Translations under genes and position numbers: made by a program
Shown here: in pieces, positions 1 through 53,190 of the stretch
Layout: each line of letters begins with the position of its first letter
Position numbering within the stretch: the first letter of the stretch is position 1
DNA from: a virus
Lineage: Duplodnaviria > Caudoviricetes
Length of the DNA: 53,190 nt
Reading direction: 5' to 3' (one strand)
Virus record (IMG/VR): IMGVR_UViG_3300018083_000037
Span: 1-53,190 of that record
Notes under the pieces: model-generated
Database searches by the model: none
Told to the model about the DNA's origin: nothing
The model's input: only the letters and a program-made list of their open reading frames with translations

Positions 1-1
1 C

Positions 2-1000
2 TTCCATGAAGCGGTTATCCATCCTGCATTTGCAGACATCGTGCCCGATGGGTTTCCTTTCCGCGGGACATTGAATGAGTTCTCACTCATGGACAATGTG
101 GTGACCAAGCGGCCGATAATTGATATTCGCCGGCACCAAAACATCATGCAGCGCCGTGATGCTTCTTGTGACATCATATACAAAAAAGTATTTGGCGCCA
201 CCACACGGCAGATCAGCGTCGAAGAAATCTATGGCGCAACGGATTTTTGCCGTAATGAATTCTACCAGGGTGACCTGAAGCATTACCGGTCAAAAGATCC
301 GCTGTTTGAAAAAAATATTCTTCCTTATTTCCAGGGCGCATTGAATGTCGACATCCTGTCAAATGCATACTTCGGTGATGTGGAACGCATAGCCGTTGAC
401 GGTGACCAGTGGAGCACCAATATTTTTGATGGTGTGTTTAAGTGGATCGACACTTACATTGCCAACACATTGATTCCTGCCAGCCAAACTTTCAACATTG
501 CCGATGGTGAAGATTTTTATGATGCTGGTGGACCTGCAGCAGCTTATGCATTGTTCAAACAAATGTATGAAGCACAGCCGGTGTTGATGGAAGCATTCTC
601 CGATACTGAAAAGGCCTTTCATGTGAGCAAGCAGATTGCTTCAGCGTACGAAGATTACCTGATCGCAACTGCAGGACAGGGCAGCGGTTACATTACCGAA
701 TTAAAAACCGGTATCAAACAACTGGCTTATAAAGGCATTCCAATATTGGTGCAGGATACCTGGACACCGATCATCACACAAATTAAGGGAGCAACCGGTT
801 ATGCAGCTGTGCTGACCATCCGCGGAAACTTCGTGTTTGCAACGGATAAGATGTATGGTGAAGGTGAAAACGGCACCACAGCATTGGAAGTGTGGTATGA
901 AAAGAAAGATATGAAATGGTATTACCGTTTCTTCATCAAAGCCGGAACACAGATCGCCTTGCCGGAATTCATCGTGGTAGCAAAGAGTTCATGGGAATAA
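2..1000 (+). CDS. Putative major capsid protein (5' truncated)
   Basis: Frame is open from the window edge (FHEAVIHPAFADIVPDG...); size, position upstream of tail/portal genes and C-terminal 'YYRFFIKAGTQIALPEFIVV' resemble HK97-type capsids. Confidence 0.7.
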   Translation, partial: FHEAVIHPAFADIVPDGFPFRGTLNEFSLMDNVVTKRPIIDIRRHQNIMQRRDASCDIIYKKVFGATTRQISVEEIYGATDFCRNEFYQGDLKHYRSKDPLFEKNILPYFQGALNVDILSNAYFGDVERIAVDGDQWSTNIFDGVFKWIDTYIANTLIPASQTFNIADGEDFYDAGGPAAAYALFKQMYEAQPVLMEAFSDTEKAFHVSKQIASAYEDYLIATAGQGSGYITELKTGIKQLAYKGIPILVQDTWTPIITQIKGATGYAAVLTIRGNFVFATDKMYGEGENGTTALEVWYEKKDMKWYYRFFIKAGTQIALPEFIVVAKSSWE

Positions 1001-1063
1001 ATCCGGGATTTTTTTTGACCCGGTATGTAGTAATTTAATTATTAACGTCTTAATTCAAATATC

Positions 1064-1651
1064 ATGCTCTGTGTATCATTAAAAGCTTACAGTCGCGCCT
1101 GCGGTGGAGTATCCGGTGGTATCTCTGATCTTGGCATCTTTGATCCCAACGATATCAACTTTACCCAGGCTGCTGAAGTTGATGGAGTAGCGCAACCTTA
1201 TACGGCCCTGGCTGAAAGGGCTGGTGTTACTTCGCCTTCCATTTTCCTGGTTTCTTTCCAGGTGGATGAAGGTGAGTGGACATACACGCAGTCGGTAACA
1301 GGCTGTTCTGTAAAATATGAACATGAGTGGGTATTCCAGTTGCCGGAAAACAGCCAGGCATTGACCACATTCCAACAGGCTTTGGATGCGGCAGGTTGTT
1401 GCTGCGGTCTTGGATTGATCTTCCGTATGAACAACGGTAAGATATTCGTTGCCGGTGAAAAATACGCCAACGAAGCCTCTATCACCAAGTTCACCGTTAA
1501 ACAGGATGGTACGGAAGGTGGATCCGGTAAACTGCAGGATGATTTCAACGGCGCTAACATTCACTTCAAAGCTGCTTACAGCCGTAACCTGTATGAATTC
1601 ACAGGTACCTGGGATTCCGTAGAAGCGTTGGCTGAAGCACCTGGCTCGTAA
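1064..1651 (+). CDS. Putative major tail tube/structural protein
   Basis: 195 aa, acidic, beta-rich, directly after capsid; 'C..GGIS' start and 'GGSGKLQDDFNG' end resemble Bacteroidota phage tube proteins. Confidence 0.5.
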   Translation: MLCVSLKAYSRACGGVSGGISDLGIFDPNDINFTQAAEVDGVAQPYTALAERAGVTSPSIFLVSFQVDEGEWTYTQSVTGCSVKYEHEWVFQLPENSQALTTFQQALDAAGCCCGLGLIFRMNNGKIFVAGEKYANEASITKFTVKQDGTEGGSGKLQDDFNGANIHFKAAYSRNLYEFTGTWDSVEALAEAPGS

Positions 1652-1654
1652 TAA

Positions 1655-1897
1655 ATGGTACAAGCAACAATCAAGGAAGAATTTAAAAATAAAAGATTGG
1701 CGTTTGGGAAAAGCGCCAATCCTCTTTATAAAAGAAGTGGGATTGAAATAAATGAGCTGGCAATAATCGCCCACGAAAGCAAGGATAAAAGTTTGTTACA
1801 GTTATTTGAAACATTCCCAACACTTGCTGAATTAAAAAAAACGAAAACAGACCAGCAGTTAAAAGAGGCTGTGGGTGCTGCGGTAAAAAAAAGGTAA
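1655..1897 (+). CDS. Hypothetical protein
   Basis: 80-aa ORF tightly packed in the operon. Confidence 0.6.
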   Translation: MVQATIKEEFKNKRLAFGKSANPLYKRSGIEINELAIIAHESKDKSLLQLFETFPTLAELKKTKTDQQLKEAVGAAVKKR

Positions 1898-1920
1898 ATA
1901 AAACTTCTTAGAAAAATGCA

Positions 1921-3354
1921 ATGCAAGGAAGTAAAGCAATCAAACTTAAAGCTCAGACCGAAGCAAAGAAGCCGCGGAAATCGACTACTGTCAGCAATGT
2001 AGCGACACAGGATCCCACAAAGCCTATTCCTTTCGAGAACGGCAACACTGCTTTTTCCTATTCCAACAATACAGACTATCTCCCATTCCTTCCCGGTAAC
2101 GATACCAATAATGATAATTATGCCCAGCTTTTATTAGAAAGCCGGGTTTTGTCTGTTACGCATAATTCATGCGTGGCCACTAAAAGAGATTATTGCGCTG
2201 GCGATGGATTTGTTGATAAAGAAGACCGGGATCTTAACGATCAAATATTGGAATGGTTCGGTAATATGAACCTTGACAATGAAGATATTACCGACCTGAA
2301 TAAAAAAATATTCGAAGATTTCTTTACCTGGGGGAATGTTCCCATAGAATTAGTAAGGTTCAAATCTGGCGGCACACCAAAGCTTTTTATCTACGTGCAC
2401 AATCTTTTGGATTGGCGGCTGGAAGCTCCAGATGATGATGACCGGGTAAACGGCGCTATTCAATCCAAGCTATTCCGTAGGTGCGCCTTTCTTACTTCCG
2501 AAGACCTGAAGAAAAGCAAAAACCTGCCTTTATACTCAGCCAATAAAACGGATAAGGATAATTGGTTCCACGATACTGAAAAGGACGTATTCAGAACAGT
2601 TATCTGGTATAAGAACCGGGTAAGTGGATTTGATTATTACGGCCTGCCTTCGGCTATTGCCGCATTAATTCACCAGAATCTTGAATACAAGGGCGCCAGG
2701 TATAATATGGATAATTTCCTTAACAACCTGGTGGCAGCAACGCTACTAGTTTTAAAGGGATCCCACAGCCAACCCGAAGCCGACAGGATAGCCAGGAAGA
2801 TTATTGGTACACATACCGGCGACGGTAAGCGCGGCAGGACGGTGGTGCTGGCCAGCGAAGAAGGCATCGAGGCAAGTTCTATCCAAAAGATGGAAACGAA
2901 AACGGATGGCAGTTTCACATTGGCAGATGAAAAGTGGAGTCAGAAAATCATCATGGCAAATCAATGGGATGCTATTCTTGCCGGTATTGTTTCTCCTTCC
3001 ACATTAGGAAAAGGTTCCGGCTTTCTTACTAAAATCATAGAGCAAAAAATGATCAGCGTTATCAGGCCTGCGCAGCGGGACCTGATGGATAAGGTATGGC
3101 GGCACATTTTCAAAATAGCCGATCAATGGCTGGGCCTTGGGCTGGATCAGTACGACCTGGAAATAAATAACCCGGTTGATATTTCAGGCTTAACAGATGT
3201 TGATATCACTCCTGCAGTAACTATTAATGAAGTCAGGAAGGCAAAGGGATTACCTGAAGATCCAAAGATGGAAGGGGTTTATATGAAGGCCACCGGAACG
3301 ATCACAGAACCAGCCAAAGAAAAAGAAGAAGAAGGAGGTAAAGAAGATGTATAG
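1921..3354 (+). CDS. Portal protein
   Basis: 477 aa; 'DFFTWGNVPIELV', 'YYGLPS', 'TINEVRKAKGLPE' are typical portal motifs. Confidence 0.85.
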   Translation: MQGSKAIKLKAQTEAKKPRKSTTVSNVATQDPTKPIPFENGNTAFSYSNNTDYLPFLPGNDTNNDNYAQLLLESRVLSVTHNSCVATKRDYCAGDGFVDKEDRDLNDQILEWFGNMNLDNEDITDLNKKIFEDFFTWGNVPIELVRFKSGGTPKLFIYVHNLLDWRLEAPDDDDRVNGAIQSKLFRRCAFLTSEDLKKSKNLPLYSANKTDKDNWFHDTEKDVFRTVIWYKNRVSGFDYYGLPSAIAALIHQNLEYKGARYNMDNFLNNLVAATLLVLKGSHSQPEADRIARKIIGTHTGDGKRGRTVVLASEEGIEASSIQKMETKTDGSFTLADEKWSQKIIMANQWDAILAGIVSPSTLGKGSGFLTKIIEQKMISVIRPAQRDLMDKVWRHIFKIADQWLGLGLDQYDLEINNPVDISGLTDVDITPAVTINEVRKAKGLPEDPKMEGVYMKATGTITEPAKEKEEEGGKEDV

Positions 3355-4057
3355 AGTAAACCCATTGATGCGCAATGTGCTGATCACAACGGATGAAGTA
3401 ATATTCCATGCGCCTACTGCTCACACATTCGATCCGCGAATGATTGAGCATTCAATCATTATAGCAGAAGAAAGGTTTATCCGGCCGGCGTTGGGATTTG
3501 ATTTCTATGAAGCATTAAAGACTGAAAAGAATTTAACAATCACTTCCGGAAACCAGGCTGCACAGCAAGCTTTGCTGGAGTCCAGCATGGGCACACAGCC
3601 GGAAGGTGTTGATTTCCCAACGTTGGTGGCCGATGATATCGTTAATGCTTTTGAATATCTAAGTACGGCCAATAAACTGCTTTGGAAGGAAGTCCTGTGG
3701 AAGTTCACAGCCGAAGCAGTATTACTGGTGGCGTATCCAGAAAGTTTTATCCAGGTAGAAAGTTCAGGTTTAGTGCATAATCAACCGGCATCCGGTCCAA
3801 TGAATACTTCTGGAGTTGTCACACCTGAATTGCGATCCGTTAAGTGGGCTATGGATCAAAAGCTAATGAGCCGCATCGAGCCATTGCGTGAATCGCTTCA
3901 TTTATGGTTGTGTAAAAAACAGGCAGAAGATGCAGATGCTTATCCGGATTACGAAAAGGATTGCGCCTGTGATGAAAATGGCGTGGCTTATAAAAGAAAA
4001 TCAGATTTTATTCTTGGAATATATGATGATGAAGATGATACAAACTGCTGCCCGTGA
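3347..4057 (+). CDS. Putative head-tail adaptor (DUF6712-like)
   Basis: Follows portal; 'IIIAEERFIRPALGFDFYEAL' helical motif. Confidence 0.55.
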   Translation: MYRVNPLMRNVLITTDEVIFHAPTAHTFDPRMIEHSIIIAEERFIRPALGFDFYEALKTEKNLTITSGNQAAQQALLESSMGTQPEGVDFPTLVADDIVNAFEYLSTANKLLWKEVLWKFTAEAVLLVAYPESFIQVESSGLVHNQPASGPMNTSGVVTPELRSVKWAMDQKLMSRIEPLRESLHLWLCKKQAEDADAYPDYEKDCACDENGVAYKRKSDFILGIYDDEDDTNCCP

Positions 4058-4308
4058 AACCAGGACACATTATAAAAGGATGGCTCAAAGGATTTGGAAT
4101 TATTTCATCAACAACGGCAGAAAAAAAACTATCTGCCCTGCGGCTGGAAATATGCGGAAAATGCGAGTTCGCAAAAACATCATCTATGCTGGAAGTAGTG
4201 AACGGTGACCTGATGTGGGAAATGAGATTACAGTGTACAAAATGCCATTGCCCATGTTTACAAAAATCATTGGTAACAGATGAAAAGTGTCCGATTAACA
4301 ACTGGTAG
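4054..4308 (+). CDS. Small Cys-rich Zn-binding protein (DUF6171-like)
   Basis: RLEICxxC...CxxCxC..K...CP..W pattern. Confidence 0.6.
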   Translation: MKPGHIIKGWLKGFGIISSTTAEKKLSALRLEICGKCEFAKTSSMLEVVNGDLMWEMRLQCTKCHCPCLQKSLVTDEKCPINNW

Positions 4309-4319
4309 TATATGTATGT

Positions 4320-4664
4320 ATGCCTGATTATTATTCTCAATACTGTGTTTGTGATGAAGAACCGGTTTCGCTTTGTATGGCAAATTTGGCGGGAGTGCCG
4401 ACGACTTCCTATCCGGTGGATGTTTTCAACGTAGACCTGCAAATTATTGGAACAGCAGATGATCAGGATGAATATTTAAGCATTTGGAATGGAGATCCGG
4501 CAAACCAGGCAGTAGGACAATTAGTGGCATCAATAGGACCGAACTGCTTTAAGTTATTTCCCAATGCCGGTCAAACGGCACCAGATTATGTGATTGGGGT
4601 TCCATTGGCAGGCAGGCCACAGCTGGGGATATATGAGATAGCGTACGAAGACGAATACGAATAA
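4320..4664 (+). CDS. Hypothetical acidic protein (structural module)
   Basis: 114-aa ORF in operon. Confidence 0.55.
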   Translation: MPDYYSQYCVCDEEPVSLCMANLAGVPTTSYPVDVFNVDLQIIGTADDQDEYLSIWNGDPANQAVGQLVASIGPNCFKLFPNAGQTAPDYVIGVPLAGRPQLGIYEIAYEDEYE

Positions 4665-4667
4665 AGA

Positions 4668-5273
4668 ATGGCAACAATACTTTCTATAAAGACCACGGTT
4701 AATGATCAGATCCGCACTATTGTAACAGCAGGCGGGATACTGAAGACAAACCATGCCAATATTGAAGATGCCATATTAAATGAAGTGCGCGATCGCGGTG
4801 CACTACCATCAGCCACAACGGGAGCCTTGGCAGCCATTTCAGCCTTGGCAGATAGCAGGTGGGCGGTAGTAAAGAATGTTGGTGTTTTCCGAGCATTGGA
4901 AACAGGAGCATCGCCAAACGGGACTACAACATTTGCCAGTGCAGACAGTGGTTGGCTTTGGGAATTATATTTTTCTTCTGCGATTGCCGAGAATGTTCCT
5001 GATTCTGAAGATACAGATCAGGATTTAGATTATGTACTCGACGAAGGACTTTCCATTTGGAAAGTAAAAGTGAAACCAGAAGGAACTTATAATCTAAAAA
5101 TAGGAACCACAGATGGCGGAGAAGAATTAGCATCAGCCACACCACTTACAGCCAATGAATGGAACACCTTCAATTTTGATGTGGATGCATTTGGGGGTGA
5201 CAAGACAATATACTTCACTGGTGTAACCGAGCAAACAACATTTGCTATTTACAGAGTTCAATTACCATTATAA
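4668..5273 (+). CDS. Hypothetical structural protein with C-terminal beta-sandwich
   Basis: 201 aa; stop overlaps next start (TAATG). Confidence 0.55.
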   Translation: MATILSIKTTVNDQIRTIVTAGGILKTNHANIEDAILNEVRDRGALPSATTGALAAISALADSRWAVVKNVGVFRALETGASPNGTTTFASADSGWLWELYFSSAIAENVPDSEDTDQDLDYVLDEGLSIWKVKVKPEGTYNLKIGTTDGGEELASATPLTANEWNTFNFDVDAFGGDKTIYFTGVTEQTTFAIYRVQLPL

Positions 5274-7207
5274 TGAAAAAGATATTATTAATACTGACCG
5301 TTTTGTTTTGCTCGGCAGCATCTTTTGCCCAGCAAACATCCGTGGTGGCAAAAAGAGTAGAGGCGAAAGATTCGGTAAAAATCAATGACCGGTGGGTGAA
5401 GCTGGTTAATAACGACACCACGCCACTGGATGCGCAGACGCGGGATATAATGACCTCTAATGCTATCTATGATTTTGTTACCGGCAGAACGATAGAATTA
5501 TGGTTGGGTTTGGCAGATACTGCAGCCAATTTGCGCCTTTTGCAAGGGACACCTACCTGTGAAAATAAATTATTGACCGAATGGAATGTCAGCTGGCAGG
5601 GAGCTGGCTATAATTATAGCGTTCATGGAGGGCTCTCTGATGGCACAGGTAGATATCAGTTATTATGCGTTCAATATACGGCAGACAGCGCCACAGTAAC
5701 ATTTGATTCTTCAGACGCCGATCAGGACCGGATTGACATCATTTACCTGGATGCCACAGGAGTCCACACAAGAGAGGGGGAGTTATCTGCTCCAGGAACA
5801 GCGGTCCGGCCTACTGTGGACGTTGATGAAATTCTATTAACTGAAGTTTTGATTGCTGCAGGATCTAATGAGCCGCCACTTACTACGTTACTAGTTTATG
5901 ATGATAATTTAGGAGAATCAACGGTTACCAATACGGGAACAACCACAAACCCGGATAATACCACTAATACATTCATTGGCACAAAATCATTGAACGTTAC
6001 TAATATAACTCACAATGATCAGATTTTTATTACCAAACTTCCCGGGTTAAGCACCTGGAATGTCTTAGGATTTGATGCCCTTACTCTTGCTATTCGATTA
6101 AAGGCAAATATGCCCACAAATGCAAATTTGGGTGTGGCCTTACAGGTCGGAACCACCACAGTAGGAACCGAAGTAATAGTTCCCTTGGTTAAAACAAATT
6201 CAACCTCTTACCAGCAGATATCCATTCCACTTTCGGCGTTCGGTAATATGGCAAATACCAGCATTACGCGGGTAAGATTCAGGTACATAAGAACGGCCAG
6301 CGGTGCGAATTATACAGGCTTTTATTTAGACTATATAAATTTCGTTGATGGCATAGTAGGTGGCCCGGGTGGACCCACTGCTACGTTCACATTAAATCCG
6401 ATGGTAGGATTTACTTCCACACCGACAGCTACACAACAATCGCCAGGAACGTGGACGTTGACGCCTACAGGGTACAGTTCGTTGGATAATTTTTTAAGTC
6501 CTGATGGATGGCAAAACCTACCACAGATATTATCTGCTATTGGGACCCTGGATGGAAGAGCAAAAACAGCCGATGGAGCAGAAGTTGATGAAGAAGAAAT
6601 TTTCTTGCAAACAGTTGATGATACTTATCCCGGTCTTATGACACCGGCCATGTTTTCAAAACTGGATAGCAATTATTACATCACCAACCTGGACGTATAT
6701 CCAAATTCTGATTCATTGGTAAGGCCAGTGTCAGCAAATATCACAGGAGTAAAAGGCTTAAAAGATAGTACCGGGATCGGATTTGCAGTGTATGATGATT
6801 ACATCGCCATTTATGCAACAGGCGGTGGTGGAGGTGGAAGATTTGGGTTTGCCGGTGAAGACGTTACAAGTGGCGGGGCTGACAGGGATTTTGATTTCGA
6901 AGATGATAATTTCTTAATACATGGAGATGGAGCGGGTAGAGATTTTGTAATCCAACAAGATGAGGCAGCAGGTGGGTTTACGGCACAACTTAGAGTCTAT
7001 TCTCAGGAGGCATCACTTCTACAAACTGATTTAGGAGATCAAACAAAAATAGCAGTTGGTGTTGCTGGAGTTGTATTATCGAGTTGGCAGGGTCTATACA
7101 GGATTGAAAACATTACAGAATACACAGATAATGCTGATGCTATTTCTGGCGGTAAAACAACCGGGAATTTATATCGTACAGGTGACATTTTAAAAATAGT
7201 TCATTAA
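5273..7207 (+). CDS. Signal-peptide-bearing tail-fibre-like protein with carbohydrate-binding-like domain
   Basis: MKKILLILTVLFCSAASFA|Q signal; 'DRIDIIYLD', 'GLMTPAMFSKLD' fibre-type motifs; galactose-binding-like segment 'YQQISIPLSAF...FYLDYINF'. Confidence 0.55.
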   Translation: MKKILLILTVLFCSAASFAQQTSVVAKRVEAKDSVKINDRWVKLVNNDTTPLDAQTRDIMTSNAIYDFVTGRTIELWLGLADTAANLRLLQGTPTCENKLLTEWNVSWQGAGYNYSVHGGLSDGTGRYQLLCVQYTADSATVTFDSSDADQDRIDIIYLDATGVHTREGELSAPGTAVRPTVDVDEILLTEVLIAAGSNEPPLTTLLVYDDNLGESTVTNTGTTTNPDNTTNTFIGTKSLNVTNITHNDQIFITKLPGLSTWNVLGFDALTLAIRLKANMPTNANLGVALQVGTTTVGTEVIVPLVKTNSTSYQQISIPLSAFGNMANTSITRVRFRYIRTASGANYTGFYLDYINFVDGIVGGPGGPTATFTLNPMVGFTSTPTATQQSPGTWTLTPTGYSSLDNFLSPDGWQNLPQILSAIGTLDGRAKTADGAEVDEEEIFLQTVDDTYPGLMTPAMFSKLDSNYYITNLDVYPNSDSLVRPVSANITGVKGLKDSTGIGFAVYDDYIAIYATGGGGGGRFGFAGEDVTSGGADRDFDFEDDNFLIHGDGAGRDFVIQQDEAAGGFTAQLRVYSQEASLLQTDLGDQTKIAVGVAGVVLSSWQGLYRIENITEYTDNADAISGGKTTGNLYRTGDILKIVH

Positions 7208-7230
7208 CTATCAATCAAACAACTACTAAT

Positions 7231-7479
7231 ATGAAAGCAATCCTGATTTCCGTACTTCTTTTTTTCTCAATAATATCATTTGGACAACAAGCAAAGAAGG
7301 ACAGCACAACCATTCCTGTTCTTTCCATGCAGGACATGAAGCAAATAACAGATGCATTGCAATACTTGCCGGCAAAGGAATGGCTGAAAGTGATAAAGAT
7401 TATTGACCAGGTTTATTATATGAAGTTGAAACAAATGATAAAGGATCAGCCAAAGAAGGATTCGACTTCCGGTAAATAA
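7231..7479 (+). CDS. Small exported protein
   Basis: MKAILISVLLFFSIISFG|Q signal peptide. Confidence 0.6.
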   Translation: MKAILISVLLFFSIISFGQQAKKDSTTIPVLSMQDMKQITDALQYLPAKEWLKVIKIIDQVYYMKLKQMIKDQPKKDSTSGK

Positions 7480-7516
7480 ATAAAGGCTTTCCCGGATAAA
7501 TACCTGGCAGCCATTT

Positions 7517-10500
7517 ATGAAAGCACTACGTACGATATTAATATGGGCATTGTGTGCCTGCTTTGTTACAAATGTATCATCGCAGGTAAACTTTTCTTTT
7601 ACGCCTATTCCTTTAACGACTGATTTTCGCAGACCAGATTGCGGCGGAACTCTTTGGAATGGCCAGGATGCGCCATTTGGCACCATGCATATTCCTGTTT
7701 CAGGATCTCCCGTAGAGCCGATGGACGGTTATCACCGTTTTGGTATGACTGAATTTTTCGCCAATAGCGGGGCTGCTGATAGTACAATAATTTTTACAAG
7801 GTTTGACGCCTTTATGAATTATTGTATAGACCGCAGGCAGGGAGCCAGGTTTAGGGTAATGGGTCTTTGCAATAATTGCGGCAATCCTCCAAACGACAAT
7901 TTTAATCAACTTGTCAATTATGGAGGGGGATGGAATGTAATACCTCAGTTCTTACATAATCTTCAGCAGGCTGAACCTAACGCAGCTGACCGGGATTGGT
8001 TTAGCACTCAGGGCGATCAGGATCAATGGGTGGCAAATACAAATTCATGGGCATTCCAAAGATGGGTAGGAAAACTTTCTTTAGCTATAAAGAATCATAT
8101 TAATGCTACTTCACATAATGGAGTGAATTACGGAGATGTGTTAAAGATTTACGATTTAGGTTATTACGGATGCTATTCTGAGCAGCATAGCAATTGTATA
8201 TGCAATACGATTTCGGACGGAACTATTCCAGTAGGTGCAAGACATACAGATGCGGGACTTCAGGCTATAGTTAATCAGCAAACAAATGCATTTGGAGGAG
8301 ATCAGCGGTGGAAAATAGTTATTCCGTTTAATGCATTTGACGCAATGTGGTTATCCCACACTTTCAACACGGTAGTTTACGGAAACTTTTTACTAAATCA
8401 TCCTGATAGTATCGGTTGGATTAATGATCATATCGGAGCGGATGAATCTTACGATCATTCTTATTTAGAAAATAATAATAGGATCAATAATGCCAAGTTG
8501 ATGAATCGTTGGAGGTTTACTCCCATTGGCGGAGAGCCAGTCGAGTGGGGAAGCCCTTCCGGAAGAGCCGCTGTTCCGGATTATGTTTCCAGGTATCACA
8601 TGAGTTTCTTTGGTAACGGAAACCTTAACGGTGTATTTACAAATGCCAATACTACCGAAGCAAACAATTTCCGATTAGCATCGAGGCTGGCTGGCTATAG
8701 GCTGAGATTAACAGGCGGAAGTGCTAACGCTGGTGCATCCTTAACTATAAATTTAAACTGGCTGAATGAAGGTGGCGCACCGCCATATTATAATTGGACT
8801 GTTCAGTACTTGCTGAAGAATGGAGGCGGCACTGTAGTATCAATACTTACAAGTTCGTTTAATCCGCGATATTTTCAGCCATCCGGATCACCGATAACAA
8901 AGACGGATGTATTTGGCATTCCTGCAATACCGGTAGGCACTTATGGTCTGTACGTTATTGTTAAAGACCCGTTGAATTTCAGGCTTCCAATGCCATTAGC
9001 AATTACGCCTCAACAAGGAGATGGAAGTTACTTTTTGGGTAATCTTACCCTTGGTGGCGGCACGAACACACCTCCTATTGCTAATGCTGGTCCTAATCAA
9101 AGCATCACAGGAACTTCAGCTTCATTGACAGGATCATCTTCATCCGATCCAGATGGAACGATATCAACCTATGCGTGGAGCCAGGTAGGGAGCACTCCGA
9201 ATACAGCATCTATTGTTTCGGCATCAAGTGTAAATACGAGTGTCACAGGTTTGGTTGGTGGCGTATATACATTTAATCTCACCGTCACAGATAACAGCGG
9301 GGCAACAGCGAGCGACCAGGTACAGATCACCGTTAATGGGAATTTAGCACCTAATGCAAATGCAGGTCCTAACCAGGTTATTACACTTCCAACGTCACAG
9401 GTAACATTAAATGGAAGCGGAAGTTCAGATGATGTCGGTATCGTCACTTATGCGTGGACTCAACAATCTGGTCCAAATGTCGCCAATAGACAAACACCTG
9501 CGGCGGTAAGCACGATTGTCAGCAGTTTAATTGCCGGTACTTATACATTCCGTTTAACAGTGACAGACGGATCGGGTCTTACCGCTTTTGATGATGTTCA
9601 GGTAACTGTTGGTACAGGCAACACCGCACCAATCGCAAATGCAGGTCCGAATCAAACTATTACTTCACCAAGTAATTCTGTTTTTGTTAATGGAGCTGGC
9701 AGTACAGATCCAGGTGGTGCCGTCACAGCTTATCTATGGACTCAGGTGGGTGGGCCGGTTACGGGAACAATAAGCACTCCAACAAATGTTTCAACTGCAA
9801 TTTTTGATTTAGATGCTGTTGGTGTCTACGTTTTCAGACTAAGAGTTGAAGATGCAGGTGGGTTATTTAGTGTAGATGATATACAAATAACAGTTGATCC
9901 AGCTCCCCCAACTATCCCCATTGCAAATGCCGGACCAAATCAAACGATTACTTTACCAACAAGTTCTGTAACGGTTAATAGTTCTGCCTCCACTGATGAT
10001 GTTGCTATTACATCAAGGGTATGGAGTAAAACAAGCGGGCCATCGTCCTTCAGCATTACTTCGCCTACTTCAATAAGTACAACAATAACCCTTTTGGTTG
10101 CCGGAGTTTATACATTCCGTATTACTGTTTTTGATGGTAGTTCAAATTCGGATTTTGATGAAGTTACCGTCACCGTACTTGCTGCGGCCAATGCAGCACC
10201 CATTGCGGTGGCAACTGCGAGTCCGCAAACTATGACGCTGCCAACAAACAGCACAACATTGAACAGTACCGGAAGTTCCGATGATGTATCTATTACTGCA
10301 TATTTATGGACTAAAGTTTCTGGTCCAACTGGAGGAGCTATTGCAACACCTACATCGTCGAGCACCGCAATCAGTTCACTTCAGGCCGGAACATATGTTT
10401 TTAGATTACGGGTAACCGATTCACAGGGTTTATTTGACACCGACGATATTACAATCACCGTGAATCCTGCGGCGAATGCTGCACCTGTTGCGGTGATTAC

Positions 10501-10834
10501 CGGCGGGGCACAAACAATTCAGTTACCTACAAATTCAGTCGCACTCAGTGGAACCGGCAGCACAGACGATGTTTTAATCGTTGCTTACTTATGGACACAG
10601 ATCAGCGGTCCATCAACAGCAACAATCACAACACCGACATTTTCAACAACAAGCTATACAAACCTGGTTGCAGGTGTTTATTTCTTCCAGCTGCAGGTAA
10701 GTGACGCCGGCGGATTAACAGATACAGACATTGTTCAGATAACAGTATTGGCCGCGGATCCACCAGATCCTCCAATATTAGGTGGCCGGCCAGCCTTTGG
10801 AGGTAACATAAAATTTTTGCCTCGAATACCATAA
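7517..10834 (+). CDS. Exported glycoside-hydrolase-like protein (TIM barrel + DUF4832-like) followed by 6 PKD-like repeats
   Basis: Signal peptide; 'YYGCYSEQH', 'PIGGEP', 'AGYRLRL..NWLNEGGAPPY' motifs; six ~95-aa P-x-ANAG...Y-x-W...GxYxFxLxVTD repeats. Confidence 0.75.
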   Translation: MKALRTILIWALCACFVTNVSSQVNFSFTPIPLTTDFRRPDCGGTLWNGQDAPFGTMHIPVSGSPVEPMDGYHRFGMTEFFANSGAADSTIIFTRFDAFMNYCIDRRQGARFRVMGLCNNCGNPPNDNFNQLVNYGGGWNVIPQFLHNLQQAEPNAADRDWFSTQGDQDQWVANTNSWAFQRWVGKLSLAIKNHINATSHNGVNYGDVLKIYDLGYYGCYSEQHSNCICNTISDGTIPVGARHTDAGLQAIVNQQTNAFGGDQRWKIVIPFNAFDAMWLSHTFNTVVYGNFLLNHPDSIGWINDHIGADESYDHSYLENNNRINNAKLMNRWRFTPIGGEPVEWGSPSGRAAVPDYVSRYHMSFFGNGNLNGVFTNANTTEANNFRLASRLAGYRLRLTGGSANAGASLTINLNWLNEGGAPPYYNWTVQYLLKNGGGTVVSILTSSFNPRYFQPSGSPITKTDVFGIPAIPVGTYGLYVIVKDPLNFRLPMPLAITPQQGDGSYFLGNLTLGGGTNTPPIANAGPNQSITGTSASLTGSSSSDPDGTISTYAWSQVGSTPNTASIVSASSVNTSVTGLVGGVYTFNLTVTDNSGATASDQVQITVNGNLAPNANAGPNQVITLPTSQVTLNGSGSSDDVGIVTYAWTQQSGPNVANRQTPAAVSTIVSSLIAGTYTFRLTVTDGSGLTAFDDVQVTVGTGNTAPIANAGPNQTITSPSNSVFVNGAGSTDPGGAVTAYLWTQVGGPVTGTISTPTNVSTAIFDLDAVGVYVFRLRVEDAGGLFSVDDIQITVDPAPPTIPIANAGPNQTITLPTSSVTVNSSASTDDVAITSRVWSKTSGPSSFSITSPTSISTTITLLVAGVYTFRITVFDGSSNSDFDEVTVTVLAAANAAPIAVATASPQTMTLPTNSTTLNSTGSSDDVSITAYLWTKVSGPTGGAIATPTSSSTAISSLQAGTYVFRLRVTDSQGLFDTDDITITVNPAANAAPVAVITGGAQTIQLPTNSVALSGTGSTDDVLIVAYLWTQISGPSTATITTPTFSTTSYTNLVAGVYFFQLQVSDAGGLTDTDIVQITVLAADPPDPPILGGRPAFGGNIKFLPRIP
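9065..10750 (+). repeat. Six tandem PKD/Ig-like coding repeats
   Basis: Repeat starts NTPPIANAG, NLAPNANAG, NTAPIANAG, TIPIANAG, NAAPIAVA, NAAPVAVI. Confidence 0.9.
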
Positions 10835-10844
10835 AAATAATATC

Positions 10845-13259
10845 ATGAAAAAAATTATCTCTTTCCTTCTGCTCCTTTCGCTGATAACTACAGCGCAGGC
10901 GCAGACTATTATCATCGAGAAGGACCTCGACACAGTTGTTCTCAGCTCTCCCGATTGCATCGTCGCGGTGAAAAAATATGTGCCGCCAACGTTGAATAGA
11001 AGGCCAATCGCCAGGGCTGGTGAAGATTTCTCCATTACATTGCCTGTAACGCAGTTTCAACTAAATGCAAATGCTTCAGTAGATCCGGACGGATTTATAA
11101 AAAGTTATGGTTGGAGAAAAATTGGTGGACCGGCGGCGGTGCTGAATGATGCAGCAAAGATGATCGCAACGGTAACGAGTGCATCAACCGTTGGTATTTA
11201 TTCCTATGAATTAAGGGTGGTTGATAACCTTGGATTGATGGGTGCAGACACGGTAAAAGTTGCTGTGAATAATGCTGTACCGGTCAACCAGCCGCCAATT
11301 GCAAACGCCGGACCGGATATTACGATATCATTGCCTCAGAGCTCTGTTCAATTGGATGGATCACGTTCATCCGACATAGATGGAATAGTACAGTCATTTG
11401 CCTGGAGAAGAATATCAGGGCCAACAGTATCAATATCAAATAGTGACAGAGCAGTTGCGACAGTATCTAATTTGCGACAAGCCGTTTACACTTTTGAATT
11501 AAGGGTAAGCGACAATTCCGGTGCTGTCAGATCAGATAGCGTAAGGGTTACAGTAAATGCTGCGCCTGTGGTTAATCAACCACCCAATGCAGTGGCAGTG
11601 GCAGCTCCTTCTTCGATTACATTACCAACAACGACTGTCAATCTTAGCGCAGCATCTTCCAGCGATGCCGATGGCGCCATTCTTTCCTGGTTATGGGAGA
11701 AAGTAGCAGGACCACCCGTTGGCACAATTCAAAACGTTTCTGCCAGTGAATCGGTTGTAAATGGTTTAACGATAGCCGGCAGTTATACCTACCGGCTTAC
11801 TGTTACAGATAATGAAGGCGCGAAATCTTCAGCCAATGTTTCGGTTACCGTTAATCCCGAAATAGTAAATCCTCCTGAAGGGCAACCTTTTAATTTTTCT
11901 ATCGCTAAAAACACGGCATTTAAACCGCGTAAATTTTCAGGCACAGAAGATTGGAATGGTCAGTATTATACTTCTTTCTCCGGAGGATTTCAAGATAAAT
12001 ATTTCAGATACTGTTGGACCGACATCGAGAAACAAACACAGGGCAACTACGTTTGGACAAGATTTGATCAGGAGTTTCAAAAGGCTATAAATGCAGGTGC
12101 TAAGTTCTCATTTGGGGTAATGACTGTTTGCGATAGCGACGACTTCTTAGCTGAAGAAATTATAAACGGCTCATCATCCCGATATCCAAAATATGTTCAT
12201 GACCGGATGCAGAGCGAATCCGTAAAGGATTATGCAAAGAACGGCCAATGGATTCCAAACTGGAATAGCACTTTCTTCCTGGATAGATTCGACGCCTTAC
12301 TTAAAGCAATTCAGGCCCACATCATTTCAAAAGGCTGGCAGGATAAAATCAACTATGTTGACATCCGCGGGTATGGACAGTGGGGTGAATGGCACAGCGT
12401 TGGTTTTGGTCAGCCAGTTTCTTCCATGCCTGCCGGCACACGTCCAACACCGGCAACTTATAAAAGATTCGTTGATGGCCACATTGCCGCTTTCCCGGAT
12501 TATCAGTTAGTAATGCTGCTTGCTGCTTTGGATGCAGAGTGGTTGGATAATACCATGACGCCAAAAGAAGTGACTGATTATATCTTAAAAGCAAAGAACA
12601 ATGTTGGTGTAATTGGTGTAAGAAGGGATCAGTGGGGTGCAACAGATGGTTATGTGCACGACTATTTGGAAAATAATAATCGTAACTGGAACGGAGGCCC
12701 CGCATTTAAGACCGCTATCATGGACAGGTGGAAGACTGCTCCATGGGTAGGTGAGCCGATGGGCCCGGGTAGCAATCTTTCCGATTTACCAAGACAAGTT
12801 ACATTCTATCATGCAGTCAGTGTTGGTAATGGAAACTATACTGCAGATGGTACAAGCCAGAATCATTTCAAAAATGCGGAAGCAGCAGCTGGTTACAGGC
12901 TTGCTTTAGGTGCCGGCGATGGGAAGTTTTCAAAGTCATCATTGACCGTAAATATGTCAATAGAAAACTTTGGCCTGACCCCATGCTATGAAGCATTCGA
13001 CCTGGTCTATGAATTAAGAAACTCCTCAGGCACTAAGGTGGCCAGCTTCACAAGCAACTGGAAGGCCAGGTTAAAACTTCCGGGCACATATTCAACAGGA
13101 GCAGAAACGTGGATCATTTCGTCACCACTCCCTGCAGGGACTTATTCATTAGTGGCAACATTTAAAAACAGTTACCGCAGCATGCCTGTGTTCAATAATG
13201 GGCAGGGCTCGGATGGATATATCACATTGAAAACAGGATTAACAGTTTCTAACCAGTAA
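10845..13259 (+). CDS. Exported protein: 3 PKD-like repeats followed by glycoside-hydrolase-like TIM barrel + DUF4832-like domain
   Basis: Signal MKKIISFLLLLSLITTAQA|Q; 'YFRYCWTDIE..QGNYVW', 'GYGQWGEWH', 'PWVGEP', 'AGYRL' (GH-A clan-like). Confidence 0.8.
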   Translation: MKKIISFLLLLSLITTAQAQTIIIEKDLDTVVLSSPDCIVAVKKYVPPTLNRRPIARAGEDFSITLPVTQFQLNANASVDPDGFIKSYGWRKIGGPAAVLNDAAKMIATVTSASTVGIYSYELRVVDNLGLMGADTVKVAVNNAVPVNQPPIANAGPDITISLPQSSVQLDGSRSSDIDGIVQSFAWRRISGPTVSISNSDRAVATVSNLRQAVYTFELRVSDNSGAVRSDSVRVTVNAAPVVNQPPNAVAVAAPSSITLPTTTVNLSAASSSDADGAILSWLWEKVAGPPVGTIQNVSASESVVNGLTIAGSYTYRLTVTDNEGAKSSANVSVTVNPEIVNPPEGQPFNFSIAKNTAFKPRKFSGTEDWNGQYYTSFSGGFQDKYFRYCWTDIEKQTQGNYVWTRFDQEFQKAINAGAKFSFGVMTVCDSDDFLAEEIINGSSSRYPKYVHDRMQSESVKDYAKNGQWIPNWNSTFFLDRFDALLKAIQAHIISKGWQDKINYVDIRGYGQWGEWHSVGFGQPVSSMPAGTRPTPATYKRFVDGHIAAFPDYQLVMLLAALDAEWLDNTMTPKEVTDYILKAKNNVGVIGVRRDQWGATDGYVHDYLENNNRNWNGGPAFKTAIMDRWKTAPWVGEPMGPGSNLSDLPRQVTFYHAVSVGNGNYTADGTSQNHFKNAEAAAGYRLALGAGDGKFSKSSLTVNMSIENFGLTPCYEAFDLVYELRNSSGTKVASFTSNWKARLKLPGTYSTGAETWIISSPLPAGTYSLVATFKNSYRSMPVFNNGQGSDGYITLKTGLTVSNQ
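10995..11855 (+). repeat. Three tandem PKD/Ig-like coding repeats
   Basis: Repeat starts NRRPIARAG, NQPPIANAG, NQPPNAVA. Confidence 0.9.
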
Positions 13260-13288
13260 CCTGAAAAACTAACGCATGATGAAAAAGG

Positions 13289-13411
13289 ATGCCGGTCCTT
13301 CTATACTTATTTATTGCGCTGATAGGAGCAGGTGCGATTGCTGAAATAAAGTGGTTTTTGGCAAGGAGGAAAGGTATCATCGAGAAGAAAAAGCAGAATA
13401 ATATTTTATGA
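13289..13411 (+). CDS. 40-aa single-TM peptide (not in ORF track)
   Basis: MPVLLYLFIALIGAGAIAEIKWFLARRKGIIEKKKQNNIL; stop overlaps next start (ATGA). Confidence 0.5.
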   Translation: MPVLLYLFIALIGAGAIAEIKWFLARRKGIIEKKKQNNIL

Positions 13412-13743
13412 AAATACTGGTCATAACATTTGCCGAAATAGCCGCATGGGTTTCCCCTGTATTAAGTGGCGCTATTATGTGGATACTGGCCAGAAAAAAA
13501 AACTCGGCTGAGATCAGGAAGACTGAGGTTGAAACCGATGGATTGGAATTGAATAACCTACACCTGGCAACAAAGATTTGGAAAGATATGGTTCGGGAAC
13601 TGCAGGTGGAAGTAAATCAGCTCCGCGTTCAGGTCCAGAAATTAAGCCACCAGGTTTTGACATTTAGCCTGGAGAACACATCGCTGAAAGAAGAATTAGA
13701 ATCGCTGCAGAAGTTGATTAAAGAAAGAACAAACGAGAAATAA
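13408..13743 (+). CDS. Holin-like membrane protein (N-terminal TM + coiled coil)
   Basis: Hydrophobic N-terminus, ARKK, heptad C-terminus, lysis context. Confidence 0.5.
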   Translation: MKILVITFAEIAAWVSPVLSGAIMWILARKKNSAEIRKTEVETDGLELNNLHLATKIWKDMVRELQVEVNQLRVQVQKLSHQVLTFSLENTSLKEELESLQKLIKERTNEK

Positions 13744-13769
13744 TTTTTAAACTATAAAAAATAATAATT

Positions 13770-14174
13770 ATGGAACAGACATTTTGGGACAAACACAAAG
13801 TATTTATTCTTGGTCTCTTAGCCTCTATTAGTATCGTCCTGCAACAGTATGTCGGTCAGGCACAACCAGACACAAAGGTTTTACTCTATGCAGTTGTGAT
13901 GACTGTCCTTTCTTACCTGGCGTCAAAATGGCGTGGACAGGGTCTTTCTATCATTGGTATAGTTGGTACCTTGGCCGGTGTATTTGTCACTGAAAATGAA
14001 ACCGGAAACTTTACGTGGTTTCAATTTGGCTTACAGGCTACCATTGCCGTGATTGCTGCAGCTGCACCTGATCCCAAAAGCAGAGGGTATGAACATTCAG
14101 AAACAATTACAGCGGCTAAGAAGGAGGGTAATAAGCTGATGGATGCGCCGATAACATCCAAGCCTGAGGAGTGA
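13770..14174 (+). CDS. Putative holin (multi-TM)
   Basis: About four hydrophobic segments and a charged C-tail, upstream of the lysin. Confidence 0.55.
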   Translation: MEQTFWDKHKVFILGLLASISIVLQQYVGQAQPDTKVLLYAVVMTVLSYLASKWRGQGLSIIGIVGTLAGVFVTENETGNFTWFQFGLQATIAVIAAAAPDPKSRGYEHSETITAAKKEGNKLMDAPITSKPEE

Positions 14175-14266
14175 ACAGGAATGCACTGATAGTCCTTTTG
14201 ATTGCTTATGCAATAATCGTGGCTGTGGTATTCCTTATCGCAACCATATTTTACCATTTAAAATAA
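14171..14266 (+). CDS. 31-aa hydrophobic peptide (not in ORF track)
   Basis: GTG start overlaps upstream TGA; MNRNALIVLLIAYAIIVAVVFLIATIFYHLK. Confidence 0.45.
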   Translation: MNRNALIVLLIAYAIIVAVVFLIATIFYHLK

Positions 14267-14271
14267 CTGTT

Positions 14272-15339
14272 ATGGATCAATCACAATTAGAAATGATCAT
14301 GATGTTTCAACTTGAAAACATCAGCCGTACGGAAGAAGAATTAACACCTGATACCATTCATGAAGATTACCTGAAGCCAACAGCACGGGGTAAAGTGGAC
14401 CCAGCCCGGGTGTACCAGGATTTCATCGGGTGGACATTTGATGCCAACGATGTGGAAGAAAAGCCATGGCCTGAAGATTGGAAAAAGTTATCTGTCCGCG
14501 ATCTGGCTTCAAAACTTTTAATGATCGCTTTCATCCTGATGATGCCTTTTTTTGCAAAGTCTCAGCTGCAGGTAACCATAGGCGCCGGTAATACTGATTT
14601 AAGAGAAGCGGCCGTCACGATCGGCATTTCTTATTTCAAAGCATTTGACAGCATCTGGAAACAAAACAACAGGCGCTGGTATGGAAAGAATTCAACGTTC
14701 AGCATTAACCCGGAATTGAACATACAAACCGGAACCGAAGATGCTTTTTCTTCCATCACTATGAAAGCAACGGGATTATTAATGAAGTTTAAAACCACCA
14801 CCGTTGCTGGCCTCCTTACTCCCAATAGCAATGCTTTGTTTCACACTTTTCCAATGTCGCTGGGTATTGAAACGAACAACCTGTTTAGTTCAGTCAATGC
14901 GATCGTTGAAGGAGGATGGATGCCATGGTACCAGGCAAACGGAGTGGACCTGCCGAAGCTATTAAAGACAACCAGTTTCGGAGTATTCCTGCAGGCCGGT
15001 TATAAAATGTATGTCGACAGCAGCGGTCGGATCCCGGTGGGCGGGGATAAGGATGAAAGCGAAGAATTGCCGGACAAGTTTTTAGCCAGGGTAAAAGGAT
15101 CCTTTGATGTGGACACAAAAACAATCCTGAAGGTAAGCGGCCTGGATGTGGGTATAGTTGGTGGTGCAGATGTGTGGTTTGACGTAGTAAACGGCGCCAC
15201 ATATTACCGGCTCGAAGGTCGTGGGCGGTTTTATATTGACAAGCTAAGATATGTTGATGTTATTTACCAGAAAGGCAGCGGAGCGCCCAATTTCAACCAG
15301 GGTGATCAGTATGGCGTCGGATTAACAATCACATTCTAA
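14272..15339 (+). CDS. Putative outer-membrane beta-barrel protein with N-terminal extension
   Basis: Internal signal-like 'KLLMIAFILMMPFFAKS|Q' at aa ~81-97; amphipathic strands; C-terminal beta-signal 'YGVGLTITF'. Confidence 0.55.
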   Translation: MDQSQLEMIMMFQLENISRTEEELTPDTIHEDYLKPTARGKVDPARVYQDFIGWTFDANDVEEKPWPEDWKKLSVRDLASKLLMIAFILMMPFFAKSQLQVTIGAGNTDLREAAVTIGISYFKAFDSIWKQNNRRWYGKNSTFSINPELNIQTGTEDAFSSITMKATGLLMKFKTTTVAGLLTPNSNALFHTFPMSLGIETNNLFSSVNAIVEGGWMPWYQANGVDLPKLLKTTSFGVFLQAGYKMYVDSSGRIPVGGDKDESEELPDKFLARVKGSFDVDTKTILKVSGLDVGIVGGADVWFDVVNGATYYRLEGRGRFYIDKLRYVDVIYQKGSGAPNFNQGDQYGVGLTITF

Positions 15340-15349
15340 TTCATTCATT

Positions 15350-15892
15350 ATGACAAGACCAAAATTGACCCAGCTGGAAGCTGAGGCCATGATAAACAAA
15401 TTTGCTCCTTATACAATCGTTGAGCCGGTAAAAGTACTGGCAATTCGTGGCTATTATAAGCAAACCATGGGCGATCCAGAGGCAAACGATCGCGGCATTT
15501 ATGATGATGCCTTTATTCTGATCGGCCCAAATTTCTACAATACTTATAACGGGAATACGGATCCATCCAAATATAAACCCGGGATTGCAAAGCTGGTGCC
15601 TGGGCTTCACTATTTCAAAAAAGGAAAGCATGGCATCAGCAGGCCCGGGGGCGGGTACAATGCCTTCAGGCCAGATACACCCGACGAAGGTTTAGATGTT
15701 ACCAGGGACGGCAAAACAGGCGTCTACAGGGGCATTGCAATCAATATTCATAAAGGCGGGGAGATTTATACCAATAGTGCCGGCTGCCAAACAGTGTGGC
15801 CATCACAATGGCTGGAGTTTCAAACGAAGGTTTATGATATGATGACAATGGAAGGGCAGCGGAGGCTTCCCTATTTACTTGTGGATGGATAG
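15350..15892 (+). CDS. Putative endolysin (YkuD/L,D-transpeptidase-like catalytic motif)
   Basis: 'INIHKGG...SAGCQ' His/Cys motif; lysis context. Confidence 0.65.
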   Translation: MTRPKLTQLEAEAMINKFAPYTIVEPVKVLAIRGYYKQTMGDPEANDRGIYDDAFILIGPNFYNTYNGNTDPSKYKPGIAKLVPGLHYFKKGKHGISRPGGGYNAFRPDTPDEGLDVTRDGKTGVYRGIAINIHKGGEIYTNSAGCQTVWPSQWLEFQTKVYDMMTMEGQRRLPYLLVDG

Positions 15893-15894
15893 CC

Positions 15895-17073
15895 ATGCAG
15901 GTTGGCTTTTTAATTAAAATATTCTATGTGACAGAAAAGCAGCGGATCAGAGAGTATATTTTAAAAAACCCAACCGTTTCGGCAAAGGAAGGGGCAAAGG
16001 CATTGGGAACAACCAGGCCATATTTTCAGAAAGCCAGGACGCAGATGAAGAAGGAAGGGCTGGCGAAGAAAAAGCCCGATGGATGGCAAAGGAAAGTTAG
16101 AAAGCATGAGCACGAAGCGCTGGAAGCAGAATGTGCGGCTGTTGGGATCCCGGTTGAAAGGGTGGGGCACTACTGGTATAAATCAGAGCACTTTTCAATA
16201 AATGTAAAGGGGGAGCAGGTTAGTTTCTTTGACTTAGCGGAACAGTTGATTGAACAGATGGGGAAACATTCGCCGAAGTATTCGGTGATAAAATACCCTA
16301 AAATAAAAGAAGGGCATTTGCTGGTGATTGATCCTGCTGACGTGCATATCGGGAAATTATGCAGGGCGTTTGAAACAGGCGATGAATTCAATCATAAGAT
16401 AGCGGTTGAAAGGGTCCGGGCAGGAGTAACGGGCATTTTACAAAAGGCACAGGGATTCCCGGTTGATCAGATCTTATTCATCATTGGTAACGATGTGCTG
16501 CATGTTGACAATGCTAAAAGCAGCACCACTAGTGGAACTTTTCAGGATACCGATTTGATGTGGTACGATGCTTTTAATATCGCCTTCAAACTTTATGTTG
16601 AAAACATCGAAATGATTTCACAGGTGGCGCCGGTCCATATTCAGCATAATCCATCGAATCACGATTACCTGGCTGGTTACTTTCTGGCACATAGTTTAAA
16701 AAGTTGGTTTAGTAAAAGCAAGAATGTAACCTTTTCGATATCGACAGCGCACAGAAAGTATTATACCTATGGTAAAAACCTTATTGGAACAACGCATGGC
16801 GATGGAGCAAAAGAAACGGACCTGGCATTGCTGATGGCACACGAGGCAAAAGAAAGTTGGAATCATTGCATACACCGATATTTTTATATGCATCACATAC
16901 ACCATAAAAGAAGCAGGGATTATATGAGCGTTTGCGTTGAAGCATTGAGAAGTCCAAGCGGGACGGATAGCTGGCACCACCGAAACGGGTATGCCCACAG
17001 TCCGAAAGCAGTTGAAGGTTACATCCACCATAAAGAGTTTGGTCAAATTGCCAGGCTTACAAACATATTTTAG
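15895..17073 (+). CDS. Calcineurin-like metallophosphoesterase with N-terminal HTH
   Basis: DVHIG, GNDVLH, SNHD, HGD, HHIHH motifs; probable start GTG ~15928. Confidence 0.8.
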   Translation: MQVGFLIKIFYVTEKQRIREYILKNPTVSAKEGAKALGTTRPYFQKARTQMKKEGLAKKKPDGWQRKVRKHEHEALEAECAAVGIPVERVGHYWYKSEHFSINVKGEQVSFFDLAEQLIEQMGKHSPKYSVIKYPKIKEGHLLVIDPADVHIGKLCRAFETGDEFNHKIAVERVRAGVTGILQKAQGFPVDQILFIIGNDVLHVDNAKSSTTSGTFQDTDLMWYDAFNIAFKLYVENIEMISQVAPVHIQHNPSNHDYLAGYFLAHSLKSWFSKSKNVTFSISTAHRKYYTYGKNLIGTTHGDGAKETDLALLMAHEAKESWNHCIHRYFYMHHIHHKRSRDYMSVCVEALRSPSGTDSWHHRNGYAHSPKAVEGYIHHKEFGQIARLTNIF

Positions 17074-17075
17074 AT

Positions 17076-17501
17076 ATGAAAAAGTGTAGTAAATGCGGAG
17101 AATTAAAGCCACTTGATGCTTTTCATAAAAGATCGAATAGGCCTTGTGGAGTAAGGTCGCAATGCAAAGAATGCTATTCGAAATACCCGGTTAAATTAAA
17201 AAGAAGGGAAGGGTATATGAGGGAGTATGATTTGAATAAATCTTACGGCATTGGGTTGCCTGAATATAATAGGTTATTTGAACAACAAAACGGCAAATGT
17301 GCCATTTGTGGGCAATCGGCGGAAGAAAAACACATGGGAAGGAAAAAGAATTTATGCGTTGACCATTGCCATGATAAGGATACGATTAGAGGGTTACTAT
17401 GCGACCAGTGTAATCGGGCTATGGGACTGTTTCAGGATGACCTGGAAATATTAAACAGTGCATTGGAGTATTTATTAAAACACAAATTAAAAGTAGCCTA
17501 A
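17076..17501 (+). CDS. Endonuclease VII-family (His-Me finger) protein
   Basis: 'QQNGKCAIC...VDHCH...IRGLLCDQCN' plus N-terminal CxxC pairs. Confidence 0.9.
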   Translation: MKKCSKCGELKPLDAFHKRSNRPCGVRSQCKECYSKYPVKLKRREGYMREYDLNKSYGIGLPEYNRLFEQQNGKCAICGQSAEEKHMGRKKNLCVDHCHDKDTIRGLLCDQCNRAMGLFQDDLEILNSALEYLLKHKLKVA

Positions 17502-17502
17502 C

Positions 17503-17757
17503 GTGGAAACTTTAACGATGTGCAGAGACAGTTTATGCCCGATGAAAGGTCGGTGCCTTCGTTATACGGCGAAGCCCGGTTTGCTGGTCCAGAAATATTT
17601 CACACAATCACCGCGAAACCCGGATGGCACCTGCAGCGAATTTTGGAGTGATACGGCGCAGTTAATTCATGAACAGTTAAATGATCTGTTAAATGGAAGA
17701 TCAGGAAAAAACGGAACCGGAAAAGACGGCACCGGAGGAAACGGGGGATCAGTTTGA
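17503..17757 (+). CDS. Small Cys-rich phage protein
   Basis: C-x4-CP-x4-C-x-RY...C..FW pattern. Confidence 0.55.
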   Translation: METLTMCRDSLCPMKGRCLRYTAKPGLLVQKYFTQSPRNPDGTCSEFWSDTAQLIHEQLNDLLNGRSGKNGTGKDGTGGNGGSV

Positions 17758-17977
17758 AGATGAAGTATCGGATCATATACTAAGTCTTACAAGCGCATTT
17801 AACAGCCTGATGGAGGTAGATGGCAAGTTATTGTCAAAGGTGCGGCAGTCAAAGCTGGCAAAGATGAAGCGACAGATATTCGATGCCCTGGTTTATTACT
17901 GTGATTGCCTGCCGGAGCCTGAAAAAAAAGATGAAGGAAAACTGGAAAGTGAAGCAGACGAAAGTGAAAATGTTTAG
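17693..17977 (+). CDS. Hypothetical acidic protein
   Basis: 94-aa ORF preceding terminator. Confidence 0.5.
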   Translation: MEDQEKTEPEKTAPEETGDQFEDEVSDHILSLTSAFNSLMEVDGKLLSKVRQSKLAKMKRQIFDALVYYCDCLPEPEKKDEGKLESEADESENV

Positions 17978-18029
17978 TAAAATATAGCGATTGTTTTTTG
18001 GATTTTTTTCAGCAGTTAGTTTTGGTTGC

Positions 18030-18062
18030 GGCCTGGCTGTTCTCAGCCGGGCCTATTTTTTT
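18030..18062 (+). terminator. Intrinsic terminator
   Basis: GGCCTGGCTG-ttct-CAGCCGGGCC followed by TATTTTTTT. Confidence 0.85.
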
Positions 18063-18105
18063 CAGAATGTGCTAATTTAAAAACTACGTAATGTCGTAAA
18101 TTAAT

Positions 18106-18113
18106 TACTTTTG
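18106..18113 (+). promoter_or_regulatory. Bacteroidota-type -7 box for the glycosylation operon
   Basis: TACTTTTG matches TAnnTTTG, 17 nt before ATG 18131, just after a terminator. Confidence 0.6.
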
Positions 18114-18130
18114 GCGGCAATCGAAATTCA

Positions 18131-18670
18131 ATGCCTATTCATTTTATCCAGCCTTTTAGACAAGACCGGAACCTTGGATTTGCTTATAATGAGGCAATGG
18201 CATTGATCCCTGACGGCGATTATGCCTGCATCCGCGACATCGACACACTCTTCCTGACGCCAAATACTCCCAATCTTATTCAGAAATATATTGACACCTA
18301 TCCCGATGCTGTACTTACCTGTTTAGCCAACCGGGTTAGCCATTACAGCAAACTGCAGCTATACCAGGGCGTAGTAAACGACAATCCGGACATCATATAT
18401 CATGGAAAGATTGCGTTGGATTTAGAGCAGCAGCCTATTGGCGTGAGGCGAATTACCAGTTTTATATCCGGCTTTCTTATGGTGGTTTCAAAAAAGATAT
18501 GGCGTCGGTTCCCTTTCCCTGAAACCGGTAAATGCCTGGGGGTTGATACCGATTGGAGTAAAAAGCTAATTAAAAACGGAGTGCCGATATATTCCATGCA
18601 ATCCGTGTACCTGTGGCATACATACCGGCTATTTACTAACGTCAGCGATAAAAGCCACCTGAAGGTATGA
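18131..18670 (+). CDS. GT-A (GT2-like) glycosyltransferase
   Basis: 'GFAYNEAM', DxD 'RDIDT', 'GVDTDWS', C-terminal 'LWH'. Confidence 0.7.
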   Translation: MPIHFIQPFRQDRNLGFAYNEAMALIPDGDYACIRDIDTLFLTPNTPNLIQKYIDTYPDAVLTCLANRVSHYSKLQLYQGVVNDNPDIIYHGKIALDLEQQPIGVRRITSFISGFLMVVSKKIWRRFPFPETGKCLGVDTDWSKKLIKNGVPIYSMQSVYLWHTYRLFTNVSDKSHLKV

Positions 18671-18876
18671 AAGGTATAACCCTGATAGTAATAGCGGTAT
18701 TTATAATTCTTTTGGCCTTTTGGCTGAAGGAAAAAAGGGAAGCTTATTTCCGGCCATCCAAGGACGCACCAAAAAGCAGCGTCAGAATTTCTATTGATTC
18801 AAGCAATGGGAATGTTATTACTGTCACAAGTTCCGACACTACAATAATAATAAACGGCGATGAAAATATTAGATAA
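18667..18876 (+). CDS. Small membrane-anchored protein
   Basis: N-terminal TM; ATGA overlap with upstream gene. Confidence 0.55.
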   Translation: MKGITLIVIAVFIILLAFWLKEKREAYFRPSKDAPKSSVRISIDSSNGNVITVTSSDTTIIINGDENIR

Positions 18877-18991
18877 AATACCATACTGGCTGCAGATAAC
18901 TATAGCATTGATAGCACTGGCGGCCGTTATTTATTTCACCTGTTCCTTCGATTGGCTGTTTGAGAAGGATGAATTTGATTATCCATTTTAA
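18860..18991 (+). CDS. 43-aa single-TM peptide (not in ORF track)
   Basis: MKILDKIPYWLQITIALIALAAVIYFTCSFDWLFEKDEFDYPF fills the gap before 18994. Confidence 0.45.
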   Translation: MKILDKIPYWLQITIALIALAAVIYFTCSFDWLFEKDEFDYPF

Positions 18992-18993
18992 TT

Positions 18994-19767
18994 ATGATCA
19001 ACATTGCCATAGAAGACATGCTGGCCGCTGTACAAAAAAAAGTACAGGATAAAGTACCTGTTTCTGTAATAAGATATGGCGATGGGGAAGCCATCATCCT
19101 TAATGGCTTTAAAGACGAAGCAAAACTGGTTTATGTTTCAAAGCGGCAGTTCGGCCAAATGCTCCCCTATGATGACCTGAAGCAAATACAGGCTAACCTG
19201 GTGGAGGCTTATGCCGGCGCTGATATCATAGGGGTACCGGTAAACAACCGGTTTATGGAGGATAGGAATAGCTACTGGTATAAAGCTTTTGGCATCCTGG
19301 ATGAAGCGATCGGCATCGATGTTTTACAAAACAAACTTCTCACTTCAATAGACTTTCACATTCACTGGCTTCAACACAAAAGTTTTGAAGAATTACTCAC
19401 CGGCAGAAAGCATCTGTGTTATATATCCTGCAGAAAGTTGGATCAGGAATTAAAAAAGCGATTCAGCATTGAAAATGTTTGGTCATACCAGATCGCGCCT
19501 GAAATGAAATTCACTTCCGGATATAAAGGCAAAAAGCATTTCCCTGATCAATTTAAAGAAATAAGAAGGTGGGTGACAAAAGTACCTGTTGAAGATACTA
19601 TTTGCCTGGTGGGCGCTGGTGTGGCAGGAAAGATATACTGCAATTGGTTTCGTGATCTTGGCGGATATGCAATCGATGTGGGATCCGTAATGGATTCGTG
19701 GGCCGGAAAAGTTACAAGAGGCCAGAATCGTGGATTGGATGCCGTTGATGAAACTTATAAACTGTAA
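18994..19767 (+). CDS. GT-D fold glycosyltransferase
   Basis: 'SVIRYGDGE' start, 'LVGAGVAGK', 'AIDVGSVMD' end. Confidence 0.75.
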   Translation: MINIAIEDMLAAVQKKVQDKVPVSVIRYGDGEAIILNGFKDEAKLVYVSKRQFGQMLPYDDLKQIQANLVEAYAGADIIGVPVNNRFMEDRNSYWYKAFGILDEAIGIDVLQNKLLTSIDFHIHWLQHKSFEELLTGRKHLCYISCRKLDQELKKRFSIENVWSYQIAPEMKFTSGYKGKKHFPDQFKEIRRWVTKVPVEDTICLVGAGVAGKIYCNWFRDLGGYAIDVGSVMDSWAGKVTRGQNRGLDAVDETYKL

Positions 19768-19769
19768 CA

Positions 19770-20186
19770 ATGGACATCATTTATTCTAAGATACAGCCAC
19801 GTTTAGTCTGTCATTTAGTAATAAGAGCAGAAGATTTTACTTCACAAAGAATCGACGTTACTGAGGCATATCATTTGTTGCAACTGGCTTTGCTGAAATT
19901 ACCAAAAGGAAAAACATTTAAGCCTCATCGTCATATTCCAAAAAAGCTGGAAACGAATTCTGCAGCGCAGGAAATGTTCATTTGCATCAAAGGTCAAATC
20001 AAATGCAAATTTTATGACATTGAAGGAAGTGAAATAATTGCGGAACCAATATTGAATCCCGGTGATGCCAGCCTTACTTTGGCTGGTGGGCATAACTATG
20101 AAATGTTAGAGGACAATACCATTATTTATGAAATAAAATCGGGGCCATATTTAGGAGTTGAGAAAGATAAAACATTTATAGAATGA
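19770..20186 (+). CDS. Cupin (WbuC-like) sugar-nucleotide protein
   Basis: 'PHRH', 'QEMF', 'GGHNY', 'YEIKSGPY'. Confidence 0.75.
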   Translation: MDIIYSKIQPRLVCHLVIRAEDFTSQRIDVTEAYHLLQLALLKLPKGKTFKPHRHIPKKLETNSAAQEMFICIKGQIKCKFYDIEGSEIIAEPILNPGDASLTLAGGHNYEMLEDNTIIYEIKSGPYLGVEKDKTFIE

Positions 20187-20794
20187 GTTTGCCAGTAACT
20201 GTGACCACGTCAGATGCCTATCACCACATATTGCCGGTATTCTTTAAGCAATACAATAAATTTTGGGGAGATCCATTCGATCTTGTTGGATATAAAAAGC
20301 CGCCTGACTTGCCATCTAATTGCACATTTGTTTCTTTAGGTGTGCAAAGGGGTCCTAAATTCTTTACTGATGATTTAGCGCCCTATTTCCAAAAGCAAGA
20401 TACTTGGGTGGTATGGCTTTTTGAAGATTCACTGATCAAGGGCTTTGATAGAGTTGCCTTTGATAAAATAGTTGATACGTTTAGTATAAACCCTGATATT
20501 GGAAAAATAAACCTCACTAACGAGGGCATGCACCGGGATCATGAACTTGCGGGTGATTATTTCTATGTCGTTACAAACACTTTATATCGTTTATCAACGC
20601 AGCCGGCAATCTGGAATCGAGACTTTCTTTTACGCTACATGACACCCGGACTATCACCCTGGGGTTTTGAGACAAAAGTGGCATACCCATCAGACAACTA
20701 TAAGATTGTTGGACCTACAACAAATATTCTGAACCACAACGAGGGCGTTCGCAAGCATGATATTCATAATCTAAATATGGAGGGTATTGAATAA
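20183..20794 (+). CDS. Putative glycosyltransferase-like protein
   Basis: 'TSDAY', 'WLFED', 'QPAIWNRDFL...SPWGFE'; cluster context. Confidence 0.5.
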   Translation: MSLPVTVTTSDAYHHILPVFFKQYNKFWGDPFDLVGYKKPPDLPSNCTFVSLGVQRGPKFFTDDLAPYFQKQDTWVVWLFEDSLIKGFDRVAFDKIVDTFSINPDIGKINLTNEGMHRDHELAGDYFYVVTNTLYRLSTQPAIWNRDFLLRYMTPGLSPWGFETKVAYPSDNYKIVGPTTNILNHNEGVRKHDIHNLNMEGIE

Positions 20795-21348
20795 TGAAAA
20801 TCGCGATTGGAACTGGTAAGCGTTTTATGGGGGATGATTGGCTCCACATAGACGGTGCCCCGTTTCCCCACGTACAAAGTGATGATATCTGGCTGGGACA
20901 ACTAGCGGATGACAGTGCTGAAGTCGTTTACTCCTCACATTTTTTGGAGTATTTCAACCGGCAATTCGGGATGGAATTAGTTAAATGTTGGCGCCGGGTT
21001 TTAAGGCCAGGGGGTACGCTCCGGCTGGCGGTTCCCGACTTTGATGCAATGGCTTATGCCTTGCAAAACGGGTTTAAGTTGAAGGATATCCTTGGTCCTT
21101 TATACGGAAAGATGATGATGGGCAACCAGGAAATCTATCACAAGACTGTTTATAATTATGAAGATATGGTTGAGTTTTTATTGTCTGCTGGATATAACCA
21201 TATCAGACGCTATGATTGGCGGCTAACCGATCATGCGAATATAGACGATTGCAGTCGAGCATATCTCCCCCACGACATCGAGGCAATAAGAACAGGCGTT
21301 TTTGATAATCATCTTTTGATTTCACTAAACGTGGAAGCTACTAAATGA
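20794..21348 (+). CDS. Class I SAM-dependent methyltransferase
   Basis: 'IAIGTG', 'YSSHFLEY', 'RVLRPGGTLRLAVPD'. Confidence 0.85.
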   Translation: MKIAIGTGKRFMGDDWLHIDGAPFPHVQSDDIWLGQLADDSAEVVYSSHFLEYFNRQFGMELVKCWRRVLRPGGTLRLAVPDFDAMAYALQNGFKLKDILGPLYGKMMMGNQEIYHKTVYNYEDMVEFLLSAGYNHIRRYDWRLTDHANIDDCSRAYLPHDIEAIRTGVFDNHLLISLNVEATK

Positions 21349-22379
21349 AGATTTGCTATATCATAGCGACCTGATCCGGCAAAAGGAGAAACCCGAGCAC
21401 GGAGTATTTAAAAAAGCACCTGAAGCGGTTGTTTGAATTAAAACATTCTATTGATAAAATAGTTGTGGTAAAACCAATCGGCAGCGATGATAAAAGGTTT
21501 TACGATCTTGATCCGGAAACATTATCTAAAATAGAAATACTGGAAAGGCCGGAAAATGACCGGTCATACGGACAGTTTTTATTTGCCTACAAGGAATACG
21601 GACAAGAGTTTTCCCATTATATAATTACTGAGGATGATTACATTCCCAACCTGGACAATTTCGACTCGATACTGGTTAACCTGATGGAGGAAAAACGCTG
21701 TGATTACCTATGCGGGAAATATGGCCGCGCTAAAAGGTCCGACCCGTTTCATCCACAGCAAAACATGGGGATAGTCACCGCCGAAGCATTTGATAAAATT
21801 TTGTCAGCAATCCCTAATCCAACATTTTATAAGAACGGAGACAACGACGGCCAGGAGTTTATCATGTTCGGAAATCTGTTCTCACAGAACGGGCTAACGA
21901 TCGCCGATTATTCAGCACAATATTCTGTTCCGCAGTTTGACAGGTATATGAGGTGGTTCACAGCCGACCGAAGCATAGAGACGATTTTTGTTCCTTACCA
22001 ATTATTATACCACAGGGCTTTCACGTATGAAGAAGATACCGAGGATTCTGTTGGTGATCCCAATTCCCATTTTTTAATGGATATGTCCTTTGACGGAAGG
22101 AAGAACATTTTTACCGTAACGATTGACGTAGATAATAAAGGCTTTTTCTCAACACATCGGGAAAATAATTTACTGTTCATAGAACTTAATCTCAAAGCTT
22201 ACGAATTATCAGTATTAGAACGGTTTGTTTATGAAAATAGAAGTGAAAGGGTTTATATGCGGCTGCCAATTGATGACCTGATAATTGATAAAATGATATC
22301 ACTGAATTGGAATATACTTTCCGAAGATAATGGGAAACTTACTCTAAGCAAATACTACTATGAACAAGCACGAAATTAA
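21345..22379 (+). pseudogene. GT-like gene with in-frame TGA at codon 10
   Basis: ATG 21345 (ATGA-coupled) reads MKICYIIAT*SGKRR..., in frame with ORF 21429-22379 ('SYGQF', 'TEDDY'). Confidence 0.6.
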
Positions 22380-22974
22380 GAAGCTGATCGATAAAGCCAA
22401 CCCGGTGGTGCTGGATATCGGCTGCTATAATGGTAAAGACAGCAAGGAATTAGCTGATATCCTTAACTGTGAAGTCCATTGTTTTGAACCGGATCCCTTA
22501 TCGCAGGAAATATTCTTACAGGATCACATGAATGATCGCCGTTTAAAACTTTATGGTTGTGCATTGACGAATATTGATGGTGAGATTGATTTTTATCAAA
22601 GCGATCATCCGCAAAGTAATTCAGCCAGGCTGCCCCATGAACACTTGGATATATTCCCGGATATAAAATTTGATGATGTAATCACGGTATCCAGTGAAAG
22701 GCTGGATACCTGGTATCAGTCGGTCCTTAAAGATAAAATCATCGATTTTATTTGGGCTGATGTAAACGGGTCTGAAAAGGATCTGATCGATGGTGGAATT
22801 CAGGCACTCAGTAAGACCCGTTTTTTATACATAGAAGCCGCAAAAAAAGAATTGTACCAGGGACAGCCGCATTATGATTTCCTTAAACAGATCCTGCCGG
22901 ATTTCAAAGCGTTGTGCATGTATAATTGGGGGGACAACTTCGGGAATATTTTATTAAAAAATATGGCTTTATGA
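22360..22974 (+). CDS. FkbM-family methyltransferase
   Basis: 'LDIGCYNG', 'FEPDP', 'IDFIWADVNGSE'. Confidence 0.9.
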   Translation: MNKHEIKKLIDKANPVVLDIGCYNGKDSKELADILNCEVHCFEPDPLSQEIFLQDHMNDRRLKLYGCALTNIDGEIDFYQSDHPQSNSARLPHEHLDIFPDIKFDDVITVSSERLDTWYQSVLKDKIIDFIWADVNGSEKDLIDGGIQALSKTRFLYIEAAKKELYQGQPHYDFLKQILPDFKALCMYNWGDNFGNILLKNMAL

Positions 22975-23564
22975 ATTGGGAAACGGTAAAGGAGTTTGAA
23001 AACAAGGTGGCCGAATTTTTCGGTGCGCCTTTTGGCATTGCTGTAGACAGCGCCACTCACGGCATCGAGCTTTGCTTACGATACACCAACGCAAAGGTTA
23101 TTGCCTGCCCGAAGCGAACATACTTGTCAGTTCCAATGCTTGCTGAAAAATTAGGTATCAGACGAGAATGGATGGATTGGAATTGGGAAGATTATTATAT
23201 GCTGACACCAAGAGTGATCGATGCTGCTGTTCTATGGAAAAGGGACAGCTATATCAGGAACACATTCATGTGCATCAGCTTTCAATTTCAGAAGCACCTT
23301 AATCTCTGCCGGGGAGGAATTATTTTGACCGATGATGCATTTGCTGCTCACATGTTAAGAAAGATGGCATACGATGGCAGGATCCCGGGCATACCCTGGC
23401 GCCAACAGAATGTTGAAGTAATAGGTTACCACTATTATATGGCACCAGAAACTGCACAATTGGGGCTGGATAAATTGGATGTAGCTATAAATACTGAGCC
23501 GAAAAAATGGAAGGTTGAAGAATGGCCGGACCTTACAAAAATGTCAATATTTAAAAATGGTTAG
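22971..23564 (+). CDS. Short DegT/DnrJ-family PLP aminotransferase
   Basis: 'FENKVAEF', 'VDSATHG', 'IDAA', 'SFQFQKHL...GGII'; start at ATGA overlap. Confidence 0.8.
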   Translation: MNWETVKEFENKVAEFFGAPFGIAVDSATHGIELCLRYTNAKVIACPKRTYLSVPMLAEKLGIRREWMDWNWEDYYMLTPRVIDAAVLWKRDSYIRNTFMCISFQFQKHLNLCRGGIILTDDAFAAHMLRKMAYDGRIPGIPWRQQNVEVIGYHYYMAPETAQLGLDKLDVAINTEPKKWKVEEWPDLTKMSIFKNG

Positions 23565-24117
23565 CAAGGCTGAAATTGATTTTTATAAACAGCACATTCA
23601 GGATTGGAATGTTGTCTTTGATGTCGGCTGCCAGCATGATAACATTTTCGATGAACTGAAGCCTGGAATTGAAGTCCACATGTTTGATCCAATAGGTAGT
23701 GCGGAACTACCGGATAAGATTAAAGGCAAATCAAATATTTATTATAATGAATTCGCATTAGGAAACTTTACCGGAACAGTTGGGTTCCATCCGGGTTATG
23801 GTTCCATCCATCATCGAAAAGAACTTGGTTCCAATTACGACCATACTGAAACAATGGTTCCTATTGATACTTTATTCAATTACTGCGACCAGAAAAATAT
23901 CAAATCAATCGACCTGCTTAAAATAGACACAGAGGGGTATGATTTTGAAGTTATCAAAGGTGCAAAAGAATGGGTATTAAGCGGGATAAAATATATCCAG
24001 TTTGAAGATTGGTCAGACGAAATGTTTTTACAAATAATATACTATTTAGGAACAATGGTTAAAGATACTGTGCTATTAAAAAGCAAGCCAATAAACTATA
24101 TTATAAAACTTCTATGA
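23557..24117 (+). CDS. FkbM-family methyltransferase
   Basis: 'VFDVGC', 'IDLLKIDTEGYDFEVIKGA', 'IQFE'. Confidence 0.9.
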   Translation: MVSKAEIDFYKQHIQDWNVVFDVGCQHDNIFDELKPGIEVHMFDPIGSAELPDKIKGKSNIYYNEFALGNFTGTVGFHPGYGSIHHRKELGSNYDHTETMVPIDTLFNYCDQKNIKSIDLLKIDTEGYDFEVIKGAKEWVLSGIKYIQFEDWSDEMFLQIIYYLGTMVKDTVLLKSKPINYIIKLL

Positions 24118-25103
24118 AGGCACTGATAACGGGAATTAGCGGACAGGATGGATCTTATTTATCCGAGTATCTTTTATCACTTGGTTACGAAGTGCACGGA
24201 ATTATTCGCAGGAATAGTGTGCCAGAACACCAGGAAAGCAGGATTGGCCATTTGGAATCAAAAATAAAAACCTATTACGGCGATCTTATGGATATGGGAT
24301 CGCTGCTTTCCATTGTTGACAATGTGCGGCCGGACGAGGTCTATAATTTGGCAGCACAGAGCCACGTGCGTATCAGCAGCGATGTGCAAAGTTTTACCGG
24401 AAATGTAAATGCCGTTGGTGCGTTGAATTTACTACAGGTGGTTAAATTCATTTGCCCGAAGGCGAAATATTACCAGGCTTCATCGAGTGAAATGTTCGGC
24501 AGTTCTGTTGATAACGATGGCTACCAGAGAGAGAGCACCCCAATGCACCCGGTTAGTCCTTATGGCGCTGCAAAACTGTATGCCTACCACATGACCAGGC
24601 ATTACCGGAAGGCTTATGGAATGCATGCCTGCAATGGTATTTTATTCAACCACGAGAGCCCGCGACGTGGAAGCAATTTTGTTACCAATAAAGTAATTAA
24701 AGCGGCAGTGCAAATAAAGTTAGGGTTGCTCGATAAGCTACAATTAGGCAACATTGGTTCCTTCAGGGATTGGGGCCATTCAAAAGATTACGTCCGGGCT
24801 ATGTGGATGATATTACAAAACCCCACACCGGATGATTTTGTGGTTGCAACAGGACAGGCGAGATCCGTAGAAGAAATGGTGCACTATGTTTTCGGCAAAT
24901 TAAATCTTGATTACCGGAAATATATTGTAATAAATCCAAAATATTTAAGACCAGATGAATTGCCTTATTTAAGAGGCGATGCTAGTAAGATAAAGGGAAC
25001 ATTACATTGGGAACCGGAAATAAGTTTTGAGCGACTAATGGATGAGATGTTGGATCACTGGTTAACTATCTATGATAAAAACCACTTACCAGAATTCCTA
25101 TGA
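24114..25103 (+). CDS. gmd: GDP-mannose 4,6-dehydratase
   Basis: 'ALITGISGQDGSYL', 'YNLAAQSHV', 'YQASSSE', 'SPYGAAK', 'FNHESPRRG', 'RDWGH'. Confidence 0.97.
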   Translation: MKALITGISGQDGSYLSEYLLSLGYEVHGIIRRNSVPEHQESRIGHLESKIKTYYGDLMDMGSLLSIVDNVRPDEVYNLAAQSHVRISSDVQSFTGNVNAVGALNLLQVVKFICPKAKYYQASSSEMFGSSVDNDGYQRESTPMHPVSPYGAAKLYAYHMTRHYRKAYGMHACNGILFNHESPRRGSNFVTNKVIKAAVQIKLGLLDKLQLGNIGSFRDWGHSKDYVRAMWMILQNPTPDDFVVATGQARSVEEMVHYVFGKLNLDYRKYIVINPKYLRPDELPYLRGDASKIKGTLHWEPEISFERLMDEMLDHWLTIYDKNHLPEFL

Positions 25104-25783
25104 AGACAATTTTCACCGCCATATTCGGTCCCTATGATGATCTCAAAGATCCACTGATCATCACTCCCGGATGGGATTATATCTGTTTCACGGATCAACC
25201 ATTTAAAAGCGATGTGTGGAAAATAATCCAAAAGCCAATGATGCCGGAAGGTGCAGCCAGAACAGCCAGGTACTATAAGATAATGTTTCACCGGCATGTC
25301 GAAAGAGATGAAAGTATTTGGATAGATGCCAGCTTTATTATTAACTGTAACCTGGATGACTGGTGGATGCGATTTAAAGAGCCCATGACTTGCGTGAAGC
25401 ATCCCATTAGAAATGATGTGTATGCCGAAGCACAGGCCTGTATTGATCAAAGGAGAGGCGATAGCAGGACAATTATGAAGCAGGTTGAATTATATTGGAA
25501 GATTGGCCTGCCGAAGAACAACGGCCTGATTGCTTCGGGGATATTAATGAGGCAAATGAAGCAGCCTGTAATTGATATCTGTGACTTATGGTGGCGCCAG
25601 CTGTCACAGCACAGTACCAGGGACCAGATATCACTTGCTTACGCCGTGTGGAAGATGCCGGTCCCTTATTACACTGAGTATAATTACAGCAGTGAAACTG
25701 ATTTTTTGTATATGTATCATTTGAATTCCCCGAAACGGCAAAAGAGGATTGACTATTATAAATCGATAAATCTTTTAAAGTGA
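25100..25783 (+). CDS. DUF616-like glycosyltransferase
   Basis: 'FTAIFGPYD', 'YICFTD', 'SIWIDAS', 'HPIRN', 'RDQIS'. Confidence 0.8.
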   Translation: MKTIFTAIFGPYDDLKDPLIITPGWDYICFTDQPFKSDVWKIIQKPMMPEGAARTARYYKIMFHRHVERDESIWIDASFIINCNLDDWWMRFKEPMTCVKHPIRNDVYAEAQACIDQRRGDSRTIMKQVELYWKIGLPKNNGLIASGILMRQMKQPVIDICDLWWRQLSQHSTRDQISLAYAVWKMPVPYYTEYNYSSETDFLYMYHLNSPKRQKRIDYYKSINLLK

Positions 25784-26355
25784 ACCACACCTTCCTTTTA
25801 AATTTGATCGCTGAAAAAATAAAGGCTACATCCTATTTGGAAATTGGTGTGCAGAACACGGCCAACAACTTTGATAAAATTAAAGTTCAGGATAAGATTG
25901 GTGTGGATCCAAATGTTCAAAACAGTAAGATCCTTCCACTTACTTCTGATGCTTTCTTCCGGTTGAGTTCAAAGCATTTTAAACTTGGTTTTATTGACGG
26001 CCTTCACCATGATGACCAGGTAAAAAGGGATATCATCAATACGTGGTTTGCGCTAAAGCCTGGCGGTGTCATGATGATACATGACTGCAATCCCGATCGG
26101 GAAGAAATAACCCATACTCCAAGAGATAGCAAAATTTGGACAGGTAACGTCTACAAAACCATTTGCCAGATTGCTTCACCACCAAAATTTACTATAGACG
26201 TGGATTATGGGTGTTGCATTTTAAGAAACAATGATGACCGGTTATTATTTAATGACCGAGAAGTAAGCTGGGAAGATTTTGATAAAAACCGGAAGCAGTT
26301 ATTGAATTTGGTAACCGTTGAAGAAGGATTAAAAATTATTGATTCATGGATCTAA
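25780..26355 (+). CDS. Class I SAM methyltransferase (Methyltransf_24-like)
   Basis: 'YLEIGV', 'FIDGLH', 'LKPGGVMMIHD'. Confidence 0.85.
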   Translation: MNHTFLLNLIAEKIKATSYLEIGVQNTANNFDKIKVQDKIGVDPNVQNSKILPLTSDAFFRLSSKHFKLGFIDGLHHDDQVKRDIINTWFALKPGGVMMIHDCNPDREEITHTPRDSKIWTGNVYKTICQIASPPKFTIDVDYGCCILRNNDDRLLFNDREVSWEDFDKNRKQLLNLVTVEEGLKIIDSWI

Positions 26356-27062
26356 TCTACATTGTCGGAGCTGATTTAAAGCACAATCACCTGGAATTGA
26401 AGTATTCCATCCGTTCTATGCAGAAGCACCTGGATAGCATTGGCAAGCTTTTTATTGTTGGTGAATATCCATCTTTTTTAAACGGTGCCATTCATATCCC
26501 GGCCACGGATCCGCATAGGCATAACGATGCCAGGAATATCTATGAAAAAATACTGCTGGCGTGCAACGATAGGCGGGTAGGTAAAAAATCACTGTACTGC
26601 AGCGATGATTATTTCCTGAACCGGAATTTCAACAGCTCTGAGTTCCCTTATTTCTATGAGGGTGATATAATAACAGTCAACAACCGTGTGAGTGCAACCG
26701 GAACATATAAGCCATACGTGCAGGCTACACTGACCGCTTTACAGCAAAGAAATCTTCCGGTTAAATATTTCAATGTTCATTCCCCAATCATTTATGACAA
26801 GGCACTATTTAAAAAACTGATGCCTGACTTTGATTGGTCAGGAAAGTTTGGCTTTATCGCTAAGTCTCTTTATGGAAATGCCGCCGGGATTGAAGGTGTG
26901 CCGGTAATGGATTGTAAGATCAGGACACCAAAAACAAAAACAGCAATCGCCAGGTATATTAACGATGTGCCATTCTTTTCAACCAACCATCATGCCATCA
27001 ATAAAGAAATGATTGAAACGCTGGAGGAATTGTATCCTGTAAAATCAAAATGGGAAATCTAA
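26346..27062 (+). CDS. Stealth-like/glycosyltransferase-like protein
   Basis: 'ELKYSIRS', 'LFIVG', 'SDDYF', 'HSP'. Confidence 0.55.
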   Translation: MDLIYIVGADLKHNHLELKYSIRSMQKHLDSIGKLFIVGEYPSFLNGAIHIPATDPHRHNDARNIYEKILLACNDRRVGKKSLYCSDDYFLNRNFNSSEFPYFYEGDIITVNNRVSATGTYKPYVQATLTALQQRNLPVKYFNVHSPIIYDKALFKKLMPDFDWSGKFGFIAKSLYGNAAGIEGVPVMDCKIRTPKTKTAIARYINDVPFFSTNHHAINKEMIETLEELYPVKSKWEI

Positions 27063-27074
27063 AAACTAAGGATA

Positions 27075-27335
27075 ATGAAAATCACTAAACTTATTTCCTT
27101 CGCCTTGCTGTTGTGCCTATTATCATCATGCCAAAGAGGTTGCCAGAGAATGAAGCGCAAACTTACAAACTCACCAAGATCATACACCATTCAAATGTAT
27201 AGCGGCGGCAAGGTGGTGTTTGAAGATAGTTTTAGGGGAATAATTAACCAGGAAGAGGGAAATGGTTGCTACTATTATAAATCAGACACATTGATTGAAC
27301 TATCTGGCGACTATATCTTAAAATCAATTAAGTAA
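27075..27335 (+). CDS. Lipoprotein
   Basis: Lipobox LSS|C after hydrophobic stretch. Confidence 0.65.
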   Translation: MKITKLISFALLLCLLSSCQRGCQRMKRKLTNSPRSYTIQMYSGGKVVFEDSFRGIINQEEGNGCYYYKSDTLIELSGDYILKSIK

Positions 27336-27337
27336 AT

Positions 27338-27772
27338 ATGAAAACACTAATCCTTACCCTTCTTTTCACACTTGCACTTAATGCCTGTATCAAAGAGCCA
27401 TGCTTCACCGAAATTAGGGTCCCTGTGACGATGCTGTGCAAAAACACATCAAACTTAAAAACTATATCCATAAATTTCTACCAAGGATCCAGACCAGTGG
27501 GTGCTGATATCGTAAACTCTTCAAACTTTATACAGGACACAGCAAAGTATGTTTATAAATTTAAAGACACTGATCCCGATTTCATCACTTTTAAGACTTA
27601 CACTTTAGATGGTGGTTGGGTCGAATATGGCACACACATCTTCGCAGATACTACACTGACAAATAGCACTCAGGAGAATGGTGTACTTATTCACTTTGAG
27701 GTATCAAAACAAGAGTGGCTGAACTGCAAACAATTGGAAATTCAAAACTTCCACGGGATGGAAAAGCAGTAG
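27338..27772 (+). CDS. Lipoprotein
   Basis: Lipobox LNA|C. Confidence 0.65.
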   Translation: MKTLILTLLFTLALNACIKEPCFTEIRVPVTMLCKNTSNLKTISINFYQGSRPVGADIVNSSNFIQDTAKYVYKFKDTDPDFITFKTYTLDGGWVEYGTHIFADTTLTNSTQENGVLIHFEVSKQEWLNCKQLEIQNFHGMEKQ

Positions 27773-27805
27773 CGCATTAACGTTTTTCATATGGCAAGCA
27801 TCGTT

Positions 27806-27833
27806 AGGCCGGCTGTCTTTACAGCTGGCTTTT
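27806..27833 (+). terminator. Intrinsic terminator
   Basis: AGGCCGGCTGT-cttt-ACAGCTGGCTTTT. Confidence 0.75.
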
Positions 27834-28219
27834 GTTTATTACAGCAAACGTTGCACGCCTGGTTTGTGTGCTGTAGTGAACGTTACATTCTTATACCCGA
27901 TCGGGGCGTTTTGGTACTATTTTACCCAATTAATACCTTTTCGGGTATAATCCTACAAGTTATTACGACAATTATCACGACAGAAACAATTCAATTACGA
28001 CGAAAAGTATTTTTCCAATTATCCGGAATGATATTACCTTAGCGGAAGAAAACCGGAAATAGATTTTTCTATCTGTCAAGAGGTGCATACCCTGATAGAA
28101 AAATCTTATCCCCACAAGATGCTATTAAAAAATGCCCTTTGCGTATAACTATATATTATGTTATTTGGTTGGGGCTGTGGTGATCGGTTTTATTTTTTCA
28201 CGTCTAAACCGATCACAAG

Positions 28220-28453
28220 ATGGCGGGTGAATTAAAAGAAAAAAAAGAAGGGGTTACTAACGTCGGCACAGCCGACGAAAAAACACATCAACTAGAAACG
28301 ACTGATCCAGAGAAAATAAACCTGACCTGTCAAAAAGAATTATTCTTTGACAAGCTAAAGGATAAGGTTGGAAAATTGATTGACCAGTTTCCGGACAAAA
28401 GCACAGTCCATTTTTTTGGCACTTACGCCGTAACTACCGAAACAATTATTTAG
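28220..28453 (+). CDS. Hypothetical protein
   Basis: 77-aa ORF. Confidence 0.35.
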   Translation: MAGELKEKKEGVTNVGTADEKTHQLETTDPEKINLTCQKELFFDKLKDKVGKLIDQFPDKSTVHFFGTYAVTTETII

Positions 28454-28649
28454 GAAATTTTCCACTTATCTGCTTGTCAACTTCGGCTTCATACCGCTTT
28501 CTGATTTTCTCATCAAATTTTGGACAACACTGTGATGGATATTCAATTTTGTTCTGAATAATTCTAATGCCTATTGGCTTTTTCCCATGTACGTCGCACA
28601 CTAAATTATCAAGTGCTCTTTTTATTATCGGTAAATTCAATCCAGCCAT
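28446..28649 (-). CDS. Small Cys/His protein
   Basis: 67 aa with CxxH and CC motifs. Confidence 0.5.
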   Translation of the reverse strand: MAGLNLPIIKRALDNLVCDVHGKKPIGIRIIQNKIEYPSQCCPKFDEKIRKRYEAEVDKQISGKFPK

Positions 28650-28887
28650 AAGTTTTGGTTTCCTGTAAGATACTCATTGCTTTAAACGACCCAATAGAAG
28701 CGTGGCTTTTTTCTTGTATTCGCCCCGTGCGCCATTTAACATAAAATCAAGTTATATGGAAAGCTTCAAATTTCCCTTCTCTGCATCTTGTGGGGTTTCC
28801 GGTTTTCGTTGCCGGTCCCACATGTATTATCAATTGCATTTGGTATCTTTAATTTGCTTTGCTCTGTAGTATTTTAATTAATACTAT

Positions 28888-29454
28888 ATGGCAGATGTTG
28901 TCTGGAAAGATGTAATCGGGTTTGAAGGACTATATAAGGTAAGCAGCGATGGCAGGATATTGAGCCTTCAAAAAATTAGATATTGTAGTTCTGATGTAAA
29001 TCCAGTAATATACCCTGATCGGGTGCTATCCCCAGGCGTCGTTAAGGGCTATTTTTTGGTCAGCCTCTCTAAAGACACAATTATTTTTCAGCGAAAAGTT
29101 CATAGACTTGTAGCCGAAGCCTTCCTTCCTAAGCCGATTCATAAAGATCAGGTAAATCATATTAACGGAATAAAATGTGACAATAGGGTTGAGAATTTAG
29201 AATGGTGCACAGCACAGGAAAATGTAATCCATTCATATAAGACCGGCTTAAAGAAAGGAAGAAAGTTTGGCGCCCATCATTCAGCAAAAAGAGTTTTAGA
29301 TAAATCATTGGGCGTTCACTATGACACAGTAAAAGAAGCAGCCAGCGCCGAAGGGGTCGCATGGAGCACTCTTTCTTCCTTTATGAACAACCACCATAAA
29401 CCCATGTCAACCAAAATGAGGCAACGATTAAGCAAATTTATTTTTCAAACCTAA
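28888..29454 (+). CDS. NUMOD4-HNH homing endonuclease
   Basis: 'WKDVIGFEGLYKVSSDGRI', 'VHRLVAEAF', 'VNHING.K.DNRVENLEW'. Confidence 0.92.
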   Translation: MADVVWKDVIGFEGLYKVSSDGRILSLQKIRYCSSDVNPVIYPDRVLSPGVVKGYFLVSLSKDTIIFQRKVHRLVAEAFLPKPIHKDQVNHINGIKCDNRVENLEWCTAQENVIHSYKTGLKKGRKFGAHHSAKRVLDKSLGVHYDTVKEAASAEGVAWSTLSSFMNNHHKPMSTKMRQRLSKFIFQT

Positions 29455-30633
29455 TAGCCTTTCATGCTGTCGTTGTTTGTTCCTGATGTCGTACACTTTT
29501 GCAACCATGCTGGTTGTCGTATGAGCGCTTAATTCTGCAGCTGCTTGTTCATCGAGGGCATCAACAACTTCCGTCACGTTAAGATGTTTCAGGTTATAAA
29601 ATCCTACATCGATACCAAGATCCTGTTTCACGTAATATTGCCAGTAACGGCTTGTCATAGATTCACCCATTGGCTTCATCCCGGGCCTGAGTAGCGGACC
29701 GAAGATGAAATGATCATCAGGACAATTGTCCAAAAAATACTTCCAATATGGCAATGCGATGGTTTTGATTGTCCGCTCCACTTCCGTGTATTGCTTTCTC
29801 TTCTTTACAATGCATCTGTAAGTTTGCTTCTGCAGGTTGACCATCGATGGCTTCAGCTGTCGGAGCTCCGGCATCCGGCCACCGGAATGAAAGAACAGGT
29901 GCACGAAGTTTCGGAATGCCGGGAATACTGCAGCCAGATGCTCGTCAATCTTTTTTCGCTGATTATCAATCAATACTTTTTTCAATTTCTTGGTTACTGG
30001 TTTTTTTGAAATGTCCCGTAGCGGATTGGTCGGCACTGCTTCCAGTTCCACCAATTCTTTAAACAACATCATCAGGTAACCGCGGTACGTGTTATACCTG
30101 GTGTTGGTAAACTTGATTGAATTGATGGCGCATTGATCCAGGATGGTTTTTAAATGCCTCCTGGTAACGCTGTTAATCGATGTATTGTAAATGCCCAGCT
30201 GCCTGGCTGCCTTTTCCAACTTGGTGATCATGCTTTTCATATCAATTTTGGTGCGCTGAGTGATGGTTAATCTTGCTAGTGATTTCGTCAGCGCCTTAAT
30301 AAACGGCGTAGTAGGATCTATCTCCGATTGATCAGAAATGCCAGGCGGTATAAACGTTTTGGTGATCGGGTTATAACCATCTTCTTTAAGGAGGCGCAAT
30401 TCATTCTCCAGCAATTTTTCTGTTGCCTGCCGGCGCTCAGGCAATGTCCTGTAGACATTCATTCCCTTTACAAATACCAGCTTACCATACTTGTATTTAT
30501 CCATATGCTCAGGATCCTTAAAGTAGTATTGAATACGCCATGTTTTTGTGAGCAGAGAAGCACCGCCATTGCGCCAATTCTTGGGGGAAACTGATAGGTC
30601 GCTGCACCAGCAGCCGTGAGGAAGTTGTAGCAT
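29428..30633 (-). CDS. int: Tyrosine integrase
   Basis: 401 aa; 'SGGRMPEL' (R), 'YNLKH', 'SAHTT...VY' catalytic-type motifs; adjacent to att core. Confidence 0.9.
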   Translation of the reverse strand: MLQLPHGCWCSDLSVSPKNWRNGGASLLTKTWRIQYYFKDPEHMDKYKYGKLVFVKGMNVYRTLPERRQATEKLLENELRLLKEDGYNPITKTFIPPGISDQSEIDPTTPFIKALTKSLARLTITQRTKIDMKSMITKLEKAARQLGIYNTSINSVTRRHLKTILDQCAINSIKFTNTRYNTYRGYLMMLFKELVELEAVPTNPLRDISKKPVTKKLKKVLIDNQRKKIDEHLAAVFPAFRNFVHLFFHSGGRMPELRQLKPSMVNLQKQTYRCIVKKRKQYTEVERTIKTIALPYWKYFLDNCPDDHFIFGPLLRPGMKPMGESMTSRYWQYYVKQDLGIDVGFYNLKHLNVTEVVDALDEQAAAELSAHTTTSMVAKVYDIRNKQRQHERLLGLKNKFA

Positions 30634-30636
30634 TTC

Positions 30637-30658
30637 TATTACCGTTTATATTACCGTT
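30637..30658. promoter_or_regulatory. Putative integrase arm-type sites (left pair)
   Basis: TATTACCGTT direct repeat at 30637 and 30649 (12-nt period). Confidence 0.6.
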
Positions 30659-30696
30659 AAGTAAATACTACAAAGCAAAAGTTCCGAATCGAAATC

Positions 30697-30729
30697 AGCC
30701 GAAAACCGCTGTGATAGTGGCTTTCAGCT
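30697..30729 (-). terminator. Hairpin 3' of the tRNA fragment
   Basis: Minus strand AGCTGAAAGCCACT-atcac-AGCGGTTTTCGGCT. Confidence 0.5.
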
Positions 30730-30730
30730 T

Positions 30731-30784
30731 TGTGCCCAGAACAGGAATCGAACCTGCACATCCTTGCGGACACCAGATTTTGAG
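30731..30784 (-). other. attP: attP core: 3' half of tRNA-Leu(CAA)
   Basis: Minus strand CTCAAAA-TCTGG-TGTCCGCAAGGATG-TGCAGGTTCGATTCCTGT-TCTGGGCA: anticodon loop, long variable arm, T arm, 3' acceptor strand; no 5' half. Confidence 0.88.
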
Positions 30785-30876
30785 AATGAGGCTGGACGTT
30801 TTCAATTTGTAAACCTTTTGATCTATAGCTAGTTAGTTTTTTTAATATCATCGTATTACGCACCAGATTCTCATGA

Positions 30877-30896
30877 CTATTACCGGCACTATTACC
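30877..30896. promoter_or_regulatory. Putative integrase arm-type sites (right pair)
   Basis: CTATTACC at 30877 and 30889 (12-nt period), same motif as left pair. Confidence 0.6.
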
Positions 30897-30901
30897 TCCA
30901 G

Positions 30902-31216
30902 CTATCTCCTCGACTTCAGCTCCAGATCCACGGCCCGTACAGCTTCTCTCAATTGTTCCATCGGCTTTCTTTCAGGCTTTCGCAACCTGGTGTTGGCGAA
31001 TCCGAATATATAATCAGCACTTGCACCGGTGAGCTGGCATGCATTCCAAATATGCTCTTTTGTAAAACCTTGCTGGCCTTTACGCGTGTTGCTGATGTTG
31101 GTCCTGGTAAATCCGATCTTCTCCAGGTAATCAGCCTGATTGACTGCAATGCCATCAGCAATTGCCCACTCCATCAGCTGCAGCATGCGTTCGTCAGATA
31201 TAAATAGTTTTGGCAT
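30902..31216 (-). CDS. XRE-type HTH protein
   Basis: 'QADYLEKIGFTRTNISNTRKG...GASADYIFG'. Confidence 0.7.
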   Translation of the reverse strand: MPKLFISDERMLQLMEWAIADGIAVNQADYLEKIGFTRTNISNTRKGQQGFTKEHIWNACQLTGASADYIFGFANTRLRKPERKPMEQLREAVRAVDLELKSRR

Positions 31217-31218
31217 CG

Positions 31219-31677
31219 TTAATATATTTCTGCTGGCTTTTCTTTTGGCTGTTTTATAAATGGTACTATTGTGTCAATTGCAGCAATCTTAACTTTAAAA
31301 TATTTTACAGTTTCTTCGGTTAGCCGTTCTGCTTCCTCCTTATCATAGGTAACAACACGCCCATCCTTACTATCGACCATGAAATAAAATGGTACTGGAG
31401 ATGGGTCAACAACATCGTAACCTTCATATCTTTTGTTATTTTCCAAAGCAACGATTTTGTGAATCCAATAAGTTTGACAAGCTTCTTTAAATGCACTCGT
31501 ATCGTTTGGGGCTTTGAAAACCTTCTTTTTCTCAGAATCAAATTTTGACACCGGGTGTTTACTTATTATCGTGACACTATATTCTTTTTCCCGGGGCGTA
31601 CAGCTGACAATAATTCCCACTGACAACCCTATGGCAGTCAGAAAAATCAGCCTGTGGGCGGTTGTTTTTGCGATCAT
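31219..31677 (-). CDS. Lipoprotein in immunity operon (possible superinfection exclusion)
   Basis: Lipobox IVS|C; located downstream of the repressor. Confidence 0.55.
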   Translation of the reverse strand: MIAKTTAHRLIFLTAIGLSVGIIVSCTPREKEYSVTIISKHPVSKFDSEKKKVFKAPNDTSAFKEACQTYWIHKIVALENNKRYEGYDVVDPSPVPFYFMVDSKDGRVVTYDKEEAERLTEETVKYFKVKIAAIDTIVPFIKQPKEKPAEIY

Positions 31678-31828
31678 TTCAGTATCAAATGGTTAAAAAT
31701 GTTAACAAATTTTATCGTGTATACCCTTCGTAAGTATGCTATAAAACATATAGTATTGTTACACCATTACAAGCTGTAAAAACACGAACTAAATATGAGC
31801 ACTACGAACCAAAACACCCCGAACTGCG

Positions 31829-32431
31829 CTACCTGCCCAAACCAGAAACGCTGCCCTTTTTTCTCGCCTTTTTCAAACTCGAATGAATTTTTAATTTGCC
31901 CTCGGTTTCTATCGGTAAAGGATCGTCCTGCTGGAAAGCATGGCGCTGCTTTTTATCTTTCGCCTGAGAAAGCGAAGAAGCTTTCAAGATTTCAGTTAAA
32001 CTAACCAAAGCCTTGTTTACAAGGTTCTCATTATTAATTGTCAGCCTTTCTCCCTGACGGGCCAGCGTCTCGGCGTGATCAACCAATTTTTTATTAGTCT
32101 GCTCTAAACTGGCAATTATTGCCAGGGGATCTGTTTTGGTTCTAATCAGGTATTCCACTGGTGGCTCCTCGAAAAGCTTTTCTAATGACCTTTTTTCATG
32201 TGAAACAGAAATTTCTGTATTACCGTTGAGCCCAAAGTGTTTCTTAAATTTCTCCCAACCTTCAGGTTGAATGTTTTGTCGCCTGCCTAAGATTTCTGTT
32301 ATAGTCGACTTACCTACTCCTATAATCCCAGCCAAATCGACGTTTGAAGGCAATAGTTTATCCTGGTCTAGCCTCTTATATGCTGCTATAAAATCCTCCG
32401 TTCTTGGTTCAATTTTCCTCGCTTTTGCCAA
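31829..32431 (-). CDS. CI-like repressor
   Basis: HTH 'NVDLAGIIGVGKSTITEILGRRQ'; divergent from Cro-like gene; probable TTG start at 32431. Confidence 0.7.
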   Translation of the reverse strand: MAKARKIEPRTEDFIAAYKRLDQDKLLPSNVDLAGIIGVGKSTITEILGRRQNIQPEGWEKFKKHFGLNGNTEISVSHEKRSLEKLFEEPPVEYLIRTKTDPLAIIASLEQTNKKLVDHAETLARQGERLTINNENLVNKALVSLTEILKASSLSQAKDKKQRHAFQQDDPLPIETEGKLKIHSSLKKARKKGSVSGLGR

Positions 32432-32476
32432 CGGGTAAATTTTTTTTTGTAAAAAAATCCAGAAAAATTTGGATCG

Positions 32477-32514
32477 TACAAATATTTCTGTATATTCGTA
32501 CGGAAATTGCAGTA
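32477..32514. promoter_or_regulatory. Two operator-like quasi-palindromes
   Basis: TACAAATATTTCTGTA (14/16) and TACGGAAATTGCAGTA (13/16) vs palindrome TACAGAAATTTCTGTA. Confidence 0.6.
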
Positions 32515-32534
32515 TTGCAAATAAAACTACAAAC

Positions 32535-32756
32535 ATGCAACTATCAAATATAACAATTCTGGCTTTACGAGGGTGCGACATCGAAGTCAAGCAGAAGATA
32601 GCGGATGCAGCCGGGGTTTCCATTGACACCGTATACCGGTGGATCAAAGGAAACGACGATAATTTAACTAAGGCCGCTGTATTAAAGGTTATTCGTGAGG
32701 AGCTGGGATTATCTGATTCTCAGATACTGGAGGAGACGGAGGTTAAGGCTGATTAA
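32535..32756 (+). CDS. Cro-like HTH protein
   Basis: 'KQKIADAAGVSIDTVYRWIK'. Confidence 0.8.
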   Translation: MQLSNITILALRGCDIEVKQKIADAAGVSIDTVYRWIKGNDDNLTKAAVLKVIREELGLSDSQILEETEVKAD

Positions 32757-32813
32757 ATATAATCATCCTTTAGCCAATATATATTTAAAATAATACTAAG
32801 GTAATTATAATAA

Positions 32814-33032
32814 TTGCACGAAGTGACGACGGAACAAAAAATTAGGAAGGCCCTGGCAGACATCGAGATGGCACAGACCCATAACCAGCAGGCCGCAAAT
32901 CTTTACTACAAAGCAAAAGAACGGTTGGAGAGTGTCTACTCACCAACCGGCCCCAAAAGGGTTAAGGCCTTAAACAATGGCCAGGTGTCGCACCTGGTGA
33001 CCAGAAGAATGAACAGTATCAGAAAACGATAA
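32814..33032 (+). CDS. Hypothetical protein
   Basis: ORF in early operon. Confidence 0.45.
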   Translation: MHEVTTEQKIRKALADIEMAQTHNQQAANLYYKAKERLESVYSPTGPKRVKALNNGQVSHLVTRRMNSIRKR

Positions 33033-33202
33033 AAGCAAAACTGTATGGCAACACAATTTCCTAATAGTATCCCGGCAATACCGATGGTGAGGATCCTGCG
33101 GCAATATGCCACCGCACACAGGCTGCCATTTGATATGCGACGCTGGGAAGACATAGTAAGATGCTATCATCATTACAGTGAACACGCCAAAAGATTAAAC
33201 TG

Positions 33203-33421
33203 ATGCAAGCCTTATCCGAAGCTGAAAAGAGAACCCTGGACGAGTTAAAGACTGTAAAGCTGGAAAGCATTTGGGGAATAGTAATCAGTAATGTAGTAAA
33301 AGATATTGATCCTTATAAATTCCGGTACCTGATATGTGAACTGAAAAGCCAGGCTGCTGATGCTCCTGACTGTATGAAACAGATCCTTGGTCCCGCCTAT
33401 GAAAGCGTAATAAATCTTTGA
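33203..33421 (+). CDS. Hypothetical protein
   Basis: ORF in early operon. Confidence 0.5.
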   Translation: MQALSEAEKRTLDELKTVKLESIWGIVISNVVKDIDPYKFRYLICELKSQAADAPDCMKQILGPAYESVINL

Positions 33422-33455
33422 ATAACCTTTTTTAAAGCCCCTATGAAGATGAAAT

Positions 33456-33710
33456 ATGAAAAAGCTTTATACTATCGTAATGGCGGTTTTTATGCTGCTG
33501 ATCGCCATTATCCTTTTGACAAGCTGTGCAAGTCCTTATAAATGCTATCCAAGCAAGAAATCAAAGGACTATGCAACAAGAGTGTGGATGAATCAAAGAA
33601 GTGACGGTTATTGGAAGGTGTACGTAACCAGGGGAATGATGCCTACTAAAATGTTTTTGTACGAGTGCAGGCCAGATACCATTAACGTCGATAGTTTATT
33701 TAAAGGTTGA
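33456..33710 (+). CDS. Small lipoprotein
   Basis: Lipobox LTS|C. Confidence 0.55.
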   Translation: MKKLYTIVMAVFMLLIAIILLTSCASPYKCYPSKKSKDYATRVWMNQRSDGYWKVYVTRGMMPTKMFLYECRPDTINVDSLFKG

Positions 33711-33968
33711 TCATCCTGAAAAGCCAGAATAACAATATTCTTTGAACGGCTTTACTGAACAAAAGGTTTTGGTTAATGGTCGCTTCAATCCGCCAGTTGG
33801 CGGATCAAGCAGGGCGGTGATGATAGGATGGTACCTCAAAGCCGCCCTTTTTTAGAAAGTTATTTGAGCAAAATAATTAAAGAGCCTCTTTGGTGGAAGA
33901 GGATGTTGGTTAAAACGGGTCGGCTTGGTTCGGGCCGGCCCATATTTAAAACAATCAAACTGAATAGT

Positions 33969-34256
33969 ATGAAAGCAATTGTAACGATCGTCTTTTTTGA
34001 AGTGATGGGAAAGAAAAGATATGTATCTGATCTGACAGTAAGAACGGACAATTCCATCCTTCCAATTTATAATACTGATAAAGACGAGGCGCACCATTTC
34101 TTCAATATAGAAGCTGCAGCAACTGCTATCGGGAAATTCCACAACGTGCATAACCGGGAATTCAAAACAGAACCATATCAAGTAAGGCTATCAACGAAGA
34201 ATCCATTTTCAGCCAGGTCAGCTGGTGTCAAAGGTGCCTTAGTAGATTTAAAATAA
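33969..34256 (+). CDS. Hypothetical protein
   Basis: Probable start MKAIVT after AT-rich leader. Confidence 0.5.
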   Translation: MKAIVTIVFFEVMGKKRYVSDLTVRTDNSILPIYNTDKDEAHHFFNIEAAATAIGKFHNVHNREFKTEPYQVRLSTKNPFSARSAGVKGALVDLK

Positions 34257-34312
34257 AACAGCCCCGCTGCGAGCGGGGCCATTAATAATCTTAAAAAACA
34301 CAACACAAAGGT

Positions 34313-36322
34313 ATGACAACTGAACTAATCAAACTTACCCTCACCAATTTTAAAGGGATCCGGCACTTCAGCTCGGAGTTTGCACATGTTGCAAATATCT
34401 GCGGCGACAATGCTACGGGTAAGACAACACTGAAGGATGCTTTCCTGTGGCTGTTCTTTGGTAAAGACAGCACAGATCGCAAAGATTTTGAGATCAAAAC
34501 CCTGGACGCTAACAATCAACCTTATCATAAACTGGATCACGAAGTGGAAGCATTGATCCGGGTGGATGATAATCTGCTCATCATCCGTAGGACCATGCGA
34601 GAGAAGTGGGTGAAGAAACGTGGCGAACAGGATGCTATTTTCTCTGGCCATGAGACCGCCTTCTTCTGGAACGATGTACCGATGAAGGAAGGAGAGTACC
34701 AGGCAAAGGTGGCCAGCGTGTTCAATGAAAACATCTTCAAGCTGATCACCAACACCGACTATTTCAATTCACTGAAGTGGCAGGACCGTCGCGGCGTGTT
34801 GATGCAAATGGCCGGCACCATTTCAAATGATGATGTTTTTAATACCATTCTTACTGCAGCCAACAAGGGAAATTTCACCGCGCTGATCAATGCACTCAAC
34901 CAAAAGAAAACGGTTGATGATTTCAAAAAGGAAATCGTTGCCAAAAAGAAAAAGATCAAAGATGAGCTGGAGCAGCTGCCGGCACGTATCGATGAAGCAA
35001 ACCGGTCCCTTCCGGAACAGATTGATTATTCTGTTATCGAGCAGTCAATACAAGCCACCAACGAAGTCCTGGAGAATGTGGAAGATCTTATTTCAAATAA
35101 GACCAAGGCTCAGAAGGAACGCCAGGAGGCTATCCTGACAAAAATCCGGGAGGTAGGAAAGTTACAGCAGCAAGCTCAGCAGATTGAATTCAGCGAACAG
35201 CAAAAGGCGAAGGAGCACAAGATCGAAAGAGAGAAAGCGATCCTTACTAAAAAATCAGAGCTACGTGCTAAGAATGATGAACGGTCGCGCTTGCTAGTTG
35301 ACTATAGCACCGAAGAAAAGCGGAAGGCCGGATTGCAGCTAATAAAAGATGAGCTGGCTAAGAAGTGGCAAGCGATCAATGCGGAGCAATTGGTGTTTAA
35401 CGAAAACGATTTCCATTGCCCGGCCTGTAAGAGAGCTTATGAAACCACCGACATCGATGCGAAAAAGGATGAGCTCACCAATAACTTCAATACTGATAAA
35501 ACACGCCGGCTTACTGATGTAACGGAACGCGGGATGAAACAAGCCGATGATATCAGGATCATTGACGCCAACATGGGCACCATTCAAAACAAAGGCGTTG
35601 TTTTAAAATCAGAAATAGATCTGTTGCAAAATAATATCGCCATCCTGGAACAGGAACACAGCCGGATGTCACAGAATGAAGAAGTGGAAGTGAAAGAGGC
35701 GATCGCTACTAATACAGAGTATTTGGCGCTGCAGGAAACGATCACGCTTCGCAATGAAGAGATCAATGCCAAACAGCCGGAAGATAACAACGCCGAGTTG
35801 ATTACTCGTAAAAAAGAGCTTCAATTAAAAATTGATGAACTGAAAAGTCAGTTGGCCGGCAAAGCGCAGCGGGAAAAGACACTGGCGCGTATCACCGAAT
35901 TAAAAGAACAGGAATCTAAGATGGCACAGGAGCTGGCCACCCTGGAAGGTGTTGAATTCAGCATCGAGCAATTCGTGAAAGCTAAAATGGATGAGCTGGA
36001 AAACCGGATCAATGGCCGATTTAAGATCGTTCGCTTCAAAATGTTTGAAGAACAAATCAACGGTGGGAGGATAGAAGCCTGCACCACCCTGATCAACGGT
36101 GTGCCATATAGTGATGCCAACACTGCCGCCAGGATCCAGGCTGGCCTTGATATCATCAACACGCTTTCGGATCATTATGAAACCTACGGTCCGGTATGGG
36201 TGGATAACCGCGAGAGTGTGATCAGGCTTCCAGAAACAAAATCCCAGCTGATCAATCTTATCGTATCGGAAAAATATAAGAAGCTGACTGTACTGCCCAG
36301 TGAAGAAATGGCAATGGCTTAA
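34313..36322 (+). CDS. SMC/Rad50-like AAA ATPase
   Basis: 'LTNFKGI', Walker A GDNATGKT, long coiled coil, CPAC hook, 'WVDNRES'. Confidence 0.88.
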   Translation: MTTELIKLTLTNFKGIRHFSSEFAHVANICGDNATGKTTLKDAFLWLFFGKDSTDRKDFEIKTLDANNQPYHKLDHEVEALIRVDDNLLIIRRTMREKWVKKRGEQDAIFSGHETAFFWNDVPMKEGEYQAKVASVFNENIFKLITNTDYFNSLKWQDRRGVLMQMAGTISNDDVFNTILTAANKGNFTALINALNQKKTVDDFKKEIVAKKKKIKDELEQLPARIDEANRSLPEQIDYSVIEQSIQATNEVLENVEDLISNKTKAQKERQEAILTKIREVGKLQQQAQQIEFSEQQKAKEHKIEREKAILTKKSELRAKNDERSRLLVDYSTEEKRKAGLQLIKDELAKKWQAINAEQLVFNENDFHCPACKRAYETTDIDAKKDELTNNFNTDKTRRLTDVTERGMKQADDIRIIDANMGTIQNKGVVLKSEIDLLQNNIAILEQEHSRMSQNEEVEVKEAIATNTEYLALQETITLRNEEINAKQPEDNNAELITRKKELQLKIDELKSQLAGKAQREKTLARITELKEQESKMAQELATLEGVEFSIEQFVKAKMDELENRINGRFKIVRFKMFEEQINGGRIEACTTLINGVPYSDANTAARIQAGLDIINTLSDHYETYGPVWVDNRESVIRLPETKSQLINLIVSEKYKKLTVLPSEEMAMA

Positions 36323-36355
36323 ACATTATTTATTAAAATATTCAACTAAAATAAA

Positions 36356-37213
36356 ATGACTACTCAAACTCATAATAACGGCGCCGCGACTAACCTTCCT
36401 GCAGAAAGGAAGCAGACAAAATCTGAGCTGATGCTTTCCTTCTTTGAAAAGGATACTGTAAGAACACAGCTAAAAAACGCTATGCAGGATAATGCCGATT
36501 CATTTATCGCTTCGGTAATTGATTTATACACAGGCGATGACACGCTTCAAAATTGCCACCCGGAACTAGTAGGAATGCAGGCGCTAAAAGCAGCCGTGCT
36601 GAAATTGCCAATCATAAAGGCGCTTGGCTTTGCCTATATCGTGCCCTTTAAGAAAGACGGCAAACAGATCCCACAATTCATGATCGGCTACAAAGGGCTA
36701 ATTCAGCTGGCCATCCGGACCAATCAATACAGGATCATTAATGCCGATGTGGTCTATGATGGTGAATACAGGTCTGCCAATAAGCTTACCGGTGAATTTG
36801 ATCTTACCGGCCAGAAAAAGAGCGATGCTATCATCGGCTACTTTGCTCACTTCGAAACCAAAGAAGGCTTTTCGAAAACACTCTTCATGACAAAGGAAAG
36901 GGTAACGGCCCACGCTCAGAAGTATAGCAAATCATTCAACCAGAACTATTCTCCGTGGAAGACAGAATTCGATGCGATGGCCATTAAAACCGTTCTACGT
37001 GGATTAATCAGCCATTGGGGTATCATGTCAACAGAAATGCAAACAGCTATCACCGATGATGACCGGGACGTCGCTGAAAGAACTCTCCAGGAAATAAAGA
37101 CCAATGCCAACAAAAAGGATATGTCGTTTGATGCTGTAGATGAAGCTGACCAGGTGAATGAAGATCAAAATCAAAACACAAACAACGGGCAACACGCAAC
37201 AGCTCCCTTCTAA
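36356..37213 (+). CDS. recT: RecT-family recombinase
   Basis: 'LGFAYIVPF', 'QFMIGYKGLIQLAIRT', 'W..EFDAMAIKTV'. Confidence 0.92.
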   Translation: MTTQTHNNGAATNLPAERKQTKSELMLSFFEKDTVRTQLKNAMQDNADSFIASVIDLYTGDDTLQNCHPELVGMQALKAAVLKLPIIKALGFAYIVPFKKDGKQIPQFMIGYKGLIQLAIRTNQYRIINADVVYDGEYRSANKLTGEFDLTGQKKSDAIIGYFAHFETKEGFSKTLFMTKERVTAHAQKYSKSFNQNYSPWKTEFDAMAIKTVLRGLISHWGIMSTEMQTAITDDDRDVAERTLQEIKTNANKKDMSFDAVDEADQVNEDQNQNTNNGQHATAPF

Positions 37214-37954
37214 ATGCAACTAACCATCATCAATAGCAATTCTTCTGGCAATGCTTACGTGCTGCATAATGAGTACGAAGCTTTGCTGATTGAGTGTGGT
37301 GTACGATTTGACCAGATCAAACAGGCACTCAACTACAACCTGAAGAAGGTGGTTGGGTGCCTTATCACACACGAGCATAAAGACCATTGTAAAGCCGTGA
37401 CGGATGTGATGGCCGCCGGCATCAATGTGTTTTCCACGTTCGGTTCGCTCAATGCTATGGGTGTTTCGATCAGTCACCGGGCCAATGCGATCACACCAGG
37501 TCAGTCTTTTCTTATTGGAGAATTCAAGATCCTTCCTTTCTCGGTGAAGCACGACTGTGCGGATCCCGTCGGCTTCCTGATCAATCATAAAGAAACAGGC
37601 AATGTACTATTCCTGACGGACAGCTACTACTGTGAGTACACATTCAAGGGACTGAACAATATTATCATTGAAGCTAACTATTGCCAAAGCATTCTGGATA
37701 AACGCCTCGAGGATGGCACAAACCCATTGTTCCTTCGGGACCGGGTGATCACCAGCCATATGAGCCTGGCGACATGCAAGGAGACGCTAAAAGCAAACAA
37801 CCTGGCAGAAGTCAACAATGTGGTGCTGATTCATCTGAGCGATGGTAACAGCGACGCGAAGCGGTTCAAACGTGAAGTTCAGGAAGCCACCGGGAAAACC
37901 GTGCATGTAGCTGAACCTGGATTAACAATTGAATTCAATAAACAACCTTTTTAA
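37214..37954 (+). CDS. MBL-fold metallohydrolase (exonuclease-like)
   Basis: 'SSGNAY', 'THEHKDH', 'HD', 'IEANY', 'HLS'. Confidence 0.9.
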   Translation: MQLTIINSNSSGNAYVLHNEYEALLIECGVRFDQIKQALNYNLKKVVGCLITHEHKDHCKAVTDVMAAGINVFSTFGSLNAMGVSISHRANAITPGQSFLIGEFKILPFSVKHDCADPVGFLINHKETGNVLFLTDSYYCEYTFKGLNNIIIEANYCQSILDKRLEDGTNPLFLRDRVITSHMSLATCKETLKANNLAEVNNVVLIHLSDGNSDAKRFKREVQEATGKTVHVAEPGLTIEFNKQPF

Positions 37955-37963
37955 AAACTAACA

Positions 37964-38428
37964 ATGGAAAATCTTCAAGTAACCAAAAGCAACGCCTTAA
38001 CGGCTTATAATAATGGCGATGTAACTATAAAGAAAGCGCTCAGTGATCTTTTTGGAAAAGAAGTCTTTACACCAAAAAACATTATGGAGCAGGTTAAAAC
38101 AGCCGATGATGCCTTTGCTATCAAAGGTATCTCGATCGGTAGCATCGTGAATGATAATGACACGACCGACGAAATAGCCTACAAGATTTTAAAAGTAATT
38201 GTTGAAGTATTAAATGAAGGCTGGGTTCCTGACTGGAAAAACTCCAACCAGTACAAATACTATCCATGGTTTGACTTGTCTTCGGGTTCCGGCCTGTCGT
38301 TCGGCGACGTTGACCCGTACTCGATTTCGACTGTCGGCTCTCGCCTTTGCTTTAAAAGTAGTGAGCTCGCCGTATATGCCGGGAAGCAATTCATAAAAGA
38401 GTACACTGATTTTTTCATCATAAAATAA
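37964..38428 (+). CDS. DGR target protein 1
   Basis: Contains VR1; 'KYYPWFDL...VGSRLCFK'. Confidence 0.9.
   Translation: MENLQVTKSNALTAYNNGDVTIKKALSDLFGKEVFTPKNIMEQVKTADDAFAIKGISIGSIVNDNDTTDEIAYKILKVIVEVLNEGWVPDWKNSNQYKYYPWFDLSSGSGLSFGDVDPYSISTVGSRLCFKSSELAVYAGKQFIKEYTDFFIIK
38279..38350 (+). repeat. DGR variable repeat VR1
   Basis: Versus TR: 14 substitutions, all at TR adenines, plus one in-frame 3-nt gap. Confidence 0.93.
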
Positions 38429-38820
38429 TGTCCATGTCGAAAATCAAAACATTTGAAGCTGCTTGCAAGTTTCTAAAACTGGACCCGGATAAGGTTCTAC
38501 CTAAAGTTACGGGCGTGCCTAAGCATCACCAGGAAGCAATTGTAGCACATGCTAAGCTGGTGATCATTGCTGAAGCATTAAATACTGAAGCGAATGACGG
38601 CAAACCGTGGAAACCGGATTGGACTAATGGTAATTGGGATAAATACTATCCATGGTTTGACTTGTCTTCGGGTTCCTGCCTGTCGTGCGGCGACTTCGAT
38701 CTCCGGATCTCGGCTTCGTATGTCGGCTCTCGCCTTTGCTTTAAAACTGCGGAGTTGGCAAAGTATGCGGGAAAACAGTTCTTGAAATTATATGAACAAT
38801 ATTTCCTGCTGAAAAAGTAG
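38428..38820 (+). CDS. DGR target protein 2 (paralogue)
   Basis: Contains VR2; same 'W.PDW...KYYPWFDL...VGSRLCFK..ELA.YAGKQF' core. Confidence 0.9.
   Translation: MSMSKIKTFEAACKFLKLDPDKVLPKVTGVPKHHQEAIVAHAKLVIIAEALNTEANDGKPWKPDWTNGNWDKYYPWFDLSSGSCLSCGDFDLRISASYVGSRLCFKTAELAKYAGKQFLKLYEQYFLLKK
38665..38739 (+). repeat. DGR variable repeat VR2
   Basis: Ungapped 75-nt match to TR; 16 mismatches, all at TR adenines (20 A in TR). Confidence 0.95.
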
Positions 38821-38849
38821 GAATGGGTGGTGTGCTGCTAGAGCGGCCT

Positions 38850-38924
38850 TCTTCAGGTTCCAGCCTGTCGTACAACGACTACGATAACCAGAACTCGAAT
38901 TCGAATGTCAGCTCTCACCTATGC
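38850..38924 (+). ncRNA. DGR template repeat (TR)
   Basis: TCTTCAGGTTCCAGCCTGTCGTACAACGACTACGATAACCAGAACTCGAATTCGAATGTCAGCTCTCACCTATGC; intergenic, rich in AAC/AAT. Confidence 0.95.
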
Positions 38925-39030
38925 TGAATTTAAGTAGCGGCGCAGACCCTGCCTCTTGGCAAAAGATAACTAATTAACAAAATTCATTGGTAGGGTAACC
39001 GAAGGTGAGTTTTTAAAGCAAAGCGCCGAA

Positions 39031-39990
39031 GTGAGACGAATTAAAAATCTATATCAGGAAATCTGCAGCATGAAAAACCTGTTGCTTGCAGATGAAAAAG
39101 CCAGAAAAGGTAAAGCCTGGCAATACGGCGTTCGGATCCATGAGAAAAACAGGGATGGGAATCTACTCGTATTGCAGGACCAGTTACTCAACAAAACATA
39201 TAAAACTTCCCACTACACCACTTTCAAGGTTTATGAACCAAAGGAAAGGGAAGTATTTCGCCTTCCATATTATCCTGACAGGATCACCCATCACGCTATA
39301 ATGAATCTGATGGAACCCGTGTTTGTCTCAGTCTTTACCGCCGACACATATAGCTGTATTAAGAAGCGTGGAATTCATGCAGCCGCGTATGCCGTTAAAA
39401 AAGCTTTGCGGGACGTACCTGGCAGCCAATATTGCCTGAAACTTGACATAACGAAATTTTACCCAAATATTGATCACGATGTCTTAAAGCAGCTGTTGAG
39501 AAGGAAAATAAAGGACCAAGATCTTCTTTGGCTACTGGACGAGATCATTGATAGCGCACCCGGGCTTCCGATCGGCAACTATCTCAGCCAATACCTGGCA
39601 AATTTCTATCTCACTTATTTTGATCATTGGATAAAGGAGCAGCTGCAGGTGAAGTATTACTTCCGTTATGCTGATGACCTCGTGATATTGTCTGGTAATA
39701 AAGAAATCTTACACATGGTGTTTGACAGGATCAGTGAATACATGAGCGATCGGTTAAAGCTTCAGGTGAAATCCAACTGGCAAATATTCCCGGTTGATGC
39801 CAGGGGAATTGATTTTGTCGGATATCGGTTCTGGCATACTCATACTCTTCTCCGGAAAACAATTAAGAAAAACTTTGCCAGGATGGTCCATATGAACCGA
39901 AACGATGCGTCGATCGCTTCTTACTTGGGTTGGGCGAAACATTGCAACAGTAATCATTTAATAAAAACATTATTACATGAAGCGGTTTAA
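39031..39990 (+). CDS. DGR reverse transcriptase
   Basis: 'YPDRITHHA', 'KLDITKFYPNI', 'GLPIGNYLSQ', 'RYADD', 'IDFVGY'; no maturase/endonuclease tail; adjacent TR/VR. Confidence 0.96.
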   Translation: MRRIKNLYQEICSMKNLLLADEKARKGKAWQYGVRIHEKNRDGNLLVLQDQLLNKTYKTSHYTTFKVYEPKEREVFRLPYYPDRITHHAIMNLMEPVFVSVFTADTYSCIKKRGIHAAAYAVKKALRDVPGSQYCLKLDITKFYPNIDHDVLKQLLRRKIKDQDLLWLLDEIIDSAPGLPIGNYLSQYLANFYLTYFDHWIKEQLQVKYYFRYADDLVILSGNKEILHMVFDRISEYMSDRLKLQVKSNWQIFPVDARGIDFVGYRFWHTHTLLRKTIKKNFARMVHMNRNDASIASYLGWAKHCNSNHLIKTLLHEAV

Positions 39991-40279
39991 GGAATTGGGT
40001 ATTGCCGCACCGGCGAAAGGATTTGTTGGTGATAAAATAAAGATCGCCAGGATACTCAACAAGGAAGTAATGGTGGAGGCCTTTAAGATTGAAGCATCAA
40101 AGTTCCCGGATAAAGGATCCGGGCAGCGTCTATGCCTGCAGCTGATGGTGGATGGCGAGAAGAGGATCCTGTTTACCAGCTCCGGTTTTATGATGGAGAT
40201 GATAAAGAAAGTGCCGGCGGAACATTTCCCGTTCTTAACAACCATCTGTGAGATTAATGAGCATTACGAGTTTTCTTAA
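39977..40279 (+). CDS. Hypothetical beta-rich protein overlapping the RT end (candidate DGR accessory)
   Basis: 100 aa, 14-nt overlap with RT. Confidence 0.6.
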   Translation: MKRFKELGIAAPAKGFVGDKIKIARILNKEVMVEAFKIEASKFPDKGSGQRLCLQLMVDGEKRILFTSSGFMMEMIKKVPAEHFPFLTTICEINEHYEFS

Positions 40280-40309
40280 AATAAATATTCAACTATAAAA
40301 ACGCAACCA

Positions 40310-40759
40310 ATGTCAGAGTCACTAACACCCACGATCGTAAAGCAAAACTTACGGGTGGATCTATCGGCAAAAGAGGTCCACGATTATTCCATTCAGCTGG
40401 CCAACGAAAATAAAAAAGTCGTGTCCATTGAAGAAGAAAAGAAATCGATCATGTCGCAGTATAAAGCCAAGATAGATGAATCAAAAGCCCGCATTAACAA
40501 ACTATCGGCTATTGTCACAGACGCCTTTGAAATGAGGGATATAGAATGTGAAATAGAATACAACAAGCCGGAGCACGGGAAGAAAACCATTATCCGGAGA
40601 GACATCAACAAGGTGCACGCCATAGAAAAAATGGATGATCATGAGCATAATCTTTTTACACAAGTGGATGATGATGACACCAGCGATTTGTTGAACGCTG
40701 AACTGGAAAAGCTGAGTGGGAATGGAAAATCAGGAAGAAAAAGCCGTAGGAAATTTTAA
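40310..40759 (+). CDS. Hypothetical coiled-coil protein
   Basis: 149-aa ORF. Confidence 0.6.
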   Translation: MSESLTPTIVKQNLRVDLSAKEVHDYSIQLANENKKVVSIEEEKKSIMSQYKAKIDESKARINKLSAIVTDAFEMRDIECEIEYNKPEHGKKTIIRRDINKVHAIEKMDDHEHNLFTQVDDDDTSDLLNAELEKLSGNGKSGRKSRRKF

Positions 40760-40771
40760 TTCTTAGATTCT

Positions 40772-42736
40772 GTGAAATCAATACATAAGATTACTAACCC
40801 CACCGTAACAGCTAAACGCACCTGCAGAGTTTGTGGCTGCACCGATGATGATTGCCGGCAATGCGTTGAAAAGACGGGATCCCCTTGCTATTGGGTAGAT
40901 GAAGATCTCTGCAGCGCCTGTGTTGACCAGGAGAAGCCATCTATTATGCTCGGCAATTCCGAAGTGCCGGTAGATCTCACCGACAAAGAATTTAATCAAC
41001 TAAAAAATTTGATGGACAATAAATCTTCTTCATCCCAAAATAATAATGCTATGTCACAACATCAACTACTATTTGTAAAGCTATCCGATATCAACGCTTC
41101 TGAAACCAATCACCTGCAGCGCGACAAGTGGGAGCTGGAGGAAACTGCTTTAAAAGAGCTGGCAGAAAGTATTTCACAGAAAGGGGTAATACAACCGATC
41201 ATGCTTCGCCCTAATGGCAAGGCCGGTAAGTACTTCCTGGTCTGCGGGGAGAGGCGCTTCCAGGCATCCCTACTGGCGAAGCAAACCGATATCCCGGCAT
41301 TCATAAAAACCATGACGGAAGATGAAGCCTTTGAGCTGCAGATCACCGAGAACCTGCAACGCAAAGATGTGCATCCTATTAAGGAAGCTCAGGCCTACAA
41401 GGCGCTGATCGATGCGAACCCGGAAAAGAATACTATAAAGGAGTTGTCTTTACGATTCGGAAAGTCGGAGGCTTACATCACACAGCGCCTGGCATTTAAT
41501 AATCTCATTCCTGAAATGAAGAAAGAATTCGCAGAAGGAAAGATGCTGATCGGTCACGCTCAACTATTCTGCCGGCTGCAGCCAGATGATCAGAAGGTGG
41601 CTTTCAAAGAATGCCGCGAATTTGGTTTTGGTAGTGATAAAAGAGAATACGAAACGATCGAAACGGTTGAATCTTGGATTGATGATGAAATCATGCATGT
41701 ATTATCCGAAGCTCCATTTGATAAGAAGGATCCGAACCTGGTACCCAAAGCTGGCCCATGCACCACATGCCCGAAGCAATCAGGAGGTAATTTATTATTC
41801 ACTGATATCAAAGAGAAGGATCGTTGTTTTGATGGCAAATGTTATGCATCCAAGAAATTGGCCCACACGATTAACCAAATTAACAAACTCGTTCTCACTG
41901 AACCGGCGATGCCTGTAGTTAAGGGTTGGAGTAATGATAAATTGGATCCCTCGGTTGATAAATTACTAAAGGATAATAAGATTAAATCACTAGTGAAATA
42001 CAACGACTGGGATGAAGCAAATAAAAAGGACAAGGGATCCACGATGGCGCTTGTTATTAGTGGCCATGACCTGGGTAAGATCATAGGCATCAAATTCAAA
42101 GAAACGGAAAAAGCAAAAGCTGCAAAGGCTGCAGCTGCGGAGTCCGATAAAGAAGTGCTGACGGCTTCAGCGATCGACCAGCAGGTCGCCGGCATTAAGG
42201 ACAGAAAGAAACGATCGGAAGAACTGGATGCTGATAAAGTACATCACCGTATCACCGAAACGCTGAAGGACCTGAGACCTTACAAAGAGAAATATACCGG
42301 AGGCCTTGATCCGACAGAATACAATGCCCTGGTCTATCTCGCTTATGAGAATGCTGGCTATGATACACAGCATCTGGTGGACAAGGAGCTCAAATTAAAA
42401 GGTGGTCTATCATACCGCGACGAGAAAATAAAACTTGTAGAGAAGCTTTCGGAGGCTCCTGTTGAACTAAAGAACCTGATCATCCGGTCGGCGATCGCTA
42501 ACCGATATATCGGACTTAATGTCTTACCAAGCCTGAAAAGTCCCGGATCCTGGCTGGTCCGGAAAATCGCTGAAACCTATCCCGGTGTGCCGATAAAGGA
42601 ATATGAAAAGGAACAAAAGGTGATCAGTGATAAACGTGATGCTTCTGCGGCAAAAAGGATAGCTGACCTACTGAATAAAAAGAAGGAACTGAAACCCGCA
42701 AAGGCCAAACCAAAAAAAGCAGCTGCAAAGAAATGA
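40772..42736 (+). CDS. ParB/RepB/Spo0J-domain protein with N-terminal Cys-rich finger
   Basis: 'ELAESI...GVIQPI', 'GERRFQA', 'ENLQRKDVHPIKEA'; CRVCGC...CSAC N-terminus; internal 'CTTCP...C'. Confidence 0.88.
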   Translation: MKSIHKITNPTVTAKRTCRVCGCTDDDCRQCVEKTGSPCYWVDEDLCSACVDQEKPSIMLGNSEVPVDLTDKEFNQLKNLMDNKSSSSQNNNAMSQHQLLFVKLSDINASETNHLQRDKWELEETALKELAESISQKGVIQPIMLRPNGKAGKYFLVCGERRFQASLLAKQTDIPAFIKTMTEDEAFELQITENLQRKDVHPIKEAQAYKALIDANPEKNTIKELSLRFGKSEAYITQRLAFNNLIPEMKKEFAEGKMLIGHAQLFCRLQPDDQKVAFKECREFGFGSDKREYETIETVESWIDDEIMHVLSEAPFDKKDPNLVPKAGPCTTCPKQSGGNLLFTDIKEKDRCFDGKCYASKKLAHTINQINKLVLTEPAMPVVKGWSNDKLDPSVDKLLKDNKIKSLVKYNDWDEANKKDKGSTMALVISGHDLGKIIGIKFKETEKAKAAKAAAAESDKEVLTASAIDQQVAGIKDRKKRSEELDADKVHHRITETLKDLRPYKEKYTGGLDPTEYNALVYLAYENAGYDTQHLVDKELKLKGGLSYRDEKIKLVEKLSEAPVELKNLIIRSAIANRYIGLNVLPSLKSPGSWLVRKIAETYPGVPIKEYEKEQKVISDKRDASAAKRIADLLNKKKELKPAKAKPKKAAAKK

Positions 42737-42770
42737 CCGATTGTAAACCTATTAAAGAATAAGATAGGCA

Positions 42771-43304
42771 ATGCCTGATGAAAAACTTTTTAGTCCGCTG
42801 GAGATCCAACTTGTCCGTTCCTCGCTGGCCACCAAAACAGACCAGGAGATTGCTGATCTGGTGGAAACTAGTGTCGCGAATGTGCGGGAGCTAATCAACG
42901 AGATCACCGGTGGTAATTCGGATGAAAGATCCAGGGATGTCATTAAATACCAGGAGGAATGTCGGCAGGCTAAAAAGAAGAAGAAACCGGTAATTGATAG
43001 AGCCCCTTCTCATAAGCAACAACTGGTTGATAAAACCAAGGCCCGGCTGAAGGAAAGAAAGGACGCTGAAAATAAATGGGAGAAACAAAGAGCGATTAAC
43101 AAAGTTCGGGAACACAGGAGAACTTATAAAACCCTTGAAATAGATATGACTAAAATGATATCGGTTAGGATGGATAAAAGGACTTGTGTGCTGGTAGAAC
43201 GCCAATCGACTCAACAGGCTACGGATGCATTGATCGCTCAGGCTAAAGTGCAATTCGAACTCACCAAACGTAAAAACCCACTTTTCAATAAAGATCAAAA
43301 CTAA
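42771..43304 (+). CDS. Putative HTH DNA-binding protein
   Basis: 'TDQEIADLVETSVANVRE'. Confidence 0.5.
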   Translation: MPDEKLFSPLEIQLVRSSLATKTDQEIADLVETSVANVRELINEITGGNSDERSRDVIKYQEECRQAKKKKKPVIDRAPSHKQQLVDKTKARLKERKDAENKWEKQRAINKVREHRRTYKTLEIDMTKMISVRMDKRTCVLVERQSTQQATDALIAQAKVQFELTKRKNPLFNKDQN

Positions 43305-43309
43305 TATTT

Positions 43310-44068
43310 ATGCAACACCAGGTATCCAAGATAAAAGTTTATTGTACGGAAAATTACAACCTGTTTAAAAAAGTTGATGGTAACCGCGGCCTCAATACCA
43401 AGAAGATTGAACGGATCATTTCAGAGATCGAATCCGGTAATGATGTCCTGGATCTGCATCCTGTTGTCGTAAAAGAAAATAAGACTTCTTTGGAGGTCCT
43501 CGATGGCCAGCACCGAATAGAAGTCGCTAAAAGGTTGAAGCGGCAGGTTCATTACGTGCTCAAAAAAGAAGCGATGAATCTTTACCAGGTGGCCAAGGTC
43601 AACAGCAATGTGGAAAAATGGAAGGCGGATGATTTTATTAAATGTTACATCGCTGCCGGCAACAACAACTACAAGCAGCTGGAAAAATTTCATCAGACCT
43701 ATAATATATCTGTTGGCGTTTGCCTGACTATGCTGGACCAGGGAATTATTAATAACGACCAGGGTGCTACAGCAAACTTGTACAGGGATTTCGAAACCGG
43801 TGTTTTCGTTGTGAAAAAATATAAAGAAGCCGTTCAGCTGGTGGAGATATGCAAATCGTTTGAAGCCTTTGAAGGGTGGAACCACAGGAGTTTCATCCTT
43901 GCGATATCAAAAATAATCAGCTCAGATAAATGCGAGATGGATGTCCTGCTGAAAAAATTTAAGGCGGATCCCCGGCTTCTGCAAAAGCAGTCAGACTGGA
44001 GGAAATACCTGACCAACCTGGAAGAGATTTATAACATCGGCAATCATAAAAGGCGCGTGATCTTTTAA
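43310..44068 (+). CDS. ParB N-terminal-like domain protein
   Basis: 'GNR', 'PVVV', 'VLDGQHRIEVA'. Confidence 0.7.
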   Translation: MQHQVSKIKVYCTENYNLFKKVDGNRGLNTKKIERIISEIESGNDVLDLHPVVVKENKTSLEVLDGQHRIEVAKRLKRQVHYVLKKEAMNLYQVAKVNSNVEKWKADDFIKCYIAAGNNNYKQLEKFHQTYNISVGVCLTMLDQGIINNDQGATANLYRDFETGVFVVKKYKEAVQLVEICKSFEAFEGWNHRSFILAISKIISSDKCEMDVLLKKFKADPRLLQKQSDWRKYLTNLEEIYNIGNHKRRVIF

Positions 44069-44283
44069 TGGATCCGGACTATAAAATATTATATGAAAAG
44101 CTCTGCGATAAAGTGAAGCGGATGCGCAGCTGGCAGAAGCAGAAGGAACAGAGGATCCGGTATGGTATACTGCTCGGTAAGGATGACCATTTACGTATGC
44201 GCCGGCTCGAGCGGGAAGTGGACAATATTTTACTACTGGATGAAAAAGGAATGGTGGTGTTTCAAAAAGCAAATCATAAATAA
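44068..44283 (+). CDS. Hypothetical protein
   Basis: TAATG coupling; 'V..MR..Q...LEREVD' similar to the next ORF. Confidence 0.55.
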   Translation: MDPDYKILYEKLCDKVKRMRSWQKQKEQRIRYGILLGKDDHLRMRRLEREVDNILLLDEKGMVVFQKANHK

Positions 44284-44495
44284 TGACAGAAAAACAAATC
44301 ATCGAACGACTGATGCTGAAAGTGGAAGACGTCCGCAAGGCACAGCGGGATTATTTCAAGAACCGTATGGATGTGAGTAAGCGACTCAGCATCGCTAAGG
44401 AGAATGATCTGGATGAATATGTAAAGCAGCTGCGCCGGCAGGGATATACACCGGAGAGCCAGGCAGGATCCTCGCAACAGAATAAAATATTTTAA
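44283..44495 (+). CDS. Hypothetical protein
   Basis: 'VEDVRKAQRDYFK...ENDLD'. Confidence 0.6.
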   Translation: MTEKQIIERLMLKVEDVRKAQRDYFKNRMDVSKRLSIAKENDLDEYVKQLRRQGYTPESQAGSSQQNKIF

Positions 44496-44499
44496 CTGT

Positions 44500-45030
44500 A
44501 TGAATTATTCAGAGAAATTGAAGGACCCAAGATGGCAGAAGAAACGGCTTGAGATTCTTGAGCGGGATGAATTTACATGTCAATCCTGTACTGATAAAGC
44601 TACTGAATTACATGTCCATCATATAAAATATACAGAAAACCCATGGGACGCTCCTCCAGCTGATCTAATCACTTATTGCAAATATTGTCACCTGATCCAT
44701 GAAACTATAAAAAAGAAATATCCGGGAACTAAGGTCATACGGATTATCAAAAGGTCGTATGTCTCAACGGTGTTTATCCCTTTCTCTGTATTATTAGATT
44801 ATGAGCAAGAAAATAAGCATAGGATTCTAGCTATCTTTTTCTGCTCATACCAGGATGGTCGAATAGATTACGATTTTTTAGTTGATTTTAAAGGATTACT
44901 TAAAGAAGTCTCAGATATATCAGAATATATATTTGATCATTACATAGATCTTAATAAAGATAACCACCTGCCAGATATGTACAAAAATTGGAAAACTTGG
45001 CCAGTAAATGACGATCTACCATTCAAATAA
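44500..45030 (+). CDS. HNH endonuclease
   Basis: 'DPRWQKKR..ILERDEFTCQSC...LHVHH...C..CH'. Confidence 0.85.
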   Translation: MNYSEKLKDPRWQKKRLEILERDEFTCQSCTDKATELHVHHIKYTENPWDAPPADLITYCKYCHLIHETIKKKYPGTKVIRIIKRSYVSTVFIPFSVLLDYEQENKHRILAIFFCSYQDGRIDYDFLVDFKGLLKEVSDISEYIFDHYIDLNKDNHLPDMYKNWKTWPVNDDLPFK

Positions 45031-45032
45031 CT

Positions 45033-45893
45033 ATGGGAAAACGATTTAGAGAAACCAATATCAGCCGGGAAGCCTGGTACCGAAAACTATCGCCAGTATA
45101 TAAATGCGCCTGGAATTTTTTGTGCGACGAATGCGATGTGGCTGGCGTCTGGTCTATTGACGATGATGCGCTTGTATTTTTTGTTGGCGAACATATCGAC
45201 CTGAAACAGTTTATGGCGGCTGTTAACTCAGATAAGATCAGGGTTGAGTATTATGGGAAGGATAAGTTATTTATTCCGGGATTTATTGAGTTCCAGTATG
45301 GCCAACTCAGCGAACATTGCAAGCCTCACCAGAAAATAATATCTCTTCTTAAAAAGTATCAATTATTGGAAAGGGTGTGCAAACCCTATACAAAGGGTAT
45401 GGATACCCTACAGGAAGAAGAAGAGGATAAGGAAGAAGAAAAGGAAGGGGAAACAGAAAAGTTGGCGTCAGTTAAAAAAATAAAATTGTTAACCCCAAGG
45501 CTATCCATTGATGATCCAGATCCGGTCCTGAAAACAGAATACGACGGTATTATCACGGAAGTTAATAACGGTTTGGATATAAAGCAGTCGTGGATTAAAA
45601 TAAAGGATTTTATCGACCAGAAGAAACCGCATTTTGTGGAACCGTTTGTTGACGTTTGGAACATTTTCGCCACCCACAATAACTTAACAAAGGTTAATTC
45701 GATTACGCCGAAGCGTAGAACCAAATTTAAAGTTAGAATTCGTGAGCCTGAGTTTGAATTTATTAAAATTCTTGATGCCATCAGGAGGAATGATTTCTAC
45801 CTCGGCAAGGGAAATTCAGATTGGAAGGTTGATTTTGATTTCATAATTCATTCCCAGGATAACTACATAAAAATCATAGAACGAAGAGCCTAA
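45033..45893 (+). CDS. Putative replication initiator
   Basis: N-terminal wHTH-like region, acidic linker, C-terminal 'FYLGK...WKVDFDFII'; precedes DnaB. Confidence 0.7.
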   Translation: MGKRFRETNISREAWYRKLSPVYKCAWNFLCDECDVAGVWSIDDDALVFFVGEHIDLKQFMAAVNSDKIRVEYYGKDKLFIPGFIEFQYGQLSEHCKPHQKIISLLKKYQLLERVCKPYTKGMDTLQEEEEDKEEEKEGETEKLASVKKIKLLTPRLSIDDPDPVLKTEYDGIITEVNNGLDIKQSWIKIKDFIDQKKPHFVEPFVDVWNIFATHNNLTKVNSITPKRRTKFKVRIREPEFEFIKILDAIRRNDFYLGKGNSDWKVDFDFIIHSQDNYIKIIERRA

Positions 45894-47383
45894 TGCCAGA
45901 TAGACCACGAAATAAGAAGCAGGATGTGGAAATGATGATATACGGAAAAATTCCTCCGCAGGCCCGGGACGTGGAGCAATCTATTCTCGGCGCGATCCTC
46001 CTTGAACGTGATGCATTTGACCGGGTGAATGATTTGTTACGGCCGGAATGTTTTTACGTGGAAGGCCATCAGCACATTTACGAATCCATGCAGCAGTTGA
46101 GCCGTACAAGTCAACCGATCGATGCGCACACGGTGATGGAAGAGCTTCGCAAACGCGAACAGCTGGAAATAGTTGGCGGACCATACTACGTCACACAACT
46201 GACCAACTTCGTCGTCAATAGCGCCCACACAGAAAAGCATTGCAAGATCGTCTATGAGAAATGGCTGAAGCGTGAAATGATTCGCCTGGGCGGCCAACTG
46301 GTCAGCGACGCGTATGAAGACAACACAGACGCTTTTGATTTACTGGATGATCTGGAAAGAAATTACCAAGCTATCACCAGCCAGATGGGCATGCAGACAA
46401 TAACACCACTCGATGCCGAGCTGGTCCCGATCTTCAAACGCATCGCTGAGCTGCAGCAGCGCGATCAGCACATCACCGGTGTTCCATCCGGATATTATCC
46501 GCTGGATAAAATCACCCATGGCTGGCAGCCGACAGATCTCATTATCCTGGCAGCAAGACCATCAGTAGGTAAGACAGCGTTCGCACTCAACCTGGCACGT
46601 AATGCTGCACGCACGGCGCTGCGCGATCGCCCAGCGGTTAAAGTCGGAATGTTTTCTCTGGAAATGAGCAAGCAGCAGCTGGTGGAAAGAATGCTGGCAT
46701 GCGAAAGTGATACCTGGCTATCCAAGATAAAAACAGGCCAGCTGGAAAAAGAGCACCTGCAGCGGCTCTACCAATACGGTATTCAACCGCTGGCTGGTCT
46801 GGGAATTTACCTGGATGATACTGGTGCATTAAATGTCTATCAGCTGCGTAGTAAGTGTCGGTATATGATCCGGAAGTTTGGTGTCAAGCTAATCATCATC
46901 GACTACCTGCAGCTGATGTCAGGTGTGGAGGACCGTAAGATTAACAACCGGGAGCAGGAGATCAGTAACATCAGCCGCAACCTAAAATTATTGGCCAAAG
47001 AATTGAGTGTGCCAATAATAGCATTGAGCCAGCTGAGCCGGGATGTTGAAAAAAGAAAAGGCGAAAATCCACGTCCACGTTTAAGCGATCTCCGGGACAG
47101 TGGCGCATTAGAACAGGATGCAGATATGGTGATGTTTTTATATCGTCAGGAAGCGATGGATGAAACTCTCAAAGGACAGATCCTTTTATCGATCACTAAG
47201 AACAGGCACGGTGCACTTGCGCAGGATGATGAGGCGATAAAGTTTCGTGCGGATCTGCCAACACAAAAATTCTCCATATGGCTGGATGATCCTTTATCGA
47301 TAACACAGTCGGCCGGCATACCCGGTGGGAATTGGAGGCCTGTTAAAACAGAAAACCAGGGACTTCCTTTTGCGAATGATTAG
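45893..47383 (+). CDS. dnaB: Replicative DNA helicase
   Basis: 'PPQ..VEQSILG', 'ARPSVGKT', 'SLEM', 'IDYLQL', 'SQLSR', 'DLRDSGALEQDAD', 'KNRHG'. Confidence 0.97.
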   Translation: MPDRPRNKKQDVEMMIYGKIPPQARDVEQSILGAILLERDAFDRVNDLLRPECFYVEGHQHIYESMQQLSRTSQPIDAHTVMEELRKREQLEIVGGPYYVTQLTNFVVNSAHTEKHCKIVYEKWLKREMIRLGGQLVSDAYEDNTDAFDLLDDLERNYQAITSQMGMQTITPLDAELVPIFKRIAELQQRDQHITGVPSGYYPLDKITHGWQPTDLIILAARPSVGKTAFALNLARNAARTALRDRPAVKVGMFSLEMSKQQLVERMLACESDTWLSKIKTGQLEKEHLQRLYQYGIQPLAGLGIYLDDTGALNVYQLRSKCRYMIRKFGVKLIIIDYLQLMSGVEDRKINNREQEISNISRNLKLLAKELSVPIIALSQLSRDVEKRKGENPRPRLSDLRDSGALEQDADMVMFLYRQEAMDETLKGQILLSITKNRHGALAQDDEAIKFRADLPTQKFSIWLDDPLSITQSAGIPGGNWRPVKTENQGLPFAND

Positions 47384-47407
47384 CAATTTTAATATAAACC
47401 AAAGCGC

Positions 47408-47788
47408 ATGAAAATAATAAACGCACCGGTAAAGTCATACATCCGTAAATGGGCCGGGAAAAAGTCGCCAATTGAAATGGCAGTTGATCTGGATGTCAGT
47501 AAAAGCCTGATTGTTTCACACGCATCCAGGATGAACATTAGCCTGCAGAAGAAGGACATTATCAAATCAAACAAGCTGATTGATAAAATAATTACCCAGC
47601 ATCATAAAGAAATGACGCCAAGAGAAATGGCAGCCCTGGCAAATGTCGGCATACATCGGATCAGGCACCGAGGGTACAAGCGCGGAATTGAATTCGTAAG
47701 GGAAGTGGCGCCACCGGTAAAAAAATTTATAAAAAAGGGTAATCGTCTTCTATTCGATGAAACTCATCACGAAAACTGGCTTATATGA
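47408..47788 (+). CDS. Tandem HTH-like protein
   Basis: Two 'P.EMA..L/A.V' repeats. Confidence 0.5.
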   Translation: MKIINAPVKSYIRKWAGKKSPIEMAVDLDVSKSLIVSHASRMNISLQKKDIIKSNKLIDKIITQHHKEMTPREMAALANVGIHRIRHRGYKRGIEFVREVAPPVKKFIKKGNRLLFDETHHENWLI

Positions 47789-48222
47789 GTAAATGGACCG
47801 AAAAACATCTCCTTGGATTGGTCCACGATCGCAAGATCAAAGGATATCATATTCCGCAAAGGCAGAAAAATTATTCCGGAAATCAGCAAATAAATATTCC
47901 ACGGGAAAAGCCAAAAGGCCTGGTATGGCTGGAATGGAACCTGTTGTATTGGGGTAATGAACGATCACTGCAGCTGGAGCAGGAACATCAGTTTGACCAG
48001 CAAAGAAAGTGGCGGTTTGATTTTGCTTTTCCAGCTATTAAGATCGCCGTAGAATATGAAGGCGGAATTTTTATGGACCGCAGTGGACACAATTCCCACA
48101 CCGGAATCCAACGCGATATCGATAAGTATAACCGGGCCCAGGCGCTTGGGTGGAAGGTGATCCGGTGCTCGGCGAAGGATTATACGACGGTACCGAGAAC
48201 TTTAAATGATCTCGTGAAATGA
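47785..48222 (+). CDS. PD-(D/E)xK (DUF559/Vsr-like) nuclease
   Basis: 'RKWRFDFA...IAVEYEGG', 'DKYNRAQALGWKVIR'. Confidence 0.8.
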   Translation: MSKWTEKHLLGLVHDRKIKGYHIPQRQKNYSGNQQINIPREKPKGLVWLEWNLLYWGNERSLQLEQEHQFDQQRKWRFDFAFPAIKIAVEYEGGIFMDRSGHNSHTGIQRDIDKYNRAQALGWKVIRCSAKDYTTVPRTLNDLVK

Positions 48223-48605
48223 AAACGATAGAGCAACAAATGTCGGATAAGTGCATTCATTTCAATGGGATAATGAATGAATGTTGCAAGGCGGGGATAA
48301 AATATGCAGACGTAAGATCAATCGATAAGCCGTACAGATTCCCTTGTTTGAAACAGGGAGGTTCATGCGCCAATAGTCAATTCAGGACACCAGAAGAAGT
48401 TGAAAAGAGAATAGCAGAAATGGAGGACAATAGTATCAAAGTTTTAGGCGCCTATTTGAAAGTGAAAGATCACAGTGAAAAGACAAAACAGGATCATGGC
48501 AAATTACCGTGTGAATGTGGCGGGGAATTACATTACGCTGTTGCTCAGGGAAACGGGCATATCCGCGTGAAGTGTTCAGTTTGCGATATTGCATTTATGG
48601 AATAA
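48219..48605 (+). CDS. Cys-rich hypothetical protein
   Basis: Multiple Cys motifs. Confidence 0.6.
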   Translation: MKTIEQQMSDKCIHFNGIMNECCKAGIKYADVRSIDKPYRFPCLKQGGSCANSQFRTPEEVEKRIAEMEDNSIKVLGAYLKVKDHSEKTKQDHGKLPCECGGELHYAVAQGNGHIRVKCSVCDIAFME

Positions 48606-48617
48606 AAAATTATAATC

Positions 48618-48938
48618 ATGACAGCATCATTCACAGGAATTTCAAAAGTAACGCTGGAGCCAAATCCTGATGGAAAAAGCAGCCGGCATATCGCTACAGA
48701 CTTCAGGCTCGAGGTTTCAAAGAATCAGGAGAAAAAGATATTTCTTGATTTTAATGACCGTCCAAAAAAAGAAGGAATAAAACCGTTAACGATCGCTTTT
48801 ATCCACGGTCTTGTTGGTAATATTCACCTGGCCCACGAGAAAGGTTGGTGGGACAGCGCTGAACACCTTAGATATATCATTGATGAACTGACAAGGGGAT
48901 TTGCCTCCGTTGCTAAAACAAGCGAAGGCGAAATGTAA
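48618..48938 (+). CDS. Hypothetical protein
   Basis: 106-aa ORF. Confidence 0.6.
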   Translation: MTASFTGISKVTLEPNPDGKSSRHIATDFRLEVSKNQEKKIFLDFNDRPKKEGIKPLTIAFIHGLVGNIHLAHEKGWWDSAEHLRYIIDELTRGFASVAKTSEGEM

Positions 48939-48946
48939 TTTCCCGG

Positions 48947-49366
48947 CTATATAATTTTAAAGAGTTGAAGAAGATTGTAAATAAAGGCGAGGACACCGGC
49001 AACAGCAGCAAGCCACCAGTATTTATTTTTCCGTCTTATTTCTATGATCTGTTGTTGAAGCAATGTCAGGCTCAAGTCTTCCTTAATATTTTCCTTTTCT
49101 TTTTTGGCGTCCAGTTTTTTTACAAATTCAGCAATACCAGACTTAGCTACTTCCCTTCCCTCAGTCGTGCATATGTAATTCTCATTGTGGGTTTTTACAA
49201 TAAGGCTGTTATTTACAAGAAAATCAAATCCTTCTCGTATGGCGACTTTATTATCCTGCCAATGGGTATCCATTTTAATCAGGGTAACATAATTGTTGAC
49301 CCCAGGATAAAGTTCAGCGAGATGTTTCAGGATATTATCAGCAAAATCAATCCAGGTAGAAGACAT
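48947..49366 (-). CDS. Antisense moron-like protein (wHTH-like + C-terminal TM)
   Basis: AT-rich; 'YICTTEGRE' wing motif; hydrophobic C-terminus. Confidence 0.55.
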   Translation of the reverse strand: MSSTWIDFADNILKHLAELYPGVNNYVTLIKMDTHWQDNKVAIREGFDFLVNNSLIVKTHNENYICTTEGREVAKSGIAEFVKKLDAKKEKENIKEDLSLTLLQQQIIEIRRKNKYWWLAAVAGVLAFIYNLLQLFKII

Positions 49367-49395
49367 ATTTTTTTTAAACAAGTTATAATTTTTAC

Positions 49396-50025
49396 GTGAA
49401 AGAAATACCAATCCTATTCAGCACCGCGATGTGTCAGGCTCTGATTGCCGGTAGGAAAACAATGACCAGGCGGATGGTAAAGGGCACACCTCTTAAATGG
49501 CTGGATGACTTTACTTCAGAGTATGTAGCCATGCCGGAGAATAGTCTATGTCCCTACGGAAAGCCGGGGGATCTCCTTTGGGTAAGGGAAAGCTGTCTGT
49601 TTCTGCAATCGCAACCAAAGTCCGGATGGATATACAGGGCAGATGGTCACGACGATATTGACGAAGCATTGAAGCGGGAACGCTACCGGTGGCGGCCATC
49701 AATCCACATGCCAAAAGTAGCAGCACGTATCTGGCTGGAAGTAACCGATGTCAAAGTGGAACGGCTGCAACAAATTAGTAAGGAGGAAGCGATCGCGGAA
49801 GGCATCCTACACGACGAGATTGGGTTCAAAGACTATGATATGGCAATGGCAAAGGGATATGGGCATCCTGATTATGATTATCAACACGTTCAAGATGCGA
49901 AATTATCATTCAAATCGCTGTGGCAATCAATAAATGGTTGGGAAAGTTGGAATATCAATCCTTGGGTATGGTGTGTGTCGTTCAAAGTGCTCAGTACGAC
50001 AGGGAAGCCACAACTAAAAGTATAA
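49396..50025 (+). CDS. ASCH/PUA-like phage protein
   Basis: 'PILFS..M..AL..GRKTMTRR', 'CPYG.PGD.LWVRE', 'WRPSIHMP', 'NPWVW'. Confidence 0.8.
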   Translation: MKEIPILFSTAMCQALIAGRKTMTRRMVKGTPLKWLDDFTSEYVAMPENSLCPYGKPGDLLWVRESCLFLQSQPKSGWIYRADGHDDIDEALKRERYRWRPSIHMPKVAARIWLEVTDVKVERLQQISKEEAIAEGILHDEIGFKDYDMAMAKGYGHPDYDYQHVQDAKLSFKSLWQSINGWESWNINPWVWCVSFKVLSTTGKPQLKV

Positions 50026-50189
50026 ATTGACAACCAGGTTAACGAATCCTAAAGGTTGGCGTGACAACGATCGTTGTCATAAGCCATGAGTTATAATGAG
50101 ATAGCTATTATCAACACCACGTGACAAAATTCTGCAAGCAAGAATTTTGTTTTTATGGCTCAGTAGCCATAATATTGAGTTTAGAAAAG

Positions 50190-50260
50190 TGGAGCTGGAG
50201 GGAGTCGAACCCTAAAGGTGACCCGCGCCAACGAGCACTGCGACCTCTCGCACCAGCCCC
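50190..50260 (-). ncRNA. 71-nt tRNA-Ala/tmRNA-like element (non-canonical)
   Basis: GGGGCTG/CAGCTCC-A acceptor stem with G3:U70; AGGG-TTCGACT-CCCT T arm; non-canonical D and anticodon arms. Confidence 0.55.
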
Positions 50261-50272
50261 GCTAATCAACCC

Positions 50273-50303
50273 AAAAGTCGCATCACACGTGAATGCGGCT
50301 TTT
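50273..50303. terminator. Bidirectional hairpin terminator
   Basis: AAAAGTCGCAT-cacacgtga-ATGCGGCTTTT. Confidence 0.7.
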
Positions 50304-50583
50304 GTCATTTGCAATAATATCTAATAGGCTTTTATATTTCTTTATTCAAATATTAACAATGTGTGGATAAGAGGATTTGACATGATGTAAATCATTGCAC
50401 GGCAATTATTAATGATTTTTTTCACATTTGGATAAGTTTAACACATTTTCACATTATTCTGTGCATTTCCCTCGCTTCTATTTCACCACATTCAAAGCCG
50501 CCGGAACGTTTGTAACTAACGCCATAAATCCCACTTTCTCCCACTTATTGACATTGTAAAAATTACATTGTAATTAAAATAAT

Positions 50584-50591
50584 TACATTTG
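50584..50591 (+). promoter_or_regulatory. -7 box upstream of terS
   Basis: TACATTTG, 8 nt before ATG 50600. Confidence 0.6.
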
Positions 50592-50599
50592 GGTTATCT

Positions 50600-51073
50600 A
50601 TGGGAGGCCGGACAATCGGACACAATAAAAAAGGGAAAAGATCAAAAGAGAAGCAACAGGCTGATTTTTTGGCTCGATTTTCCACCTTAGCATCGGTTTC
50701 AAAGGCTTGTAAATTATCAAGGGTACCACGATCAAATATTTACGATTGGTTAAAAATCGATACACAGTTTAAACAATTGTACGATTTAACCGCCGACCAA
50801 GCTTTGGGTGCACTAGAAGATGAAGCCGTTCGGAGGGCTTTCGAGGGAACAAACAGGCCTGTTTTTCAAGGTGGCAAGAAGGTGGGTTTGATAAGAGAAT
50901 ACTCAGATACACTTTTGATCGTGCTTCTTAAAGCCAGGGCTCCAGAAAAATATAAGGATCGTATGTATCAGGAACTTACTGGAAAGGGAGGCGGACCAGT
51001 GGCCACCGAATTAAAGATCATCAATATTGCTTCAAAAGTTCCTTTAGCCCAGTCCGAAGAAGAAATCAAGTAA
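50600..51073 (+). CDS. terS: Terminase small subunit
   Basis: HTH, 'LEDEAVRRA.EG', 'YSDTLLIVLLKA..PEKY', 'ELTGKGGGP'. Confidence 0.85.
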   Translation: MGGRTIGHNKKGKRSKEKQQADFLARFSTLASVSKACKLSRVPRSNIYDWLKIDTQFKQLYDLTADQALGALEDEAVRRAFEGTNRPVFQGGKKVGLIREYSDTLLIVLLKARAPEKYKDRMYQELTGKGGGPVATELKIINIASKVPLAQSEEEIK

Positions 51074-52270
51074 ATGCTTCAGACAACTATTGTTTACGAT
51101 AGTAATCTACATTCAAAGAAGAAAAAGAATGTAAATCAAGGCGGAACAAGCTCGGGGAAAACATATAGCATACTACAGGTGCTTTTTATCCTGGCAATTA
51201 AGGATCCCGGATGTATTATCACTGTAGCCGGTCAGGATATACCCAACTTAAAAAAAGGGGCCATCAGGGATGCTCACAGGATCGTTCAATCATCAAAGAC
51301 AATTGAAAGTCACATACTATCTTACAATAAATCAGACCGCATTTATGAGTTTAAGAATGGCAGCATCATAGAATTCAACTCATACGATGATGAACAGGAT
51401 GCGAGAAGCGGTAAACGTGACTACCTGTTTGTGAATGAGGCAAATGGTATCAGTTATGAAATTTACTTCCAATTATCAATCCGAACCAAAAAGAAAGAAT
51501 TCCTCGACTATAATCCTACGGCTAAGTTTTGGGTGCATGAAAAGCTTATTGGTAATCCAGAAGTAGCGCTGTTTATTTCTGATCACCGCCACAATCCCTT
51601 CCTTTCCGCGGAGCAGCATCATGAAATAGAAAATATACCAGATGAAGAACTATGGAAGGTTTATGCCAGAGGGATGACCGGAAAGATCAAAGGGCTGATC
51701 TATCCTAACTTTAAAATCATTGATGAATTCCCTTATATCCTTCCTTCGGTCTTTGGCCTGGACTTCGGATTCAACCACAAAACAGCGCTGATCGAAGTGG
51801 CTAAGGACTCGGACCGGTTGTTTTGGCACGAATTGATTTACCTGACGGAGCTCACCATCGGGGACCTGATCCAATTAATGAAGGAATTGAACCTGGGAAG
51901 AAAAAAGATTTATGCCGATCATGCCGCTGCCGATAAAATTGAAGATTTGAAAAGGGCGGGGTTTAATGTTCATAAGGCCGATAAGGATGTTCTGAACGGG
52001 ATTGACTTTGTAAAGCGAAATCAATTATACATCACCAAAGGATCCACCGGGCTGCGCAAAGAAGCGATCGCCTACAAATGGAAAGAAAAGGATGGTGCGC
52101 AGCTAGATGAACCAATAAAGTTTAACGATGATGGAATGGATGCTGGCCGGTACGGCAGCTATAGTCATTTCAGAAAGCAAGGCCAGGTGGTTGTCGGAAC
52201 AGGCGGCGGACCGGATCCAAACGATTTCAACGATGATCTTGCTAATTATAATCCTCTCGATTACATATAA
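51074..52270 (+). CDS. terL: Terminase large subunit (PBSX-like)
   Basis: 'QGGTSSGKT', 'FVNEA', 'DYNP', 'GLDFGF', 'DDGMDAGRY'. Confidence 0.95.
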   Translation: MLQTTIVYDSNLHSKKKKNVNQGGTSSGKTYSILQVLFILAIKDPGCIITVAGQDIPNLKKGAIRDAHRIVQSSKTIESHILSYNKSDRIYEFKNGSIIEFNSYDDEQDARSGKRDYLFVNEANGISYEIYFQLSIRTKKKEFLDYNPTAKFWVHEKLIGNPEVALFISDHRHNPFLSAEQHHEIENIPDEELWKVYARGMTGKIKGLIYPNFKIIDEFPYILPSVFGLDFGFNHKTALIEVAKDSDRLFWHELIYLTELTIGDLIQLMKELNLGRKKIYADHAAADKIEDLKRAGFNVHKADKDVLNGIDFVKRNQLYITKGSTGLRKEAIAYKWKEKDGAQLDEPIKFNDDGMDAGRYGSYSHFRKQGQVVVGTGGGPDPNDFNDDLANYNPLDYI

Positions 52271-52413
52271 AAAACAAGCCCACCGATAAAGATCGGCAGG
52301 CTGTAAATACTTAGTTAATCAGAAATCGTTTAAAACTGTTCTGCACACAATGTAATTAAAATAATACTCTTTGTAGTGAAATAATTTCTACATTTGACAA
52401 ACTCTTTCTCCCA

Positions 52414-53043
52414 ATGCCTCAACCTGTGCAAGACTCTTTGGCACTCATTCAACAGTGCCAAAAGGATGTAAACCAACTGCTAACCGGCCCAAAATTCTCA
52501 ATGATTTTAGTGGAAGTCAATACTCGATTTGAGTTCATTAAAACGAAACTAAATCTAACAAAGGCAACGCTGGAACCGGAAACCCTGGAAAAAATTAACA
52601 GCACAAAAAGGTTTCAACCAATAACCCATATCAAGGGCAAACTAATTGAACGGCCAAAACATACCAAACGCGAAGCAATAGCAGCTGATATGCCTTACGT
52701 GGCCATCCTGCGGGAGAAAGGACAGAAGTTGTACGACAATTTCGTGGATATGAAGCCTGACGTTATCCTGCGGGATTTCCGGTCAAAGGAAGGCCAGGAC
52801 GTGATCAGGACCGTGGCTAAGATGGCAGGCCTGGAAGATTTTAAAGAGGCAAAGTTGACAGTTCCATATATGGAAGAAATAGCCCTGGCGATCATGGAAA
52901 AGGAAGACGGGAAGGAAAAGCAGGAGAAGTTTAAAGATGATCTGAATAAATCCAAAGTAACCGTTGGTAATCCTGACGAAGAAGAAACTACGCAACCGGC
53001 TGACACCGGGAAATCCAAAAATAATGCGGCCAAAGCAAAATGA
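52414..53043 (+). CDS. Hypothetical protein
   Basis: 209-aa ORF preceded by TACATTTG (52389-52396). Confidence 0.6.
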   Translation: MPQPVQDSLALIQQCQKDVNQLLTGPKFSMILVEVNTRFEFIKTKLNLTKATLEPETLEKINSTKRFQPITHIKGKLIERPKHTKREAIAADMPYVAILREKGQKLYDNFVDMKPDVILRDFRSKEGQDVIRTVAKMAGLEDFKEAKLTVPYMEEIALAIMEKEDGKEKQEKFKDDLNKSKVTVGNPDEEETTQPADTGKSKNNAAKAK

Positions 53044-53190
53044 GGGTAACCATAAATGATAAAGAAATTATCATTCCCTCTTCGCTGTCTGAAATAACCA
53101 TTGGCCAGCGCATAGAATTTCACAACCAATACGGCCGGCAACTGGATGAAATGCTGGACAGCATCCAGCAGATGAAGGATGAATACTTTA
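53040..53190 (+). CDS. 5' part of a gene running off the window
   Basis: ATGA-coupled; MRVTINDKEIIIPSSLSEITIGQRIEF... open to the edge. Confidence 0.55.
   Translation, partial: MRVTINDKEIIIPSSLSEITIGQRIEFHNQYGRQLDEMLDSIQQMKDEYF

What the first reader, a model, noticed from the sequence alone, without database searches (positions are those of the whole stretch)
50190..50260. tRNA-sized element with alanine identity but non-canonical arms
Seen (minus strand): GGGGCTG GTGCGAGAGGTCGCA GTGCTCGTTGGCGCGGGTCAC CTT TAGGGTTCGACTCCCTC CAGCTCC A. It has a 7-bp acceptor stem with G3:U70 and A73, and a T loop. The D position is a 5-bp hairpin (TGCGA-gagg-TCGCA), the second hairpin has a TGGC loop, and no CCA is encoded. 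Known: G3:U70/A73 are AlaRS determinants, and these termini resemble tmRNA ends. Inference: a tRNA mimic, a tmRNA tRNA-like-domain decoy without a tag ORF, an RNase P/Z processing signal on an antisense transcript, or a decayed tRNA.
Basis: partly seen in the sequence, partly recalled or inferred. Interest (0 to 1): 0.7.

Follow-up and report, generated by a model that had tools for sequence, protein, structure and literature searches.

The report
Phage alanine-type tRNA mimic gene
A temperate phage carries a small gene for a tRNA-shaped RNA that has every mark for being loaded with alanine but no usable anticodon, so it most likely acts as a decoy rather than a decoder; this is an unusual variant of a known phage trick.

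Summary
Window 50260..50190 (minus strand) encodes a 71-nt cloverleaf with G3·U70 and A73, followed by CUU instead of CCA.

It is not chance. Rfam tmRNA matches at 25.9 bits, E 1.6e-8, below the gathering score of 47.

It belongs to no annotated class:
- ARAGORN at default settings finds nothing.
- A model of DS6A-type "tRNA-like-domain-only" phage tmRNAs gives 34 bits. A model of phage tRNA-Ala gives 32 bits. Unrelated molecules that share only the acceptor stem and T arm score the same.

Only two other versions turned up, in related phages at the same position before the small terminase gene. All 24 stem pairs, the D loop and the T loop are kept. Differences fall in a 6-nt apical loop and the 4-nt variable region.

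Best reading (0.45): an expressed, non-decoding, alanine-accepting tRNA mimic that works like the DS6A tmRNA fragment.

Not shown: transcription, charging, partners. Covariation is too thin to prove the fold (157/500 shuffles). It is not the phage attP: the integrase is 19.5 kb away and has its own tRNA fragment beside it.

The parts
50190..50260 (-). tRNA-shaped gene, 71 nt from G1 (50260) to discriminator A (50190); no CCA, the trailer starts CUUUUC
   Evidence: Sequence. Rfam tmRNA 25.9 bits, E 1.6e-8. Consensus cloverleaf on 3 sequences. ARAGORN calls the two relatives at a 90% threshold as tRNA-??? with a 2-letter anticodon; it calls the window only as tRNA-Ala(cgc) in a shifted frame at 90%, and as (gg) at 60%.
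50253..50260 (-). 5' acceptor strand G1-G8 (GGGGCUGG), pairing with 50191-50198 (CCAGCUCC). G3·U70-type wobble at the third pair; the eighth pair G8:C63 is optional
   Evidence: 8 of 8 pairs standard in 3 of 3 sequences, none varies. A73, G2:C71, G3·U70, G4:C69 are the bacterial AlaRS acceptor determinants (PMC9976931 table passage).
50239..50252 (-). D-position hairpin UGCGA-GAGG-UCGCA (5 pairs, 4-nt loop with GG)
   Evidence: The only change among 3 sequences is A22G, which turns U:A into U:G. That change keeps the pair on the minus-strand RNA only.
50218..50238 (-). Anticodon-position arm: 3 pairs, bulged U40, 4 pairs, 6-nt loop UUGGCG (element positions 30-35, window 50226-50231)
   Evidence: The loop differs at 4 of 6 positions among the three versions. 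The closing pair is G:C in the window and A:U in L125 and L134.
50214..50217 (-). 4-nt variable region CUUU (UCUA in L125)
50199..50213 (-). T arm AGGG-UUCGACU-CCCU (4 pairs, canonical 7-nt T loop)
   Evidence: Invariant in 3 of 3 sequences.
50271..50302 (.). Hairpin with an A-tract before it and a U-tract after it, 10 nt upstream of G1 on the minus strand. It is terminator-like on both strands and pairs better on the plus strand (7 pairs including one G·U, against a C·A mismatch on the minus strand)
   Evidence: One search lists it on the minus strand (50297..50279). Identical in the three phages. The strand comparison is my reading of the letters.
50124..50172 (.). Two hairpins downstream of the element (50153-50172 and 50124-50150): likely bidirectional terminators between the early operon (+) and the element (-)
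   Evidence: inverted repeat I4. In L134 the first hairpin is replaced by other letters (GGCC-GCUG-GGCC) that still form a hairpin.
50056..50598 (.). Intergenic block conserved between the window and L125, while the genes on both sides diverge. It holds the element, the hairpins and direct repeats before the small terminase gene. A divergent island lies at about 50464-50529
   Evidence: Alignment A1 (86% mean column identity). Repeats. Coordinates derived by me from the alignment.

Best explanation
The element is a phage gene for a small, stable, non-decoding tRNA mimic with alanine identity.

Inferred pathway. The minus-strand transcript folds into a compact cloverleaf with an 8+4 (or 7+4) acceptor/T stack, a closed D hairpin, an arm about 2 bp longer than a tRNA anticodon stem, and a normal T loop. 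RNase P would cut before G1. A 3' endonuclease of the RNase Z type would cut after A73, because no CCA is encoded. The host CCA-adding enzyme would finish the end. AlaRS would then load alanine, since all acceptor-stem determinants are present and AlaRS does not read the anticodon.

Because the apical loop has 6 nt and drifts freely, the RNA cannot read codons. It would act as a competitor for whatever recognises the alanine-type acceptor/T-arm half: AlaRS, EF-Tu, possibly SmpB and the rescue pathway, or a tRNA-targeting host nuclease.

The leading specific version (about 0.25 to 0.3 on its own) is that it works like the DS6A tRNA-like-domain-only tmRNA and dampens host trans-translation during infection.

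Shown: sequence, fold potential, identity elements, conservation pattern, non-membership in the two nearest families. Inferred: transcription, processing, charging, target.
For: - Complete bacterial AlaRS acceptor set (A73, G2:C71, G3·U70, G4:C69), identical in 3 of 3 versions (determinants from PMC9976931).
- Canonical T loop and a GG-containing D loop, both invariant.
- 72 of 72 pair cells are standard pairs in the cloverleaf, against 43 to 51% when partners are slid by 1 to 3 columns.
- All 3 stem differences between the window and L125 keep pairing (one U:A to U:G, one double change G:C to A:U). 6 of 23 unpaired positions differ, and all lie in the apical loop and variable region. The flanks differ at 7 of 72 and 8 of 134 positions.
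- G·U pairs (G3·U70, U27·G38, and U9·G22 in L125) fit the minus strand only.
- The same position and strand occur in three related phages.
- Frame-breaking indels in other samples exclude the overlapping plus-strand ORF 50121-50324.
- ARAGORN at 90% threshold reads L125 and L134 as tRNA with a 2-letter anticodon, meaning a 6-nt loop.
- Precedent: the DS6A tRNA-like-domain-only tmRNA; a similar molecule strongly inhibits tmRNA in E. coli (passages of PMC4131195 and PMC11915505).
- Viral contigs hold many other ARAGORN-negative RNAs with the same acceptor stem (32 of 93 unique sequences). Anticodon-less alanine mimics therefore recur in phages.
Against: - No expression evidence: 0 of 13 listed runs is RNA.
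- No promoter was found on the minus strand. The sigma-70 scan gives none there and there is no Bacteroidota-type TAnnTTTG.
- A terminator-like hairpin sits 10 nt upstream.
- Only three sequences exist. 22 of 24 pairs never vary, and the covariation measures are reached by 157 of 500 shuffles.
- Folding energy is unremarkable (z about -2). The window's own best fold is not the cloverleaf.
- The motifs conserved in tmRNA tRNA-like domains next to the SmpB site are absent. SmpB titration is therefore doubtful.
- The whole intergenic block is conserved. Conservation of the stems could partly reflect recent exchange of the block rather than selection on the RNA.
Confidence: 0.45

Rival explanations
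1. A working, decoding tRNA of unusual shape (a compact or 8/4-type tRNA-Ala). In a 7-nt register the loop reads Y-U-NNN-R-Y, with anticodon GGC (Ala) in the window.
For: - In a 7-nt register the three loops are UUGGCGC, CUGGUAU and UUGACGU. All three keep Y32, U33 and R37.
- The window's triplet GGC matches the alanine identity of the acceptor stem. The tRNA-Ala model aligns it to the anticodon loop.
- A called tRNA-Ala(UGC) of the same length (71 nt), with the same acceptor stem and a T arm differing at one loop position, a 4-nt D loop and a 7-bp anticodon stem, exists in another viral contig (L126).
- tRNAs with 8/4 stacks, some with G3:U70, insert alanine in E. coli (PMC5389517 abstract and passages).
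Against: - In the 7-nt register the stem has two mismatches (C26·U40 and R29·G37). The better fold closes the loop to 6 nt, with a pair that changes on both sides.
- The triplet changes to GGU (Thr) and GAC (Val) in close relatives while the alanine identity stays fixed. That would cause mistranslation.
- ARAGORN default finds no gene in the window, nor in L125 or L134.
- The tRNA-Ala model gives 30.7 to 32.6 bits, against 49 to 82 for real tRNA-Ala genes outside the training set.
- G instead of U at position 8.
Confidence: 0.12
2. A structural processing or insulating signal rather than an acting RNA. A tRNA-like fold would be cut by RNase P or RNase Z to set the ends of a neighbouring transcript, or the GC-rich module together with flanking terminators would separate the early (+) and late (+) units.
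For: - The element sits between terminator-like hairpins on both sides.
- The downstream hairpin is kept as a hairpin in L134 through many substitutions.
- There is a weak match to the mascRNA/menRNA family, a tRNA-like processing signal, at 23.2 bits, E 0.032, below its gathering score of 42.5.
- A free apical loop is expected if only the RNase P/Z substrate shape matters.
Against: - A processing signal does not need the G3·U70 wobble or the full AlaRS set, yet these are intact in all three versions.
- No conserved small RNA or ORF that would need such an end was identified on the minus strand next to it.
- The mascRNA match is below threshold and rests on the acceptor stem and T arm only.
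Confidence: 0.15
3. A silent relic or DNA-level site: a captured tRNA-Ala or tmRNA gene that is decaying, or a recombination or attachment sequence carried along in a conserved block at a module boundary.
For: - The family is tiny: three versions in 2.9 million viral contigs, the metagenome collection and 185,579 genomes.
- More distant phages with a related small terminase lack it: 0 of 3 loci L120-L122 have a tRNA or tmRNA-like hit.
- The block it lies in is exchanged as a unit between mosaic genomes.
- A 14-nt repeat of its variable-region/T-arm stretch (13 of 14 identical) lies exactly at the edge of that block.
- No promoter was found.
Against: - All four stems are intact in all versions and every stem change preserves pairing. 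A decaying gene should show broken pairs.
- Both acceptor strands are present, unlike an att remnant.
- The integrase is 19.5 kb away, with its own tRNA 3'-half-like fragment beside it.
- The 14-nt repeat is weaker in L134 (10 of 14 by my count).
Confidence: 0.15

Closest known systems
tRNA-like-domain-only tmRNA of mycobacteriophage DS6A (JN698994 28478-28560) and the DS6A-type genes found here in viral contigs
   Same: Phage-encoded, tRNA-sized, with a G3·U70/A73 acceptor stem and a tmRNA-type T arm. No tag reading frame, no anticodon, no encoded CCA. Both fall below the Rfam tmRNA gathering score (DS6A 43.2 bits, this element 25.9).
   Different: DS6A-type genes keep the unpaired D-loop analogue (consensus GGUUUCGAC), a P2a helix, an inner UAAAnCCnCAnGnGG hairpin and the GGAC neck (27-row alignment). 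This element has none of them. Instead it has a closed D hairpin and a tRNA-like arm. Its score on the family model (34.1 bits) equals that of plain tRNA-Ala genes (29 to 37), while outside relatives reach 44 to 58.
Bacterial and phage tRNA-Ala
   Same: Identical acceptor stem letters to 61 ARAGORN-called phage tRNA-Ala genes, since the search pattern required them. Same T loop and A73. The window's loop contains GGC after a U.
   Different: G8 instead of U8. A 4-nt D loop on a 5-bp stem. A 7-pair bulged arm with a 6-nt loop. A 4-bp T stem. Not called by ARAGORN. 32 bits on the tRNA-Ala model, against 49 to 82 for real ones.
(8/4) and (9/3) non-canonical tRNAs / allo-tRNAs (Mukai et al., PMC5389517)
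   Same: A 12-bp acceptor/T stack that can be split 8+4, and a closed, tRNA-Sec-like D arm. Such tRNAs are found in bacteria and their phages, some have G3:U70, and these were charged with alanine in E. coli (abstract and passages).
   Different: Allo-tRNAs have a long variable arm and a normal 7-nt anticodon loop, and they decode. This element has a 4-nt variable region and a 6-nt loop. Their supplementary figures, which could hold closer forms, were not available to me.
tRNA-like processing signals such as mascRNA (Rfam RF01684)
   Same: Acceptor stem, short stems and T arm without a decoding anticodon. Weak Rfam match at 23.2 bits, E 0.032.
   Different: That family is eukaryotic and the match is below its gathering score (42.5). 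It rests on the generic acceptor stem and T arm. There is no evidence here of a long RNA whose end it would define.

Membership tests
tmRNA (Rfam RF00023) | Acceptor stem with G3·U70, discriminator A73, T arm with canonical T loop | tested here: met
   these parts align with posterior probability near 1.
tmRNA (Rfam RF00023) | Score at or above the curated gathering score (47 bits) | tested here: not met
   25.9 bits. Not listed in the gathering-threshold scan.
tmRNA (Rfam RF00023) | mRNA-like domain with tag reading frame and pseudoknots | tested here: not met
   304 model positions are replaced by 17 nt. ARAGORN finds no tmRNA.
tmRNA tRNA-like domain / DS6A-type tRNA-like-domain-only genes | Unpaired D-loop analogue (GGnUUCGAC) and GGAC neck flanking helix P2a. 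That this region lies at the SmpB contact is recalled, not tested. | tested here: not met
   The consensus and invariant columns of 27 aligned genes are absent in the element: the D-loop analogue is deleted and the neck is unmatched in the model alignment.
tmRNA tRNA-like domain / DS6A-type tRNA-like-domain-only genes | Scores on a family covariance model above molecules that share only the acceptor stem and T arm | tested here: not met
   Model R1 gives window 34.1, L125 34.7, L134 33.8 bits. tRNA-Ala controls L126 and L132 give 37.4 and 29.1. tRNA-like-domain-like sequences outside the training set give 44 to 58 (16 sources).
tmRNA tRNA-like domain / DS6A-type tRNA-like-domain-only genes | Binds SmpB and inhibits trans-translation | not testable with these tools
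   Needs a binding assay and a tagging reporter.
tRNA-Ala | AlaRS acceptor determinants A73, G2:C71, G3·U70, G4:C69 | tested here: met
   Determinant list from PMC9976931.
tRNA-Ala | Canonical cloverleaf found by tRNA finders: U8, 7-11-nt D loop, 5-bp anticodon stem, 7-nt loop with an Ala anticodon | tested here: not met
   ARAGORN default gives 0 genes. At 90% threshold the relatives are called tRNA-??? with 2-letter anticodons. Model R2 gives 30.7 to 32.6 bits, against 49 to 82 for real ones and 32.3 for DS6A. The anticodon triplet is not conserved.
(8/4) non-canonical tRNAs / allo-tRNA | 8-bp acceptor stem plus 4-bp T stem | tested here: inconclusive
   G8:C63 and a 4-pair T stem are possible in 3 of 3 sequences, and the base before the T stem varies unpaired. 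No pair of this stack varies, so the split rests on folding alone.
(8/4) non-canonical tRNAs / allo-tRNA | Long variable arm and a decoding 7-nt anticodon loop | tested here: not met
   4-nt variable region and 6-nt loop.
Phage attP / remnant of a host tRNA or ssrA gene | Lies next to the integrase and holds only the 3' part of the target gene | tested here: not met
   The integrase is at 29428-30633. The element holds both acceptor strands. A separate 3'-half-like fragment with a T-loop match at 30744-30754 lies beside the integrase.

The most novel reading that the evidence does not exclude
This element would be one end of a broad, largely unannotated class of phage RNAs: alanine-chargeable, anticodon-less tRNA mimics. 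The class would range from DS6A-type tmRNA fragments to full cloverleaf forms like this one. Here the apical loop would be an evolvable specificity module that is matched to a host factor, for example a tRNA-targeting defence nuclease or the ribosome-rescue machinery. The phage would use the RNA to disarm that factor.
Probability: 0.2. Interest if true: 0.75.

Novelty: new variant of a known kind. Interest (0 to 1): 0.45.

Why it matters
Phage tRNA genes are usually read as codon-usage helpers or as replacements for tRNAs cut by host defences. A phage RNA that keeps everything needed to be loaded with alanine and to look like a tRNA, yet gives up decoding, points to a different use: competing with host tmRNA or tRNA-Ala for their partners.

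In the passages I read, the only phage case named is the DS6A tmRNA fragment. Standard tools miss both that class and this element, so such genes are probably under-counted in phage genomes.

If charging and a target were shown, this would give a small, easily engineered probe of trans-translation or of tRNA-directed defence in a likely Bacteroidota host. If the RNA is not made, the finding is only a curious relic.

Tried and rejected
- attP or att remnant: rejected.
- Protein-coding on either strand: ORFs 50121-50324 (+) and 50153-50314 (-) overlap the element. Contigs of other samples carry indels at 50156, 50169 and 50261 (net -1) inside the plus-strand ORF, and the changes follow RNA pairing.
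- Loop as an antisense or kissing partner: 8 to 10-nt complements of each phage's loop occur only by chance and not at homologous places.
- tRNA-like primer for the phage reverse transcriptase: no complement of the element's 3' end elsewhere in the window (3 other hits, each with 3 mismatches; 0.76 hits expected by chance).
- More homologues: patterns anchored on the acceptor stem, the D hairpin, the upstream hairpin (L140 holds the hairpin at a contig end, with the element cut off) and a degenerate cloverleaf (7 other loci, 6 of them ordinary tRNAs in another register and 1 unrelated) gave only L125 (same contig as L123 and L137) and L134.
- GenBank phages: no match to the element. 2 records matched only the neighbouring ORF.
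- Expression: no RNA holder listed among 13 runs. The 4 runs laid were DNA contigs and showed only the L134-type variant.
- Minus-strand promoter: none found by the sigma-70 scan or a TAnnTTTG search. A near-consensus TTGTTA-17-TATAAA at about 50357-50329 is my own reading and is only partly kept in L125.
- The AcrIIIA1 paper (PMC11662646, passages) concerns a protein that makes t(m)RNA fragments. It does not bear on this element.
- Literature searches for a described equivalent found only the DS6A mentions and the 8/4 tRNA work. 'phage-encoded tmRNA' gave 0 papers. 'tRNA-like + phage + SmpB + decoy' gave 0.
- Mao et al. 2009 was not read; I know it only through.
Those of PMC5389517 and PMC11915505 may list closer forms.

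Full report
WHAT IS THERE. The window is a complete 53,190-bp virus record. It sits in a 574-nt gap between two plus-strand genes. One is ORF 49396-50025, of unknown function (PHROG 874). The other is the small terminase gene 50600-51073, which is followed by the large terminase gene. The phage is temperate: a tyrosine integrase is at 29428-30633 on the minus strand. The element is a GC-rich island (0.61 against 0.25 to 0.40 around it).

IS IT REAL. ARAGORN at default settings finds no tRNA or tmRNA in the window. No Rfam family reaches its gathering score at the site. A permissive Rfam scan gives an end-to-end match to tmRNA at 25.9 bits, E 1.6e-8 (gathering score 47). In that match only the acceptor stem and T arm align, and 304 model positions are replaced by 17 nt. 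The one-family search of the record gives E 3e-10. The element is therefore not a chance hairpin. Folding energy alone is unremarkable, at z about -2.

RELATIVES. Pattern scans of 2.9 million viral contigs, the metagenome collection and one genome per prokaryote species found only two other versions:
- L125 (also fetched as L123 and L137; the same 51,415-bp contig).
- L134.
The genome-collection scan gave only L139, which is a different sequence. L125 and L134 lie on the same strand in the same gap, after the same run of genes. Contigs from four further sequencing runs showed only the L134-type letters, in three of those runs. Three more distant phages with a related small terminase (L120-L122) have nothing comparable.

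STRUCTURE AND CONSERVATION. RNAalifold on the three versions gives a cloverleaf:
- 8 acceptor pairs, counting G8:C63.
- A 5-pair D hairpin with loop GAGG.
- A 7-pair arm with a bulged U and a 6-nt loop.
- A 4-nt variable region.
- A 4-pair T stem with loop UUCGACU.
In L125 and L134 this is the minimum-energy fold. In the window it lies 2 kcal/mol above an alternative. All 72 pair cells are standard pairs, against 43 to 51% when partners are slid. However, 22 of 24 pairs never vary, and 157 of 500 shuffles reach the covariation measures, so covariation does not prove the fold.

The pattern of change is more telling. Between the window and L125 there are 3 changes in 48 paired positions, and all keep pairing: U:A to U:G, and the double change G29:C36 to A:U. 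There are 6 changes in 23 unpaired positions. All six lie in the apical loop (positions 30, 34, 35) and the variable region (44, 45, 47). L134 adds a change at loop position 33. The D loop, T loop and bulge are invariant. The flanks differ at 7 of 72 and 8 of 134 positions. The G·U pairs fit the minus-strand RNA only. With a 90% threshold ARAGORN calls L125 and L134 as 'tRNA-???' with two-letter anticodons, which means a 6-nt loop. It calls the window that way only at 60%.

WHICH FAMILY. The acceptor stem carries the full bacterial AlaRS set: A73, G2:C71, G3·U70, G4:C69 (table passage of PMC9976931). To ask whether the rest is tmRNA-like or tRNA-like I built two models.

ARAGORN of them tRNA-Ala and does not. 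Most of the 32 have the layout of the only published phage case, the tRNA-like-domain-only tmRNA of mycobacteriophage DS6A (passages of PMC4131195 and PMC11915505). I located that gene at JN698994 28478-28560, where it scores 43.2 bits on Rfam tmRNA.

I aligned 24 of the 32, plus DS6A and two more loci (27 rows). I left out 8: L004, L009, L050, L054, L055, L082, L099 and L119. The consensus is GGGGCUGnAUGGUUUCGAC, a helix, UAAAnCCnCAnGnGG, the helix return, GGAC, and the T arm.

Model R1 built from this alignment scores the window element at 34.1 bits (L125 34.7, L134 33.8). Ordinary tRNA-Ala genes score 37.4 (L126) and 29.1 (L132). tRNA-like-domain-like sequences outside the training set score 44 to 58. 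The alignment shows the D-loop analogue deleted and the GGAC neck unmatched.

Model R2, built from 27 of 57 tRNA-Ala sequences, scores the element at 30.7 to 32.6 bits. That equals DS6A (32.3). Real tRNA-Ala genes outside the training set reach 49 to 82. Interior identity to any of ten comparators is about 50%, which I judge to be noise.

The element is therefore a member of neither family. Both scores come from the shared acceptor stem and T arm. Its shape (a possible 8+4 stack, a closed D arm, a long second arm) recalls the non-canonical 8/4 tRNAs of bacteria and phages, some of which carry G3:U70 and insert alanine in E. coli (PMC5389517, abstract and passages). Those tRNAs have a long variable arm and a decoding loop.

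WHAT IT IS NOT. It is not attP. The integrase is 19.5 kb away, and a separate tRNA 3'-half-like fragment with an exact T-loop match at 30744-30754 lies beside it. It is not coding. There is no co-varying antisense target of the loop. There is no primer-binding complement for the phage's reverse transcriptase.

HOW IT MOST LIKELY WORKS. The constraints fall on exactly the parts that make an L-shaped, alanine-accepting molecule: acceptor stem, D loop, T loop and all stems. The part a decoder needs, the anticodon loop, is short and free to change. Read as triplets, the loop gives GGC (Ala), GGU (Thr) and GAC (Val) under an unchanged alanine identity.

I therefore read the element as a non-decoding alanine-type tRNA mimic (0.45). 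Processing by RNase P, a 3' endonuclease and the CCA-adding enzyme, and charging by AlaRS, follow from established knowledge of those enzymes. None of this is shown here. The leading target is the trans-translation system, by analogy with DS6A (about 0.25 to 0.3). The missing tmRNA-specific motifs make SmpB binding doubtful, so a decoy for a tRNA-directed host nuclease or for AlaRS/EF-Tu is as good a guess.

Rivals are an odd decoding tRNA (0.12), a processing or insulating signal (0.15) and a silent relic or DNA site (0.15).

Weak points:
- No RNA evidence.
- No recognisable minus-strand promoter.
- A terminator-like hairpin 10 nt upstream.
- Only three sequences.
- The whole intergenic block is conserved and exchanged as a unit.

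HOST. Relatives of the integrase among GenBank phages are nearly all from Bacteroidota phages: 22 records, of which 19 are Riemerella, 2 Cellulophaga and 1 labelled Shigella. The best is Cellulophaga phage phi46:1 at 36% identity over 97% of the protein. The best named relatives of the large terminase are Phocaeicola phages at 36 to 37%. A TACATTTG motif of the Bacteroidota promoter type lies 16 nt before the small terminase start (the motif itself is recalled). Relatives of the DnaB helicase are mixed. A Bacteroidota host is likely but not shown. The DNA occurs mainly in runs labelled freshwater sediment.

VERDICT. This is a new variant of a known kind, of moderate interest and limited by thin evidence.

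Noticed in passing
L006, L019, L038, L043, L070, L073, L086, L090 and others (coordinates); alignment A3: Viral contigs hold many DS6A-type tRNA-like-domain-only mini-tmRNA genes of 75 to 84 nt. Their consensus is GGGGCUGnAUGGUUUCGAC, a helix, a UAAAnCCnCAnGnGG hairpin, GGAC and the T arm. In the passages I read, DS6A is the only such tmRNA fragment named among phages.
   Followed up: partly
window 38945-39022 (+) and 39031-39990 (+); L125 115-192: An RT-17 RNA (42.8 bits, above its gathering score of 40.4) lies directly before a 319-aa reverse transcriptase (RVT_1; best PADLOC models a generic RT and UG17). The related phage L125 has the same RNA about 10 kb from its element. No link to the tRNA-like gene was found.
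   Followed up: partly
window about 30735-30800 (-): Between the integrase and the next gene lies a tRNA 3'-half-like stretch (T arm CAGGTTCGATTCCTG, then TTCTGGGCA) that ARAGORN does not call. It is the likely attP core and could name the host tRNA gene.
   Followed up: no
L132 267-340, L133 529-602, L126 3873-3943: ARAGORN calls L126 tRNA-Ala(UGC), and it has an unusual build: 71 nt, a 3-pair D stem with a 4-nt loop and a 7-pair anticodon stem. L132 and L133 carry a UGC loop (L132 was called as one gene, with the type not displayed) and can be drawn with an 8-pair acceptor and a 4-pair T stem. That is my reading of the letters and was not tested.
   Followed up: no
L129, L131, L136, L135, L138, L130, L139 (coordinates): Other 68 to 72-nt RNAs have the same acceptor stem, a short hairpin with a UGGU-type loop at the D position, a long irregular arm without an anticodon-like loop and a T arm. 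They score between the tRNA-like-domain-only and tRNA models. They may bridge DS6A-type genes and the present element.
   Followed up: partly
window 50153-50172 and L134 (alignment A5, columns 160-180): The hairpin just downstream of the element is rewritten in L134 (AUGGCU-ACUG-AGCCAU becomes GGCC-GCUG-GGCC) but remains a hairpin. This suggests selection for a structure there, probably a terminator.
   Followed up: no
window 50043-50056 and 50206-50219: A 14-nt direct repeat (13 of 14 identical) copies the variable-region/T-arm stretch of the element to the exact edge of the block conserved with L125. It is unexplained and weaker in L134.
   Followed up: partly
window 50419-50455 and 50547-50586: Direct repeats lie in the conserved AT-rich stretch before the small terminase gene: TTTTCACATT twice, and a 20-nt unit ATTG(A/T)(C/A)ATT... 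twice. They may be terminase-binding or packaging-site repeats.
   Followed up: no
run X4, contig record 8 (window 50182-50213): A 151-nt contig matches only the T-arm/3'-acceptor part (2 differences in 32 nt). It continues with a GGAC-type neck on one side and a terminator-like hairpin on the other. It looks like the 3' end of a bacterial tmRNA gene from the same kind of habitat.
   Followed up: no
window 49396-50025 (+): The gene convergent with the element (PHROG 874, unknown function) has a relative annotated as a YqfB-like ASCH-domain protein in Roseburia phage Jekyll. The Pfam ASCH match is only E 0.17. ASCH is a putative RNA-binding fold. The gene also occurs in a phage without the element.
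   Followed up: partly
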